64,000 nucleotides of DNA, taken from NCBI GenBank assembly GCA_963773315.1, contig CAVZAF010000010.1, forward strand, positions 117,519 to 181,518. Reading direction: 5' to 3'. The notes beneath the pieces are model-generated. The model was given only the letters and a program-made list of their open reading frames with translations. It did no database searches and was not told the DNA's origin. The stretch comes from an uncultured Acidimicrobiales bacterium (lineage in GTDB: Bacteria > Actinomycetota > Acidimicrobiia > Acidimicrobiales > DATKAS01). Of this stretch, positions 1-64,000 are shown piece after piece (position 1 is the first letter of the stretch; every line of letters starts with the position of its first letter). Made by a program: the position numbers and the translations under genes.

Positions 1-119
1 CGGTGGTCGTGATCGAGTCCGATCGGGAGATCGACCCGGGAGACCCCTGGTTGATCACGAGATCGAAGCGCTACGGCGGTACCGTGGTGACGTTCGTGGC
101 GCGGGCGGCCCAGCGCTGA
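1..119 (+). CDS. rsmD: C-terminus of 16S rRNA m2G966 methyltransferase RsmD (partial)
   Basis: Frame reads VVVIESDRE...KRYGGTVVTF..stop; directly upstream of coaD as usual. Confidence 0.7.
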   Translation, partial: VVVIESDREIDPGDPWLITRSKRYGGTVVTFVARAAQR

Positions 120-165
120 ACCCCATTCCGCCCGCCCCCACGACAGCCGATTCAACGGAGCGACC

Positions 166-645
166 GTGAGCAAGGTGCTGTACCCGGGGTCGTTCGACCC
201 CCTCCACAACGGACACATCGAGATCATCGAGACCGCAGCGCGCCTCTTCGACGAGGTCGTCGTCGCGGCGATGCGGAACCCGCAGAAGGGCGAGCCGACG
301 TTCTCGTTCGAGGAGCGTGAGGCGATCCTGCGCGAGTCGCTCTCGCACATCCCTGGCGTGTCGGTGACGATGTTCTCTGGTCTCGTGGTCGACCTCGCCG
401 ATGAGCTCGATGTGGACTTCATCGTGAAGGGGTTGCGTGCGACCTCCGACTTCGAGAACGAGCTGCAGATGGCGCAGATGAACTACGCCGTCGCCGGAGT
501 GCACACGGTGTTCCTGCCTTCCGCCTCGTCGCACTCGTTCCTGGCGTCGAAGTTCCTTCGCGACATGGCGCGGTTCGGGCGAGACGTCAGCTCGATGGTT
601 CCACCGGCGGTCGCGAAGCGGCTCCAGGAGAAGTACGCGCGATGA
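166..645 (+). CDS. coaD: Pantetheine-phosphate adenylyltransferase
   Basis: YPGSFDPLHNGH, KGLR, SSMVP motifs. Confidence 0.97.
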   Translation: MSKVLYPGSFDPLHNGHIEIIETAARLFDEVVVAAMRNPQKGEPTFSFEEREAILRESLSHIPGVSVTMFSGLVVDLADELDVDFIVKGLRATSDFENELQMAQMNYAVAGVHTVFLPSASSHSFLASKFLRDMARFGRDVSSMVPPAVAKRLQEKYAR

Positions 646-1227
646 CCGACCAGCGCGAGCACCCCGGCGACGACGACACCGGCGAGCACCCGGTCCCACG
701 GCTGAGCGATTCCGAGGCGCTGCTGCGGCGGGTCGCCGACATCATCTCGTCGGCCAAGACCATGCCGCTGTCCTCGTCCGCGATGATCAACCGCGACGAG
801 ATCCTCGAGCTGCTCGAGGAAGCGAACAACCGGCTTCCTGAGGAGCTGCGCGCGGCGCGTTGGCTGCTCCGCGAGCGCGACGAGTTCCTCGCGAAGACTC
901 GACGCGGAAGGCGACGACATCCTCGACGCGGCACGCGCACAGGCAGAGCGCATGGTGCAACGCACCGAGGTGGTGCGGGCCGCCGAGCACCGCGCCCGCC
1001 AGCTGGTGACCTCGGCGGAGGACGAGTCACGCCGCTTGCGCCACGAGGTCGAGGACTACTGCGATCAGAAGCTCGCGCAGTTCGAGGTCGTGCTCGACAA
1101 GGTGCTGCGCACGGTGCAAGCCGGCCGCGAGCGCCTTGCGCCCACCGGGCTGCCCGAGCCCGAGGAGCACGAAGCGGAAGCCGCTGCGGCCCACGAGGCC
1201 GCCTTCTTCGATCAGGACCAGGAATGA
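642..1227 (+). CDS. Coiled-coil DivIVA/ATP synthase subunit B-like protein (one frameshift at about 906)
   Basis: AKTMPLSSSAMINRDEILELL..LPEELRAARWLLRER continues in another frame as EGDDILDAARAQAERMVQRTEVV; typical position between coaD and yceD. Confidence 0.8.
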
Positions 1228-1781
1228 CCACGCTGCAGGGACTCGTCACTCCGGTCGCGGACCTGCTGCGCAGCGCGGGCGCGCGCCGTCACCTCGCGAT
1301 CGAGGTGCGCGCCACCGAGATCGACGTCGGCGACGCAGCTGTGCCCGAAGGATCGATCGTCGAGATCGATGGCGACCTCGAAGCCGTGAGTGACAGCATC
1401 GTGTTCAGCGGGACCGTGCGCGCGCCGTGGCGCGCGGTGTGCCGGCGGTGCCTCGGGCCCGCGCACGGCGAGCTCGTCGTGACGATGCGCGAGGTGTTCG
1501 CGAAGCCCGGCCGTGACATCGCCGCAGATGACGAGGTCTTCCCGATCTCGGCCGACTCGATCGACCTCGGCCCGGCAGTGCACGACGCCCTGGCGCTCGA
1601 GCTGCCGCTCGCGCCGCTCTGTCGCGACGCGTGTGCCGGGCTCTGCCCGACGTGCGGCGTCGACCGCAATCACGCTCGCTGCAGGTGCCGAGTCGACCGG
1701 ACGGACCCCCGCTGGGCTGCGCTCGACGTGCTCAAGCTCCCCAACCAGGCGCGGTTCGACCCGGGCTCCGCTGCTCGCTAG
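1224..1781 (+). CDS. YceD/DUF177 family protein
   Basis: CRRCL and PLCRDACAGLCPTCG..DPRWAAL motifs; ATGA overlap; upstream of rpmF. Confidence 0.92.
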   Translation: MTTLQGLVTPVADLLRSAGARRHLAIEVRATEIDVGDAAVPEGSIVEIDGDLEAVSDSIVFSGTVRAPWRAVCRRCLGPAHGELVVTMREVFAKPGRDIAADDEVFPISADSIDLGPAVHDALALELPLAPLCRDACAGLCPTCGVDRNHARCRCRVDRTDPRWAALDVLKLPNQARFDPGSAAR

Positions 1782-1818
1782 CCTGCTGCGGCCCCATCGC
1801 TCGAAGGATCCCCCCCAA

Positions 1819-1998
1819 ATGGCAGTCCCCAAGAAGAAGACGTCCAAGGCGAAGAGCCGCAGTCGGCGGGCATCCGCCTGGACGCTCACCGCCCCGGCCC
1901 GCAGCACGTGCCCCCGGTGCGGCGCGGCGAAGCGGCCGCACACGGTGTGCGGCACTTGCGGCTGGTACAAGGGCCGCCAAGCCATCGACGTCGACTGA
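1819..1998 (+). CDS. rpmF: 50S ribosomal protein L32 (zinc-ribbon type)
   Basis: MAVPKKKTSKAKSRSRRA..CPRCG..HTVCGTCGWY. Confidence 0.97.
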   Translation: MAVPKKKTSKAKSRSRRASAWTLTAPARSTCPRCGAAKRPHTVCGTCGWYKGRQAIDVD

Positions 1999-2025
1999 CG
2001 CAGCTCGGCTGCGAGCGGATCCCAC

Positions 2026-3000
2026 GTGCTCCCGATCGCACTCGACGCGGTCGGTGGTGACCACGCCCCCCACGAGGTCCTCGCCGGTGCCCGCGTCGCC
2101 GTAGAAGAGCTCGGAATCCCCGTCGTCCTCGTCGGTCCGGAGGATGTCGTCGCCGAGAGCGGATTCCCGCACATCGTCGCCACCGAGATCATCGGGATGG
2201 GCGACGACGGAGCGCAGGGAGTGAGGCGCAAGAAGGACTCATCCCTGGTGCGCGCCGCCGAGGCGGTGCGCGACGGCAAGGCATCGGCGATGGTCAGCGC
2301 GGGAAACACCGGCGCGACGATGGCGAGCGCGCTGCTCCGGATGGGACGCATCCGCGGCGTGTCACGGCCCGCGATCGCCGCGCCGCTGCCGGTGCCCGGC
2401 GAGACCCCGACGGTCCTCCTCGACGCGGGAGCCAACGCGGAGTGCCAGCCCGAGTGGCTCGTGCAGTTCGCGCAGATGGGCACTGTCTTCTCGCGACAGC
2501 GGTTCGGCATCGCCAAGCCGCGCGTCGGTCTGCTGTCGATCGGCGAAGAGGCGTCGAAGGGCTCGAGCTTCGTGAAGGAGGTGCACCACCTCCTCGAAGG
2601 TGCGCCCGGCGTGCACTTCATCGGGAACATCGAAGGCCATTTGGTGGCGACTGACGCGGTCGATGTCGTCGTGACCGACGGCTTCAGCGGCAACGTGGTG
2701 CTGAAGACGCTCGAAGGCGGACTCGAGGTCATCCTCGGCGTGATCCGAGCCGGCCTCGCATCGACGGCCGAGACGCGCTCCGCGGGCGACGTGTTGGCGC
2801 CAGTGCTCGAGCCGCTCTTCGACTTCATGGGGCCAGAGACGACTGGGGGAGCGATCCTCCTCGGCGTTGATGGCGTCTGCATCATCAGCCACGGCCGCTC
2901 GTCGGCTCGCGCGGTCACCAACGCGATCGGGCTCGCGCGCGAGATGGTCGTGGGCGACATCGTGGGCGGGCTGCGGAGCGCGATCGCGACGCCGGGGTGA
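2026..3000 (+). CDS. plsX: Phosphate acyltransferase PlsX
   Basis: IALDAVGGDHAP, SAGNTGA, LDAGANAEC, VVTDGFSGN, ISHGRS. Confidence 0.96.
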   Translation: MLPIALDAVGGDHAPHEVLAGARVAVEELGIPVVLVGPEDVVAESGFPHIVATEIIGMGDDGAQGVRRKKDSSLVRAAEAVRDGKASAMVSAGNTGATMASALLRMGRIRGVSRPAIAAPLPVPGETPTVLLDAGANAECQPEWLVQFAQMGTVFSRQRFGIAKPRVGLLSIGEEASKGSSFVKEVHHLLEGAPGVHFIGNIEGHLVATDAVDVVVTDGFSGNVVLKTLEGGLEVILGVIRAGLASTAETRSAGDVLAPVLEPLFDFMGPETTGGAILLGVDGVCIISHGRSSARAVTNAIGLAREMVVGDIVGGLRSAIATPG

Positions 3001-3151
3001 CTCGTTTTGGCGTCCGTGTCAAGCACGAAACTCTCTGAAAGGCATTGGCGACACATAAGGCGACACGATCCATCCGTCGCGGAATTCCGAAATCCGGTAC
3101 AGTGAGGCGACGCGGCCATCCCCCGATGCCAGGACCGAGGACGGAGAGAGC

Positions 3152-3454
3152 GTGCCCGCCGAGACCCACGTAGAACGAGCCCCTCTCGATCGCCAGGCGG
3201 TCTTCGAGCTGATCCGTGATCGCCTCGCCGACATCCTCGAGATCGAACCCGGCACCATCACCGAGAGCGCATCGTTCGCCGACGATCTCGAAGCCGACTC
3301 GCTCGCGCTGATCGAGCTCGTCGAAGCCCTCGAGGAAGAGCTGAGCGAGCGTTCGGTGGGGTTCCGCATCGAAGACGAAGACCTCGAAGACCTGAAGACC
3401 GTGCGCGACGCGGTCGACTACGTCTACGGCCGGGTGGGCGAAGGTTCTGGTTGA
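3152..3454 (+). CDS. acpP: Acyl carrier protein
   Basis: DDLEADSLALIEL phosphopantetheine-Ser motif, acidic. Confidence 0.93.
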   Translation: MPAETHVERAPLDRQAVFELIRDRLADILEIEPGTITESASFADDLEADSLALIELVEALEEELSERSVGFRIEDEDLEDLKTVRDAVDYVYGRVGEGSG

Positions 3455-3470
3455 CCAGCCCGCGATCGAG

Positions 3471-4181
3471 GTGCTGAGGCACCGGATCGGGCATGAGTTC
3501 GCGGACCCTGCCCTGCTCGTGCAGGCACTCGCCCATCGTTCGTGGTGCGCCGAGCAGGCCACCGTGTCCGAGCCGCCGCCTCCCTCGAACGAACGGCTGG
3601 AGTATCTCGGTGATGCCGTGCTCGGTGCGATCGTCGCCGACCACGTCTACCAGCAGTATCCGCATCTGCTCGAAGGTCGGCTGACCGACGCGCGCAAGGC
3701 CGTTGTCAACGCGGTCGCGTTGGCCGGCGTCGCGTCGAGGCTCGGCATCGGGCCGGCGCTGCTGCTCGGCCGGGGCGAGACGTCGGCGGGAGGACAAGAG
3801 AAGACGTCGATCCTCGCCGACGCGCTCGAAGCGGTGATCGCTGCCGTGTACCTCGACGGTGGATGGGAGGCCGCGCGCGACTTCGTGCTGCGCGAGATCG
3901 GTGCCGACATCGCCGCGTCGGTCGCCGGCCTCGGCGCCCACGACTACAAGAGCTTGTTGCAGGAGCTCGCTGGGCGGCGCGGGCTCGGCTCACCGCGTTA
4001 CGAGATCAACGAGTCCGGTCCGGATCACGCCAAGGAGTTCACCGCTCGCGTCGCTGTCGGGATGATCGTCCTCGGCGAAGGCGTTGGCCGGTCGAAGAAG
4101 CAGGCAGAGCAGGCGGCAGCGCAGGTGGCCTACGAGGAGCTGCTCGAGCCCGCCGACAGACGGGTCGCGGACCATGCCTGA
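3471..4181 (+). CDS. rnc: Ribonuclease III
   Basis: NERLEYLGDAVL signature and C-terminal dsRBD (GRSKKQAEQAAA). Confidence 0.97.
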   Translation: MLRHRIGHEFADPALLVQALAHRSWCAEQATVSEPPPPSNERLEYLGDAVLGAIVADHVYQQYPHLLEGRLTDARKAVVNAVALAGVASRLGIGPALLLGRGETSAGGQEKTSILADALEAVIAAVYLDGGWEAARDFVLREIGADIAASVAGLGAHDYKSLLQELAGRRGLGSPRYEINESGPDHAKEFTARVAVGMIVLGEGVGRSKKQAEQAAAQVAYEELLEPADRRVADHA

Positions 4182-5007
4182 GCTTCCCGAGGTCGAGACC
4201 ATCAAGCGCGATCTCGAGCGAGAGGTCATCGGCAAGCGCATCAAGACCGTCGAGGTGTCGGGCACACGCTCGATCCGGCGCGGCACGAAGAAGCAGTTCA
4301 TCAGCCGCCTCGAAGGCGCCAAGGTCACCGGAGTCCAGCGCAAGGGCAAGTACCTGATCCTGAAGATGGACACCGGCGACCTGCTCGTCGTCCACCTCCG
4401 GATGAGCGGGCAGCTCCTCAAGGCGGTCGCCAAGGATCCGGTCGCGAAGCACACGCACGTGACGCTGACGTTCACGCCGGCGGGGCAGCTGCGCTTCCTC
4501 GACCCTCGCACGTTCGGCGAGATGTTCGTGAGCGATCCCGATCACCTGGCCGAGGACGCGCCCGAGCTCGCCGACCTCGGCTTCGATCCCCTCGATGAAC
4601 CGATCTCTTGGATCGACTTCGGTCGCATGCTCATCGCGAAGCCCGTGCAGCTGAAGGCGTTCCTGATGGATCAGCACCTCATCGCGGGGATCGGCAACAT
4701 CTACAGCGACGAGATCCTTTACGCGGCGGGCCTTCGGTACGACCGCATGACCGACACGCTGACCACGCAGGACATCCGCCGGCTGTATCGCGCCGTGGTG
4801 GAAGTCGTGCACGAGGCCGTGAAGCACCGGGGGTCGTCGCTCGCCGACGAGCAGTACCGAGATCTCTTCGGGCGCGTCGGGGGATACCAGAACGAGCACC
4901 AGGCGTACGGCCGAGAGGGGCTCGCGTGTCGGCGCTGCCGGTCGACGATCGAGCGGGCGAAGTACCAGGGTCGATCGACCTTCTACTGCCCCAGCTGTCA
5001 GGTGTAG
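4174..5007 (+). CDS. mutM: Formamidopyrimidine-DNA glycosylase
   Basis: MPELPEVET N-terminus, HLRMSG, GIGNIYSDE, C4 zinc finger. Confidence 0.96.
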   Translation: MPELPEVETIKRDLEREVIGKRIKTVEVSGTRSIRRGTKKQFISRLEGAKVTGVQRKGKYLILKMDTGDLLVVHLRMSGQLLKAVAKDPVAKHTHVTLTFTPAGQLRFLDPRTFGEMFVSDPDHLAEDAPELADLGFDPLDEPISWIDFGRMLIAKPVQLKAFLMDQHLIAGIGNIYSDEILYAAGLRYDRMTDTLTTQDIRRLYRAVVEVVHEAVKHRGSSLADEQYRDLFGRVGGYQNEHQAYGREGLACRRCRSTIERAKYQGRSTFYCPSCQV

Positions 5008-5166
5008 GTCGGTTCGTGAGGGCGGCGCAGTGCGCCGCCGGGTGCGCGCAGCACCGATTGTCGAGCGAAGCGAGCAGGAGCCGGCGGAAGCGAAGCGGAC
5101 GACGGCGACGAGGAGCATTCAGCATGCACCGAGCACTCTTCGCGCCCGGTTAGCGTCGACCCAGCC

Positions 5167-8100
5167 ATGTTCTTGCGATCGTTGACCCTCAAGGGGTTCA
5201 AGTCCTTCGCCGACACCACGTCGCTCGATCTCGAGCCGGGAGTGACCGTCGTCGTCGGGCCCAACGGAAGCGGCAAGTCCAACGTCGTCGATGCGATCGC
5301 GTGGGTGCTCGGCGCGCAGGCTCCGAGCGCGGTGCGCAGCCAGAAGATGGACGACGTGATCTTCGCCGGCACGGCGAAGCGAGCCGCGCTCGGACGCGCC
5401 GAGGTCACGCTCACGATCGACAACAGCGCGGGTCTGCTGCCGATCGCGTTCACCGAGGTGACGATCAGCCGCACGCTCTTCCGCAGCGGTGACAGCGAAT
5501 ACGCGATCAACGGCGTGCCGTGCCGACTGCTCGACGTACAAGAGCTGTTGTCCGACACCGGCGTCGGCCGGCAGCAGCACGTGATCGTCTCGCAGGGCCA
5601 GATCGACGCGGTGCTGAACGCGCGCCCCGAGGACCGCCGGGCGATCATCGAAGAGGCCGCCGGCGTGCTCAAGTACCGCCGTCGCAAGGAGAAGGCCGAG
5701 CGCCGGCTCGAGGCGACCGAGGCGAGCCTGCTCCGCCTGCAAGATCTGCTGCGGGAGGTCCGCCGCCAGCTGAAGCCCCTCGAACGCCAGGCCGACGCGG
5801 CGCGTCGCCACGGTGACCTCGTCGCCGAGCTCGGCGCGTTGCGGCTGCACCTCGCGGGTCGCGAGATCCTCAGCTTGCGCAACCGCCTCGAGAACACCGG
5901 TCGCGACCGCCACTCGCTCGATCAGCAAGCCGCCGCACTGAAGAGCGAGCTCGCTGCGCTCGACACTGAGGTGCTCGCCACCCAGGCGCGCCTCGCCGCG
6001 CTCGGTGGCTCCGACGTGGGCGACAGCCTCGTCCGCTACGAGTCGATGCGCGAGCGCGCTCGTGGCCTGATGGCGTTGCTGGCCGAGCGCCGGCGCGGCG
6101 TCGAGCGCGATCGGGGCGGGTTGCTCGACGCCGACCTCATCGCCTCCCTCGAAGCCGAGGCCGAGCGTGTCTCGAACGAGCTCACCGAGGTCGAGACGCA
6201 GGCGAGGGCGCTGGGGCCCGAAGCCGATCGTGTTGCGCAGGCCGAAGCGGCGCTCGCCGACGAGCGGGCCGCGCTCGCCGAAGGCGGCATTCCCGAGATG
6301 ACCGATCCCGGAGCGGTCCCGCTGCAAAGGGCGGGCGAGGTGCGCGGTGAGCTCTCGGCTCGCCGCGGGGCGATCGAGCGCACGGTCGGTGAGCTCGCCC
6401 GCGTCGAGGCTCGGCTCGCGGCGATCGAGGCCCGCGCGACGCAGCTCGCCGCCGACGCCGATCTGCACAGACGCGCGTGCGAGCAAGCCGAAGAGGCCGA
6501 GCGGCCGCTCGTCGCCCGCGTGCAGGCCGCCGAGGACCGGCAGGCATCGTGTGAGCACGAGCTCGCCAGCCGCGCAGGACGAGCACCGAGCCGCTGACGC
6601 GGACCGCCACGTTTGGTCGGCGCGCGAAGAGGCCCTTGCGCTCGCGCTGGACGACAACGGCAGCGAGGCCCGCTGGCGTGAGGTCGAGGGCGCGGTGGGC
6701 GCGCTCGCCGATCTCGTCGACGTCGATGACGGCTGGCAGGCGGCGTTCGAAGCCGCGGTGGGTGAGGCACTCAGCGCCGTCGTGGTCGATGGCACCGTCG
6801 CGGCTCGTCGCGCGTTGAGTGCATTTGCGGTCGGCGGCGACGCAGGTGCGGTGCTCGCGGTGACCACAGACCGCGACGCGGCGCGTCCCGAGTCGACGCT
6901 GCGATCTCACGTGCGGTCCAGCAACCCGGGTGTCGAGACCCTGCTCGACGCGCTGCTGGCGGGCACGGTGGTCGTCGAGGGAGGGTGGGAGCGAGCACTC
7001 GACCGTGCGCTCGCCCAGCCCGACGCGGTCATCGTGACGCGCGAAGGCGATCGGTTCTCGGCGACCAGCTGGCGAGTCGGAGCCACCCGGTCACACATCA
7101 CCGGGGCCGCGCTCGAGGAGGCGAAGAGCCGAGCGGCCGCGGCGGCCGCCCGTGCGACGGTCGCGGCGTCACGCGTTGCCGCGAGCACCCTCGCGGTCGA
7201 GTCCGCGGTGCACGACCGCGAGCAGATCGAGCGCGAGCTCGAGGAGAACGACGCCCGCCTGAACGCTGCCGCCGATGGGCTGGCGCGTGTGCAAGCCGCC
7301 CAGCGCGAGGTCGAGACCGAAGCGCACGCGCTCCACGCCCACCATCAGGCGCTCGCGGAGTCGGTTGCGGCCGAACACGCTCGCACGGGCGAGCTCGAGG
7401 CGGTCCTTCCGGCGCTCGAGGCCGACGAAGAGGCCGACGCCAGCCGAGCGCGCCTCGCCCACGCGGCGCGCACCCGCCTCGATGAACGGTCGCGGCGCAG
7501 TCGCGGCGCTGCGCACGCACCTCGAGGTCCAGGTCGCCGGTCTCGACGAGCGTCGCCAGATGCTGCGGCGCAGGCGCGACGAGGTCGAGTCCCGGCTCGA
7601 AGCAGACGCGGCGGAGCGCGAGCGTGCCGCGGTGCGGCGTGGCGCGCTCGAGCGCAAGCTCGGCGTGCTCGACCGGCTGGCCGCAGTCGTCGCGGCGTCG
7701 GCGGCCGCGGTCGACGGCGAGCTCGCAGGGCTCCATGAGGAGCGGCGTCGCCAATCAGAGGAGTCGCGCTCGATCGCAGCGGCGCTCGACGACCAGCGTC
7801 AGCGGCGCACCAACGCGGAGCGTCAGCTCGAGGAGGTGCGCGAGCGGTCACGCCGCGCCGAGCTCGACGAAGCCGAGATCACGTTGCGCCTGCAGTCGGC
7901 CGTCGAGGCCGTTCGCAATGACCTCGACCGCGAGCCCGACGCGGCGATCGCCGCCGAGTGCCCGCCGCTGCCCGACGGCATCACCGCGCACGCGCGGGTG
8001 CGCGAGCTCGAACGCGAGCTGCGGCTCATGGGACCGATCAACCCGCTTGCGCTCGAGGAGTTCGAGGCACTCGAAGAGCGCCATCACTTCCTCGAGTCGC

Positions 8101-8633
8101 AGCTCGAGGACGTGCGCTCGACGCGCCGCGATCTCTCGAGAGTGATCAAGGCGATCGACGGCGAGATCGTGACCGTGTTCGCGTCTGCGTTCGCCGATGT
8201 CGCGTCGAACTTCGAGTCGCTCTTCTCCACGCTCTTCCCCGGCGGGCAAGGTTCCTTGCGACTCACCGAGCCTGAGCACCTGCTCGACACCGGCATCGAG
8301 GTCGAGGCTCGTCCTTCGGGAAAGAACGTGCGCAAGCTCTCGCTGCTGTCGGGCGGTGAGCGCTCGCTGACCGCGCTCGCGTTCTTGTTCGCGGTCTTCC
8401 GCAGCCGTCCGTCGCCCTTCTACGTGATGGACGAGGTCGAGGCCGCGCTCGACGACGTGAACCTTCACCGCTTCCTCGACCTCGTGCACGAGTTCCGCGA
8501 GGAGGCACAGCTGCTCATCGTGAGCCACCAGAAGCGCACGATGGAGGCCGCCGACTGCCTCTTCGGCGTGACCATGCAACCGGGGGGCTCCTCCAAGGTC
8601 GTCAGCGAGAAAGCCGCCCTCCACACCCCCTGA
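5167..8633 (+). CDS. smc: Chromosome segregation protein SMC (two frameshifts at about 6570 and 7490)
   Basis: GPNGSGKSN Walker A, hinge region, LSGGE and DEVEAALD; pieces in three consecutive frames. Confidence 0.93.
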
Positions 8634-8667
8634 CCCCCGGTGGGGCGCCCGATAGGTTGGCCTTGTC

Positions 8668-9816
8668 ATGTTCTTCTTGATCCTCGCGATCGTCGTCGTG
8701 CTGTTCGGGCTCGGCGTCGTCGTCGTCAACCGGCGTCGTGAGCGGCGTCTCAGCCTCGAGCGCGCGCGGCCTCCGACCAAGCCGGTCGAGAAGCCGCCGC
8801 CGGAAGTGCTCGAGGCGGCGGCCCCGGGTCTCGTCGAGCCCCAAGTCGAAGAAGCCGAAGAGCCCGCAGAAGTCGGGGAGCTCGACGAAGTCACCGAGCT
8901 CGAGGAGCTCGCGCCACCGCGCTTCCGCGATCGTCTCGGCAAGGCCCGTGCGGCGCTGGCGGGCGCGTTCGCGTCGGTCCGCGCGCGTGACGGCATCACC
9001 GACGACACGTGGGACGACCTCGAGGAGGCGCTGCTTCGCGCCGACGTCGGCGTCTCATTGACGACCGAGCTGATCGACGAGCTGCGCGGACAGGTGAAGA
9101 CGAACGGGCTCACCACGCCGGACGAGGTGCTCGACGCGCTGAAGGCCGATCTCGTCGAGCACTTGGAAGGCGTCGACCGCAGCCTCACGCTCGACGGGAA
9201 GCCGGGCGAGCCGTGCGTGTGGCTCTTCGTCGGTGTCAACGGCGTCGGCAAGACCACGACGATCGGGAAGGTCGGCGCGCGTCAGGTCGCCGAGGGCCAC
9301 TCGGTCGTCATGGCCGCGGGTGACACCTTCCGAGCCGCAGCTGCAGAGCAGCTCGAGCTGTGGGCGAACCGGGTCGGAGCCGACCTCGTCCGTGGGGCCG
9401 AGGGTGGCGACCCGAGCTCCGTGATCTTCGACGGGGTGCAACGGGCAGCGGCGCGCGGGGCAGACCTCGTGCTGGCCGACACCGCCGGTCGCCTCCACAC
9501 CAAGGTCAACCTGATGGAGGAGCTCCGCAAGGTGCGGCGTGTGGCCGACCGGCCGCCCGGGCATGTGAGCGAGGTGCTCCTCGTCATCGACGCCACCACC
9601 GGGCAGAACGGGCTGACCCAAGCGCGTCAGTTCACCGAGGCGGTCGAAGTCACGGGAGTGGTCCTCACAAAGCTCGACGGCTCGGCGAAGGGCGGCATCG
9701 TGCTCGCGATCCAGAAGGACCTGGGGCTCCCGGTGAAGCTCGTCGGTCTGGGGGAGACCTCCGCCGACCTCGTCGACTTCGATCCGCGCGAGTTCATCGA
9801 CGCGCTCTTCGAATGA
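8668..9816 (+). CDS. ftsY: SRP receptor FtsY with N-terminal membrane anchor
   Basis: GVNGVGKTTT, DTFRAAA, DTAGR, TKLDGSAKGG. Confidence 0.97.
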   Translation: MFFLILAIVVVLFGLGVVVVNRRRERRLSLERARPPTKPVEKPPPEVLEAAAPGLVEPQVEEAEEPAEVGELDEVTELEELAPPRFRDRLGKARAALAGAFASVRARDGITDDTWDDLEEALLRADVGVSLTTELIDELRGQVKTNGLTTPDEVLDALKADLVEHLEGVDRSLTLDGKPGEPCVWLFVGVNGVGKTTTIGKVGARQVAEGHSVVMAAGDTFRAAAAEQLELWANRVGADLVRGAEGGDPSSVIFDGVQRAAARGADLVLADTAGRLHTKVNLMEELRKVRRVADRPPGHVSEVLLVIDATTGQNGLTQARQFTEAVEVTGVVLTKLDGSAKGGIVLAIQKDLGLPVKLVGLGETSADLVDFDPREFIDALFE

Positions 9817-10190
9817 AGGTCGTCTTCTTCCCCATCAAGGTGACGACGCGCAGCCTTCGCTGGGTCGGGTTGCGGCGCCTGGTGCTGATCGGACTCGGCG
9901 CCACGCTGGCGTTGATGGTGACGCCGGTGACCGGATCCGAGCTGCGACGGCGCCTGTCACGGCTCGTGGCTCGGCGGGTGCCCGATGCCGACCTCGCCGC
10001 CCGTGTGCGCCACGAGCTCTCGCACTCGCCGCGCACCTGGCACCTCCCCCAGCCCTCGATATCGGTTCTGCAGGGCAGGGTCGTCCTGGCCGGTCAGGCC
10101 CCGCACGCCACGGGCCGCGCCGACCTCGAACGCGTCGTCGCCGCAGTGCCGGGCGTCGTGTCTGTGGACAACGAGATCATCGTCGCCTAG
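9813..10190 (+). CDS. BON-domain membrane protein
   Basis: Hydrophobic segment then DADLAARVR..GRVVLAG..VPGVVSVDNEI; ATGA overlap with ftsY. Confidence 0.75.
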   Translation: MKVVFFPIKVTTRSLRWVGLRRLVLIGLGATLALMVTPVTGSELRRRLSRLVARRVPDADLAARVRHELSHSPRTWHLPQPSISVLQGRVVLAGQAPHATGRADLERVVAAVPGVVSVDNEIIVA

Positions 10191-10226
10191 GGGCTGCTCA
10201 ACGGCTCCGGTAGCCTGGGAAACCGC

Positions 10227-11567
10227 ATGTTCGACTCCCTCTCCGACCGTTTCGACGGCATCTTCAAACGGCTCCGGGGCAAGGGGCGACTCAGCGACAG
10301 CGACATCGACGAGGTGCTGCGAGAGATCCGCGTGGCCCTGCTCGAGGCCGACGTCAACCTCTCGGTCGTGCGCACCGTCGTGGCGCGGATCCGCGAGCAG
10401 TGCCTCGGCGCAGACCTCTCGAAGAGCCTCACGCCCGCACAGCAGGTCATCAAGATCGTCAACGAGGAGCTCGTCACCGCGCTCGGCGGCGAGACGCTCC
10501 GAATCACCTACGCCTCGAAGCCGCCGACCGTCGTCCTCTTGGCCGGCCTGCAGGGCTCGGGCAAGACGACCGCATCGGCCAAGCTCGCCCGCTGGTTCAA
10601 GGCGCAAGGGCGCAACCCGATCCTGGTCGGCGCAGACTTGCAACGCCCGGCGGCCGTCGAGCAGTTGCGGACGCTCGGTCGCCAGATCGAGGTGCCTGTC
10701 TTCTCCGAGCCGTCCGATCCGGTGACGGTCGCGGGCGGAGGCGTCGCCGAAGCCCGACGCGTGGGCCGCGACGTCGTGATCGTCGACACCGCGGGTCGTC
10801 TCGCGATCGACGCGGAGATGATGGAGCAGGTGCGCCAAGTCTCGGCGACCGTGCAACCGGACTACACGTTCCTCGTCGTCGACGCGATGACCGGTCAAGA
10901 CGCGGTCACCGTCGCGGAAGCGTTCAACGAGACTCTCGCCATCGACGGCGTGATCCTGTCGAAGCTCGACGGTGACGCGCGCGGTGGCGCCGCGCTCTCG
11001 GTGAAAGAGGTGATCGGCAGGCCGATCGCGTTCGCCTCCACCGGTGAGAAGCTCGCTGACTTCGAGCAGTTCCATCCCGATCGCATGGCGAGCCGCATCC
11101 TCGGGATGGGCGACGTCCTCAGCCTCATCGAGAAGGCCGAAGAGGTCTACGAGAAGGACGAGGCCGAGGCCGCTGCGGCCAAGCTGCTCGAGGGCGACTT
11201 CACGCTCGACGACTTCCTCGATCAGATGCAGCAGCTCAAGAAGATGGGGCCGCTTTCGAGCGTGATCGGTATGATCCCGGGGCTTCCGAAGGAAGCCCGC
11301 AACGCCGAGATCCACGATGACCAGCTGAAGAGGGTCGAGGCGATCATCCGGTCGATGACGCTCGAGGAGCGTCGAAAGCCCGATCTGGTGAACGGGTCGC
11401 GACGGTTGCGCATCGCAAACGGGAGCGGCACGACGACCGCGGAGGTCAACGCACTCCTGAAGCAGTTCAAGGACGTGCAGAAGATGATGAAGCGCATGGG
11501 CGGCCTCGGATCCAAGAAGGGCAAGCGCCGCATGCCGATGATGCCCAACGTGCCCTCGCTCAACTAG
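10227..11567 (+). CDS. ffh: Signal recognition particle protein Ffh
   Basis: [24 protein letters not shown]-domain. Confidence 0.98.
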
Positions 11568-11592
11568 ACGACACCAGCAAAGGACCAGATCA

Positions 11593-11865
11593 GTGGCAGT
11601 GAAGCTCCGCCTCATGCGGATGGGTAAGAAGAAGCAGCCGACCTACCGAGTCGTGGCTGCCGACGGCCGCGCGCCGCGCGACGGCCGGTTCATCGAGATC
11701 GTCGGCACCTACGAGCCGCGTGCCGAGCCGTCGGTCGTCAAGATCGACAACGCGAAGGCGGTGTCCTGGCTGCAGAAGGGCGCGCAGCCGACCGAGCGGG
11801 TCGAGAAGCTGCTGAAGATCTCGGGCGCGTGGGACGAGTTCCAGGCCGCCAAGTCGGCCAAATGA
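11593..11865 (+). CDS. rpsP: 30S ribosomal protein S16
   Basis: [28 protein letters not shown]. Confidence 0.98.
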
Positions 11866-12245
11866 CCGAAGCGGACAACACCCTCGACGACGTTCCCGCG
11901 GACGACGATCTCGATGACGAACTCGACGATGAGCTCGACGCGAACTCGGACGAAGACGACGACGAAGAAGACGAGGACGACACCGACGACGTGAACCGCA
12001 TCCCCACGGCCACGGCGCGCGCGGTGCTCGACTTCCTCGTGAGGGCCCTCGTCGACGATCCCGACTCGGTCGAGGTCGACGCCGTCGAAGGTCGGCGCGG
12101 CGTGAGCCTGCGGGTGAGCGTGGCGCCCGGCGACATGGGCAGGGTGATCGGCAAGCGCGGACGCACTGCCAACGCCGTGCGCACTGTCACGCGGGCTGCT
12201 GCCGTCCGCGACGGAGTCGAGGTAGACGTCGACTTCGTCGACTGA
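11862..12245 (+). CDS. khpA: KH-domain RNA-binding protein KhpA (YlqC) with acidic N-terminal extension
   Basis: [19 protein letters not shown]; between rpsP and rimM. Confidence 0.9.
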
Positions 12246-12246
12246 C

Positions 12247-12699
12247 GTGCTCGAGGTCGGCTCGATCGGACGAGCGCACGGCCTGAAGGGCGACGTCGTC
12301 GTCCACCTCGTGACGAACCGGCTCGAACGAGTCGCACTCGGCGCGGTGCTCGAAACGGCGAAGGGGAGCTTGGTCGTCGAGACGTCGCGTCCTCAGCAGG
12401 GCTTCTTCGTCGTTCACTTCCAGGGAGTCGACAGTCGTGAGGCGGCCGAGGCGCTCAACGGCGTCGTCCTGTCCGCGGAACCACTCGATGACCCCGACGC
12501 GTTGTGGGCGCATGAGCTCGTCGGATCGTTCGTGTTCGACGTGGCCGGCAACCCCCTCGGGCTCATCACGGCGCTCGTCGCGAATCCGGCGAGCGACCTC
12601 CTCGAGATCGATCGCGGCGTGCTGATCCCTGCCACGTTCGTCGTGTCATGTGAGGACGGCCGCGTCGTCGTCGATCCGCCCGTCGGCCTGTTCGAGTGA
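12247..12699 (+). CDS. rimM: Ribosome maturation factor RimM
   Basis: VGSIGRAHGLKGDV, PRC barrel, operon position. Confidence 0.95.
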   Translation: MLEVGSIGRAHGLKGDVVVHLVTNRLERVALGAVLETAKGSLVVETSRPQQGFFVVHFQGVDSREAAEALNGVVLSAEPLDDPDALWAHELVGSFVFDVAGNPLGLITALVANPASDLLEIDRGVLIPATFVVSCEDGRVVVDPPVGLFE

Positions 12700-12712
12700 A
12701 TGCGGACCTGAC

Positions 12713-13489
12713 ATGCGGATCGAGGTCTTCACGATCTTTCCGACACTCGTCGAAGGCTTCCTCGGGCACAGCCTGATCGCGAAGGCGCGCGACGAAGGCG
12801 TGCTCGATCTGCGCGTGCACGACCTGCGCTCGGCCGCGACCGATCCGCATCGCTCGGTCGACGACTCGCCGTTCGGTGGCGGACCGGGGATGGTGCTCAT
12901 GCCCGAGCCCCTCTTCGGCGCGGTCGAGGCCGTCGGTCCGGCGCGGCCGCTCTACCTTCTCGGCCCGGGTGGGGAGCGGTTCGATCAGCGCAAGGCACGT
13001 GCGCTCGCGGTGACCGACGGCTTCTCGCTGCTGTGCGGGCGGTACGAGGGAGTCGACGAGCGGGTACGCGAGCACCTCGTCGACGGTGAGCTCTCGGTCG
13101 GCGACTTCGTGCTGTCCGGCGGTGAGGTCGCCGCGCTGGTCGTGATCGAGGCCGTCGCTCGCCTCGTGCCCGGTGTGATGGGCAACGACGAGTCGGCGAC
13201 CGAGGAGTCGTTCTCGGAGGGCCTCCTCGAGCATCCGCAGTACACCCGGCCCGCCGACTTCCGGGGATGGGCCGTGCCCGACGTGCTGCGCTCGGGAGAC
13301 CACGGGAGGATCGCCCGGTGGCGCCGTGCGCAGGCCCTGGCCCGCACGATCGCCGACCGCCCGGACCTCATCGAGGCCAGGGGCGGTGTCACCGAGCAGG
13401 ACCAGCGCGCCTTGGAGGAGTTCGGCTTTCCCCGCTATCGTGGCGAATCCCCTCCCGGCGAACGCCAGCAGGAGTCGAGCGCGCCATGA
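12713..13489 (+). CDS. trmD: tRNA (guanine37-N1)-methyltransferase
   Basis: [28 protein letters not shown]. Confidence 0.97.
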
Positions 13490-13830
13490 AGTCCACCGAT
13501 CTGATCGATCAGCAGTCCCTCCGCAGCGACGTCCCCGACTTCGCGCCCGGCGACAACCTCAAGGTCCACGTGCGGGTGGTCGAGGGCAACCGTGAGCGCA
13601 TCCAGGTGTTCCAGGGCCACGTCACCCGCCGTCAGGGTTCGGGCCTCCAGGAGACCTTCACCGTCCGCAAGGTGAGCTTTGGTGTCGGCGTCGAGCGCAC
13701 CTTCCCCGTGCACACGCCGATCATCGCCAAGATCGAGGTGGTCACCCGCGGCGATGTCCGCCGGGCGAAGCTGTACTACCTCCGCGACCGGGTCGGCAAG
13801 GCCGCCAAGGTCAAGGAGAAGCGGGTCTGA
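13486..13830 (+). CDS. rplS: 50S ribosomal protein L19
   Basis: [27 protein letters not shown]. Confidence 0.98.
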
Positions 13831-14120
13831 GCCCCGAAGATCTCGAGGCCTATGAGGCCGAGCGCGAGCTCGCCCTCGCGCAGGAGTATCGCGACGTCAG
13901 CTCGATGTTCGGTTACGCGATCGAGACCGAGCGCCGCTTCTACTTGGCGAACGGCGTCGAGGTACGAGTGCAAGGCGACGGAGCGAGACCTCTCATCGAG
14001 GTGCAGCTGACCGACGCTTGGGTCTGGGACATGTACCGCCAGACCCGATTCGTCCCTTCCGTCCGCGTCCTGACGTTCAAGGACGTGAATGTCGAAGAGC
14101 TCCCGAAGCCCGAAGTCTGA
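13827..14120 (+). CDS. DUF2469 family protein (apparent CTG start)
   Basis: [52 protein letters not shown] matches the family from residue 1. Confidence 0.88.
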
Positions 14121-14457
14121 CCAACGGCGCGCGCTCGGCGCGCAGGGCGAAGCTTTTGCCGCGCGGTGGTATGAGGAGCGGGGCTTCGCGGTCGTCGATC
14201 GCAATTGGCGGCGACGCGAGGGCGAGATCGACCTCGTGCTCCGCCACGATCGGCTGCTCGTCTTCTGTGAGGTGAAGGCGCGGTCGTCGACCCGCTTCGG
14301 CATGCCGTTCGAGGCGGTGACGCGCACGAAGCAGCTGCGACTCCGCCGCCTGGCCGCGTTGTGGTTGGCCGAGCACGCGGTCCGAGGAGTCGAGCTCCGG
14401 TTCGACGTTGCCTCGGTGAGCGCGATGACGGTCGACGTGATCGAGGCGGCGTTCTAA
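14089..14457 (+). CDS. YraN/UPF0102 family endonuclease-like protein
   Basis: RNWRRREGEIDLV, FCEVKAR, RFDVASV. Confidence 0.93.
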   Translation: MSKSSRSPKSDQRRALGAQGEAFAARWYEERGFAVVDRNWRRREGEIDLVLRHDRLLVFCEVKARSSTRFGMPFEAVTRTKQLRLRRLAALWLAEHAVRGVELRFDVASVSAMTVDVIEAAF

Positions 14458-14469
14458 CGACACGCCACG

Positions 14470-14673
14470 TCAACGTCTGCGGTGCCGGTAGTCCCAACAG
14501 GCGTAGTGCCAGTGGCGGCGAAGGTCGGGCGCCTCCTTCGGGATGACCACGAGATGGCCGTGACCCCGAGGGATGACGCCCAGGCAGCCGGGGCAGACGT
14601 AGTCCTTCAGCGCCTTGTAGGGCTGGACCCGTTGGGTGTCGACGTCGTCGTCGTGCCAGGCGACGTCGCTCAT
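14470..14673 (-). CDS. Small conserved actinobacterial Cys/His (zinc-finger-like) protein
   Basis: YVCPGC..HLVV..RRHWHYACW. Confidence 0.75.
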   Translation of the reverse strand: MSDVAWHDDDVDTQRVQPYKALKDYVCPGCLGVIPRGHGHLVVIPKEAPDLRRHWHYACWDYRHRRR

Positions 14674-14677
14674 GGGT

Positions 14678-14788
14678 TCAGAGGAATGCCCAGACGACGA
14701 GGGCGAGGCATGCCACCAACGCGAGCGCCACCATCGTGTACTCGAAGACGCCGGGCGCACGTCGGGGCCGGTAGGGGTCGAGTCCCAT
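14678..14788 (-). CDS. 36-aa putative single-pass membrane peptide
   Basis: MGLDPYRPRRAPGVFEYTMVALALVACLALVVWAFL; below ORF-track cutoff; 4 nt from next gene. Confidence 0.55.
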   Translation of the reverse strand: MGLDPYRPRRAPGVFEYTMVALALVACLALVVWAFL

Positions 14789-14811
14789 AGACCTAAGTAT
14801 CGTCGCGCGAC

Positions 14812-15588
14812 ATGGAGACTCTCGAAGTTGCGCGTCGCGATCACGTCGTCACCATCACGCTCAACCGGCCGGCGAAGAAGAACGCCGCGAATGCGACGAT
14901 GTGGAGCGAGCTGCTCGAGACGTTCCTCGACATCAGAGAGCGCGACGACGATCGCGTCGTCGTGATCACCGGAGCCGGCGGGAACTTCTGCTCGGGCGCG
15001 GACCTCTCCGGTGGCGCCGAGGAGGCGCAGCGCCGCCATCAGCTCGCCGTGATGCGCCATATCGGCGACGCCGCGTTGGCGCTTCACCGCATGCCGAAGC
15101 CCACCATCGCGAAGGTGAACGGAGTCGCGGTTGGGGCAGGTTGCAACCTGGCCTTGGGCTGCGACCTGATCGTCGCGTCTGACGAGGCTCGGTTCTCCGA
15201 GATCTTCGCTCGGCGCGGTCTCACCATCGACTTCGGTGGCTCGTGGATCCTGCCCCGCCTGGTCGGCATGCATCGGGCGAAGGAGCTGGCATTGCTCGCT
15301 GACATCATCTCGGCGAAGGAGGCCGAGGCGATGGGCCTCGTGAACCGAGTCGTGCCGGTCGGCGAGCTCGACGCGTTCGTCGACGACTGGGCGACGCGGC
15401 TCGCCGCCGGTCCGCCGATCGCGCTCGCGCAGACCAAGCGTCTGCTGAACAACGCGTTCATGGTGACGATGGAGCAGGCGCTCGAGGATGAAGGCGCCGC
15501 GCAGACCGTGAACTTCGGCACCCAGGACACGCTCGAAGCGATGTCCGCCTTCGTGCAGAAGCGCGATCCGGAGTTCAAGGGCGCTTAG
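14812..15588 (+). CDS. Enoyl-CoA hydratase/isomerase
   Basis: TLNRPAKKNA, FCSGADL, GAGCNLALGCD. Confidence 0.93.
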   Translation: METLEVARRDHVVTITLNRPAKKNAANATMWSELLETFLDIRERDDDRVVVITGAGGNFCSGADLSGGAEEAQRRHQLAVMRHIGDAALALHRMPKPTIAKVNGVAVGAGCNLALGCDLIVASDEARFSEIFARRGLTIDFGGSWILPRLVGMHRAKELALLADIISAKEAEAMGLVNRVVPVGELDAFVDDWATRLAAGPPIALAQTKRLLNNAFMVTMEQALEDEGAAQTVNFGTQDTLEAMSAFVQKRDPEFKGA

Positions 15589-15620
15589 CTGACTCGGCCG
15601 CGCTGCGAGGGCCAATCCGC

Positions 15621-15664
15621 CTGCCAGTTGCGGTCGCGTGGCGCCGTGACCTGCCAACTGGCAG
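15621..15664. terminator. Hairpin between convergent genes (possible bidirectional terminator or REP-like element)
   Basis: CTGCCAGTTG...CAACTGGCAG 10-bp inverted repeat plus inner stem. Confidence 0.5.
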
Positions 15665-15702
15665 CGTCGTAGCCCGGTGGGGGCCAGATCACTGCCGGTG
15701 CT

Positions 15703-16182
15703 TCACGATTTGGCCTTCTCCGTGTATCTGCTGAGCACGGTGACCCATCCCTGGGAGTAGTTGTCACGCGTCACCGCGGCGACGTCGCCCAGCCGTTGCC
15801 AGTCTCGGTGGGTCAGCTGCACGGTGGTCAAGTCCGCATCGATCGCGGTGAACGTCACCTCGACCTCGGTCATGGCGACAGGTTCCGGGCTGGGGTGCCA
15901 CGTGATCACGAATCGATGCGGTGGCTCCCAGGCGAGCACCTCACCCCACGCGTGTTCGGTGCCGTCGTCGAGGCGCTCGTACAGCCGGCCACCGTCGCGT
16001 CCGTCGAAGATGACGTCGGCCGCGCGGTCCTCGCCGATCGAGTGCGTCGCTTTGGGCCACCACGTGCCGATCTTCTCGGTGAAGAGCATGAATGCATCGC
16101 CGACGGACTGCTCAACGGTCACTGTGAAGACGAGCGGGGACAAGTCCACATCGCCGAGGTCGACGTCGCTGGCGTCGCTCAT
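15703..16182 (-). CDS. SRPBCC/AHSA1 domain protein
   Basis: FTEKIGTWWP, WGEVLAWEPPHR, TEVEVTF, GWVTVL. Confidence 0.9.
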   Translation of the reverse strand: MSDASDVDLGDVDLSPLVFTVTVEQSVGDAFMLFTEKIGTWWPKATHSIGEDRAADVIFDGRDGGRLYERLDDGTEHAWGEVLAWEPPHRFVITWHPSPEPVAMTEVEVTFTAIDADLTTVQLTHRDWQRLGDVAAVTRDNYSQGWVTVLSRYTEKAKS

Positions 16183-16505
16183 GAGCGCTTCCTCCTCGTC
16201 GGCGTCGACGGTGTTGCCGCTTGCTTGTATGCCTGCAGGACGTCGGTCCAGAAGCTGTCGAGCCACCCACGGAGGGCGTTCAACCCGTCGGGGCGGACCG
16301 CGTAGAGCCGACGAGTGCCTTCGGCACGATCGGTCACGAGGCCTGCTCCCTTCAGCACCTTCAGATGCTGCGAGACCGCGGGGCGGCTCACGGGAAGGTG
16401 GGCAGCGATCTCGCCCACGGCTTGGGGTCCTTCGCGGAGCTGCTCGAGCACCGCGCGCCGGGTCGGATCGGCGAGGGCCTCGAGCGCTGCTCCGTAAGTT
16501 GCCAC
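16179..16505 (-). CDS. ArsR/SmtB family regulator
   Basis: ALADPTRRAVL..SRPAVSQHLKVLK. Confidence 0.93.
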   Translation of the reverse strand: MATYGAALEALADPTRRAVLEQLREGPQAVGEIAAHLPVSRPAVSQHLKVLKGAGLVTDRAEGTRRLYAVRPDGLNALRGWLDSFWTDVLQAYKQAATPSTPTRRKRS

Positions 16506-16510
16506 GAACG

Positions 16511-16526
16511 GTAAGTTAGTACTTAC
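16511..16526. promoter_or_regulatory. Putative ArsR operator overlapping a leaderless promoter
   Basis: GTAAGT-TAGT-ACTTAC palindrome; minus strand TTGCAT-N17-TAACTT 7 nt before GTG. Confidence 0.6.
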
Positions 16527-16568
16527 GGATCAAGAATGCAAGGCCCTTCGCTAGGGTGATCCGCTCCT

Positions 16569-16643
16569 GGCGACGTGGCCGAGTGGTTTAGGCAAGGGCC
16601 TGCAAAGCCCTGTACAGGGGTTCGATTCCCCTCGTCGCCTCCA
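16569..16643 (+). tRNA. tRNA-Cys (GCA)
   Basis: GGCGACG/CGTCGCC acceptor stem, AGGGC-CTGCAAA-GCCCT anticodon arm, GGTTCGATTCC, encoded CCA. Confidence 0.97.
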
Positions 16644-16654
16644 GCTGTCGGCGA

Positions 16655-17119
16655 TCAGACGCCGGCGGCGCGCGCCGGCTTCTTGTTCGGCGCGGGCTCG
16701 CCGGGCAGGTGCATGAGCGACTCGACACCTTGCACTCCCGGCACCCCGTTGATCGCCCGCACGACTCGGGCGATGTCGGTCTCGCTCGCGACCTGGCCTC
16801 GCACCCGCACGACGCCCTCGACCGACTCGACGGTGACCTCGGTCGTCGCCACATCAAGCTCCGCGAGCACCTGATGGAGGTGCACTTCCAGCGCTCGGTC
16901 GTCACTCGGGTGGAAGATTCCCTTCCCATCGGCGCGGGCCCGCGCTCCTTCGGCTCGGTTCGCGGCGTCACGCTCGAACCGGTCAGCGGCCCGGTCGACC
17001 GAGCGCACGCGGGACGACCACTGCTGGCGCATCCGAGCGCGGCGGCCTCGACCCCGGTCCGGATCGAGCAGGTACATCGCAACGGCGCCGGCCATCGCTC
17101 CGGCGATGAACCTCTTCAT
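16655..17119 (-). CDS. BON-domain protein with YtxH-like N-terminal anchor
   Basis: GAVAMYLLDPDRGRGRRA.. and GVVRVRGQV..VPGVQGVESL; GGAGG RBS. Confidence 0.85.
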   Translation of the reverse strand: MKRFIAGAMAGAVAMYLLDPDRGRGRRARMRQQWSSRVRSVDRAADRFERDAANRAEGARARADGKGIFHPSDDRALEVHLHQVLAELDVATTEVTVESVEGVVRVRGQVASETDIARVVRAINGVPGVQGVESLMHLPGEPAPNKKPARAAGV

Positions 17120-17275
17120 GGCACGACCTCCTCTGGGTTCGCCCTCTCCTACTCCTCTCGCTACCCGGGGCAGCGTTCGACCATGCTTCACCTTCGAAGC
17201 CGCGGGTGCTCCACCTGATGCTCTGGTCGAGGGCATCGCCAGCCGGCTCGCACGCGGTGACGATGCTGTCGGTCA

Positions 17276-17692
17276 GTGAGCTACTGGTCTGAGCGAGTCA
17301 CGCGCACGATCGTCCTCGGTGCCGCGCTCTGGGTCGCGGTCGTCACATTCGTCTGGCTGTTTGCTCCGGTCGGGGAGTCCACGTCTGTCTCGCAGTCGAG
17401 CACGGGTCAGATCACGACCACGACGTCACACGAGTCGCTGCTCGACACGGAGGGGACCGGCGTGGTGGTGGTGCTCGCAGTGCCGGTGGCGCTGGTGGCG
17501 ATCGCGGTCGCCGCGCAGGGCTCGTCGTGGCGCCGACGAGCGCGGTGCATCGCCGGCGGGCTGTTGCTGGTCGGGTCGTTGCTCGGCGCGATGTCGGTCG
17601 GCCTTCCCTATGTTCCCGCGGCAGTCGCGTTGCTCGTCGCGGGTCTGCGCACGCCGCCAGGTCCGGTCAGCGCGCCGCGATCCGCCGGTTGA
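17276..17692 (+). CDS. Hypothetical membrane protein
   Basis: About four hydrophobic segments, GC-rich third positions. Confidence 0.65.
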   Translation: MSYWSERVTRTIVLGAALWVAVVTFVWLFAPVGESTSVSQSSTGQITTTTSHESLLDTEGTGVVVVLAVPVALVAIAVAAQGSSWRRRARCIAGGLLLVGSLLGAMSVGLPYVPAAVALLVAGLRTPPGPVSAPRSAG

Positions 17693-18128
17693 AGAGCAGC
17701 TGCCCGTCGATCTCGTGGACACGGATGAAGCCCGCGCGAGCCGCGACGGCGAGCGACCGCGTGTTCGCCGGATCGATCAACAGGTGAGCGGTCGTGAACG
17801 TCGTGTGCGCGGCGAGATGGTCGAGCAGCAGCTCCACCGCGCGGGTCGCGTATCCATGGCCGCGCGCCTCCGCGAACAGTGCGTAGCCGATGTTCACCGC
17901 GCCGGCGTCGAGCCACGGCTGCTCGGTGTCGCAGTCGATCCAGCCGACGACCTCGTCGTGGACGACGATGCACGCGGTCGGTCGGGGATCGGGCGAACCC
18001 GCGCCGAGCCAGCGATGGAACTCGCCGTCGCGGCCCGCGATGAGCGCGGCTCTGTCGCCGTGGTTCGGCGGTCGGATCGTCACCAGCCCGTCGCTTCTCG
18101 GGTCGCGCACGTGCCGATCATCCACCAT
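17667..18128 (-). CDS. GNAT (RimJ/RimL-like) acetyltransferase
   Basis: IGYALFAEARGHGYATRA, NTRSLAVAARAGF; start uncertain. Confidence 0.85.
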   Translation of the reverse strand: MVDDRHVRDPRSDGLVTIRPPNHGDRAALIAGRDGEFHRWLGAGSPDPRPTACIVVHDEVVGWIDCDTEQPWLDAGAVNIGYALFAEARGHGYATRAVELLLDHLAAHTTFTTAHLLIDPANTRSLAVAARAGFIRVHEIDGQLLFNRRIAAR

Positions 18129-18157
18129 TGACACGTGACCAAATGGTCACGTATCGT
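18128..18157 (+). promoter_or_regulatory. Housekeeping-type promoter with palindromic operator
   Basis: TTGACA-N18-TATCGT enclosing ACGTGACCA-AA-TGGTCACGT; GTG 7 nt downstream. Confidence 0.75.
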
Positions 18158-18164
18158 CCTTGAC

Positions 18165-18932
18165 GTGGACGCAGTGTTCAAGGCACTGGCCGATCCGACC
18201 CGGCGCAGCCTCCTCGACGAGCTCTTCCGGGAAGACGGGCAGACCTTGAGCGCACTCGAGACCCGGTTTTCGATGACGCGGTTCGGGGTGATGAAGCACC
18301 TCAAGCAGCTCGAAGAAGCCGGCCTGATCGTCACCAAGCGCAAGGGAAGAGAGAAGCAGCACTTCCTCAACCCCGTGCCGATCCGCCTCATCTACGACCG
18401 GTGGGTGAGCAAGTACGCCGAACCGTGGGCAGCAGGGCTCACGGAGCTGAAGCAAAGACTGGAGAACCCGATGGAGCCAAAGACGATGGAGCGGGTGTTC
18501 GAGATCTACATCCGCACGACTCCCGAGAAGCTGTGGGAGGCGATCACTGATGCCGACATCCGCGAGAAGTACATGTTCGGTGCGCGCTTCCAGTCGGAGT
18601 GGAAGGTCGGCGCGGAGATGAGCATGAAAAGCCCGACCGGTCTGCTCGGCGAGGGTGAGATCCTCGAGGTCGATCCGCCGCGCAAGCTCGTGCACACGAT
18701 GCACGCGCTGTGGGGCGACGATGTCGCAGCCGAGGGGTTCTCGCGGGTGACGTGGGAGATCGAGCAGGTCGCGGACTCGTGCCGACTCTTGCTCACGCAC
18801 GACCAGCTGCGCGAGGGCGCGAACGATCAGCTCTATGGCGGTTGGCCGATGATCCTGTCCGGTCTCAAGACCTGGCTCGAGACCGGCACGCTGCTCACCA
18901 CGCCCGGCTCGCTGATGTACGTCCAGCAATGA
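18165..18932 (+). CDS. ArsR HTH fused to SRPBCC domain
   Basis: VFKALADPTRRSLL..FGVMKHL followed by IYIRTTPEKLWEAIT..GGWPMILSGLK. Confidence 0.92.
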   Translation: MDAVFKALADPTRRSLLDELFREDGQTLSALETRFSMTRFGVMKHLKQLEEAGLIVTKRKGREKQHFLNPVPIRLIYDRWVSKYAEPWAAGLTELKQRLENPMEPKTMERVFEIYIRTTPEKLWEAITDADIREKYMFGARFQSEWKVGAEMSMKSPTGLLGEGEILEVDPPRKLVHTMHALWGDDVAAEGFSRVTWEIEQVADSCRLLLTHDQLREGANDQLYGGWPMILSGLKTWLETGTLLTTPGSLMYVQQ

Positions 18933-19480
18933 CCACGATGGCTGACAGCTACCGCGAGGTGGCCGCGGGCTTCACGGCGCGAGCGTGGGCCGTGAACCCC
19001 GACGACTGGGACAACCCGGCACCGTGCGAGGGATGGGTCGCACGCGACATCGTCCGCCACATGGTCGAGTGGATGCCGTGGATGGTGCTCGAGCCCGTGG
19101 GCGCCGCGATGCCGACCGCACCGTCGGTCGACGACGACCCGCTCGGCGCGTGGTTGGCGCTCGACCAGGCGCTGCAATCCGCGCTCGACGATCCGGCGAT
19201 CGCGGAGCGCGAGTTCGAGAACCAGGTCGGTCGCTTCACGGTGGAGAAGGGCATCGACGTGTTCTGCACCGGCGACGTGTTCTTGCACACCTGGGATCTC
19301 GCCCGCGCGACCGGCGGGGATGAGCGCCTCGATCCCGCGCGGGTGCACGACATGCTCGTCGGGATGGAGCCGATGGACGAGGTGCTGCGTCAGAGCGGGC
19401 AGTTCGGCCCGCGGGTGCCGGTCCCCGACGATGCAGACGAGCAGACGAAGCTCATCGCCTTCATCGGCCGGCAGCCGTGA
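18929..19480 (+). CDS. TIGR03086/MDMPI-like (DinB superfamily) metal-binding protein
   Basis: PAPCEGWVARDIVRH, HTWDLARATG. Confidence 0.9.
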   Translation: MTTMADSYREVAAGFTARAWAVNPDDWDNPAPCEGWVARDIVRHMVEWMPWMVLEPVGAAMPTAPSVDDDPLGAWLALDQALQSALDDPAIAEREFENQVGRFTVEKGIDVFCTGDVFLHTWDLARATGGDERLDPARVHDMLVGMEPMDEVLRQSGQFGPRVPVPDDADEQTKLIAFIGRQP

Positions 19481-19492
19481 TCGACGACTGCG

Positions 19493-19999
19493 TCAGTACC
19501 CGAGCAGGCCGCGCACGTAGGCGGCTTGGCCCACGTGCTGCATGCAGTCGTCCGCGATGCTCACGAGGCGCACCCCGAGCGTGACCGGCGGGTCCCACCG
19601 CCGGTCGACGATTCGATCGAGGTCGGCGGGACCGAGCGATTCGAGGAATGTGCGGGTCCGCGCCGACACGGCGGCCAGGTAGTCGATCAGCACTCGTCCG
19701 TCGGGCGGACGGATCGTCGCGACCTGCTCGGTTGTGTGGCCATATCCGGTGTTGTGTGGGTCGGGCTCGAGGCCCATGCGCGTCGCCCAGTCCTCCGTGA
19801 CCCAGAGCTGGTCTTGGTCGACCACCTCGGCGATGTGGTGGTCCTGCACGCGGGTGAGGTGCCACACCAGCCACGCGATGGTGTTCCTGCCCTCACCGGG
19901 CGAGGCGGCGAGCTGCGAGGCGTCGAGGTCGTCGACAGCCTCCTCCGCGAGGGGTTCGATGCGACCGTAGAGCTCGAGCAACAGCGGGGCGACGTCCAT
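19493..19999 (-). CDS. DinB family (mycothiol transferase-like) protein
   Basis: NTIAWLVWHLTRVQDHH, DDCMQHVGQAAY. Confidence 0.88.
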   Translation of the reverse strand: MDVAPLLLELYGRIEPLAEEAVDDLDASQLAASPGEGRNTIAWLVWHLTRVQDHHIAEVVDQDQLWVTEDWATRMGLEPDPHNTGYGHTTEQVATIRPPDGRVLIDYLAAVSARTRTFLESLGPADLDRIVDRRWDPPVTLGVRLVSIADDCMQHVGQAAYVRGLLGY

Positions 20000-20042
20000 G
20001 GCCCGGGAGTCTCGCCGACGGAGGCGGACCTAGCCTTGCGGC

Positions 20043-21059
20043 GTGGCCCACGGCCCGTCGAAGCACGACGACCTCCCCGAACTCGAGATCGAGTCGCTGG
20101 ACGACGAGCCGGTCGACGGCGTGACCGTCGTGTCCGGTCCGCGCGGCACGATCCCGTGGGGTGTGGGCGCGATCATCGGCGCCGGTCTGTTGTTGCTCGT
20201 CATCGTGTCGGGATTGGGTGGTCACGGACCGAAGTCGAATCAGTCCGACCAGGCGGCCGTTCCCACGCCCACGTTCGTTCCTTCTCCGGTGGTGACCCCG
20301 CCGGCGGGCCCCCTGTCGCTCGCGTCCATCGACGGGCGAATCGCCGCGACCGTGCGCATGACCGAAGTCGAATCCTCGACGCACAAGGTGCGCTTCGAGC
20401 TCAATGGCGCCGGTGGCGCACCCGACCGCTGGTACTACCTCCAGATCGGAGTGTGCCCCGATCGCGCGGCGTCGGTGGGCGTCGGCACGCCGGCGGGCAT
20501 CGACGGCACGTTCGACGCGGAGATCGATGCCCACCTCCTCGCCGGCGCGCCGGTGTGGCTGCGGGTAGTCGACAACGGGGGAAGGGAGTTCGGCACGGCA
20601 TACGGCCGCCTCTTCCAGACCGAGTTCAGCTTGATGGCTGCATCGGGTGCAGACGTGTGTCAGGAAGGCACTGTCGCGCCGCAGGCGTCGAACGTCTCGG
20701 TGCGCGGCCTCGAAGCTGCCGAGCAGTTCGCCGACCATCGGGCCACGTTGACCCCGAGTGTGGCCGCGGAGCCCGGCCACCCCCCTGTGCTGACGAGTGC
20801 CGAGATGCTGCAGCGCGTCGCTCCAGTCGGCACCGGGACGGTCGAGCTCGTGTTGGGTCGCTACACCGACCGAGAGACCGGTGTCGTGGTCGACCCGGCG
20901 TGGGTGGTCCTCGACCGCGGCGAGGCGCACACCGTGTGGGTCTATGACGCTGTGACGGGCGACTTTGAATTCACGTTCTCGGGTGCGCCCGGAGCCATGA
21001 CCTGTGGGATCGCGCCCGGCGCCGAGCCGGACCGATGCGGGAACCCTCCGTCAGGATGA
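20043..21059 (+). CDS. Hypothetical membrane-anchored extracytoplasmic protein
   Basis: Single N-terminal TM, Pro/Thr linker, Cys pairs; TAGCCT -10 six nt before GTG. Confidence 0.7.
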   Translation: MAHGPSKHDDLPELEIESLDDEPVDGVTVVSGPRGTIPWGVGAIIGAGLLLLVIVSGLGGHGPKSNQSDQAAVPTPTFVPSPVVTPPAGPLSLASIDGRIAATVRMTEVESSTHKVRFELNGAGGAPDRWYYLQIGVCPDRAASVGVGTPAGIDGTFDAEIDAHLLAGAPVWLRVVDNGGREFGTAYGRLFQTEFSLMAASGADVCQEGTVAPQASNVSVRGLEAAEQFADHRATLTPSVAAEPGHPPVLTSAEMLQRVAPVGTGTVELVLGRYTDRETGVVVDPAWVVLDRGEAHTVWVYDAVTGDFEFTFSGAPGAMTCGIAPGAEPDRCGNPPSG

Positions 21060-21063
21060 GCGA

Positions 21064-21885
21064 GTGACGCAGCGGAGGCACACGTGGCGCCACATCGTGG
21101 ACTCGTTCTACAGCGAAGACATCGAGGAGTTCTACGAGCGAGGCCTCGACAAGGCGCTCGACGAGAGCCTCGACCCGCGGGGACCCGACGTGCTGTTCGA
21201 CATCGCGGGTGAGCTCGGTGTTGCGCGGTCGACCCGGGTGCTCGACGTCGGCTCGCGGATCGGCAAGCAGATGCTCGAGCTGCGCGATCGCTTCGGTTGC
21301 CGAGTCGTCGGCGCCGAACCCGCGCCAGCCAACCTCGGCCGGATGCGGCGCACCTACCCGAACGAGACCCTCGATGTCGTCCGCGCCATCGGTGAGGCGC
21401 TGCCGTTTCCGAACGCCGCCTTCGATCTGATCTGGGTCCGCGACGTGCTCGTGCACTTCGAGTCGCTCGACGCTGCGTTCGTCGAGTTCAGGCGGGTTCT
21501 GAAGCCCGGTGGCGCGGTGCTCGTGTTCGCCGTGTTCGCGACGCCGTTGCTCGAGCCGGGCGAGGCCGAGCGGCTCTTCGCGGGCACCGCGGTCGTTGCA
21601 TCGAGCGCGGACCCGCAGAACTTCGAGCGCGCCGCGGTCGAAGCGGGCTTGGCGCTCGAGCGACGCGAGGTCCTTCACGGGGAGTGGCGCGAGTTCTCGG
21701 AGGAGTCGGGGGAGAAGCGCACGTCGGGCCAGCTGCTCCGCGTCGCGCGCATGGTGCGCGAGCCCGAGAAGTACAAGGCGATCATCGGAGAGCGTGAGTA
21801 CGAGGAGGAGCTCGCAAACTGCCTGTACGGGATCTACCAGCTGCTCGGCAAGCTCAGCGCCTCGATCTACGTCCTGCGTGCATGA
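21064..21885 (+). CDS. Class I SAM-dependent methyltransferase
   Basis: RVLDVGSRIG, LPFPNAAFD, RVLKPGG. Confidence 0.9.
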   Translation: MTQRRHTWRHIVDSFYSEDIEEFYERGLDKALDESLDPRGPDVLFDIAGELGVARSTRVLDVGSRIGKQMLELRDRFGCRVVGAEPAPANLGRMRRTYPNETLDVVRAIGEALPFPNAAFDLIWVRDVLVHFESLDAAFVEFRRVLKPGGAVLVFAVFATPLLEPGEAERLFAGTAVVASSADPQNFERAAVEAGLALERREVLHGEWREFSEESGEKRTSGQLLRVARMVREPEKYKAIIGEREYEEELANCLYGIYQLLGKLSASIYVLRA

Positions 21886-22282
21886 TGACGCGGTGCCCAG
21901 CCTTCTCGGACTCCGCCATGTCGCTCTGACCGTTCGTGACCGCGAGGTGAGCGCCGAGTGGTACCGGCGAGTGCTCGGCTTCGAGGAGCTGTTCCGAGAG
22001 GAGAGCCCGACCCGGCTTGCCTGTGTCATGCGAGGCGCGGGCGGCGTCGTCGGACTCGTGCAGTTCGTGCCGGCGGGCGAGGAGCCCTTCGACCCACACC
22101 ACCTCGGCCTCGATCATCTCGCCTTCGCGGTTCCGACCCGCGACGAAATGGATGAATGGGCGTCCGCTCTGGATGCAGCCGGCGTGTCGCATTCGGGGGT
22201 GACCGACGGTGGTCCCGGCGCGATCTTGAACTTCAAGGATCCCGACGGGATCGCCCTCGCCTTCTACTGGGCGCGGGACTGA
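21878..22282 (+). CDS. VOC/glyoxalase family protein
   Basis: HVALTVRD, GLDHLAFAV, FKDPDGI. Confidence 0.9.
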   Translation: MHDDAVPSLLGLRHVALTVRDREVSAEWYRRVLGFEELFREESPTRLACVMRGAGGVVGLVQFVPAGEEPFDPHHLGLDHLAFAVPTRDEMDEWASALDAAGVSHSGVTDGGPGAILNFKDPDGIALAFYWARD

Positions 22283-22285
22283 CGG

Positions 22286-23872
22286 TCACAGCTGCGGCAA
22301 GCGCTGCCTGAGGCCGATCAGCGGAGCGAGCGGATCGCCTGCGGCGGCCAGTCGTTCCCCGACCGTGTCGATCGTCCACGCGTCGGGTCGCAAGTCGGGA
22401 TCGTCGAGCTCGTCCCACGTGATCGGCACCGACACGGGCGCACCCGGCGCGGGCCTGGGGCTGAAGGGAGCGACGAGCGTCTTGTTGATCGCGTTCTGCG
22501 TGTAGTCGAGCCGCACCCTGCCGTCGCGCTTCGCGACCTCCCACTCGGTGCTCGTCAGGTCTGGGCTCACGAGGTCGGGTACCGGTTGCGCGATCGTGCG
22601 CGAGAGCTTCTCGACCCAGGCGCGGGTCTGCTCGAACGTGTAACGCTCCTCGACCGGCACCCAGATCTGCAGCCCGCGCTGCCCGCTCACCTTCGGCATC
22701 GCGTTCAGGCCGAGGTGCTCCATCGCGGTTCGGTGCAGTCGGGCGAGCACGAGCACGTCGTCGAACGTGCTGTCTTCGCCCGGGTCGATGTCGATCATCG
22801 CCCACGTCGGCTTGTGCGGGGTCTTCGCACGTCGAGGTCCAGGGGTGGACCTCGATCGCGCCGTAGTTCGCGACCCATGCCAACGACGCGGGAGAGTCGA
22901 GCACGAGGTACTCCTGGGTCTCACCCGGGTCGGCTTCGTCGTTGCGCCAGCGGGTGATCCAGTCGGGTGCGAACGATGGCGCCGCCTTGTGCCAGAACCC
23001 AGGCTTCGTGATGCCGTCCGGGTAGCGGTGAAGGTTGACGGGTCGGCCGTCGAGGTAGGGGAGCATCGCCGGGCGCGATGGCTGCGTAGTGCCGGATGAG
23101 GTCGCGCTTCGTGAGCGCGCGGTGCGGCTTGCTTCGCCGGGAACAGCACCTTGTCGAGGTTGGTGAGCGACACCGTGTGCTCGCCGAGCTGCCACGTTGC
23201 CGCTCTTCCCGAGCGCGTCGAGGGCGGCGAGCTCATCGGGAGTGGGTGCCGCCCAGATCGCGCTGCTCGACCACGTCGCGGCCGGCGCCGCCTTCACCTC
23301 GTCGTTCGTACGCCCCGACTTCACCGATCGCGGATGCTCCTCAGGGTCCCAGCCCTTCGACCGCCGCGTCGTCGTGCTTGTGCAACAGCAGCCACTGGTT
23401 CTCACCGCCGCCGCGCCCGCCTCCGCGGCGGAGCAGGACGAAGCGGCCTTGCAGCTTCTCGCCGTCGAGGCTGAAGTGGAGGTCGCCGTCCTCGATCGCC
23501 TCGGTCGCCGACGTCGCCCTCGGCGAGCGACCACGTTCCCCAGTCCCACACGATCACGTCGCCGCCGCCGTACTCGCCGCGGGGGATGACGCCCTCGAAG
23601 TCGAAGTAGTCGAGCGGATGATCCTCGACCTGCACGGCCATGCGCTTCACGTCGGGATCGAGCGTCGGCCCCTTCGGGCACCGCCCAGCTCACGCAGCAC
23701 ACCGTCGTCTTCGAGACGGAAGTCGTAGTGCAGCCGGCTCGCGCGGTGGCGTTGCACCACGAACCGCTTTCCTGCTTCGACTGGAGGAGGTGCGGTCGCC
23801 GCCCGAAGGCTCTGACGTGATCGCGAAGTCGCGCTTCTTGCGATAGGTCGCGAGTCGGTCCTTCGTCGGCAT
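22286..23872 (-). CDS. ligD: LigD-type NHEJ protein: 3'-phosphoesterase domain fused to primase-polymerase domain, no ligase domain (many frameshifts)
   Basis: [59 protein letters not shown], across several frames. Confidence 0.85.
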
Positions 23873-23878
23873 GCCCCG

Positions 23879-24719
23879 CTACGCAGCTCTTGCGTGTCGC
23901 TTGCTGTCGTCTTGCGCGGCTTCCGCGGCCGCTTCGCCGTGTCGAGGCTGGCTTGGAGCGCGGCCATCGAGGTCGAGGACGTTCGCAGGTGTTTCAGTGG
24001 TCACGGGCTCGTCCACGATCTCCTTGCCCGCTCTCTTCGCCTTGATGCGCTTGCGCAGCTCTTCGACGTACGTGTCGTGATACTTGTCCGGGTTCCAGTC
24101 CGCGGCCAGCCCGTCGATGAGCTGGTCGGCCATCTTCAGCGCCGCCGAGTCGGGCTTGGACCTTCGCGCGGGCAGCGATGTCGATCGTCGCTGCGGGGCA
24201 CGACCTCGTCGGCGAACCGCATGGTCGACATCGCGAGCGCCCCGTCCAGCGGACGGATCGCGGTCAAGGTACTGCTTGTTGCGCATCACCACCGTGCCGA
24301 TCGCGACGCGTCCACGATCCTCCATCGCGGCGAGCAGCAGCTGGTACGCCTTCTGCGCCGGGCTCGCCGTCCGGTGCGAGCCAGTAGGTGCGCTCGTAGT
24401 AGATCGGGTCGATCTCCTCGAGCGCGACGAACTCGTCGACCTCGATCGCCTTCGTCGACGCCGGCCGCAACGAGCGCAGCTCGTCCTTCGTCGAATGTCA
24501 CGTAGTGGCCCTTCGAGAGCTCGAACCCCATCTCGATGTCGTCGTCCTTCGACCTCGTGACCCGACGACTCGGAGACGTTGCGATGCCGGATGCGAGCAC
24601 CGGACTTCTTGTCGAGCTTGGTGGAAGTGGACATCGTGATCGCGCACCGCGGTGAACGCCTTCACCGGAACGTTCACGAGCCCGAAGCTGATCGACCCGG
24701 ACCACAGAGGGCGTCCCAT
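23879..24719 (-). CDS. ku: NHEJ Ku protein (many frameshifts)
   Basis: WSGSISFGLVNVPVK, IDPIYYERTYWLAP, YHDTYVEEL, LMAALQASL, basic tail. Confidence 0.88.
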
Positions 24720-24721
24720 CT

Positions 24722-25333
24722 TCAGCGCCGCCTCGGCTTGCCGTTCGCGTCGACATCGAACAGGTCCGCCCACGGTCGACGGGAAAGTCGCGTGCGGGCG
24801 GCCTTCGCTTCGTCTCGATCGTTGGTGTGCAACGACACCAGGCAGACGTGGCTGTCCTTCGCTTCGACGAACGTGTCGGTGTACGCGGTGCTGCCGCCGA
24901 GGCCTGCGAAGACGCAGATGATCGCTCCGAGCACTGCGCCGGTGAACGCGCCGACGACCGCGCCCGCGAGCCCCGTGCTGCCACCGCCCATCGCCGCGGC
25001 GATCAGGCCCACGAGTGCACCGCCGATGACTGCGCCCACGACTGCGCCGATGGCAGCGCGGACTGCAGCGAGCCGCGTCGCTCCTTCGGGGTCGGCGTGC
25101 CCGGGCTCGTGCCACTCGGTGCCCCACGCGTGAGGCGGTTCGAGCAGGACGAGGCCGAGCCGCGCATCGTCGATCTCGAGATCTTCGAGTGCGACCACTG
25201 CTGCGCGGGCCTGGTCGACGTCGTCGGTCACCGCCATCACGTTGCGCTCGAGCAAGACGGGCTCGGGCTGCGAGACCGAGACGACGTCGAGCCCCATGAA
25301 CTCCCGCTCGGCGAACTCACGCAAGGTCATCAT
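24722..25333 (-). CDS. Glycine-zipper membrane protein (general-stress-protein-like)
   Basis: GAVVGAVIGGALVG..GAVVGAFTGAVLG; 2 nt from the ku start. Confidence 0.7.
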   Translation of the reverse strand: MMTLREFAEREFMGLDVVSVSQPEPVLLERNVMAVTDDVDQARAAVVALEDLEIDDARLGLVLLEPPHAWGTEWHEPGHADPEGATRLAAVRAAIGAVVGAVIGGALVGLIAAAMGGGSTGLAGAVVGAFTGAVLGAIICVFAGLGGSTAYTDTFVEAKDSHVCLVSLHTNDRDEAKAARTRLSRRPWADLFDVDANGKPRRR

Positions 25334-25342
25334 GCCCGTGAT

Positions 25343-25369
25343 GTACCCCGGGGCGGGGACGTGAGAACC
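25343..25369 (-). promoter_or_regulatory. SigF/SigB-type stress promoter
   Basis: GGTTC-N16-GGGTAC against actinobacterial SigF consensus GGWWT-N16/17-GGGTAY. Confidence 0.6.
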
Positions 25370-25397
25370 CTTGACAGGTCCCCCGCCGCGTGCCTTA

Positions 25398-25431
25398 ATC
25401 AACCATCTAGTTGATAAACCAGAGAGTTGAT
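25398..25431. promoter_or_regulatory. Tandem ArsR operator sites
   Basis: ATCAAC-N6-GTTGAT and ATAAAC-N6-GTTGAT just upstream of ArsR; TTGACA at 25371. Confidence 0.65.
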
Positions 25432-25436
25432 CACGG

Positions 25437-25784
25437 ATGCCCGAGGACCCGCTCAGCACCACGTTCGCCGCACTCGCCGATCCCACCCGACGAGCCCTGC
25501 TTGCCCGGCTCGCCGAGGGGGAGGCGACGGTCGGCGAGCTGGCTGAGCCGTTCGCGATGACCCTGCAAGCGATCTCGAAGCACCTGAAGGTGCTCGAGCG
25601 AGCCGGTCTCGTCGTGCGTGGCAAGGACGCTCAGTGGCGCCCTTGCCGGCTCGAGTCAGCGCCCCTCGAGCGGGCCTCGGAGTGGATCGAAGCCAACCGC
25701 AAGATCTGGAACGACCGACTCGATCAGCTGGATCGACATCTCCAACAGCTGCAGACCACCGGAAGGAAGAGGACAGCGACATGA
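25437..25784 (+). CDS. ArsR/SmtB family regulator
   Basis: FAALADPTRRALL..AISKHLKVLERAGL. Confidence 0.93.
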   Translation: MPEDPLSTTFAALADPTRRALLARLAEGEATVGELAEPFAMTLQAISKHLKVLERAGLVVRGKDAQWRPCRLESAPLERASEWIEANRKIWNDRLDQLDRHLQQLQTTGRKRTAT

Positions 25785-26275
25785 CGAACAAGACCGCAAC
25801 GAACCAGGCGAACCAGGCGAACCAGACGAACCAGACGGCCCTCGGCGAGCTCACGATCACGCGCGAGTACGACGCCCCGCGCGAGATGGTCTTCAGGGCG
25901 ATGATCGAGCCCGAGCAGCTCACGCATTTCTGGGGACCGACTGGCACGCACGCGCCGCTCGAGTCGATCGTCCTCGAGCCATGGGCCGGGGGTCGCTTCG
26001 AGACCACGATCGTCCCGGACGGCGCGCCGCCCGACGCAGGCTTCACGATGAAGGCGGTCTTCGTCGAGGTCATCGAGCCCGAGCGCATCGTGTTCAAGGA
26101 GCCCGACATCGACATGACCTCGACGTCGACGTTCACCGACCTGGGAGACGGCCGCACGCGGGTCGTGATCCATCAGTCGAACATCCCGCCGGAGTTCACC
26201 ACCGCCGAGGCGCAGGCCGGCTTCGAGTCGAGCCTCGACCGCTTCGCGGCGTACCTCGCAGCGCAGGGTCGCTAG
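25781..26275 (+). CDS. SRPBCC/AHSA1 domain protein
   Basis: LTITREYDAPREMVF, FWGP; ATGA overlap. Confidence 0.9.
   Translation: MTNKTATNQANQANQTNQTALGELTITREYDAPREMVFRAMIEPEQLTHFWGPTGTHAPLESIVLEPWAGGRFETTIVPDGAPPDAGFTMKAVFVEVIEPERIVFKEPDIDMTSTSTFTDLGDGRTRVVIHQSNIPPEFTTAEAQAGFESSLDRFAAYLAAQGR
25801..25836 (+). repeat. 9-bp tandem repeat x4 (NQA NQA NQT NQT)
   Basis: GAACCAGGC x2 then GAACCAGAC x2, in frame. Confidence 0.85.
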
Positions 26276-26916
26276 GGGGCGAGCGTCACGTCAGGGAGCT
26301 CGAGCGCACGCCACAGGTACCAGCTGGCGACAGTTCGGTAGGGAGCCCACTGCTCCCCGTGCGCGGCGAGCTCCTTCGGCGTCGGCATCTCGCGTCGGTA
26401 GACGAGCCCGAACGCGCGGCGGACTCCGTAGTCGTCGATCGGCAGCACGTCGGGGCGGCCGAGCCGGAAGATCAAGAACATGTGCGCGGTCCACCGGCCG
26501 ATGCCCCGCACCGCGGTGAGCCGCTCGACGATCTCGTCGTCGTTCATCGCGTCGACGTCCGCGATCGTGGGCAGTGCGCCCGACTCGTCGTGAGCGGCGA
26601 GGTCACGCAGGGATGCGAGCTTGGCTCGAGAGAGTCCGGCGCCGCGCAATCCCTCGTCTGACGCGCGCAGCACGAGCCTCGCGGTGAGGCCGTCGCCGTC
26701 CGTACCGCACGCAGCGAGCACTCGACCGTGGATCGTCTCGGCGGCTCGGCCGTTCAGCTGCTGGTAGACGATCGCTTCGGAGAGCACTGCGAAGACGCTG
26801 GTCGTGCTCTTCACGTCGAGCCTGAGCGGCCCTACGACCTTCATGAGGTCGCCCATGACCGGATCGGCGCGCCGCAGCGCGCGGGTCGCCTTCGGGCCGT
26901 CAATCGTGGTCGGCAC
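26272..26916 (-). CDS. alkA: DNA-3-methyladenine glycosylase II (HhH-GPD)
   Basis: IVYQQL, VRGIGRWTAHM, LPIDDYGVR, WAPYRTVASWYLW. Confidence 0.9.
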   Translation of the reverse strand: MPTTIDGPKATRALRRADPVMGDLMKVVGPLRLDVKSTTSVFAVLSEAIVYQQLNGRAAETIHGRVLAACGTDGDGLTARLVLRASDEGLRGAGLSRAKLASLRDLAAHDESGALPTIADVDAMNDDEIVERLTAVRGIGRWTAHMFLIFRLGRPDVLPIDDYGVRRAFGLVYRREMPTPKELAAHGEQWAPYRTVASWYLWRALELPDVTLAP

Positions 26917-27415
26917 TGTCGAACAAGCTCGTCTGTTGTGCTCTGCTGCCTTCGATCGCGAGCAGCCGCTCCTTCGTGCCGACACCGCCTGCGGCCGAGA
27001 AGCCACCCACCTCTCCACCGGTGCCGACGACGCGGTGGCAGGGCACGACGATCGCGAACGGGTTGCGTGCGAGCGCTCGGCCCACGTCTCGGCTCGCGTT
27101 CGGTGACCCGACGCGTGCGGCAACGTCGCCGTAGGACGCGGTCGAGCCGGCCGGGATCGTGCGAGCGACCTCATACACCCGCCTGTCGAACTCGGGGAGC
27201 CCCTCCATGTCGAGCGCGACCCAGGAGAGGTCGCGCCCTTCTCCTTGGAGGAGCGCCACGATCGCGTCGATCACCACTTCGACGCGGGCTGGCGGTTCGA
27301 CGCTCTCGCGCAGACGCCTCGTCCCAGGCAGCCACACACCCGTTACCGCGCGGTCATCCCAGGCGATGCCGCAGCGACCGACCGGGGTGTCGAACTCTGT
27401 GAAGCCGGGAGTCAT
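26900..27415 (-). CDS. ogt: Methylated-DNA-protein-cysteine methyltransferase
   Basis: IVVPCHRVV active site, SYGDVA. Confidence 0.93.
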   Translation of the reverse strand: MTPGFTEFDTPVGRCGIAWDDRAVTGVWLPGTRRLRESVEPPARVEVVIDAIVALLQGEGRDLSWVALDMEGLPEFDRRVYEVARTIPAGSTASYGDVAARVGSPNASRDVGRALARNPFAIVVPCHRVVGTGGEVGGFSAAGGVGTKERLLAIEGSRAQQTSLFDSADHD

Positions 27416-27468
27416 CGCGTCACGGTAAGGGATGCCCGCAGCGCCGAGGGTGTGACATGGGAGACGCG

Positions 27469-28557
27469 TCAGGTGACTCGTACGTCGTGATCGACCGAAT
27501 CACGAGCGACCATCTTCAGGAGTCGCGCTCCTTCCGCGGACATGGCGTCGCGCGTCGCCTTGCTGCACCGCGCCAGCAGGTCGACCGCCATCGTCGCCTT
27601 GGCCTTGGACCGCGCGACCTTCCATGTCGCACCCACCCATCCGTCGATCAGCACGGTGCCGATCACGAAGTTGTTGGCCATGAACACAGCGCGGTGCTCG
27701 TCGGCGATGACGTGGTTGCGGTCGGCGTGCGACAGGAGGAGGTTGTCGAAGTCAGGGAGGAAGCGCGGCGGCGCGTCGACGTCGGCTGACGGTCGCGGCG
27801 CGTCGGGGAGGTCGTGGAGCGTCTTGCCATCCTCGTCGCGGAACGTGACGAGTCGGGGGCCGAGGCGGTCGAACACCTCGCCGAGCTTCGTGAGCCCCGA
27901 CCACGCCTGTGCGTCTTGTGCAGTCGCGGGGCCGAATGACGCGACGTACCGCAGCACCATGTCGTCGAGTGACGGGTGCTTCGCGAGCGGTGCGCCCAGC
28001 CAGACGTCTGCAGGAGTGTGGGCGCTGGCCCCACTCTTGCCCCAGAGACCTCTCGGCGGCACCTGCACGAGGGGCACGTGCGTGCGCACGAGGTTCGCCA
28101 ACACGTCGGGCGCGTAGTCGGGCCACTGAGCTTGCAGTCGCCGTCCGAGCGCCGCAGCGGGAAGGGGCTGCTCGGTGAGGATCGCGCGACCTTCGCGCAC
28201 CACTGCGTCGACGTCGAGTCCAGCAGCGTGCTTTCCGAATGTCCCGCTGTAGCCGCGCTCGCTCACGACCTGGAGGAGCGGCCTGAGCTCGAGGCAGTCG
28301 CGAGCGCTCACCAGGTGGATCGTCGACCTCATCAGCGCCACGCGCACGACGGCGCGCTCGGCGATGAGGTTCGAGAGCGCCTCGGGCTCGAAGTCGCCGA
28401 GACGGCTCCACAGCCCTACGTACGGGTTCATCGGCAGCTGTGCCTGCAGGCCGACGAGCGCCTCGACCGCCTCGATGACCGGGCGTTGCGACCGGCGCAG
28501 CAGCATCTGCCGGTCGAGCAACGCCCGGTTGCGAGCACGACGATCGAGGGTGGTCAC
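27469..28557 (-). CDS. AlkZ-like (HTH_42) DNA glycosylase family protein
   Basis: GLQAQ (QxQ), LWSRL, MRSTIHLV, FLPDFDNLLL. Confidence 0.88.
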   Translation of the reverse strand: MTTLDRRARNRALLDRQMLLRRSQRPVIEAVEALVGLQAQLPMNPYVGLWSRLGDFEPEALSNLIAERAVVRVALMRSTIHLVSARDCLELRPLLQVVSERGYSGTFGKHAAGLDVDAVVREGRAILTEQPLPAAALGRRLQAQWPDYAPDVLANLVRTHVPLVQVPPRGLWGKSGASAHTPADVWLGAPLAKHPSLDDMVLRYVASFGPATAQDAQAWSGLTKLGEVFDRLGPRLVTFRDEDGKTLHDLPDAPRPSADVDAPPRFLPDFDNLLLSHADRNHVIADEHRAVFMANNFVIGTVLIDGWVGATWKVARSKAKATMAVDLLARCSKATRDAMSAEGARLLKMVARDSVDHDVRVT

Positions 28558-28564
28558 CGTGCGA

Positions 28565-29293
28565 TCACGCCGCCTCGTCGACGACGATCGTGGCGTAGCC
28601 GCGGGCGAGCTCCTCGAGCTGCTGCGCACCGTTGCCTCGGTACGACGCGCCGTGCATCGTCGCGAGCGTGGTGGGCTTCAGAGCCGCCAGCCGGCGGATG
28701 GTCGGAGCGACGTTTGGTCCGAGCGACGTCGAGTGGAAGATCTCCTCGCCCGCCAACGCCGGCTCGACGATGTCGTCACTCGTCACGGCGAGGGTCTTGC
28801 CGATGTGCGTGAAGAGATCGCCAGCGAACAGCGTCTCGGTGGTCTCGTCGAACCACAGACCGCTCTCCCAGTTGTGGGGGACGTGCGGCGTCGGCAGGAA
28901 CCGCATGCGGTGCCCACCGATGTCCAAGACCTCATCGTCGCCCATGGCTCGGGGCGGACGGTCGGCCAGGTCGCTGAGCGACACCATCACCGCGAGTCCG
29001 CCGTGCACGACCTGCGCGTTCGGCGCGGCGGCGAGGAAGTCGTTCATCGCGCCGCACTCGTCGGCTTCGACGTGAGCGAACGAGATCCAGCGCAGATCCG
29101 TGACCGGGACGATCCGGTTCACCGCCTCGGACACGAGCGGGAACAGCCCGCGCATGCCGGTGTGGAACAGGAACGGCTCGTCGCCGCGGATGAGGAACTG
29201 GTTGAAGGTGAACCCCGCAGGCGGGGCGATCTCGTCGACGTGGGTGGACAGACGGAAGATGTCGGGGGCGATCTCTTCGACCTCGGTGAACAT
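28565..29293 (-). CDS. MBL-fold FprA/ODP-like protein without flavodoxin domain
   Basis: FNQFLI, HVEADECG, TPHVPHNWE, FAGDLF, MHG. Confidence 0.82.
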   Translation of the reverse strand: MFTEVEEIAPDIFRLSTHVDEIAPPAGFTFNQFLIRGDEPFLFHTGMRGLFPLVSEAVNRIVPVTDLRWISFAHVEADECGAMNDFLAAAPNAQVVHGGLAVMVSLSDLADRPPRAMGDDEVLDIGGHRMRFLPTPHVPHNWESGLWFDETTETLFAGDLFTHIGKTLAVTSDDIVEPALAGEEIFHSTSLGPNVAPTIRRLAALKPTTLATMHGASYRGNGAQQLEELARGYATIVVDEAA

Positions 29294-29371
29294 CGGTGTC
29301 TCCTTTGACTCCGGCCCGGCACCGTTGCCGTGTCCGTGATCGCACTGTCGCGTCAAGGCCCCCGCCCCCAC

Positions 29372-29409
29372 ATCGGGGGATCCCCCCGATCGTCCCCCTA
29401 TTGGGGACG
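29372..29409. promoter_or_regulatory. Two adjacent palindromes, candidate LuxR operator or terminator
   Basis: ATCGGGGG-ATC-CCCCCGAT and CGTCCCC-CTATT-GGGGACG. Confidence 0.5.
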
Positions 29410-30966
29410 CGCCGCGGTCGCGGCCAGGGCGGCCGCTTCGGCCCTGGTGCGGACGCCGAGCTTGTTGAGGATGCGGCTCACGTGGTGCTCGGCGGTCTTC
29501 GGGGAGATGTAGAGACGGGCTGCGATCTCGGCGTTCGTGTTGCCCTGGCGCACGAGGTCGAGCACCTCGAGCTCGCGCGCGCTGAGGCCGGCGATGGCCC
29601 GTTCCTGGTGCTCGGCCGAGCGCACGCGGGCGGGCGCCCCGAGCTGGCGCAGGAGCGCGGCCGCCCGATCGGCGCCACCGCTTGCACCGATGCGCTCGAA
29701 GACGGCGGCCGCCGCTCGGGCTTCGTCGATCGCCCTCGGGCTCTCGCCCGCCGTGGCGAGCGACTCGGCAAGCGCGACACGGGCCGTGGCCTCGAGGAAC
29801 GGTCGCTCGCTGAAGATCGCTCGTGCCTTGTCGAAGCTCGCGATCGCCTGCACGTGCTCGCCTCGAGCCACGGCGACGCGTCCCGCCGCGAGTGCCGCTT
29901 CGCCCTCGACCGTGGGACTGGCGCCTCGGTCTGCGAACGCGCCGAGCTCCTCGGCGGCGACGTTGGCGGCGTCGAGGTCGCCGAGCGCGATCTCGGCCTC
30001 GACCAGGCGAGCCAGCAGCTTCGACGCCCGCAAGACGTCGCCCTGCATCTCCTTGAGGCCGCGCCGAGCGGTTGCCGCCGCGAGCTCGGGCTCGCCCTCC
30101 AACAAGCGAAGCCGAGCCATTGGCTCGCAGGCAGGGACACGGTCTTCATAGGGGGCGAGCAGCGCCGCCGCTTCGTCGACGCGCCCTTGTTCGAGTCGCA
30201 CCCGCGCGAGGTTGCATGTCGTCTCGAGGCGGTGGCTCGCGTTCTGCGACGCGGACGGTGAGAGCGCTTCGGTCATGACCGCCTCGGCCTCGTCGAATCG
30301 GCCCGCGCTCGCGAGCACCGAGCCGTACGCGACGAGGCAATGGGTGGCGAGCACCGTCGGCGGCGGTCCTCCGGTCGCTCCCGTCACCGCTTCGTGCACC
30401 ACGCGGACCCACTCGTCGACGCGATTGACATCGCCCACGCGCTCGCATCCGCTCAACATCGAGCAGAAGCACTTGCCCGCGATGTTGAAGTCGTCCACCT
30501 CGCCGGCGGAGATCGCGGCCATGGCGCTGTCGAGGCGATCGAACCCCTCTCGCACTCGACCCTGCGTGACGAGGGCCAGTCCGCCGTCCGCCAGCGCTCG
30601 CACCTCGAGGTTGTGATCGTGGAACTCGAGCGCGATGGCGAGGGCCCGATCGGCACTGGCCTCGAGCTCGTCGACATCGGGACGGTCGCACGCCATGTAC
30701 GCGAGCTCGTAGTAGCCCCACTCGACGCACGGACCGACCTCGTCGAGCGCGCGCCGAGCCCGATCGAGCCATCCGCGGCCAGCTGCCGCGTTGCCGAGCG
30801 CGTTGTCGTGGAGCTCGGCGAGCGAGATGGCGACCCGGCCGGCAGCGCACAGGTCGCCCCGGTCTCGGAAGCCACGGAACGCCGCCTCGGCCTGGCGACG
30901 GCACTCGATGAGGTCGTCGGCCTGGAATGCGGCGCCCGCGGCCCGATGGTGCTCTTCGGGCGTCAT
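29398..30966 (-). CDS. LuxR-family regulator with N-terminal TPR-like helical domain
   Basis: LSARELEVLDLVRQGNTNAEIAARLYISPKTAEHHVSRILNKLG. Confidence 0.9.
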   Translation of the reverse strand: MTPEEHHRAAGAAFQADDLIECRRQAEAAFRGFRDRGDLCAAGRVAISLAELHDNALGNAAAGRGWLDRARRALDEVGPCVEWGYYELAYMACDRPDVDELEASADRALAIALEFHDHNLEVRALADGGLALVTQGRVREGFDRLDSAMAAISAGEVDDFNIAGKCFCSMLSGCERVGDVNRVDEWVRVVHEAVTGATGGPPPTVLATHCLVAYGSVLASAGRFDEAEAVMTEALSPSASQNASHRLETTCNLARVRLEQGRVDEAAALLAPYEDRVPACEPMARLRLLEGEPELAAATARRGLKEMQGDVLRASKLLARLVEAEIALGDLDAANVAAEELGAFADRGASPTVEGEAALAAGRVAVARGEHVQAIASFDKARAIFSERPFLEATARVALAESLATAGESPRAIDEARAAAAVFERIGASGGADRAAALLRQLGAPARVRSAEHQERAIAGLSARELEVLDLVRQGNTNAEIAARLYISPKTAEHHVSRILNKLGVRTRAEAAALAATAARPQ

Positions 30967-31940
30967 CCGCTGATCGTAGGGCGGGCGCTGCTGGTGCCGT
31001 AGGTGGTGGCGAGCTCGGACGCGAGGCGGGAGAGCTGCTCGCGGACCTCGGTCGGGTCGAGCACCTCGACCAAGGATCCGAAGCCGGCGATCTCCGCGGC
31101 GAGCAGCCACGGGCTCTGCCCCCGCAGCTCGACTTCGACGCGGCCGTCGGGCGTTGTCGGCCCGATTCGCACGCGCGTGCCGAACATGTGTCGGAGATCC
31201 CACACGACTTCGCCGCTCGCCAGCGCGTTCGCTCGCAGCGGGGCGCGGCGCTGGTCGACCTCGTCGGTGATGAGCTTCCACGCTTCTGCGAGGTCGAAGC
31301 CGGCTGGCCGCACGACGCGTTCGCCCGTTGGCTCGACCGATGTCATGCGGTCGACGCGGAACGTGCGGAGCCCCGCCTCGGTGTCGGCGACGAGGTACCA
31401 CGCGGTTCCTTTCGTCGCGAGCCCGAGCGGGTGCACGACGCGTGTCGAGCTCGCCTGATCGCGGGCGACGTAGCCGAGGACGAGCTGCTGGCCTTCGATC
31501 ACCGCGCGCTGTACCGCGTCGAGGTGTGTCGGTTCCTTGCGAGGAGCGGCGACGTTGTCCCAGCCGACCGGGTCGATGATCATCGCTGTCGACGCGGCCT
31601 CGGCGTCGGGGCGGAACGTCTCGGGGAGCGCGCGGGCGAGCTTGCGGAGCGCGGCCTTCACCTCGGGTGTCGCCGACGACGACGGGCCGGCGACGAGGAA
31701 GAGCGCCCGGGCTTCGGCTGCGGTCAGGCCGCTCAGGTCGGTGCGGCCGCCCCCGATCAGCTGCCATCCGCCGTTGCGCCCCTGACGTGAGTAGATCGGT
31801 AGCCCGGCCATGCCGAGCGCCTCGAGGTCACGGCGGGCGGTGCGTTCGCTCACCTCGAGCTCGGCCGCGACCTCGCCCGCGGTGACCTGTCCCTTGGCCT
31901 GCAGGAGCAGGAGGATCGCGACCAGCCGATCGGCTCGCAT
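30963..31940 (-). CDS. HTH-WYL domain regulator (YafY/PafC family)
   Basis: MRADRLVAILLLLQ, EVSERTARRDLEAL, WYLVA, RTFRVDR. Confidence 0.93.
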   Translation of the reverse strand: MRADRLVAILLLLQAKGQVTAGEVAAELEVSERTARRDLEALGMAGLPIYSRQGRNGGWQLIGGGRTDLSGLTAAEARALFLVAGPSSSATPEVKAALRKLARALPETFRPDAEAASTAMIIDPVGWDNVAAPRKEPTHLDAVQRAVIEGQQLVLGYVARDQASSTRVVHPLGLATKGTAWYLVADTEAGLRTFRVDRMTSVEPTGERVVRPAGFDLAEAWKLITDEVDQRRAPLRANALASGEVVWDLRHMFGTRVRIGPTTPDGRVEVELRGQSPWLLAAEIAGFGSLVEVLDPTEVREQLSRLASELATTYGTSSARPTISG

Positions 31941-31961
31941 GACCGTCATTCTGACTTCACA

Positions 31962-31984
31962 AACCGGCCACATGCTGTCCGGTT
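31962..31984. promoter_or_regulatory. Imperfect inverted repeat in the divergent WYL promoter
   Basis: AACCGG-c-CA-catgc-TG-t-CCGGTT. Confidence 0.55.
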
Positions 31985-32004
31985 CCGAGGCGCATGATGG
32001 CGCC

Positions 32005-32580
32005 ATGGCAACCAAGCGAAACGATCCCCGAGTCCTGCTCGCCGGTGCGATGAGCTCCGCGGCCGAGGTCATCGGTGCCGTCACCGAAGACCAGCTCGAT
32101 CTCCCGACCCCGTGCTCCGACTTCGACGTGCGGACCCTCGCCGATCACCTGCTCTCCGCGCCGCCCACCGTCGCCAGCCTCGGGCGCGGCGACGAGTACG
32201 GCGCGGTCGCCGAGGTGGCTGTGCCCTTCGATCAGTGGCGCGAGCACTGGGCCAAGTCGGCGGCCGAGGCCCGTGCCGCGTGGGACGACGAGGCGTTGCT
32301 CGGCAAGGTCATCACGTTGCCGTGGGCGGAGCTCCCGGGCGGCGCGGTGCTCGCGCAGTTCACGGGCGAGATCGTCGTCCACACCTGGGACCTCGCGACT
32401 GCGACGGGCCAATGGGGCGAGTGGCAGCCCGAGGTGCTCGACCTCGCATTCGAGTCCTACAAGCAGGGCCTGCCCGCCGAGGGGCGAGAGCAGTTCCCCG
32501 TCTTCAAGCCGGTCGTGCCAGTGGCCGACGACGCGCCGCTCATCGACCAGATCGTCGCGTGGACAGGCCGCCAGCCCTGA
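32005..32580 (+). CDS. TIGR03086 family metal-binding protein
   Basis: PTPCSDFDVRTLADHL, VHTWDLATATG. Confidence 0.9.
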   Translation: MATKRNDPRVLLAGAMSSAAEVIGAVTEDQLDLPTPCSDFDVRTLADHLLSAPPTVASLGRGDEYGAVAEVAVPFDQWREHWAKSAAEARAAWDDEALLGKVITLPWAELPGGAVLAQFTGEIVVHTWDLATATGQWGEWQPEVLDLAFESYKQGLPAEGREQFPVFKPVVPVADDAPLIDQIVAWTGRQP

Positions 32581-32781
32581 GCGCGAGTCCGCCGACTGAA
32601 CGCTCCTCGGTCGGCGCGCACCTGCGCCGCTCCTTCCGCGCGATCGGGCATCTCCCCGAGCACCGAACCGAGCAAGAACACGAGCAGGGCGTCGACACGT
32701 TCCTCGTCTACGTGCACAAGTTCAGAGAGGTCGGCCATGGGTGGGACCGCGTCGACTGAGCGCGACTGACGCGTCTCGCGG

Positions 32782-33935
32782 TCATCCACCGAGCATCGCC
32801 GCGACCGACGCGAGCCGCTCGGGGACGTCGGCGCGGTGGTACACCCGCTCGCTCTCCTCGATGCCGTCGAGGAAGCGCTGGTAGATGATCGCCTGACGCA
32901 TCTGCGCGACCGGCGCGATGAGCTCGGCCGCGCGCGTGGGGTCGCTTCCAGGCACCGCCTCCGTCCAGCGCCGCATCCAGCGCTCGTGCAGCGCCGGCGC
33001 CCGCTCGCCGACGCGCTCCATGAACGCAGGACGGTCGAGCAGCGGATGTCCCACTCCGACGTCGCCCCAATCGAGGATCACCGGGGCGCCATGCGACCAC
33101 CGCACGTTGCCCGGATGGAAGTCGCCGTGGACGAAGGTGTCGGGCACGCCGCACGCGTCGAGGTCGTCGAAGATCGACGGCAGCCGCGCGACGAAGGCGT
33201 CGAGGACCCCTCGCTTGTCGGGGGCGCGCCGCGTGCGACCACGTCGGCAGCGAGCTCGAGGTACGTCGCGCAACGCCAGTCGGGCGCGCCGAGCGCGAGC
33301 AGCTCCTCCTCGCGGCCGACCCACTCGATCTGCAGCGAGACGAGCGTGTCGAGCATCGCCTCGAGCTGCTCGCCGTCGGCTTCGTAGCAGTCGTGGCCGG
33401 GAACGTCGGCGAGCAGCATCCGTCCCGGCTCGCCGGCGATGAGTCGAGGCACGCGTGCGTCGTTGCCGAGCGCGCGCAGCATCGCGGATTCGTGCGCGAA
33501 GAACGCCGGCACGTGCTTCAGCCACACGAGCCCGTCGTCAGTGGGGATCTTCCAGATGGACGACAGGTTCCACGTCCGGATCTGCACGGGCGGGCCAGTG
33601 ATCGTCACGTGGCCCGCTGCCCATGCGAGATCGGCGTCGGGGCCTCCGGGATGCGCGTAGGGCAGCCGGAGGGGATCGTCGGTGAGCGGCTTCTCCCATG
33701 GCGCGAGCAGGTCGCCCACGTCACCCCGTATGAGCTCGGCGAGATAGGTCACGGGCGTCTCGAACGGCACGTCGCCGTCGAGCAGTCGCAGCACCACGAT
33801 CTCGAGCCCGAACCGCTCGCGCACCTCAGTGACCACCGGCTCGGCCTCCTGCCACCAGGGCGATGCGAGGATGAACGCCGGCAGCGCGCCTCGGGGCGCG
33901 TCGATGACGACAGTGACCTCGCGCGGCGAAGGCAT
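32782..33935 (-). CDS. APH/choline-kinase-like phosphotransferase (one frameshift at about 33222)
   Basis: VWLKHVP, HGDFHPGNV, ILDWGD. Confidence 0.85.
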
Positions 33936-33938
33936 CGA

Positions 33939-34487
33939 TCAGAGCCGCGTCGCTCGCCAGAGCCGAACGGGCGTCGGGATGCCCTTCATGACGACAGGGC
34001 CGAGCTCGTCGAACGCGACACCCGGAAGTCTGCCTTCGACATCCAAGCGCGCTTGCTCTGAGGCGAGCACCTCGCCGGGACCGGCGACGTCGAGTATGCG
34101 CGCGGCCACATTCACGTCGTGGCCGATGAGGTCGGCCCCCTTGACGAGCGCTTTGCCGCAGTGCACTCCCATGCGCACCCAGAGCGGCAGCCCCGTCGTC
34201 GACGCGTCCTCGAAGCTCGATTGGAGGCGGAGCGTCGTGTCCAACGCGCTCGGTGCATCGGGGAACCACAGCAGCAGTCCGTCGCCGAGCTCTTTCACGA
34301 CGCGCGCATCGGCGGGCATCGCATCGTTCACGAGGTCCTCTTGGGTGCGCAGCAGCGCGAGCGCCTGCTCGTCGCCTTCGAGCGCGGTGAACTCGGTGAA
34401 CCCGACGATGTCGGTGAACACGATCGCGCCCCAGATCTCCTCGGCCGCGGTGGTCGCGGTCGCTGAGCGTCCGGGCGCGGGTGTCAT
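33939..34487 (-). CDS. Stand-alone class III adenylate cyclase
   Basis: FTDIVGFT, VKELGDG, DLIGHDVNVAAR. Confidence 0.9.
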   Translation of the reverse strand: MTPAPGRSATATTAAEEIWGAIVFTDIVGFTEFTALEGDEQALALLRTQEDLVNDAMPADARVVKELGDGLLLWFPDAPSALDTTLRLQSSFEDASTTGLPLWVRMGVHCGKALVKGADLIGHDVNVAARILDVAGPGEVLASEQARLDVEGRLPGVAFDELGPVVMKGIPTPVRLWRATRL

Positions 34488-35158
34488 CAGCCTGCGGCGA
34501 TCGCGATCTTGCCGCTGACCGTCCTCACCTCGACCTGCACGTCGTCGCCCGGCTCATAGTCGTGGCGCACCTTGCCTCTGCCGCCGAGCTGCACGTTCGG
34601 CTTCACTCCCGGCGGCAGGGCGACCTCGATCGACCCCGACACGGTGTGCACGCGCACGGGCCCGCCGGCGCCTGCCTGCACGTCCACCTTGCCGCTCACG
34701 GTGCGCACCTCGACGAGGCTCTTCGCGTCTATGTGCACGCTTCCCGACACAGACGAGATCGCTCCCTCGCCGGCTTCGTTCACGACGACCTTGCCGCTCT
34801 TGTTCGACACGCGACACATGCCGTTGCACTTGCCGACGACGACGCGTCCGCTGGTCGTGCGGAGGTCGGCGCTGTCGGCCCAGTCGACCTCGATCGAGCC
34901 GCTCGTGGAGGTGACGCGCACCGAGCCGAGCACGCCGATGAGCTCGATGTCGCCTGACACTGTGCCCACGGTGACGTCGCTGCCCACGGGGACCGAGACG
35001 CGCAGCGGGGAGGACTTCTTCTTGCCGTGCACCTCGATCGTGCCGTCGTCGCCGATCTCGCGCACCGCGTCCGGGCCGATGCCGACATCGTCACGTTCCT
35101 CGGCGGAGACGACGATCGTGCCGGAGACGGCATGCAGCCTCACCCGGGTCGCCGGCAT
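34487..35158 (-). CDS. DUF4097 (adhesin-like beta-solenoid) protein
   Basis: Repeated TVSG/STSG/SVSG beta units. Confidence 0.85.
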   Translation of the reverse strand: MPATRVRLHAVSGTIVVSAEERDDVGIGPDAVREIGDDGTIEVHGKKKSSPLRVSVPVGSDVTVGTVSGDIELIGVLGSVRVTSTSGSIEVDWADSADLRTTSGRVVVGKCNGMCRVSNKSGKVVVNEAGEGAISSVSGSVHIDAKSLVEVRTVSGKVDVQAGAGGPVRVHTVSGSIEVALPPGVKPNVQLGGRGKVRHDYEPGDDVQVEVRTVSGKIAIAAG

Positions 35159-35242
35159 CGGGCCATTGTCGCATCGGGCCGCCGACGTGCAACGAGTCGT
35201 TCGTCACGTCGTGGCTGGCCCCGGCCGCCTAGCGTCGGCCCG

Positions 35243-36649
35243 ATGCGGGAGCGACGGCCGACGGCTACGTCGAACTTCGGGGTCGGCCGCCGCGAGAGCC
35301 ACGACGCGACCGCCTTCTACGAACGCTTCCAGCCCCCCGAGCTCTCGACCGATGACGACGTTCCTCCGCCGAAAGAGGTCGCCGACCCCTTCGTGTGCGG
35401 TGACGCGCGATCGATGGACGAGCTCGACGACGGCTCGGTCGCGCTCGTCGTCACGTCGCCGCCGTACTTCGCGGGCAAGCACTACGAGGAGGAGCTCGAG
35501 CGCGAGGGCGTGCCGAGCTCGTACCTCGAGTACCTCGAGATGCTCACCGAGGTGTTCGCCGAGTGCGCGCGCAAGCTCGAGCCTGGCGGCCGCGTCGCGG
35601 TCAACGTCGCGAACCTCGGACGCAAGCCGTATCGCTCGCTGTCGGCCGACGTGATCACGATCCTCCAGGACCGCCTCGGCCTGCTCCTCCGGGGCGAGAT
35701 CATCTGGCAGAAGGGGGAGGGCGCGAGTGGATCGTGCGCGTGGGGCTCCTTCCGCAGCCCGGCCAACCCCGTGCTCCGCGACCTCACCGAGCGTGTGGTG
35801 GTCGCGAGCAAGGGCCGGTTCGACCGCGCCCGCACGGCAAAGGCGCGACGCATCGAGGGCCTGCCTCACGACGCGACACTGACCACCGAGGACTTCATGT
35901 CGCTCACCCTCGACGTGTGGGAGATCGCGCCGGAGAGCGCGCGGCGAGTCGGGCACCCCGCGCCGTTCCCCACCGAGCTGCCCGAGAAGCTCATCGCGCT
36001 GTACACCTACGTCGACGACCTCGTGCTCGACCCCTTCATGGGAAGCGGCACCGCGCTCGTCGCAGCAGCTCGCATGAGCCGCCGGTATGTCGGCTACGAC
36101 CTCGACCCGATGTACGTCGACATCGCTCGGCGACGGGTCGCGCTCGAAGGCATGCCCGCAGAGGCGAGCGCGCTCGCCGATCCGGTGAAGGGCGCGAAGA
36201 AGCTCGCGGAGGAAGTGCTCGTCGATGCCGGGTTCACGATCACGGGGCGCAACCGTCGGGTGCGGCGCACCGGAGTCGCGGTGAGCCTCGTTGCCGAGGA
36301 TCGCGCCGGCCTCCCGTGGGTGTTCGAGGTCGCCGGGGCGTCGACGTCGCACCGCGGAGGCCTCGCTCGCACCGACGTCGTATGGCGCACGCTGGGCCGC
36401 GTCTCCGCCGTGCGCGACCACGTGAACGGGCCGATCGTCCTCCTCACCCCGCAGCTGCCTCGGAAGGGGTCAGAGGGCGACCTCGCGCTGCGTGCTGCTG
36501 GGCCACAGGCGTTCTTCGATGCGATCGACCTCCGTCTGCCCGACGCGCGCGCTCGGCTCGGCGCGTATGCGCTCGGCGATCGCCGCGAACGCCCGCTCAT
36601 CGGGTTCTGGACCGCGCAGGACCTCGCTCCGCACCTCGACCGCGACTGA
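35243..36649 (+). CDS. Orphan beta-class N4-C/N6-A DNA methyltransferase with C-terminal PD-(D/E)XK-like domain
   Basis: VVTSPPY precedes HPAPFP and VLDPFMGSGT; extra C-terminal domain of about 150 aa. Confidence 0.88.
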   Translation: MRERRPTATSNFGVGRRESHDATAFYERFQPPELSTDDDVPPPKEVADPFVCGDARSMDELDDGSVALVVTSPPYFAGKHYEEELEREGVPSSYLEYLEMLTEVFAECARKLEPGGRVAVNVANLGRKPYRSLSADVITILQDRLGLLLRGEIIWQKGEGASGSCAWGSFRSPANPVLRDLTERVVVASKGRFDRARTAKARRIEGLPHDATLTTEDFMSLTLDVWEIAPESARRVGHPAPFPTELPEKLIALYTYVDDLVLDPFMGSGTALVAAARMSRRYVGYDLDPMYVDIARRRVALEGMPAEASALADPVKGAKKLAEEVLVDAGFTITGRNRRVRRTGVAVSLVAEDRAGLPWVFEVAGASTSHRGGLARTDVVWRTLGRVSAVRDHVNGPIVLLTPQLPRKGSEGDLALRAAGPQAFFDAIDLRLPDARARLGAYALGDRRERPLIGFWTAQDLAPHLDRD

Positions 36650-36658
36650 GCCACGCGG

Positions 36659-37939
36659 TCAGGGCAGCGGCGTCGGCTTTCCGAGCGCGCCGAGCTGCGC
36701 GATGTCGCGCGGGAACAGCAGCGAAATGGTCCAGTCGGTGACGACGCGGCTCTTGCGGGCGAGGCCCGGGATCATCAAGAGGTGGTAGCTGCGGCCCATC
36801 CACCATGCAACGAAGCCCTTGAACGTGTAGCCCTTCACCTCGGCGACGCCTTGCCACTTGCCGAGCGTCACTGCGAGGCCGCGGTCGTGGTAGTCGAACG
36901 ACGTCGGCTCGCCGTGTCCGAGCCACGCGGCGACGTTGCGGCCCGCGACCACGCCCTGTCGGAACGCGTGCTGCGCGGTCTGCGGCGACATGCCGCCTTC
37001 CGCTGCGGGCACGGCGGCTGCGTCGCCGAGCGCGAAGACTCCGGGGTGATCGGGCACTGCGAGGTGCTGATCGGTGATGAGCCGACCTTCCTTCGTCATG
37101 GGCAGTCCGAGCGAGGCGACGAACGGCGAAGGCCGCTGGCCCGCGGTCCACACGAGCGTGCCCGTGCGAAAGGTCTTCGTGTTGGCGCCCTCGGTCTCGA
37201 CGAGCTTGTCGACGCACGACGTGAGCCGGGTCTCGAGCATCACGTCGACGCCACGGCTGCGCAGGTAGCGAAGCGTGTAGGTCGCAAGGCGGGGGCTGAG
37301 GTTCGGGAGGACCGTGTCGCTCGCCTCGATGAGCACCCAGCGCAGGTCGACCGCGCGCAGGCGTGGGTACATGCGCAGCGCGTCGCGAGTGAGCGACTCG
37401 AGCTCGGCGAGCGCCTCGACTCCCGCATAGCCGCCACCGACGAACGTGAACGTGAGCAGCTCGCGGCGAAGGTCGTCGTCGGGAAGGTCGTGGGCGGCCT
37501 CGAGCTGCGCGAGCACTCGGTTCCGCAGCCAGATCGCGTCGGGCAACGTCTTGAAGCCGACGGCCTCTTCGGCGAGCCCGGGAATCGGAAACGTCGACGG
37601 CACCGACCCCGGCGCGAGCACAAGGGCTTGGTAGTGCAGATCGTGGCGCACTCCCGCGTGATCGGTCGCGACCGCGGTGTGGGCGTCGACCTCGACCGAG
37701 TCGATGGCACCGGTGATGACGTGCACCTTCTTCAGCATTGGCCGCAGCGGCACGACCGCGTGGCGGGGTTCGATCGTGCCCGAGGCCGCCTCGGCGAGCA
37801 GCGGTGAGAAGAGGAGGAAGTTCTCCGGCGTCACCAGCACCACTCGCTCGGCCCGATGTCCGAGCTGGCGCTCGAGCTCACGGGCCGCGTAGGCACCGCC
37901 GAACCCGCCTCCGACCACAAGGGCATCGCACTCCAACAT
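36659..37939 (-). CDS. Type II NADH dehydrogenase-like FAD oxidoreductase
   Basis: VVGGGFGG, FVGGGYAGVE, FALGDAA. Confidence 0.9.
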   Translation of the reverse strand: MLECDALVVGGGFGGAYAARELERQLGHRAERVVLVTPENFLLFSPLLAEAASGTIEPRHAVVPLRPMLKKVHVITGAIDSVEVDAHTAVATDHAGVRHDLHYQALVLAPGSVPSTFPIPGLAEEAVGFKTLPDAIWLRNRVLAQLEAAHDLPDDDLRRELLTFTFVGGGYAGVEALAELESLTRDALRMYPRLRAVDLRWVLIEASDTVLPNLSPRLATYTLRYLRSRGVDVMLETRLTSCVDKLVETEGANTKTFRTGTLVWTAGQRPSPFVASLGLPMTKEGRLITDQHLAVPDHPGVFALGDAAAVPAAEGGMSPQTAQHAFRQGVVAGRNVAAWLGHGEPTSFDYHDRGLAVTLGKWQGVAEVKGYTFKGFVAWWMGRSYHLLMIPGLARKSRVVTDWTISLLFPRDIAQLGALGKPTPLP

Positions 37940-37961
37940 GCGCCGATGCTACGCTGTCCAC

Positions 37962-38807
37962 ATGGCAGAACAGGTGTCTCAGAATATGAAACAGGATGTG
38001 ACGTTCCTTCCCGAGTGGGATGGGAAGGGCTATGCGGCCAACACGGGCCATCACCGCGTGCACGACGCCGCGTTCCTCGAGACGTTGCCGCTCACGCCGA
38101 CCGATCGTGTGCTCGACCTGTGCTGCGGATCGGGCGACTTCACGCGCACGCTCGCCGACCTCGTGCGCGAGGGTCACGTCCTCGGGCTCGACGCCCAGCC
38201 CTCGATGATCGACGAGGCTCGCACGCGAGCCGGCGCCAACCAGTCGTTCGTGACGGGTCCGGTGCAACACCTCGCGATGCTCGTGCCCGACGACGCGGCC
38301 TTCGACGTGGTGATGAGCCGTTCCGCGCTGCACTGGGTGCCGGAGGCGGACCATCCCGCCCTGCTCGCCGAGTGCTTCCGCGTTCTCCGGCCCGGCGGGG
38401 TCCTGCGCCTCGAGATGGGTGGCGGCGACAACGTGCGCGCGATGTGCGACCTGCTCGACAGCGTCTCCTCACGGCTCGGCGGCCCGACCACTCCGTGGAC
38501 GTTCTTGGGTGCAGGGTGCTACCTCGAGCTCGTCGAGGCGGCCGGGTTCTCGGTCGAGCACGGCTGGGTCCGCACCGTTGCCCAGCACCGCGCCTTCGAC
38601 CGCGCGGCGGTGATCGGCTGGCTCGAGAGCCAGTGCTTCCAGGCCTACGAGGCGACCATGCCCGCGGAGGCGCACCGCGAGTTCCGGGCCGAGGTGCTCG
38701 ATCGACTCGACGAGATGGGACGGCCCGACGGCGGCTTCGATCAGGTGTTCGTGCGGCTCGACGTGCGCGCCCATCGTCCAACACAGAGACCGACGTCACA
38801 GCAATAG
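37962..38807 (+). CDS. SAM-dependent methyltransferase (Tam-like)
   Basis: RVLDLCCGSG, SALHWV, VLRPGG. Confidence 0.88.
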   Translation: MAEQVSQNMKQDVTFLPEWDGKGYAANTGHHRVHDAAFLETLPLTPTDRVLDLCCGSGDFTRTLADLVREGHVLGLDAQPSMIDEARTRAGANQSFVTGPVQHLAMLVPDDAAFDVVMSRSALHWVPEADHPALLAECFRVLRPGGVLRLEMGGGDNVRAMCDLLDSVSSRLGGPTTPWTFLGAGCYLELVEAAGFSVEHGWVRTVAQHRAFDRAAVIGWLESQCFQAYEATMPAEAHREFRAEVLDRLDEMGRPDGGFDQVFVRLDVRAHRPTQRPTSQQ

Positions 38808-38889
38808 TCCGTTCGGCTCATCTCGATCCGAATCGGAACGTTCGATTGGTGAGCGGCGTTCTGTCTCCTGGTATTTCGCCCCAGGAGGA

Positions 38890-39483
38890 ATGATGACCCC
38901 GCCGGTAGACGACGTGTTGGAGCAGATCGTCGAGGACTACCTGTCCCGACGCACCGCATACGTCAGGGACCGGGCGTACTCGCTTGCGTACGCCGTGCAC
39001 TACGAGGTGACCGTGCAGATCGACGCGACCGCGGGCGATCCCGAGGTGCTGATCGAGCAGAGGGGGATCATCCCCGTTGCGATGACCGACCTCGAGGACA
39101 TCGAGGACGAAGCGTGGCGCGACCAGTGCCGCGAGATCGAAGAAGAGCTGTGCCCCGGCGGGTTCCCCGAGGTCGAGCAGTGGAAGGCGCGCTACCCCCT
39201 CGGCTTCCAACCGCCCGAGTGGGTCGACGGACAGCTGATCTTCCGGTACAACGCGCGCTGCATCGCGCTGTGCACGCTCGCACTCGACGATGCGGACTTC
39301 GAGCGGTACGTGACCGCGCTGTTCCGCTGGCTCGGTCGGGCCCGTGAGCTCTGGATCGAGCAAGTGACGTCGGGTGTGTACGGCAGCCTCGAAGTCGTGA
39401 CTCGCTTCGTCGATCCCGATGCCTTCGAGATCCTCACGAGTGCGCATCCGCACCTCAAGCCGAGCGAGATCTTCGGGAGCTGA
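38890..39483 (+). CDS. Hypothetical acidic protein
   Basis: AGGAGG RBS, GC-rich third positions; no recognised motif. Confidence 0.75.
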   Translation: MMTPPVDDVLEQIVEDYLSRRTAYVRDRAYSLAYAVHYEVTVQIDATAGDPEVLIEQRGIIPVAMTDLEDIEDEAWRDQCREIEEELCPGGFPEVEQWKARYPLGFQPPEWVDGQLIFRYNARCIALCTLALDDADFERYVTALFRWLGRARELWIEQVTSGVYGSLEVVTRFVDPDAFEILTSAHPHLKPSEIFGS

Positions 39484-39499
39484 CGCTTAGGGTGGCGCC

Positions 39500-40252
39500 G
39501 TGTCCGGATGGCGCCGCTGGGTCGCTCGGGTCACACCGGGAACTGGTGAGCCCGGCAAGGGCGTCTCTTCGTTCCACCTGTGGTGGCAGGACGCGCCGCC
39601 CGAGCCCGTCGTCGCCGTCGAGGTGACACTCGAGGTCGTCGAGGCGCCGGTCGTCGATCGGCTCTACTTCTGGGCGTTGCAGGCCACATTCAACGACGCG
39701 ACCACCGACCACGGTGGCGCGCACCTGGGCTTGCAGTGGAACCCGCGCTATCCGGGCTCTCGTGCCGCGAACTGGGGTGGGTATCCGAAGTTCGGGCAGT
39801 GGGGCGCGGTGCTGCAGGGCACTCCCTCACCGCTTCCGAGCACGCCGAACGACCCGAATACGCGCGACTACCCGTGGCAGCAGGGCGTGCCCTATCGCCT
39901 GCGCATCTCGCGGTCCGACGCGGGCTGGCGTGGCGAGATCACCGACACGACGACCGGGCACACGCAGCTCGTGCGCGACCTTCTCACCGGCGGCGATCGG
40001 CTGACGTCGGTGACGATGTGGTCGGAGGTCTTCGCCCGGTGCGATCACCCGAGCGCGATGGCCCGCTGGTCGAGGCCCGAGTGGACGACCGGGTCCGGCC
40101 GCGTCATCTCGCCGACGCGCGTGCGAGTGACGTTCCCATCCGGCGGCGACTGCCCGAACACCGACGTCGGCACCGACGGCGTCGGCATCTTCCAGCGCAC
40201 GAACACGCCCCGGACACATCGAGACGGCGACGTGCTCGCGGTTCCTGCATGA
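39500..40252 (+). CDS. Hypothetical beta-rich protein (possibly DUF3472-like)
   Basis: YFWALQATF..GGAHLGLQW; TAGGGT -10 six nt before GTG. Confidence 0.7.
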   Translation: MSGWRRWVARVTPGTGEPGKGVSSFHLWWQDAPPEPVVAVEVTLEVVEAPVVDRLYFWALQATFNDATTDHGGAHLGLQWNPRYPGSRAANWGGYPKFGQWGAVLQGTPSPLPSTPNDPNTRDYPWQQGVPYRLRISRSDAGWRGEITDTTTGHTQLVRDLLTGGDRLTSVTMWSEVFARCDHPSAMARWSRPEWTTGSGRVISPTRVRVTFPSGGDCPNTDVGTDGVGIFQRTNTPRTHRDGDVLAVPA

Positions 40253-40271
40253 TCGCGACCATGATCGCGAC

Positions 40272-40691
40272 ATGGACGTCGAGTTCGAGATCGAGGTAGA
40301 GCCCGACCCTCGTAACGTCAGCGAGCTCGAAGACCTGCTGAACGAGTTCAACTTCGCCACTACCGGCATCCGTGACGGCAAGGAGCTCGCCATCTTCGAG
40401 CGCGACTCGCACGGACGGATGGTCGCGGGGCTCTACGGGTGGACGTGGGGAGGCACCTGCGAGATCGACATGCTGTGGCTCGACGAGTCGCAGCGTCGCG
40501 GCGGCAAGGGCTCGGCGATGTTGGAAGCCGCCGAGGCCGAAGCCCTCAGGCGGGGATGCCACCAGATGGTGCTCGGCAGCCACGGGTTCCAGGCTCCCGG
40601 CTTCTACCTCAAGCACGGCTACGAGCTCGTCGCGACGGTCGAGGACTACCCCCGCGGCAGCAGCGACAACTGGTTCCGCAAGCCCCTCTGA
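40272..40691 (+). CDS. GNAT acetyltransferase
   Basis: LWLDESQRRGGKGS, FQAPGFYLKHGY. Confidence 0.9.
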   Translation: MDVEFEIEVEPDPRNVSELEDLLNEFNFATTGIRDGKELAIFERDSHGRMVAGLYGWTWGGTCEIDMLWLDESQRRGGKGSAMLEAAEAEALRRGCHQMVLGSHGFQAPGFYLKHGYELVATVEDYPRGSSDNWFRKPL

Positions 40692-40743
40692 GCAGGGACC
40701 TTCGGCCCTGCCTGCGCGCGCGTCTGTGGGCAAAGATTCACAT

Positions 40744-41220
40744 ATGACGACGAACACGGAGCCACCGGTCGGGCTGAGCGCCTGGGAGCACGATCTGTAC
40801 GAGCACCTGACAGACCACATGCAGAACGAGCTCGCGCTCGTCGATCGCTACGCGGCGCTCGCGGAGAGCGCCGGCGGGCACGTGTCGTACCTGCTGAAGC
40901 TCATCATGGAGGACGAGGCGCGACATCACCGCCTGTTCGACGAGTGGCGCAACGCGCTGCAGTCGAACGCCGAGCTCCGCGAAGTCGAGCCGCAGGTGCC
41001 GCACCTGAGCCGCTCGAAGGAGGCCGAGACGGTGCGAGAGGCCGCACGCGAGTTCCTCGAGGTGGAGCGGGCCGACGAGCGCGACCTGCATCGCCTGCAG
41101 AAGTCGCTGAAGACCGTCAAGGACACGACCATCTGGAGCTTGCTCGTCGACATGATGGAGTGCGACACGAAGAAGCACCAGCTGATCCTCGAGTTCCTCG
41201 AGAAGCATCCCGGCGAGTGA
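40744..41220 (+). CDS. Ferritin/rubrerythrin-like four-helix protein
   Basis: E..Y..EDEARHH in the first half, E..DTKKH in the second half. Confidence 0.75.
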   Translation: MTTNTEPPVGLSAWEHDLYEHLTDHMQNELALVDRYAALAESAGGHVSYLLKLIMEDEARHHRLFDEWRNALQSNAELREVEPQVPHLSRSKEAETVREAAREFLEVERADERDLHRLQKSLKTVKDTTIWSLLVDMMECDTKKHQLILEFLEKHPGE

Positions 41221-41233
41221 CGGTCGGCAGGAG

Positions 41234-41674
41234 TCAGTCGCCTACGTAGACGTCCGCAGTTGCACGCGCGACGACGTCGACGTCGTGAGGCGCGCCCGGC
41301 AACGCAGGGGAGAACACCAGGTGGGCTGACGATCGCAACGTGACGGTCACGGTGCCGTCCTCCGGATCGGAGTCCACCGCCACCGCCGCACGGTCGATCA
41401 CGGCGCTCGACCGAGCGGCGAGCGCGCGGCGCACGGCTTCCTCAGCGCGATCGGGGTCGAGCACGAACTCACCGGTCTCGCGGAAGCGCGCCTCGTCGAG
41501 GCCAAAGGTCACCGCGTCGTTCGCGGCCGCGTCGGCAGCCGCCGCGAGCTCTCGTCGTGCGAGGTACTCAGTCGTGGTGTCGACCGCGATCGCCGCGAGC
41601 ACGATGAGGACGAGCACGGCCGCGGGCACGAGGGCCAACACGCTGCCTCGATCGGAGTGCAGCCGGTCACGCAC
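41234..41674 (-). CDS. TadG/TadE-like minor pilin
   Basis: DRG|SVL prepilin site, TM, AADAAA. Confidence 0.8.
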   Translation of the reverse strand: MRDRLHSDRGSVLALVPAAVLVLIVLAAIAVDTTTEYLARRELAAAADAAANDAVTFGLDEARFRETGEFVLDPDRAEEAVRRALAARSSAVIDRAAVAVDSDPEDGTVTVTLRSSAHLVFSPALPGAPHDVDVVARATADVYVGD

Positions 41675-42116
41675 AGTCCGCCTCGCCTTCGGGTCCGTTG
41701 CGGTACGGATCGACGATCTCGCCGTGGCGCGCGCTGACGTGAATGCCGTCTCCCCATCCGCCGACGAAGGGCAAGGTCAGCGTCGGCACGTCGTAGCTCA
41801 CCTCGAGCGTCACGAGACGGCACCGCTCGAACGCGCCGGCGATGACGTGCAGGCTGCTCCGCGACACATCTCGGCCCCGCGCTGTGAGCTCGGAGCGCGC
41901 GGCGTCGATCGCGTCGGACTCGGCGTCACTCGCTTCCGCCGCTTCGACGTACGCCCTTGCACCTTCACGGGCGGCCGCGGTGGCGGCGAGCTTTGCATCG
42001 ATCACCGCCCACGCGTTCGTGATGAGGAGCACGCCGACGACGAAGATCAACACGCCGAACGGCAGCGCTTCGAAGCCGCCGACCTGACCCGCGTCACCGG
42101 AGGCGCGCTGCCTCAC
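41667..42116 (-). CDS. TadE-like minor pilin
   Basis: DAG|QV..TM..AAAREGARA. Confidence 0.82.
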   Translation of the reverse strand: MRQRASGDAGQVGGFEALPFGVLIFVVGVLLITNAWAVIDAKLAATAAAREGARAYVEAAEASDAESDAIDAARSELTARGRDVSRSSLHVIAGAFERCRLVTLEVSYDVPTLTLPFVGGWGDGIHVSARHGEIVDPYRNGPEGEADCA

Positions 42117-42499
42117 CGCAGCACCTCGCGGCGGACCCTCACGGTCCGCTCGATCGAGCCCGCACCGAACGCGCGCAAGAACCCCGGGCGGCTCACGCGC
42201 ACGGTCACCGCGACAGTGTCAGGGCCGAGGTCCCAGCTGATCGAGGCGCTTTCACCCAGCACGCCGAGCGCGTCGCGGATCTTCGCCTCGGCGCGGTTCG
42301 GGACTTCGGGATGGTCGGTCACGGACGACCCGGCGACGCGCCTCGCGCCCGCGGCTGCCGCCTCGGTCACGACCGACGCCGCGTAGAGGCCTACCACCAC
42401 ATGGACGGCGAGCAACAGGAACGCGAGGAACATGGTGACACCAGCGAGCGACGACACGATGCCCGACCCGCGCTCGCCGCGAAGCCGGCTGACGGTCAC
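42113..42499 (-). CDS. TadE-like minor pilin
   Basis: ERG|SG..TM..AAAAGARRVA. Confidence 0.78.
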   Translation of the reverse strand: MTVSRLRGERGSGIVSSLAGVTMFLAFLLLAVHVVVGLYAASVVTEAAAAGARRVAGSSVTDHPEVPNRAEAKIRDALGVLGESASISWDLGPDTVAVTVRVSRPGFLRAFGAGSIERTVRVRREVLR

Positions 42500-42714
42500 G
42501 AACCGATCTGCCCGACCTGGGTCGAGGTGCGGGCCGAGGCGTCGGCGAAGATGGCCTTGAACGCGACCCACATCAGCGCGCCGAGCAGTGCCATCACGAG
42601 GACCGCGATCGCAGACGAGATGACACCTTCACCGCGGTCGTCGGCCGCGACTCGATCCCACGCGTGGACGGCGAGCGCAGTCGCGGTAGCAGCGATTCGT
42701 TGGATGTACGACAT
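42496..42714 (-). CDS. Flp-type major pilin
   Basis: 72 aa, DDRG|EGV then TM; AAGGAG RBS. Confidence 0.8.
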   Translation of the reverse strand: MSYIQRIAATATALAVHAWDRVAADDRGEGVISSAIAVLVMALLGALMWVAFKAIFADASARTSTQVGQIGS

Positions 42715-42731
42715 GGTTCTCCTTCGGGTGA

Positions 42732-43613
42732 TCAGGATTGGGCGAACAGCTGCATCGCAGCGAGGAAGGGGATGGCGAGCAGGATCGCTCCGGGCACGAG
42801 CGCGGCGACCGTGACGGGGATCCACACCTGCTGGTTGCGTCGCTCGACCAAGGCGATGAGGTCTCGGTGCGACTCGCGTCGCATCGCCGCGGCTTCCTCC
42901 GAGACGAGGCGGCCGAGATCGGTGGTCTCGCGCTCGAGCGCAAGGATCGAGACGAGCCGGTCGACCGACGGGACCTCGACGGTTGCGGCCCACTCGCGGA
43001 GCGCGGCGCTGACCGAGAGGCCCTGACCGACGCGCGTCAGCGCTCGCCGAAGGTCCTGCGCGCACGCGCCTCGACCCCGATCGGCGAGCCGGCCGAGCGC
43101 AGGCCCGAGTGCGTAGCCCGCGCCGAGCAACATCGCGAGCTGCTCGGTGACGACGGGGAGCTCGGCTGCGACGCGCCGCTTCCATGCGTCAGACGCCAGG
43201 GTGACGCGGTGCTCTACGAGGAGGAACCCCAGCGCGGCTGGGGTGATTGTGAGGAGCACCGCGACACCCGTCGTCGCGCCCCCGGCTGCTGCGATGAGCA
43301 GGCCGAGGGCGAGACCGGCAACGCACCAACCGACCTGACGTAGCCGCACCGCGCTCGCGTCGAGGTCGGAGTGCACGCGGGTGAGCCGCGTCGTCAGGTC
43401 GTCGTGCACGCCGAGGGCGCGAGCGACGACGTCTCCCAACGTCCCGGCCGAGTCGCTCAGCCAGTCGAGGGCGGACGGTGTGGCGGACCCCTCTCGGCGG
43501 CCGGCGGTAAGTCGTCGAGCAAGCGAGACCCGGCGAGCCCAACGGGTGTCGGCGAGGGCGAGGGTCGCACCGACCCAGACGATCACGCCGCAACCGAGCA
43601 TCGCGCGGCTCAC
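42732..43613 (-). CDS. tadC: TadC (T2SS-F family) membrane protein
   Basis: ELPVVTEQLAMLLGAG, C-terminal TM. Confidence 0.85.
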   Translation of the reverse strand: MSRAMLGCGVIVWVGATLALADTRWARRVSLARRLTAGRREGSATPSALDWLSDSAGTLGDVVARALGVHDDLTTRLTRVHSDLDASAVRLRQVGWCVAGLALGLLIAAAGGATTGVAVLLTITPAALGFLLVEHRVTLASDAWKRRVAAELPVVTEQLAMLLGAGYALGPALGRLADRGRGACAQDLRRALTRVGQGLSVSAALREWAATVEVPSVDRLVSILALERETTDLGRLVSEEAAAMRRESHRDLIALVERRNQQVWIPVTVAALVPGAILLAIPFLAAMQLFAQS

Positions 43614-44473
43614 GTGAACATCCGCTCGGCTCGGGGCAACCGGAGGATCCGTCCGGCCCACACCCAGCACACCGCGATGAGTGCGAGGGCCGCGGCGACG
43701 ATGGCCTGCGCAGTCCGCCCTTCGTATGCAGCCCGTCCGGTGCCGAGCGACAGGCCGACGAGTGCCATTCCGACGGGGACGATCAGGACGAACTTGCGCG
43801 CAAAGCGAGCGCCGGCTTGTCGCGACGTCGCATCCCGACGCAGGTCGAGCTCGCGGACGCGGTCTTGGATGAGGGCTTCGAGCCGGCGATCGACGCCGCT
43901 CCCTCCGACCTGATGGGCGACGAGCAGCGTCTCGCAGATCACATCGCTGCTGGGCTCGGCGAGCTCGGCCTTCAGCACACCGAGTGCTCGGCCGAAGTCA
44001 GTCGACGCCTGCCACTCTCGTTGCGCAGTGGCAAACGCCTCTCGGACTCCGGGAGCGGCGCGTCGTCCCGATTCGAAGAGGGCCTGAGGGATCGGGCGAC
44101 CCGCGGCCCCGGAGAGCACCCGCGTCTCGTCGAGGACCGCTGGCCACGCCGCGGCGACGCGGTCTTGCCTCCGATCGAGCTCCGCCCGCGCGGACACGAC
44201 GGCGATCGCGATGCAGAGCGCGCCGCTGATCGCGGCCGGCAGAAGCGCGCCGAATAGCGCGAGCGCAGCGAGCGCGGCTGCCGCCCCGACCACCACGGCC
44301 CTGACCGACAGCCCGGTGACCGGCGGAAGCGCGAGCCGGCGACCCGGCGTCCGACGGGCCCTGGGGCCAGGCGTCACGCCGTTCCAGCGAAGCGCCAGGC
44401 TCGTGTAGACGAGGTGCGCGCCATAGGCGGCCAGGCAAGCGATGAGTGCGGGGGCGAGCTGCGATCGGCTCAT
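43610..44473 (-). CDS. tadB: TadB (T2SS-F family) membrane protein
   Basis: WPAVLD..AG..PQAL, multiple TMs, follows tadA. Confidence 0.85.
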   Translation of the reverse strand: MSRSQLAPALIACLAAYGAHLVYTSLALRWNGVTPGPRARRTPGRRLALPPVTGLSVRAVVVGAAAALAALALFGALLPAAISGALCIAIAVVSARAELDRRQDRVAAAWPAVLDETRVLSGAAGRPIPQALFESGRRAAPGVREAFATAQREWQASTDFGRALGVLKAELAEPSSDVICETLLVAHQVGGSGVDRRLEALIQDRVRELDLRRDATSRQAGARFARKFVLIVPVGMALVGLSLGTGRAAYEGRTAQAIVAAALALIAVCWVWAGRILRLPRAERMFT

Positions 44474-45768
44474 CGACCGCTTCCCGACAGGACTGTCCGC
44501 ACCACGAGGCCGCGCTCGCCGAACCGTCGCTGGAGGCGTTCGGGAAGCTCTCCCGTCCACTGCAGGCGACCCCCTGGCCCGTCCGGTGCGAACACCTCGG
44601 TCAGCGTGAAGTGAGGCGAATCGGGCCCGCTGACCAGCTCTTCGACTGCGACGACGCTGGTGATCCGCACTCCGTCGCGAGTGCGCGCCGAGTGGACGAC
44701 CACGTCGATCGCGTCGCTCACGAGCGAGGTCAGTGCTGCGAATGGGAGGTGTCTCCCCGCTTCGGACAGCTGGCTCAGGAACCGCAGGCGGCTGAGGGCC
44801 TGAGCGGCCGAGCTCGCGTGGATCGTCGTGTAGCCGGTGACCCCTGAGGACAGCGCGAGGAGCAAGGAGAGCGCCTCGCGGTCGCGCACCTCGCCGACGA
44901 CGGCGACGTCGGGAGCCATCCGCAGGAACCCCGCGACGAGTCGTCGGAGGTCGACCTCAGGTCGATCGGCCCGCGCCGGCCGGGTCTGCATCTGGGCGAC
45001 GTTCGGAAGCGCGATGTCGGCCTCGAACACCTCTTCCGCCACGACGACGCGCAGCGACGGCTCGAGCTCTGCGAGGCAGCACGACAGCAACGTGGTCTTG
45101 CCCGCACCGGGTGCGCCCGCGAACACGATGGACGCGCGTGCCTTCGTGCACGCGGCGAGGAATGCAGCGACTGCCGGTTCGACGGCGCCGAGCTCGACGA
45201 GCTCGTCGAGCGAGCGGATCGGCACGCCCGTGAACTTCCGGATGTTGACGAGCATGTGCCCGCCGCGGCCGACGTCACCGTGGACGATGTGCACGCGCGA
45301 TCCGTCGTCGAGGCGCGCGTCTTGCAGTCCCTCCGCCGGATCGAGCTTGCGGTGGGCGCCGGGCGCGTCGTCGAGCAAGCGCGTGAGCGTGCGGAGCACG
45401 TGATCGTCGTCGTGGAAGACCTCGTCGTGGAACCCGCTCGGACCCGCGTGTCGCTTGACGAAGATCGCGTCAGGAGCGTTGATCTCGATCTCCCAGACGT
45501 CGTCATCGACGAGGAGTGGCGCCAACGGCCCGTAGCCGCTGAGGTTTCGCAGGGCGCGGTCGACGACGCTCTCGGGGTCGGCGACTGGCGTCGGCCGGAT
45601 GCCGCGCTGGAAGTCGACGTTCCAGCGATCGACCTCGTCCACGAGCATCGCTCTCAACGCTTCGGTGCTTTGGTCGTGGAGTCCTGTGCGCTTCGCGCGG
45701 TCTTGCACGCGGCGCTCGATCTCGACGAGGGGTGACGCTGCGAGCGCGGCGTCGAACGTGGTGGTCAT
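44470..45768 (-). CDS. tadA: TadA/CpaF pilus assembly ATPase
   Basis: GAPGAGKTT, LRMAPD, VGEVRD, TTIHA. Confidence 0.93.
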   Translation of the reverse strand: MTTTFDAALAASPLVEIERRVQDRAKRTGLHDQSTEALRAMLVDEVDRWNVDFQRGIRPTPVADPESVVDRALRNLSGYGPLAPLLVDDDVWEIEINAPDAIFVKRHAGPSGFHDEVFHDDDHVLRTLTRLLDDAPGAHRKLDPAEGLQDARLDDGSRVHIVHGDVGRGGHMLVNIRKFTGVPIRSLDELVELGAVEPAVAAFLAACTKARASIVFAGAPGAGKTTLLSCCLAELEPSLRVVVAEEVFEADIALPNVAQMQTRPARADRPEVDLRRLVAGFLRMAPDVAVVGEVRDREALSLLLALSSGVTGYTTIHASSAAQALSRLRFLSQLSEAGRHLPFAALTSLVSDAIDVVVHSARTRDGVRITSVVAVEELVSGPDSPHFTLTEVFAPDGPGGRLQWTGELPERLQRRFGERGLVVRTVLSGSGR

Positions 45769-47073
45769 ACCGCGTCGGCCTCGGGCTCGGTCCAACGCCC
45801 CAAGCTTCCGGGAGCGACCGGCTCCGGACGCTCGTCGTCGAGCTCTTCGAACGTGAGCGCCCGGGTCTCGAGGACGGTGCTGACCGCCCTCGTCGTCGGC
45901 GTGACGAGCGGAGCGGGGAGCGGCCGCCCTGCCCGCACTGCGTCCTCGACGGCGCGACGAGTGACGACGAAGAGCGGTGCGCCGACTGGCGAGCCTGTGG
46001 AACCGGACCTGGTCAGCAGAGGGAGGGCCCGAGCGATGGCCGCGCGCTCGCGGGGCGATCTCGGCGCATGGTTGACCACGGTGACGAGCCGCAGGGGATC
46101 GACGCCGTGCTCGAGCACGTCGCGAAGGACCTGGGCGAGGCTGTGCAGCCCGCCGGTCGTGGCCGTACCGACGACGACGGTCGCGCTTCGCGCGAGCGAG
46201 CACGGTGCGCGAGATCGCGTTGCGTTCCTCGACCTCGAAGGAGCCGCACTCGTGGTGGCCGTCGACGTCGGGATCGACGTCCCCGACGACCATCGGGTAG
46301 GCCCCGAGCAGTGAGTCGAGGGCTGCGTCGAGGGCCCGTGGCCGGAGCGACGACCAGCCTCGGCGTCGGCGCATCCCCAGGAGCAGGTGGTAGCCGCGCT
46401 CCTCGACGTCGAACACCATCGAGTGGACGGCCGACGGGCCGAGCGACCCGCCGCGATGCGCTTCGACGAGCTCGGGAAGCCCGGGGACGATGTCGGGCGC
46501 GTGGTGGAGCACGCCCTGGTCTGCGTCGAGCGCGAGGTCGGCGAGCAGGACGGCTCCCGGACGATGTCGGGCCGCGAGTCCCTGTGCGACCGCGGCCGCG
46601 ATCGTGGACGCGCCCGATCCCCGCGCACCGGTCACCGCGACGAGGTCACCGGCCCACGCCCGAACGGGGCTCGCGATGGGCGCGGCGCCGGCGACGCCGC
46701 GGGGGATCGCTCTTGTCATGCCGTCGAGCGCGGTGATCAGGTCTTCGACGCTGAAGTCACGGGCAAGCACGGCAGTCGCGCCGAGCGCGTCCCAGTCCCG
46801 GATCACTCGTGGGTCGGCGACGACGAAGACCGCCACCCCCGAGCGACGCGCCTCGTCCAGCAGGTCGCGGTCGACCGACGGGAGACCGCCATCGACGAGC
46901 AGCGCCGAGAACGACCGGCCTGACGCGAGCCGTACTCGCGTCTCTTCGGCGCTGACCGATTTGAGGAACTCGATCGGGACTCCGCCCGCCGTGGCCAGCC
47001 GCGCGAGGTCGCTGAACCACGCGGACCGCGCGGACGCGAGGCCGAGCACGACGTACCGCTCGCCGGGGATCAC
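45765..47073 (-). CDS. TadZ/CpaE/Ssd-like receiver + MinD-type protein (frameshift at about 46190)
   Basis: Atypical receiver domain, degenerate Walker A GARGSGAST, LLADL. Confidence 0.78.
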
Positions 47074-47816
47074 GGCGCCGCCTCGAGCGCGTCGGGGACG
47101 ACGGTGGGCTGGTAGGCGAGGCCAAGAGTCGCGGAGTCGGTGCGCACCAGGGTCAGCTCGCCGGCGCGCGCCGCGTGCACGACCGCATCGACGTCGGCCT
47201 CGGCCTGCAGGCCGAGCGTCACCACGTCCTTGGTGCCGACTGCGAGGCCGGCCGGTTTCGACAGCCGTTCGACCAGCGCCGTGCTCGCGACCGTGAGCGT
47301 CACGGCGTCGGGGCCGCTGCCATAGGTGGCGAGCACCGCGACGTGCTCACCGGACACGAGGCGGCCGTCGAGCGCGCGATCGGAGTCGACGGACAGGGAG
47401 ACCTCGAAAGGCGACAATGGGCCTCTCGCGAGCGCGGGCGCCTGCACCAGCTGGCCGCTCGCGAGGGGACCCAGCGAGGTGGCACCAGCGAGGGTCGACG
47501 GCTCGGTGAACGCCAGCGCTGCCTGCTCGGGCGGGAGGTCAACCGGGACCGTCGTCAGGTCTGCGGCGGTGAGCCGAGCGCCCGCCTCGACAGAGTGCGC
47601 AGCGACGACGTAGCGGGTCGGCGCGTGCGGCTTGGGAGTGGCGAGGACGAACGCGCCGACTGCCGCGATCGCCACGAGAAGCCCTCCGACCAGGGCGCGT
47701 CCCGATGGTCGCCTGCCCCGTGACGCGACGACACCTGCGACTTGCCGTGACCGCGTCTCATCGCGGTCTCCGCCGTGCGCACGGGCGCGCTCCAAGAGCG
47801 CGTTGGTGCTCTTCAT
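47070..47816 (-). CDS. SAF-domain RcpC/CpaB-like protein
   Basis: TM then YVVAAHSVEAGARLTAADL (SAF) and GEHVAVLAT. Confidence 0.82.
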   Translation of the reverse strand: MKSTNALLERARAHGGDRDETRSRQVAGVVASRGRRPSGRALVGGLLVAIAAVGAFVLATPKPHAPTRYVVAAHSVEAGARLTAADLTTVPVDLPPEQAALAFTEPSTLAGATSLGPLASGQLVQAPALARGPLSPFEVSLSVDSDRALDGRLVSGEHVAVLATYGSGPDAVTLTVASTALVERLSKPAGLAVGTKDVVTLGLQAEADVDAVVHAARAGELTLVRTDSATLGLAYQPTVVPDALEAAP

Positions 47817-47887
47817 CTCCGCCGATCCCTCCCGCCGTTTCCGCCGCCGTCAGCCCTCGCCAAGGGCCGATCTCATCAAGCGCCGAG

Positions 47888-47917
47888 AAGGTACTGAGAC
47901 TCATCGAAACACGTCAA
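47888..47917 (-). promoter_or_regulatory. Tad operon promoter
   Basis: TTGACG-N18-TACCTT on minus strand. Confidence 0.6.
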
Positions 47918-48026
47918 ATCGAGAACCGGGCGCCGCGGGCGATCGGATCGCTCACAGCACCCAGGAGGCCGTGCGCTCTCGCGTTTGGCGCCCTCGCACG
48001 AAAACGCATCGAAATCCACCGAAACG
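47902..48026. repeat. Two arrays of 10-bp-phased direct repeats
   Basis: CATCGAAACA/CGTCAAATCG (47902-47921); CACGAAAACG/CATCGAAATC/CACCGAAACG (47997-48026). Confidence 0.7.
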
Positions 48027-48053
48027 CGCCCACCCCGTCGTACCATGGCCCTC

Positions 48054-48326
48054 ATGACCGTGACCGATGAGCACATGAACACCAAAGCTGCAGGTGAGGA
48101 GATCCGATGGCTCTCGACGGCGGCCGCCGCGAAGCGCCTCGGCATCACGAATCGCACGCTCTACCGCTTCATCGACGAAGGATTGCTGCCCGCTTACCGC
48201 TTCGGGCGAGTGATCCGACTGCAGCAGAAGGAAGTCGACGCGTTCATCCAGCGCAGTCGCATCGAACCAGGCACGCTCGAGCACCTCTACCCCGAGTCGA
48301 CGAGCGCAACCTCCGACACCGCCTGA
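48054..48326 (+). CDS. Excisionase/BldC-like (HTH_17) DNA-binding protein
   Basis: WLSTAAAAKRLGITNRTLYRFIDEGLLPAYRFGRVIRL; TACCAT -10 seven nt before ATG. Confidence 0.9.
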   Translation: MTVTDEHMNTKAAGEEIRWLSTAAAAKRLGITNRTLYRFIDEGLLPAYRFGRVIRLQQKEVDAFIQRSRIEPGTLEHLYPESTSATSDTA

Positions 48327-48841
48327 ACGGCGACCACCACTTCCGGTGTGGGGCCGGCAGTCGCCACCCGCACCACGTCACGGCCTCCTCCCACCAGGCG
48401 GCCTCGCAGCGCATCGGTCATGTCACCCACGAACAATGCAACGGTCGCCTGGTCAGCGACCAGATCGCTCAGCACATCGACGAACGTCACGTCCGACTCG
48501 GCGCTTCTCGTGCCCACCGGCACCGCGCGCCCGCCCGGCTCACCGCCGACTACCGCGATCGCATGCAGCGCGACCCAGCTCACCCGGCCGTCGTCGTGAC
48601 GCACGGCGACACAGTCCGCCGCGACGCGCCACACCGCCACTCTGTGGCGTCGCCCCGACCGCAACGTGAGCATCGCGGGGGCGCCGCGCTCGGCGAGGTC
48701 GAGCAGGGTGCCCGAAAGTGTCGCGTCGTCACCGGCCGCCTGGCGCAGCCATCCCTCACGGGCTCGCGAGGCTGCTGCCTCCTCTTGTCGCGTGTCGGCC
48801 GCGAAGCGATCCCAGTCCTGCTGGTCCCCCACGTGCCCCAC
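48287..48841 (-). CDS. Hypothetical protein with two Sm/SH3-like beta repeats
   Basis: LTLRSGRRHRVAVWRVAADCVAV..VALHAIAVV and LRGRLVGGGRDVVRV..VAVQAVSEV. Confidence 0.7.
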   Translation of the reverse strand: MGHVGDQQDWDRFAADTRQEEAAASRAREGWLRQAAGDDATLSGTLLDLAERGAPAMLTLRSGRRHRVAVWRVAADCVAVRHDDGRVSWVALHAIAVVGGEPGGRAVPVGTRSAESDVTFVDVLSDLVADQATVALFVGDMTDALRGRLVGGGRDVVRVATAGPTPEVVVAVQAVSEVALVDSG

Positions 48842-48916
48842 CGTAGGGTCCAGCCCGCAGCCGGGCTACCGTCGTTCTCGTGAGCGTCCTGCTCCCAACC
48901 CCCCACTGAGCATTCC

Positions 48917-49867
48917 TTGGCGCGCACGCAGGTTCACATCAACGTCCCCGGCAACCACCTGATGGTGGGCTTGCTCGGCCAGCGCGACGAGCTCCTCCGC
49001 GAGATCGAGAGCGCGTTCCCGCGCGCCGAGATCCACGTGCGGGGCAACGAGATCGCGGTCGACGGCGAAGAGGCCGAGGTCGTCGGCCGGCTCTTCGAGG
49101 AGCTCGTGCTGCTGCTGCAACAGGGTCATCCGATCGACCCCTCGGTCGTGCGCCGCACCGTGGACATGGTGCAAGCCGACGAGCGTCCGAGCGAGGTGCT
49201 GACCACTGAAGTGCTGCGGGGCTCGAAGGGCCGCACGGTGCGCCCGAAGACGAGCGGGCAGAAGCGCTACATCGACGCGATCCGCACGAACGTCATCACG
49301 TTCGTGATCGGGCCGGCGGGCACCGGCAAGAGCTGGCTGGCGGTCGCGATGGCGGTGCAGGCCCTCCAGGCCAAGCAGGTCGGCCGCATCATCCTCACGC
49401 GACCCGCGGTCGAGGCGGGCGAACGGCTGGGGTTCCTGCCCGGTGACCTCATGGCCAAGGTCGACCCCTACCTGCGGCCGCTCTACGACGCGCTCTACGA
49501 CATGGTCGAGCCCGAAGGCGCGCAGCGGCTGCTCGATCGCCAGACCGTCGAGGTCGCGCCGCTGGCGTTCATGCGCGGCCGCACGCTGAACTCGTCGTTC
49601 ATCATCCTCGACGAGGCCCAGAACACATCGCCCGAGCAGATGAAGATGTTCCTCACGCGCATCGGCTTCGGGTCGAAGGTCGTGGTCACGGGCGACGTCA
49701 CCCAGGTCGACGTGCCGGGAGGACGCAGCGGCCTCCTCGGCCTCGAGCAGGTGCTGACCGGCATCGACGGCCTGACCTTCGTCCATCTCACCGGTGCCGA
49801 CGTGGTGCGCCACCGCATCGTGGCCGACATCGTCGCCGCATACGAGCGATCGGACGCGGCTCAGTGA
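48917..49867 (+). CDS. phoH: PhoH family ATPase
   Basis: GPAGTGKS, RPAVEAGERLGFLPG, FMRGRT, DEAQN. Confidence 0.95.
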   Translation: MARTQVHINVPGNHLMVGLLGQRDELLREIESAFPRAEIHVRGNEIAVDGEEAEVVGRLFEELVLLLQQGHPIDPSVVRRTVDMVQADERPSEVLTTEVLRGSKGRTVRPKTSGQKRYIDAIRTNVITFVIGPAGTGKSWLAVAMAVQALQAKQVGRIILTRPAVEAGERLGFLPGDLMAKVDPYLRPLYDALYDMVEPEGAQRLLDRQTVEVAPLAFMRGRTLNSSFIILDEAQNTSPEQMKMFLTRIGFGSKVVVTGDVTQVDVPGGRSGLLGLEQVLTGIDGLTFVHLTGADVVRHRIVADIVAAYERSDAAQ

Positions 49868-50451
49868 CGCTCCCACCTCCACGATCCGACCGGCCCCGGC
49901 GGGTCGGTGGCGACGAGGGCAGGCCCGAGGTGTTCGTCGCCGACGAGCAGAAGGACGTCCCCGTCGACATCGCGCGGTGGAGCGCGCTCGCGGAGGCCGT
50001 GCTCCTGGACGAAGGGGTACGGGGAGCCGCCGAGCTCTCGGTGCTCTTCGTCGACGAGACGTCGATCGCCGAGCTGAACGAGCGGTTCATGGAGCACACC
50101 GGGCCGACCGACGTGCTTGCGTTCCCGATCGATGCCGACGCGGTCTGGGCTGTCCACGACCCGCTTGCGTCGGGTCCCGACCGCGCCGAGCCCGATCTCG
50201 ACGAGATCCCGCTGCTGCTGGGCGACGTGGTCGTGTGCCCGGCGGTGGCGGCTCGCAACGCGCCCGATCACGCCGGCACGATCGACGACGAGCTCGCGCT
50301 CCTCGTCGTACACGGCGTGCTGCACGTGCTCGGGCACGACCACGCCGAGCCCGACGAGGCAGCCCTGATGCGAGCCCGCGAGATCTCGTTGCTCGAGGCA
50401 CACCATTGGGGCGGCCCGGCGCCCGCCGGCTTCCGTCAGGAGCAGTCGTGA
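49864..50451 (+). CDS. ybeY: rRNA maturation endoribonuclease YbeY
   Basis: PTDVLAFP, HGVLHVLGHDH. Confidence 0.95.
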   Translation: MTLPPPRSDRPRRVGGDEGRPEVFVADEQKDVPVDIARWSALAEAVLLDEGVRGAAELSVLFVDETSIAELNERFMEHTGPTDVLAFPIDADAVWAVHDPLASGPDRAEPDLDEIPLLLGDVVVCPAVAARNAPDHAGTIDDELALLVVHGVLHVLGHDHAEPDEAALMRAREISLLEAHHWGGPAPAGFRQEQS

Positions 50452-51749
50452 CACTGGCCGTCGCGTTCGGAACCGGCGACACTGCGATGGTCCTCGTCGT
50501 CGTCGTGCTGATCTCGGTCGCGGGCTACGTCGCGATGGCCGAGACCGCGCTCACGCGCATGAACAAGGTCAAGGCGATGACGCTCGCCGAGGAGCAACCT
50601 CGGCGGGGGAGGGCGTTGCTGCGGCTGATCGGCCATCCCGAGCGCTTCCTCAACCCGCTGCTGCTCGTGCTCCTCGTCTGCCAGCTCGTACAGGCCACGC
50701 TCGTCGGGATCCTGTCCGAGCGGCTCTTCGGCACCATCGGCATCATCATCGCGACCGTCTTCAACGTCGTGATCGTGTTCGTGTTCGTGGAGGCGGCGCC
50801 GAAGACGTGGGCGTTGCAGCATCCCGAGCGGTCGGCGCTGCTCGTCGCCCGGCCGGTCGCGGCGCTCGTGGCCTTTCCGCCGATCCGGATGGTGTCGCGC
50901 GGGCTCATCGGCCTCACGAACGTGATCCTTCCCGGCAAGGGCCTGAAGAAGGGGCCCTTCGTCTCCGAGCAGGAGCTGCTCGCGTTCGCCGACGTCGCCG
51001 TCGAGGAGGACGTGATCGAGCACTCGGAGCGCCAGCTCATCGAGTCGATCATCGAGTTCGGGGACACGGTCGCCCGCGAGGTGATGATCCCGCGGCTCGA
51101 CATGGTCACGGTGCCCGAGGAGATGGCGACCTCCGAGGCGCTCGACGTTGCCATCGAGCACGGGTTCAGCCGGCTGCCGGTGGTCGGCACGACCGTGGAC
51201 GACGTCAAGGGCGTGACGTACGCGAAGGACCTGATGCGGGCTGAGCGCGAGGGTCGCGGACGTGAGCCCGTGAAGACCGTGATGCGGGAGGCGCACTTCA
51301 TCCCAGAGACGAAGGCGGTCGCCGAGCTCATGCGCGAGATGCAGGCCGGCAAGTTCCACATGGCGCTCCTCGTCGACGAGCACGGCGGCATCGCCGGAGT
51401 TGCCACGCTCGAGGACCTGCTCGAGGAGCTGGTCGGCGACATCGTCGACGAGTACGACGTCGAGGACGCCGAGGTCGAAGACCTCGATGACGGCACCAAA
51501 CGTGTACAGGGCAGCCTGCCGATCGACGAGCTGAACGACCTGCTCGAGAGCAACATCCCGCACGACGATTGGGACACGGTCGGGGGCTTCATCCTCGGGG
51601 TGCTCGGCCGAGTGCCCGAGCCCGGCGAGGTCGTGGAGCACAACCAGTGGACCTTCACCGTCGAGGAGGTCGACGGCCGTCGCATCGGCGCCGTACGGGT
51701 CCGCGAGGATCCCGATTGGGAGCCGATCGACGACGACTACGAGTCGTGA
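50448..51749 (+). CDS. Hemolysin/CorC family (CNNM-CBS-CorC) transporter
   Basis: AETAL, REVMIPR, FSRLPV, VDEHGG, TLEDLLEELVG. Confidence 0.92.
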   Translation: MTLAVAFGTGDTAMVLVVVVLISVAGYVAMAETALTRMNKVKAMTLAEEQPRRGRALLRLIGHPERFLNPLLLVLLVCQLVQATLVGILSERLFGTIGIIIATVFNVVIVFVFVEAAPKTWALQHPERSALLVARPVAALVAFPPIRMVSRGLIGLTNVILPGKGLKKGPFVSEQELLAFADVAVEEDVIEHSERQLIESIIEFGDTVAREVMIPRLDMVTVPEEMATSEALDVAIEHGFSRLPVVGTTVDDVKGVTYAKDLMRAEREGRGREPVKTVMREAHFIPETKAVAELMREMQAGKFHMALLVDEHGGIAGVATLEDLLEELVGDIVDEYDVEDAEVEDLDDGTKRVQGSLPIDELNDLLESNIPHDDWDTVGGFILGVLGRVPEPGEVVEHNQWTFTVEEVDGRRIGAVRVREDPDWEPIDDDYES

Positions 51750-52594
51750 GCTTTCAGTCGGGTTTCGTCACGTTCATCGGCCGCCCCAACGTGGGGAAGT
51801 CCACGCTGCTGAACCACATCCTCGGCACGAAGGTCTCGATCGTCTCCGACAAGCCTCAGACGACACGCACCCAGGTGCGCGGCGTGCTCAACCGGGCCGA
51901 TGCGCAGGTCGTGTTCGTCGACACGCCGGGCATCCACAAGCCCGTCACCGCGCTCGGCACGAAGCTCAACGCGACCGCGAACGAGGCGCTCAGCGGAGTC
52001 GACGTGGTCTGCCTCGTCATCGACGCCACGATGCCGTTTGGGCGGGGCGACAAGTTCGTCGCCGCGGGCGTGCCCAACGACGCGGTCGTCGTCGTGAACA
52101 AGGTCGACATCGCCAAGCCGCACGAGGTGCTCGAGCAGCTGCGTAAGGCCGGCGAGCTCGAGCTGAGCGAGTACTTCCCCGTGTCAGCCGCCACCGGCAA
52201 AGGAGTCGACGCGCTCGTCGAGCACCTCGTGACCCGCCTGCCCGAGGGCCCACTGCTCTATCCCGATGACGTCGTCACTGACGTACCCGAGGCGTTCTGG
52301 GTCGCCGAGCTCGTGCGTGAGCAGCTCTTCCGCATCGCGCGCGAGGAGCTGCCGTACTCGATCGCGACTCGGGTGACCGAGTGGGAGGATCCCGGTCCTC
52401 ACATCCGCTGCGAGATCCTCGTCGAGCGCGACTCGCAGAAGGGGATGGTCATCGGCAAGGGCGGCTCGGTGCTGAAAGCGGTCGGCACCGCGGTGCGCGA
52501 GCAGCTGCCGCCGGGTGCGTTCATCGAGCTGTTCGTGAAGGTCGACAAGGACTGGCAGCGGCGCCCGCGGTCGGTCGAGCGCCTGGGCTACTGA
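51746..52594 (+). CDS. era: GTPase Era
   Basis: GRPNVGKST, DTPG, NKVD, KH motif VIGKGG. Confidence 0.97.
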   Translation: MSFQSGFVTFIGRPNVGKSTLLNHILGTKVSIVSDKPQTTRTQVRGVLNRADAQVVFVDTPGIHKPVTALGTKLNATANEALSGVDVVCLVIDATMPFGRGDKFVAAGVPNDAVVVVNKVDIAKPHEVLEQLRKAGELELSEYFPVSAATGKGVDALVEHLVTRLPEGPLLYPDDVVTDVPEAFWVAELVREQLFRIAREELPYSIATRVTEWEDPGPHIRCEILVERDSQKGMVIGKGGSVLKAVGTAVREQLPPGAFIELFVKVDKDWQRRPRSVERLGY

Positions 52595-52606
52595 GCACGC
52601 GGCGCG

Positions 52607-53788
52607 CTATTGCACCCAGCCGAACGCGGTGACGCCGTCGTCGATGTGGATCGGGTCGCCGTCGGGCTTCTCGAGCACGAAGAGTGAATGCTTGTCCCCT
52701 TCGACCATGTAGGCGATGGCGTTCGAACCGGCGACCGCCGGCACCGCGGGGAAGAGCGCGAGGTCGGTGACCGGTGAGGCCGGCTCGGGGTCGCCCGCGC
52801 ACAGGCGGTGGAGCAGCACCTGACCCGTGCCCTCGGCGAACTGCCACGCGTACCAGAGGCACCCCGCGCTGTCGCGCACGCCCCACCGGTAGTCGTCCGG
52901 ATCGGGATCGGGTGCGACGGTCGTCGGCTCGCCACCCGCGAGCGTGAGCGAGTAGAGCCCGGGCTTCGCGAGCGCGAAGCCTCCATCGCCCTCGGGCGGC
53001 AGCGGCAGGTTCGAGTTCACGAAGATCGCCTCGTCGCCGGTGGGTGACACGGCGACGCCTCCGTACGCCGCGGTGGCGGCGACGAGCGTGTGCGTCGTGA
53101 GCGTGTCGAGGTCGAGCAAGCCGATGTCGACAGGGCTGACGTCGTTCGTGCCCGAGACGTACACGAGCGACTTGCTGTCACGGGTCCACGAGTAGCTGCT
53201 CACCCAGATCGTCGGATCGGGTGCCGTCACGATGCCGGTGGACGGGTCGACGGTCTGGAGGTCGCCGCCGTCGAGCCCGATCGTCGTCATGAACGCGAGC
53301 GTGGACGAGTCGGGCGACCACCTCGGGCGGAACGCGGCTGCGGGCTCACCCTCCGACGACGCCGGGTCTTGGGACACGCCGACCGGCACGAGGAGCTTCG
53401 CGTTGCCTCCGTCGGCGTCCGCGATCCAGAGCTCTCCTGCCGTGTCGCTCGCGTCGGCGAGCCGAACGAACGCGACGTGCTGACCGTCGGGCGATGCCGC
53501 GGGCTGGTCGTCGCGCGGCCCGTCGGTGACCGCGGTCGGCTGCTCGCCCGGCACCACGACGAAGATGTGCCCTTCCTTCGCGTAGTAAAGGCGCTCCTGC
53601 ACGGCGGGCGGCGCGGTGGTGTCGGGCGGCGCTGTCGTCGCGGCCCCACTCGTGGTCGCGGTCGTCGCTGCTGCCGTCGTCGCGGCGCCCGCGTTCGAGT
53701 CGTCGCTGCTGCACGCCACCGCGCCGAAGAGCACGGCGAGCGTCCCCACGAGCAAGCCCATGCGGCGCATCGGCAGAGGGTGTCGCAT
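52607..53788 (-). CDS. TolB-like beta-propeller lipoprotein
   Basis: AVAC lipobox, Thr/Ala linker, SPDG/WSPD repeats. Confidence 0.82.
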   Translation of the reverse strand: MRHPLPMRRMGLLVGTLAVLFGAVACSSDDSNAGAATTAAATTATTSGAATTAPPDTTAPPAVQERLYYAKEGHIFVVVPGEQPTAVTDGPRDDQPAASPDGQHVAFVRLADASDTAGELWIADADGGNAKLLVPVGVSQDPASSEGEPAAAFRPRWSPDSSTLAFMTTIGLDGGDLQTVDPSTGIVTAPDPTIWVSSYSWTRDSKSLVYVSGTNDVSPVDIGLLDLDTLTTHTLVAATAAYGGVAVSPTGDEAIFVNSNLPLPPEGDGGFALAKPGLYSLTLAGGEPTTVAPDPDPDDYRWGVRDSAGCLWYAWQFAEGTGQVLLHRLCAGDPEPASPVTDLALFPAVPAVAGSNAIAYMVEGDKHSLFVLEKPDGDPIHIDDGVTAFGWVQ

Positions 53789-53811
53789 CCGGTGAGGGTA
53801 CGGGTCGACGG

Positions 53812-55704
53812 TCAGCGCAACGCGCGCAGGAACGTTTCGGCTTCGTCACGATGACGCGTGCGGCGCATCGGTGGAAGCGCACGCACGAGGTCCCACCGAT
53901 AGCCCGCGTTGGCGAGACGCGAGTCGAGCACGGCGACGACGCCCCGATCGGTCGCGGTGCGGATGAGGCGACCCGTCGCCTGCGCGAGCAGCACGGCCGC
54001 ACGCGGGAGGTCGATCTCCGCGAACGCTCGAGCCCCGGCGCGCTCGCGGCGGGCTTGCAGCAGCGGGTCGTCGGGTCGTGGGAACGGGAGGCGGTCGATC
54101 GTGACGAGCGAGAGGCTCGGCCCCGGGACGTCGATCCCCTGCCAGAAGCCCATCGTCGCGAAGAGGCACGCGGAGTGCTCGTCGGTGAAGCGGGACAGCA
54201 GCCGCGGCTTCGGCAGGTCGCCCTGAGCGAGGATCGTGTACCCGACGCGCTCTCGGAGAGCGGCGGCCGCGGCCTGCATCGCGCGCCACGACGTGAACAG
54301 CGCGAGCGTGCGGCCCTCCGCTGCGTCGATCAGTGCCGCGAGCTCGTCGTGAAGCGCGGCTTCGTAGCCCGGGCGTCGGGGGTCGGGCAGATGCGCCGCG
54401 CAGTAGAGGAGCGCGTGTTCCTCGTAGTCGAAGGGGCTGCCGACGTCGATCGCTTCGGCGGTGTCCGAAGGGGCTCCGAGACGGATCGGCAATGTGCGCG
54501 GCAGCGTCGCGCTCGTGAGCACGACGGTGTGCTGTGGCCAGAGCTCCTGGGCCAGCACCTCCCTCACGTCGATCGGCGCGACTTCGAGCCTCGGCGCATC
54601 CGGCGTGCCCTCCACCCACGCGACCGACGTCGAGGGCACGTCCGCCACGATGTCGACCGCCTCGAACACCGCGAGGACTGCCTTCTGCGCTCGAGCCTTA
54701 CGGGTGAGCACCGACTCCGGCGCGTCGCCGGGCACGCTGCTCACGGCCGCTGAGGCGCGCTCGACGCGGCTGCGGGCAAGCGCGAGCGCGTCGGTGAGAT
54801 CCTCGGGCAAGGGTGAACACAGGCGTTCACCCAGATGGGGGCGGATGGCCTCGGCCCAACGGTCGGCCATGTCGTCGAGCGACGCGACGAGCTCGGGGTC
54901 GACGATCACCGAGCGCAACGCGCGCGCGAGGAACCGGAAGCGGCTCGGTGCGAGTGCGATGCCCGCGGTCGCGGACACGACTTCCTCGAGCTGATGCGCC
55001 TCGTCGATGACGACCAGCTCGTGCTCGGGCAGCAACGTGCCGTGCATCGCGAGGTGCATGCCGTAGAGGTGGGTGTTCACGACCACGACGTCGGCTGCCT
55101 CGCCTCTCGCCCTGGCGTCCTCGGCGAGGCAGTCGTCACCCCTCGGGCATCGGAGCGCGCCGGGGCACTCGTCCCATCCGACCGAGACCGCGCCCCAGGC
55201 GGCGACGCTCGGCTCCCACGCGAGCTCGGCGCGATCACCGGTGTCGGTGTGCTCGGCCCACGCGACCAGTCGGCGCACCTCGTCGCGCAACGAGGCGGGC
55301 GCCGCGTCGACGCCGAGATCGAGCTGCCCGTCCTCGCCGGACTGCACTTCGGCGATGCGCTGCCGGCACACGTAGTTGGAGCGTCCCTTGAGGATGGTCC
55401 ACGAGAAGTCGCGGCCGAGCGTGCGCTCGAGGAAGGGCAGGTCCTTCGTCGCGAGCTGGTCCTGCAGCGCCTTCGTCGCGGTCGCGACGACCGCTTTCTG
55501 CCCCGAGACGATCGCGGGGACGAGATAGGCGAGTGTCTTGCCGGTGCCGGTGCCTGCTTGCACGAAGAGGTGTCGATGCGTCTCGATGGCGTCCGCGACT
55601 GCCTCCGCCATCTCGCGCTGGCCTTCTCGGCGCTCGCCTCCGCCCGGGATGGCAGCCACCACGCGTTCGAGCTCCGGACCCACCGACCCACCCTTTGTAC
55701 CCAC
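53812..55704 (-). CDS. dinG: DinG/YoaA family ATP-dependent helicase
   Basis: AGTGTGKT, KGRSNYVC and Fe-S cysteines, DEAH, GRLIR. Confidence 0.92.
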   Translation of the reverse strand: MGTKGGSVGPELERVVAAIPGGGERREGQREMAEAVADAIETHRHLFVQAGTGTGKTLAYLVPAIVSGQKAVVATATKALQDQLATKDLPFLERTLGRDFSWTILKGRSNYVCRQRIAEVQSGEDGQLDLGVDAAPASLRDEVRRLVAWAEHTDTGDRAELAWEPSVAAWGAVSVGWDECPGALRCPRGDDCLAEDARARGEAADVVVVNTHLYGMHLAMHGTLLPEHELVVIDEAHQLEEVVSATAGIALAPSRFRFLARALRSVIVDPELVASLDDMADRWAEAIRPHLGERLCSPLPEDLTDALALARSRVERASAAVSSVPGDAPESVLTRKARAQKAVLAVFEAVDIVADVPSTSVAWVEGTPDAPRLEVAPIDVREVLAQELWPQHTVVLTSATLPRTLPIRLGAPSDTAEAIDVGSPFDYEEHALLYCAAHLPDPRRPGYEAALHDELAALIDAAEGRTLALFTSWRAMQAAAAALRERVGYTILAQGDLPKPRLLSRFTDEHSACLFATMGFWQGIDVPGPSLSLVTIDRLPFPRPDDPLLQARRERAGARAFAEIDLPRAAVLLAQATGRLIRTATDRGVVAVLDSRLANAGYRWDLVRALPPMRRTRHRDEAETFLRALR

Positions 55705-55715
55705 CGACCCACCCT
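55678..55715. repeat. 17-bp direct repeat x2, G-tract-rich on minus strand
   Basis: ACCCACCGACCCACCCT-TTGT-ACCCACCGACCCACCCT. Confidence 0.9.
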
Positions 55716-55737
55716 AGGGAGGCGATAGGTTCGACTG

Positions 55738-56499
55738 GTGGCTCGCGGTGGTGGTGCGCCGATCACTGGGTCTTCGGGCGCAGGAATCGACGGCATCGAC
55801 CCGAACCGAATCCCGGCCCACATCGCGTGTGTGATGGACGGCAACGGGAGGTGGGCACAGAAGCGAGGCCTGCCCCGCACCGAGGGCCATGCCGCCGGCG
55901 AGGAAGCGCTCTTCGACACGGTCGACGGCGCGCTCGAGCTGGGCGTGAAGTGGCTCACCGTCTACGCGTTCTCGACCGAGAACTGGCGCCGGCCCGTCGA
56001 CGAGGTGCGCTACCTCATGGCGTTCAACGAGTCGATCCTCACTCGCCGCCGCGACGAGCTGCACGAGCGGGGTGTGCGCATCACGTTCGTCGGCCGTCGC
56101 GACTGGAGGGTGCCGCGTCGGTTGGTCAAGCGGATGGACGAAGCTCGCGAGCAGACGAAGGCGAACAAGACGATGACGCTGACGATCGCGTTCAACTACG
56201 GCGGTCGGGCCGAGATCGTCGACGCCGTGCGGGCGCTCGTCGAGGAGGGCGTGAAGCCCGACGACGTCACCGAGAAGGCGATTCGCCGTCACCTCTACGA
56301 CCCCGCGATGCCCGACCCCGACCTCGTCGTGCGCACCTCGGGCGAGTACCGGATCTCGAACTTCTTGCTGTGGGAGCTCGCTTACAGCGAGCTCGTGTTC
56401 ACCGACGTGCTGTGGCCCGACTTCCGGCGCGAGCACCTCTTCGAAGCGGTCCGCGAGTACCAGCGGCGTGATCGTCGCTTCGGCGCGGTCGAGGGCTGA
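55738..56499 (+). CDS. uppS: Polyprenyl diphosphate synthase
   Basis: MDGNGRWA, FSTENWRRP, RTSGEYRISNF. Confidence 0.96.
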   Translation: MARGGGAPITGSSGAGIDGIDPNRIPAHIACVMDGNGRWAQKRGLPRTEGHAAGEEALFDTVDGALELGVKWLTVYAFSTENWRRPVDEVRYLMAFNESILTRRRDELHERGVRITFVGRRDWRVPRRLVKRMDEAREQTKANKTMTLTIAFNYGGRAEIVDAVRALVEEGVKPDDVTEKAIRRHLYDPAMPDPDLVVRTSGEYRISNFLLWELAYSELVFTDVLWPDFRREHLFEAVREYQRRDRRFGAVEG

Positions 56500-56506
56500 G
56501 CGGGTG

Positions 56507-57223
56507 GTGGGCCTCTACCGCGAGCGCGGCATCGTGCTGCGCACCTACAAGCTCGGTGAGGCCGATCGCATCGTGGTGATGATCACCGAGTCGCGCGGCA
56601 AGGTGCGTGCGGTCGCCAAGGGCGTGCGCAAGACCAAGAGCCGCTTTGGCGGACGGCTCGAGCCCACGAGCCACGTCTCGCTCCTTCTCTACGAGGGCCG
56701 CGAGCTCGACATCGTCAGCCAGGTCGAGTCGGTCGACCACTTCCGCCCCATCCGCGAAGACCTCGACCGGCTCGCGCAAGCAGTGACGATGCTCGAGGTC
56801 GTCGACCAGGTCGCGCAAGAGCGCGAGTCGTCCCCGCGGCTCTACCAGATGCTGCTCGGCGCGCTTCGCACGCTCGCGGCAAAGCCATCGGTGGTCGTCG
56901 TGCCCGCGTTCTTCTGGAAGGTGCTCGACCTCGAAGGGCTGCGTCCCGAGCTCGACCACTGCGTCACCTGTGGCAGCGACATCGACCTCGTCGCGTTCGA
57001 CGTCGATCAGGGCGGCGTGCTGTGCCGCACCTGTCGTCGTGGCGTCCCGATCAGCGCGGACGCGCTCGCGCTGATCCGCCGCATCCTCGGCGGAGGGCTT
57101 GCGGCGGCGCTCGACGAGCCCGCGTCGCCGACGACCCATGAGGTCGAGGTGCTTGCCACGCGCAGCCTCGAACATCACCTCGAGCGCCGCATCCGCTCGA
57201 TGACGGTCCTCGACCGCGGCTGA
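56507..57223 (+). CDS. recO: DNA repair protein RecO
   Basis: LGEADRIV, AKGVRKTKSRFGGRLE, CxxC..CxxC. Confidence 0.95.
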   Translation: MGLYRERGIVLRTYKLGEADRIVVMITESRGKVRAVAKGVRKTKSRFGGRLEPTSHVSLLLYEGRELDIVSQVESVDHFRPIREDLDRLAQAVTMLEVVDQVAQERESSPRLYQMLLGALRTLAAKPSVVVVPAFFWKVLDLEGLRPELDHCVTCGSDIDLVAFDVDQGGVLCRTCRRGVPISADALALIRRILGGGLAAALDEPASPTTHEVEVLATRSLEHHLERRIRSMTVLDRG

Positions 57224-57240
57224 CCCCGGCACGCCCACGG

Positions 57241-57283
57241 GATTGATGATTGAACGGACGCATAGTCCTCCCAATCATCAATC
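57241..57283. terminator. Hairpin between convergent genes
   Basis: GATTGATGATTG...CAATCATCAATC perfect 12-bp inverted repeat. Confidence 0.55.
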
Positions 57284-58288
57284 TCGGGCGGTGGATTGGG
57301 GGTACGCGGCGGCGAGGCGTTGCAGCACGGCGGGGTACTGAAGGACGCCCGTCGAGTCGACCCACTGATCGACCGATCCGATGAGGGGAAGGGACCGGAG
57401 CCACGGGTCCTCCACGCGCTCGAGGCATGCCGCGACGAAGCGCGGCGCGAAGATCACGTCGAACGGGCGCCCGTAGAAGGAGCGGCGCTTCGGATCGACT
57501 TCGGCGGTGACGCCGAGCGCGTTGTGCCGGCGGGCGACCGCTTCGCCGGCCCCGACGACGTCGCCTGACTCGAGCAACGGCCCGACCTCGGGCGCGGCGT
57601 CGAGCTCCGCGAACGCAGTGCCGAGCCACTTGCTGTACGGCGCGTGCTTGCGTTCGATGAGGAAGCACAGGCGCACGAGATCTCGCGCGAGCCGTGACGC
57701 GACGATCGACGAGCCCAGGGCGTCGCCGACCTCGAGCGTGCGACCGACAAATGCCTCCTCCTCGCCGATTCGCTGCCACTGGCACACGAGCAACCAGAGC
57801 CACAGGTCGTCCGGGTACCACGCGAGCTCGGCGCGCATCGCGGTCAGCTCGCCGGTGTCGTCGTGGAACACATCACCGGCAACCACGCCGAGGATGAGCT
57901 GTTGGGGGAGCAGGAGCCACTGGAGCGCGGTCGGTCGCGGCCGCGGGTCGCACCCGAGCTGGGACGCCAACCACTTGTCGAGCTCCCACACCTCGACCCA
58001 GTGTCGCGGAGCGACGTCGTCCCATCCGTACTTCGTCGGCCAACCGAGAAAGGAGCTCGGGAGCCCCACGTCGACCGCGCGGCGGACTCGCGCGGTGTCC
58101 GCAGCATCGACGAACAGATGCAGGTGCGGGCCCCACCCGTGATCGGTGCTGCGCTCGGTGTCGTAGCCGAGCACATCCGATCCCCAACCGAGTCGACCGG
58201 CCGCGTGGGACACGTCACCGATCAGAGGCGCGACGACTTCTTCGTAGTAGGCACGCGCGAGGTCGATGCCAGGGACGAAGTCGGGCAC
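57278..58288 (-). CDS. DUF4037 domain (nucleotidyltransferase-like) protein
   Basis: GWGSDVLGYD..STDHGWGP, WYPDDLW, PYSKWLG. Confidence 0.85.
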   Translation of the reverse strand: MPDFVPGIDLARAYYEEVVAPLIGDVSHAAGRLGWGSDVLGYDTERSTDHGWGPHLHLFVDAADTARVRRAVDVGLPSSFLGWPTKYGWDDVAPRHWVEVWELDKWLASQLGCDPRPRPTALQWLLLPQQLILGVVAGDVFHDDTGELTAMRAELAWYPDDLWLWLLVCQWQRIGEEEAFVGRTLEVGDALGSSIVASRLARDLVRLCFLIERKHAPYSKWLGTAFAELDAAPEVGPLLESGDVVGAGEAVARRHNALGVTAEVDPKRRSFYGRPFDVIFAPRFVAACLERVEDPWLRSLPLIGSVDQWVDSTGVLQYPAVLQRLAAAYPQSTARD

Positions 58289-58312
58289 GACGGCGAGCGT
58301 AGATTCGCCTGC

Positions 58313-58984
58313 GTGATCACGTTGGCGTGTCTGGACATGGCGGGAACCACTGTCGCCGACGGGGGCGCGGTCGAGTCGTCGTTCGTCGACGCGATGGTCC
58401 GGAGTGGCGTTGCCGAAGAGAGCGAGCAGATGCGGGCCGCGCTCGACTTTGTGCGCGAGTCGATGGGCCAGTCGAAGATCGTCGTCTTCCGGCACCTGTT
58501 CGCCGGGAACGAGATGCGTGCCACTCGCGCCAACGATGCCTTCGAAGCCGCGTACGCGCGGGCGGTCGACGATGGCGGCGTAGGTCCCCTGCCCGGGGCG
58601 ACGGGTGTGTTCGCCGAGCTCCGCGAGATGGGCGTGAAGGTGTGCCTTACGACCGGCTTCGCGCCGCCGACCCGCGACCGCATCATCGACGCGCTCCACT
58701 GGCACACGCTCGTCGACCTCGTGCTCTCACCGGCGGACGCGGGTCGAGGCCGACCGGCTCCCGACATGATCCTTACCGCGGTGCTCCGCCTCGAGATCGA
58801 GGCGGTCTACGACGTTGCCGTCGCGGGCGACACCGTGAGCGACCTCGTCTCGGGCACTCGCGCGGGTGCGGGCGTCGTGGCCGGAGTGCTCACCGGTGCG
58901 CACGGCCGCAGCCAGCTCGAGGCGGCGCCACACACCCACATCGTCGACTCGATCGCCGATCTGCCGGTCGTTTTGCGAGGCTGA
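58313..58984 (+). CDS. Phosphonatase-like HAD hydrolase
   Basis: LDMAGTTV, TTGF, GRPAPDM, GDTVSD. Confidence 0.88.
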   Translation: MITLACLDMAGTTVADGGAVESSFVDAMVRSGVAEESEQMRAALDFVRESMGQSKIVVFRHLFAGNEMRATRANDAFEAAYARAVDDGGVGPLPGATGVFAELREMGVKVCLTTGFAPPTRDRIIDALHWHTLVDLVLSPADAGRGRPAPDMILTAVLRLEIEAVYDVAVAGDTVSDLVSGTRAGAGVVAGVLTGAHGRSQLEAAPHTHIVDSIADLPVVLRG

Positions 58985-59016
58985 GCAGCCAGACCTGCCA
59001 GGTAACCTCGGCGCCC

Positions 59017-60324
59017 ATGCCCGCAGCGGATCTCGACCAGGTCGTCAACCTGTGCAAGCGACGGGGCTTCGTGTTCCCGTCGGCCGAGATCTACGGCGGA
59101 TTCCGCTCGACCTACGACTACGGCCCTCTCGGCGCGCTCATGCTCCGCAACGTGAAGGACGCTTGGGTGCGGGCGATGGTGCAACAGCGCGACGACATCG
59201 TGCTGCTCGACGCCGCGATCTTGTCGCCGCCCGCGATCTGGGAGGCGAGCGGCCACCTGCAGAACTTCACCGATCCGCTCGTCGACTGCACGGTGTGCAA
59301 CCGGCGGTTCCGTGAAGACCAGCTCGACCAGCGCGACTGCCCGCGCGACTTCAAAGTGTGCGACTTCACGCCGGCACGTGCGTTCAACTTGATGTTCAAG
59401 ACGCACGCCGGCCCGGTGGAGGACGAGGGCGCAGTCGCGTATCTGCGTCCCGAGACCGCGCAGGGCATGTTCACGAACTTCGCCAACGTCCTGCAGGCGA
59501 CACGCAAGAAGCCTCCGTTCGGCATCGGGCAGGTCGGCAAGTCGTTCCGCAACGAGATCACGCCGGGCAACTTCGTGTTCCGCACCCGTGAGTTCGAGCA
59601 GATGGAGCTCGAGTTCTTCGTGCCGCCCGACGACGCCCCGAAGTGGTACGAGTTCTGGTCCGCGGAGCGGCTGCGCTGGTACACCGACCTCGGCATCCCT
59701 GACGACATGCTCCGGCTGCGCGCCCACGATCCAGACGAGCTGTCGCACTACTCAGCCGGCACGTCTGACGTCGAGTTCAGCTACCCCTGGGGTTGGGGCG
59801 AGCTCGAGGGCATCGCGAACCGCACCGACTACGACCTCACGCAGCACGCCAAGTTCTCGGGGCAGCGCCTCGAGTACTTCGACCAGACGACGAACGAGCA
59901 CTACGTGCCCTATGTGATCGAGCCCGCGGCGGGCGCGACCAGGGCGATGATGGCGTTCCTGCTCGCCGCCTACGACGAGGACGAGATCGGCGGCGAGTCG
60001 CGCACCGTCTTGCGCCTCCACCCCCGCCTCGCTCCGTACAAGGTCGCGGTGCTGCCGCTGTCGAAGAAGGACACGCTCACACCCATCGCCCGTGAGGTGC
60101 TCGGCCTCGTGCAGCAGCGGTGGATGGCGGACTACGACGACACCCAGTCGATCGGTCGGCGCTACCGCCGTCAGGACGAGATCGGCACGCCGCTCGCGGT
60201 GACGGTCGACTTCGAGTCGCTCGAAGACCGCGCGGTCACGATCCGCGACCGCGACACCACCGAGCAGGTGCGCGTGCCGATCGACTCGCTGGTCGACGAG
60301 CTCACGAGCCGCCTGGGCCTGTAG
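59017..60324 (+). CDS. glyQS: Glycine--tRNA ligase (homodimeric type)
   Basis: YDYGPLG, LRPETAQG, FRNEITPG, IGRRYRRQDEIGTP. Confidence 0.97.
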   Translation: MPAADLDQVVNLCKRRGFVFPSAEIYGGFRSTYDYGPLGALMLRNVKDAWVRAMVQQRDDIVLLDAAILSPPAIWEASGHLQNFTDPLVDCTVCNRRFREDQLDQRDCPRDFKVCDFTPARAFNLMFKTHAGPVEDEGAVAYLRPETAQGMFTNFANVLQATRKKPPFGIGQVGKSFRNEITPGNFVFRTREFEQMELEFFVPPDDAPKWYEFWSAERLRWYTDLGIPDDMLRLRAHDPDELSHYSAGTSDVEFSYPWGWGELEGIANRTDYDLTQHAKFSGQRLEYFDQTTNEHYVPYVIEPAAGATRAMMAFLLAAYDEDEIGGESRTVLRLHPRLAPYKVAVLPLSKKDTLTPIAREVLGLVQQRWMADYDDTQSIGRRYRRQDEIGTPLAVTVDFESLEDRAVTIRDRDTTEQVRVPIDSLVDELTSRLGL

Positions 60325-60327
60325 GGG

Positions 60328-61398
60328 TCAGTCCACGAACCGCCGCGTCCGCGCCACGAGCGCGAGGCCGGCGAGCATCGCGACGAGCGCTGCGACGAGC
60401 AGCCCGCCCGTCGGAGAGCCAGTCGTCGGCAGGGACGGAGCCGTCGTGGGCGCAGACGACGTTGGCGCGGTCGTCGGCGGCGTCTCAGGCGGGAAGACCG
60501 GGAGCGTCTGGACGACGACGAGGGTCGTCGTGGTCGATGCGGCCGTCGTGGTCGTCGTGCTGCCCCCCGCGATCGTCGTCGACGTCGTTGCCTGTTCGGG
60601 CAGCTCGGGGCGCGCGAGGCCGAAGAAAGTGTTCCTCACCGTCAACACGAGGTCGTCCCCTGCGTGAGACGTGAATGTGACCGCGGTCGTACCGGACGCG
60701 ATCGGGACGCCGTGGTTCGCGATGACCATCGACACCTGGACGTTGCTGTCGGAGCCAGTGTCGATCTCGCTGATCGTGCACGTCGCGGGCGGGATGCTGC
60801 CCTGGCCGATGATGTAGGTGCCCGGGCCGCCCGGGCCCACGGGCGGTTCGATGTCGATGTCGAGTTCGAGCGCAGGGCAGGTGATGTGGAACTGCGCGGG
60901 CCGGGTCCACGTGCTCGTGTCGCCGGTGACGATCTTCTGCCCAAGGATCGCCGCGCGCGTCACCGTGTCAGTGAATGTGCAGGCGATGACCGTGTCCGCC
61001 ACGTCCACCTGCACGCTGTTGCCCTGGACCTGCATCTGCTGCCCCCCGCAAACGACGGAGGTCAGCTCCCACACCGACTGACCGTTTTCGTCGGCGGGCG
61101 CAGTCTCGGTGATCGTGTAGGTGCCAGGCGTCAGTGGAGGCAGCGCCGGCAGTGCTGGCGTCGGCGTGTTCTCGGCGAGGACGTCCGCCTGCAGCGTTGT
61201 CGTGCCCGTGATGCCTGGCCCCGTGACTTCGAAGGTCGCGGGCGCTGTGCCGCCGATCTCGACCTTGTCGATGGCGATCCCGCCGGGCGCCGCCTGAGCG
61301 CCCGCCTGAGCGGCGAAGACGCTCACGCCTGCCGCGACGATGACAACAGAAATGACTGCGCGCACGAGCGTGAGGTGCGCCCCAACTCCGGAAGGCAT
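60328..61398 (-). CDS. Secreted LPXTG-anchored surface protein with Ig/prealbumin-like domains
   Basis: Signal peptide, GTYTITE motif, Thr-rich linker, LPTTG + TM + RTRR. Confidence 0.8.
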   Translation of the reverse strand: MPSGVGAHLTLVRAVISVVIVAAGVSVFAAQAGAQAAPGGIAIDKVEIGGTAPATFEVTGPGITGTTTLQADVLAENTPTPALPALPPLTPGTYTITETAPADENGQSVWELTSVVCGGQQMQVQGNSVQVDVADTVIACTFTDTVTRAAILGQKIVTGDTSTWTRPAQFHITCPALELDIDIEPPVGPGGPGTYIIGQGSIPPATCTISEIDTGSDSNVQVSMVIANHGVPIASGTTAVTFTSHAGDDLVLTVRNTFFGLARPELPEQATTSTTIAGGSTTTTTAASTTTTLVVVQTLPVFPPETPPTTAPTSSAPTTAPSLPTTGSPTGGLLVAALVAMLAGLALVARTRRFVD

Positions 61399-61491
61399 CG
61401 GGCGAGCATTGTGGGTGACGGCCGATTCGGCAACTTTGACCTGGGACGATGGGCCGGGAAGGCCCGAATGCCCGCCAAGTAGGCTCGCTCT

Positions 61492-64000
<2,509 letters not shown>

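Follow-up and report, generated by a model that had tools for sequence, protein, structure and literature searches.

A small HTH_17 gene of an uncultured Acidimicrobiales bacterium, which diverges from a Tad-like pilus operon, is preceded by an array of direct repeats about one helical turn apart, and this array recurs upstream of its orthologs across Acidimicrobiia. We propose, with a probability of about 0.5, that the HTH_17 protein binds this array, and a second array lying over the divergent tad promoter, as a multimer, by which it would regulate its own expression and probably repress the tad operon. All coordinates below refer to the window, that is, the entire stretch of 64,000 nucleotides that was analyzed.

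The HTH_17 gene and the operon opposite it

The genes of the locus are as follows:

48054-48326, plus strand: HTH_17/excisionase-family winged-helix gene, 90 aa (Pfam, TIGR01764 and predicted fold; predicted leaderless mRNA)
47070-47816, minus strand: SAF-domain CpaB/RcpC-like gene, first of the operon (Pfam SAF, E = 2.6e-8)
45765-47073, minus strand: CpaE/TadZ-like P-loop gene in two frames (frame break near 46250-46300; weak P-loop matches)
44470-45732, minus strand: TadA/CpaF-type secretion ATPase (Pfam T2SSE, E = 2.2e-31)
43610-44560, minus strand: T2SSF (TadB/TadC-like) membrane protein gene (Pfam T2SSF, E = 0.0011; 19.4 bits, below the cut-off of 25.2)
42732-43670, minus strand: T2SSF (TadB/TadC-like) membrane protein gene (Pfam T2SSF, E = 3e-9; 37.3 bits, above the cut-off of 25.2)
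42496-42714, minus strand: small Flp-like gene, 72 aa (DUF6133, 25 bits, below the cut-off of 27; start and Shine-Dalgarno read from the sequence)
42113-42571 and 41667-42116, minus strand: TadE-like ORFs (no family match)
41234-41674, minus strand: TadE-like ORF (PF13400 Tad, 26.5 bits, above the cut-off of 22.3)

Judged from its gene content, the operon opposite the HTH_17 gene is Tad-like, with the order SAF/CpaB-CpaE-TadA-TadB-TadC-Flp-TadE. The SAF gene scores 24.6 bits against TIGR03177 (pilus_cpaB), below the cut-off of 71, and the best NCBIfam match of the TadA/CpaF-type ATPase, TIGR03819, reaches 193 bits, below the equivalog cut-off of 373. In the CpaE/TadZ-like gene the weak P-loop matches fall at aa 139-189, with no family above its cut-off, and the GC3 profile of the 867-aa CpaE-like ORF is non-coding between about aa 275 and 425. 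The genome contains one match to the prepilin peptidase family (Peptidase_A24; 62 bits), located outside the window and the tad-like operon at C1:51987-52262.

The reading frame of the HTH_17 gene (47985-48326) matches both the Pfam HTH_17 profile (PF12728; E = 6.2e-13, 49.2 bits against a cut-off of 27) and TIGR01764 'excise' (51.3 bits against 28.8). The AF2 model of its product consists of two helices, a beta hairpin and a third helix (core pLDDT >93), and the top Foldseek matches of this model are BldC (6ama), the Pukovnik Xis (4j2n) and RdfS (8dgl). Ranked first is 6ama_B, BldC on smeA-ssfA DNA (TM 0.80, rmsd 1.6 Å, 52 columns), while the Pukovnik Xis superposes with an rmsd of 1.0 Å at 34% identity. 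The protein is predicted from this model to be a stand-alone MerR-like winged helix of the BldC/Xis type, with neither a coiled coil nor an effector domain. The BldC/Xis-like character ascribed to it in a preliminary description of this DNA is therefore borne out by the predicted fold but does not extend to sequence similarity with BldC: a phmmer search of all PDB chains at E <= 1 recovered MerR-type regulators, RdfS (E = 0.0043) and Gp37 (E = 0.05), and no BldC chain.

Across one order the protein retains 60-77% identity in stable synteny, from which we conclude that the gene is vertically inherited and chromosomal, as opposed to being the excisionase of a mobile element. Its orthologs keep an extra C-terminal helix followed by a RIxPGTLEHLYPE tail, and its neighbors have housekeeping functions, namely an Era-type GTPase (MMR_HSR1 + KH_2), a CNNM/CorC transporter and a DinG/YoaA-like helicase. 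The eight genome-wide matches to the tyrosine recombinase family PF00589 all lie away from contig C10, which carries the gene, and no recombinase occurs among the 19 larger ORFs flanking it, in agreement with the original reading of a gene diverging from the tad operon with no integrase nearby. Soil metatranscriptome contigs (four RNA runs from three studies) span 48076-48499 at 95-99% identity and hint at expression of the gene in soil; none extends upstream of 48076, and these contigs are unable to mark the start of transcription.

Phased repeats in the intergenic region

The intergenic region contains the following elements:

48041-48046, plus strand: -10 box TACCAT of the HTH_17 gene (same in 10 of 10 aligned genus genomes)
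47997-48026, plus strand: array 2, three direct 10-bp units CACGAAAACG / CATCGAAATC / CACCGAAACG, read from the sequence (predicted operator)
47902-47921, plus strand: array 1, a pair of units, CATCGAAACA / CGTCAAATCG, which overlap both -35 and spacer of the putative tad promoter
47888-47917, minus strand: putative tad promoter, read from the sequence (-35 TTGACG at 47917-47912, 18-nt spacer, -10 TACCTT at 47893-47888)

The -10 box of the HTH_17 gene and the TTGACG-N18-TACCTT promoter of the tad operon are present exactly as the preliminary description had given them, although a consensus promoter and terminator scan returned no sites and so called neither; a search of 47600-48400 against Rfam at E <= 1 was likewise without a match. 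TACCAT ends only 7 nt before the ATG of the HTH_17 gene, which implies that its mRNA is leaderless, as we predict here from the sequence. The units of array 2 follow the consensus CAYSGAAA, with GAAA starting at 48000, 48011 and 48021, i.e. 41, 30 and 20 bp upstream of TACCAT (about -54, -43 and -33 from the ATG). The 3' ends of these A-tracts are exactly 10 bp apart, and the A-tracts of array 1 are 9 bp apart; hence, the repeats lie where they had been described, but the period of exactly 10 bp attributed to them becomes 9-11 bp depending on the point of reference.

Both arrays are distinctive within the 4.36-Mb genome. Three phased CGAAA[ACT] units occur at a single place, array 2, and the 11-mer AC[GT]CATCGAAA has two copies, both within the HTH_17/tad intergenic region, one per array, the ACTCATCGAAA of array 1 being a 10/11 copy of the ACGCATCGAAA of array 2. 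The putative -10 boxes of the tad operon and the HTH_17 gene are about 150 bp apart and face away from each other.

Conservation of the arrays and of the gene linkage

From the first unit of array 2 to the -10 box, some 55 nt are nearly invariant in 11 genomes of the genus while the flanks diverge, the mean column identity of the whole intergenic alignment being 60%. For a class-level test we aligned 66 non-redundant Acidimicrobiia upstream regions on the -10 box; the loci analyzed comprised 80 fetched from at least 597, together with loci from genome searches. A TANNNT-(5-10 nt)-start layout is found at 104 of 110 loci as against 1.2% of all ATG/GTG codons, with TACCAT as the commonest -10 hexamer (20 of 104 loci). 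In the 66 regions [CG]AAA peaks at 19-21, 28-30 and 39-41 bp from the -10 box (26, 23 and 13 regions, respectively), is biased toward one strand (106 versus 36), and forms pairs most often spaced by 9-10 bp (7 and 16 pairs), with a second maximum at 19-21 bp. Pairs at 9-11 bp number 25, as against 0.84 in base shuffles (never more than 5 in 1000 shuffles) and 4.7 +/- 2.0 on random placement of the same units (never more than 13 in 2000). Positions other than the A-tract are also conserved in the units, as in ATCGAAA and CATGAAA. [CG]AAA is absent at all three positions in 25 of the 66 loci, several of which show, by eye, CATGAGA-like units. The occurrence of these units alongside RLI/YKFG in place of RFI/YRFG in the protein was considered as protein-unit covariation and set aside, as it follows clades and is not independent evidence. 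On the strength of the near-invariance in the genus and the excess of phased pairs in the class, the repeats appear to be conserved in orthologous loci as had been anticipated, and we regard array 2 as a real conserved cis-element.

The linkage of the gene to tad/SAF genes likewise extends to relatives. The SAF gene is adjacent and divergent in 45 of the 66 loci, with a median of 119 bp between the two start codons, and a TadA gene of 44-65% identity lies 2-4 kb from the HTH_17 gene in all five genomes sampled that have it. The five genomes sampled without the HTH_17 gene, four of which belong to one family, have TadA paralogs of at most 36% identity or none. The array is present in 26 of the 45 loci with SAF adjacent and in 15 of the 21 without, and in G005, where another gene intervenes between the HTH_17 gene and SAF, it remains with the HTH_17 gene. 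At the class level, then, the array follows the HTH_17 promoter whether or not SAF is adjacent.

Array 1 has a narrower distribution. Its block GAGAAGRTAYYGAGACWCATCGAAACRCGNCAAATCG is kept in seven of ten aligned genus genomes and missing in three, the putative tad promoter is kept as TTGRCG...TAYCTT in the same seven, and at the class level the Acidimicrobiia loci show no conserved reverse -10 box for a tad promoter. Of the arrays proposed to cover both divergent promoters, only the one at the HTH_17 promoter is thus conserved across Acidimicrobiia, that over the tad promoter being confined to these seven of the ten genus genomes.

Beyond Acidimicrobiia, a second clade of HTH_17 proteins, from another actinobacterial family in another class, gave no BLASTP alignment to the window protein (Pfam HTH_17, E = 1e-15), and in 15 of 19 cases examined the ORF upstream of the gene encodes SAF/RcpC. 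In one family of this clade 11 of 12 loci have the leaderless layout with 2-5 [CGT]AAA units, which mostly precede the -10 box by 50, 40, 30 and 20 bp. The unit letters differ by clade, mostly GAAA in Acidimicrobiia and mostly CAAA in the second, while the architecture is identical. Since such an array accompanies even so divergent an HTH_17 gene, the simplest explanation is that it is read by the product of the adjacent gene itself. Weak matches to the A1 profile in families f50 and f41 were rejected, the gene there being another HTH_17 gene, co-directional and without SAF. Loci L111-L118, from another class, encode close HTH_17 orthologs with the same recognition-helix residues and have no phased GAAA array in the 330 nt upstream; such a conserved reader without an operator argues against a fixed protein-operator pair.

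Proposed mechanism and competing explanations

In light of these observations we posit that the HTH_17 protein likely binds array 2 as a head-to-tail multimer, with one protomer per helical turn, and would thereby control its own predicted leaderless transcript. By the same mechanism it would bind array 1, and as this array overlaps the -35 and spacer of the tad promoter, binding there would probably repress the divergent operon from SAF to TadE. We infer that it is the HTH_17 protein, and not RNA polymerase or another factor, that reads the repeats, and likewise the stoichiometry, the sign of regulation and the effect on the pilus.

The A-tracts could instead constitute bent DNA or an UP-like element that, via the alpha C-terminal domains, boosts a leaderless promoter devoid of a -35 box, with the HTH_17 protein binding elsewhere. 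UP subsites classically lie near -42 and -52, with A-tracts on one helical face, and the tracts observed here do share a face of the helix in relation to the -10 box: in Acidimicrobiia they fall at about -43 and -54, in the second clade at about -42, -52 and -62. The top phased-dimer matches of the genome include a promoter 380 nt upstream of 16S, a DnaA-box cluster and two LexA-box promoters, where GAAA tracts stand upstream of TTGAYN -35 boxes; their presence at rRNA and other promoters makes such an element a real rival, and the lack of the array at L111-L118 also speaks for it. However, the registers of the other phased arrays of the genome are different (33/43 bp and 41/54/65 bp from the -10 box, by manual count), and phased pairs are mostly absent upstream of 16S in other genomes of the order. 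Within 700 nt upstream of 16S none occurred in six regions of five genomes with the HTH_17 gene, and two pairs occurred in one of five regions of four genomes without it (a fifth such genome, in which 16S lies at a contig end, was left out), which suggests that phased arrays are no general feature of strong promoters there. The same comparison gave no support to the idea of HTH_17 as a global regulator acting also at the rRNA promoter, which we therefore rejected as an explanation and keep only as part of the speculation on wider targets given below. Further against an UP-like role, the nearest unit (about -33) falls in the -35/spacer region, a place not bound by alpha; non-A positions are retained in the units, whose letters change with the HTH clade; and the tad core promoter contains a second, oppositely oriented copy. 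On balance we consider this explanation doubtful, though with a substantial minority chance of being correct.

That the array is the operator of some other direct-repeat factor, for instance a response regulator of the OmpR/PhoB or NarL type controlling both the HTH_17 gene and the tad operon, appears rather unlikely to us. Direct repeats at 10-11 bp overlapping the -35 are a typical form of such sites, as also discussed in connection with BldC (PMC5859096), a PAS histidine kinase is encoded in the M. luteus operon (PMC8467076), and one non-SAF neighbor among our loci (L052) is of the LuxR type; yet the locus has no conserved neighbor encoding such a regulator, and the array both follows the HTH_17 gene through rearrangements and recurs with its very divergent counterpart in another class. 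It is more improbable still that mutual control of the divergent units rests mainly on transcriptional interference, with no specific part for the repeats. Overlapping divergent transcripts have been mapped, and a model of this kind proposed, in M. luteus (PMC8467076), and the median distance between SAF and HTH_17 start codons would suit it, but interference leaves the conserved, phased and strand-biased units unexplained, and the putative tad and HTH_17 -10 boxes in the window, about 150 bp from one another, face opposite ways. Binding of the arrays by the HTH_17 protein itself is the reading that we carry forward.

Possible wider significance

Tad-type pili of actinobacteria serve in adhesion and, in Micrococcus luteus, also in DNA uptake, and hardly any of their regulators are known. 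For HTH_17 genes linked to SAF the present analysis supplies a concrete candidate operator, in which 2-4 NAAA units at a 10-bp pitch precede the -10 box of a leaderless gene by 20, 30, 40 or 50 bp, and it connects, by predicted structure, an HTH_17 gene of many actinobacteria to the filament-forming winged helices of the BldC/Xis/RdfS kind. As a speculation that we think unlikely but worth stating, the combination of HTH_17 gene, phased array and divergent SAF/CpaB gene might represent an ancient switch of Tad or competence pili across much of Actinomycetota, in which the filament would dock in fixed register to the -10 box and in effect take the place of a -35 element. Under this speculation the protein might, in some lineages, have become a regulator that is highly conserved, perhaps essential, and acts on more than the pilus genes, a notion prompted by the failure to delete the gene in M. 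luteus together with the identity maintained across the order and the invariant C-terminal tail. This tail may contact polymerase.

Comparison with known systems

BldC uses its wing to read an AT-rich tract of 4 bp, and on repeats spaced by one helical turn it assembles cooperatively into head-to-tail multimers that vary in number (PMC5859096). In its predicted model, the window protein shares with BldC (PDB 6AMA, 6AMK) a small MerR-like winged helix that lacks a coiled coil, and the pattern of its sequence repeats resembles BldC sites in being direct repeats with a short AT-rich tract at 10-11 bp. It differs from BldC in its low identity (24-26% in the structural alignment), in the conserved extra C-terminal helix and tail, in its unit (CAYSGAAA as opposed to the AATTNNNN(C) of BldC), in the fixed register of the array to the -10 box of a predicted leaderless gene, and in being tied to a Tad-like operon rather than to developmental genes. 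The HTH_17 excisionases Xis (4J2N) and RdfS (8DGL) share the predicted fold, with RdfS and Gp37 the best sequence relatives among solved structures. Proteins of the Xis/RdfS type form head-to-tail filaments on DNA, such winged helices mostly oligomerize only on DNA, and RdfS also activates promoters (PMC11963761). In contrast to the excisionases, the window gene has no tyrosine integrase on its contig and resides among housekeeping neighbors in stable synteny. UP elements and A-tract bends, for their part, differ from the window array, which has a unit in the -35/spacer region, conserved non-A positions and a copy in the divergent core promoter.

The closest parallel is in M. luteus, where a study of 2021 tied an HTH_17/SAF/CpaE locus to competence (PMC8467076). 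Mlut_14660 (HTH-17, excisionase family) stands there opposite Mlut_14650 (SAF, RcpC/CpaB-like) and Mlut_14640 (CpaE), i.e. the same domain pair in the same divergent layout (PMC8467076). A clade considered as the match of the M. luteus HTH protein, f46, was rejected, differing at residues 27, 46 and 64 from S27, S46 and R64. The two loci differ in that a 5'UTR containing a Shine-Dalgarno sequence has been mapped for the HTH gene of M. luteus, whereas the window gene is predicted to be leaderless, and in that the SAF-CpaE unit of M. luteus lies apart from its tad clusters whereas that of the window heads a full tad-like operon (PMC8467076). The available portion of the M. luteus account describes no binding site or repeat array (PMC8467076), and in the full-text literature outside subscription journals and supplements we found no description of such an array, this study being the only directly relevant one. 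The proposal that the circuit is undescribed consequently stands for the repeat array but has to yield for the gene pair, whose connection to com genes was already made in M. luteus (PMC8467076). In that organism comEA/EC promoter activity and transformation are altered by point mutations affecting the HTH_17 ORF, the region upstream of it or the SAF ORF; the authors proposed repression of com genes by the HTH protein and mutual opposition of the two units (PMC8467076). The operator model put forward here would offer a candidate mechanism for these hitherto unexplained competence mutations.

Gene neighborhood of the HTH_17 gene

The window occupies C10:117519-181518 of the source genome (G000; 4.36 Mb, 68.5% G+C), and the closest named records to it are Acidimicrobiales MAGs. 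As the preliminary description held, a small HTH_17 gene diverges here from SAF and tad genes, and a profile search of the genome recovered no PF00589 recombinase on contig C10, all eight matches lying on other contigs. The surrounding genes are of a housekeeping kind, namely an Era-type GTPase (MMR_HSR1 and KH_2 domains), a CNNM/CorC transporter, a DinG/YoaA-like helicase and a class II tRNA synthetase.

Features of the divergent locus
47985-48326, plus strand: frame with an HTH_17/excisionase-family domain (Pfam HTH_17, E 6.2e-13, 49.2 bits; TIGR01764, 51.3 bits)
48041-48046, plus strand: -10 box TACCAT of the HTH gene, whose ATG lies 7 nt beyond, at 48054
47997-48026: array 2, read from the sequence as CACGAAAACG / CATCGAAATC / CACCGAAACG
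47902-47921: array 1, CATCGAAACA / CGTCAAATCG, overlapping the putative minus-strand promoter TTGACG-N18-TACCTT
47070-47816, minus strand: SAF-domain CpaB-like gene, by domain match
45765-46628, minus strand: other-frame ORF of a CpaE-like P-loop gene with a frame break near 46250-46300, by GC3 profile
from about 45732, minus strand: TadA-type ATPase (T2SSE, E 2.2e-31; best NCBIfam match TIGR03819, 193 bits, below its cut-off)
minus strand, in the tad-like operon: two T2SSF genes
minus strand, in the tad-like operon: Flp-like gene, 72 aa
minus strand, in the tad-like operon: TadE-like ORFs

An 867-aa ORF (44470-47073, minus strand) was rejected as a single gene and arises from a non-coding frame that happens to stay open: the GC3 coding signal is lost at about aa 275-425, and we accordingly read this stretch as a CpaE-like gene with a frame break, followed by TadA. 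The frameshift or assembly indel lies near 46250-46300, and reading resumes in the ORF at 45765-46628. Contigs of soil metatranscriptomes (four runs, from three studies) align at 95-99% identity to window 48076-48499, in the HTH gene and its 3' flank; relatives of the gene are present in soil RNA libraries.

Phased repeat arrays

The intergenic region had been described as carrying two arrays of exactly 10-bp period; both are present, but their pitch is 9-11 bp according to the reference point chosen rather than strictly 10 bp. The arrays are more than a chance occurrence, given that CGAAAY is rare (15 copies in 64 kb, 3 of them inside the 120-bp stretch of the arrays), that array 2 is the one phased CGAAA[ACT] triple chain in the whole genome, with one further chain of two, and that the 11-mer AC[GT]CATCGAAA has two genome copies, one in each array.

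A genome-wide dimer scan returned further CGAAAY-type unit pairs in the window at 3023-3093 (plus strand; C10:120541) and 51750-51770 (minus strand; C10:169268). Outside it, at about C1:5440 (minus strand), a TTGACA-N17-TAGGTT promoter, some 380 nt ahead of a 16S gene (27F site at C1:5061), has three phased GAAAA tracts upstream, which may be an UP-like element of the rRNA promoter. About 20 kb before the window, at about C10:97700-97860 (minus strand), a cluster of DnaA-box-like sequences (TGTCCACA, TTATCCA) precedes a phased pair of CGAAA units and a TTGACG, and may be an oriC or dnaA promoter region. Two paralogous promoters preceding similar ORFs, at about C7:55880 (minus strand) and C2:886060 (plus strand), show, in this order, two phased GAAA tracts, TTGATT and a LexA-type TCGAAC-N4-GTTCGA box over the spacer.

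Conservation in the genus and across Acidimicrobiia

The HTH gene occurs in all 10 other genomes of the genus at 87-97% identity. In an intergenic alignment of 10 genomes, with a mean column identity of 60%, a near-invariant block spans array 2 from its first unit, the -10 box and the sequence up to the ATG; units 1 and 2 bear 2-3 substitutions in three genomes. The eleventh genome (G005, locus L002) has an extra gene between the SAF and HTH genes, and there array 2 and the -10 box remain with the HTH gene. Array 1 falls within a conserved block, GAGAAGRTAYYGAGACWCATCGAAACRCGNCAAATCG, in 7 of 10 genus genomes and is absent in 3, while loci L003, L005, L006 and L007 possess a further two-unit array in mid-spacer (e.g. 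CGAAACGCCAGGAAATCC), a third array that the window lacks; array number is thus variable within the genus.

Across the class, matches were tallied in 27 of 30 other families, core identity is 53-77% in the 19 other families examined (L012-L030), and at least 597 stretches of a species-representative genome collection encode relatives. Judged by its sequence the protein is unusually conserved, with an invariant core (W-x15-RT-x-Y...GRV-R) and a C-terminal tail, RIxPGTLEHLYPE. This tail (residues 72-86 of the protein; alignment A1) is near invariant, follows the winged helix, is modeled with low confidence and is unmatched in solved relatives.

We analyzed 110 loci, 30 from the genus and class search and 80 from the species-representative collection, some being duplicates. 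In 104 of them TANNNT stands 5-10 nt upstream of an in-frame ATG/GTG, whereas among the full set of ATG/GTG codons in this DNA the figure is only 1.2%; from this spacing we predict that the HTH gene is transcribed without a leader. When the 66 upstream regions remaining after look-alike removal were aligned on the -10 box, [CG]AAA peaked 19-21, 28-30 and 39-41 bp upstream of it (26, 23 and 13 regions), with a strand bias of 106 versus 36. Distances between units of a pair had a first maximum at 9 and 10 bp (7 and 16 pairs) and a second at 19-21 bp. The 25 pairs at 9-11 bp compare with 0.84 in base shuffles (maximum 5 in 1000), 4.7 +/- 2.0 under random placement of the same units (maximum 13 in 2000) and 0 in control windows 500 nt downstream. 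On the other side, 25 of the 66 regions lack [CG]AAA at the three positions and only 18 have it at two or more.

Linkage to SAF and tad genes

The proposed linkage to SAF and tad genes extends to relatives in the class, where a divergent SAF gene starts within about 500 bp in 45 of 66 loci (43 by tblastn, two more by Pfam). The remaining upstream neighbors include PD40, solute-binding, LuxR-type and chorismate-binding genes, or ORFs without a match. The SAF and HTH start codons are separated by a median of 119 bp, so that in most lineages the single array falls within control DNA common to both genes. It is the HTH gene, not SAF, that the array tracks: 26 of 45 SAF-adjacent loci have the array, and so do 15 of 21 others. 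All five complete or near-complete genomes with the HTH gene encode, 2-4 kb from it, a TadA of 44-65% identity, while five genomes devoid of it encode TadA paralogues of 30-36% identity only, or none; we take this co-occurrence as a hint, since the sample is small and four of the five genomes without the HTH gene come from one family.

Orthologues in another class and a second HTH_17 clade

Another class of the phylum also has families with full-length orthologues (e.g. 15 of 19 genomes in family f47), with SAF upstream in 6 of 8 fetched loci. The 330 nt upstream of these orthologues contain no phased GAAA array in any of the eight, which counts against a fixed protein-operator pair. Four such loci (L111, L113, L116, L117) have a Shine-Dalgarno leader and, upstream, repeated TGTGGAC/GTCCACA resembling DnaA boxes.

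Starting from SAF genes of other actinobacterial families, we reached a second HTH_17 clade (Pfam HTH_17, E 1e-15), which gives no BLASTP alignment with the window's HTH protein. Here too the HTH gene and a SAF/RcpC gene diverge, Pfam having identified 15 of 19 upstream ORFs as SAF/RcpC. Family f41 has the clade in 17 of 26 genomes and family f46 in 15 of 21, counts that take in three genomes marked as unpublished, the loci of which were kept outside the analysis. In f41, TANNNT precedes the start codon by 6-7 nt in 11 of 12 loci, and these loci display two to five [CGT]AAA units, mostly 50, 40, 30 and 20 bp (+/- 1 bp) upstream of the -10 box; the register is that of Acidimicrobiia, and the unit differs (mostly CAAA). 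The f46 loci have a Shine-Dalgarno leader and a single GCAAAC ahead of a TATTGT/TACTGT box.

Structural affinities of the HTH protein

We modeled the protein with AF2 on an alignment of 22 sequences. Mean pLDDT is 78.7, with residues 21-70 above 93 and a poorly defined N-terminus and tail. Foldseek found no PDB match at E <= 0.001, as is usual for a domain so small. The first-ranked structure was BldC on smeA-ssfA DNA (6ama; TM 0.80 on the target, rmsd 1.6 A), followed by a MerR-type regulator, Pukovnik Xis (rmsd 1.0 A, 34% identity), RdfS and RacA. A sequence search of solved structures returned MerR-type regulators, RdfS (E 0.0043) and Gp37 Xis, BldC being absent from the matches at E <= 1. 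The assignment as a BldC/Xis-type regulator is favored by the modeled fold.

Proposed mechanism and alternatives

On the simplest reading, the HTH gene product would read the array beside it, each unit being bound by a single protomer with the wing resting on the A-tract and the recognition helix on the adjoining CAYS. It would thereby control its own promoter and, in this genus, probably also the tad core promoter via array 1. The position of array 1 between the -35 and -10 elements suggests repression of the tad promoter, whereas the strict register at the protein's own promoter suggests contact with polymerase and hence activation, with occlusion as a possible alternative.

The main rival to such a protein-operator reading is that the phased tracts form an UP-like or bent-DNA promoter element. 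Elements of this type sit near -43 and -54, where array tracts are indeed found, and phased GAAA is also seen ahead of the -35 in the promoter that lies 380 nt before 16S, at the DnaA-box cluster and at the two LexA-box promoters. However, one unit takes the -35 position itself, the units have conserved non-A positions, the unit differs between the two HTH clades, the copy in the tad promoter is inverted, and such arrays are lacking upstream of the 16S genes of 10 other genomes of the order, phased pairs occurring in one region. As lesser rivals, the array might be the site of another repeat-binding factor, or the divergent units might be governed purely by transcriptional interference. The interpretation of the preliminary description, autoregulation and pilus control by the HTH protein, receives partial support: gene, arrays, fold and linkage favor it, while the array-less orthologues of the other class do not. 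The underlying observation is confirmed and extended.

Precedent and comparison with known systems

Searching full-text literature, we found one directly relevant publication, on Micrococcus luteus (PMC8467076). According to the portions of it available, mutations in Mlut_14660, an HTH-17 gene of the excisionase family whose deletion was not obtainable, alter comEA/EC promoter activity and transformation, as do mutations in the 5' region of Mlut_14660 and in the divergent Mlut_14650 (SAF, CpaB-like), which is followed by CpaE; overlapping divergent transcripts were mapped, and in the proposed model the HTH product represses the com genes (PMC8467076). The HTH/SAF pair therefore has one genetic precedent, and the claim that the circuit is undescribed does not hold for the gene pair and its regulatory role. 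It does hold, as far as those portions go, for the repeat array, its register and the leaderless layout, and neither the BldC/Xis fold nor the spread over two HTH_17 clades was found in them.

BldC is described as binding AATTNNNN(C) repeats spaced one helical turn apart, two or four protomers being arranged head-to-tail with the wing in a narrowed AT-rich minor groove (PMC5859096), and a second source places RdfS, BldC and Xis together within HTH_17 as winged helices that form filaments (PMC11963761). The HTH protein and its array are a further case of this known kind, a small BldC/Xis-like winged helix with phased direct repeats.
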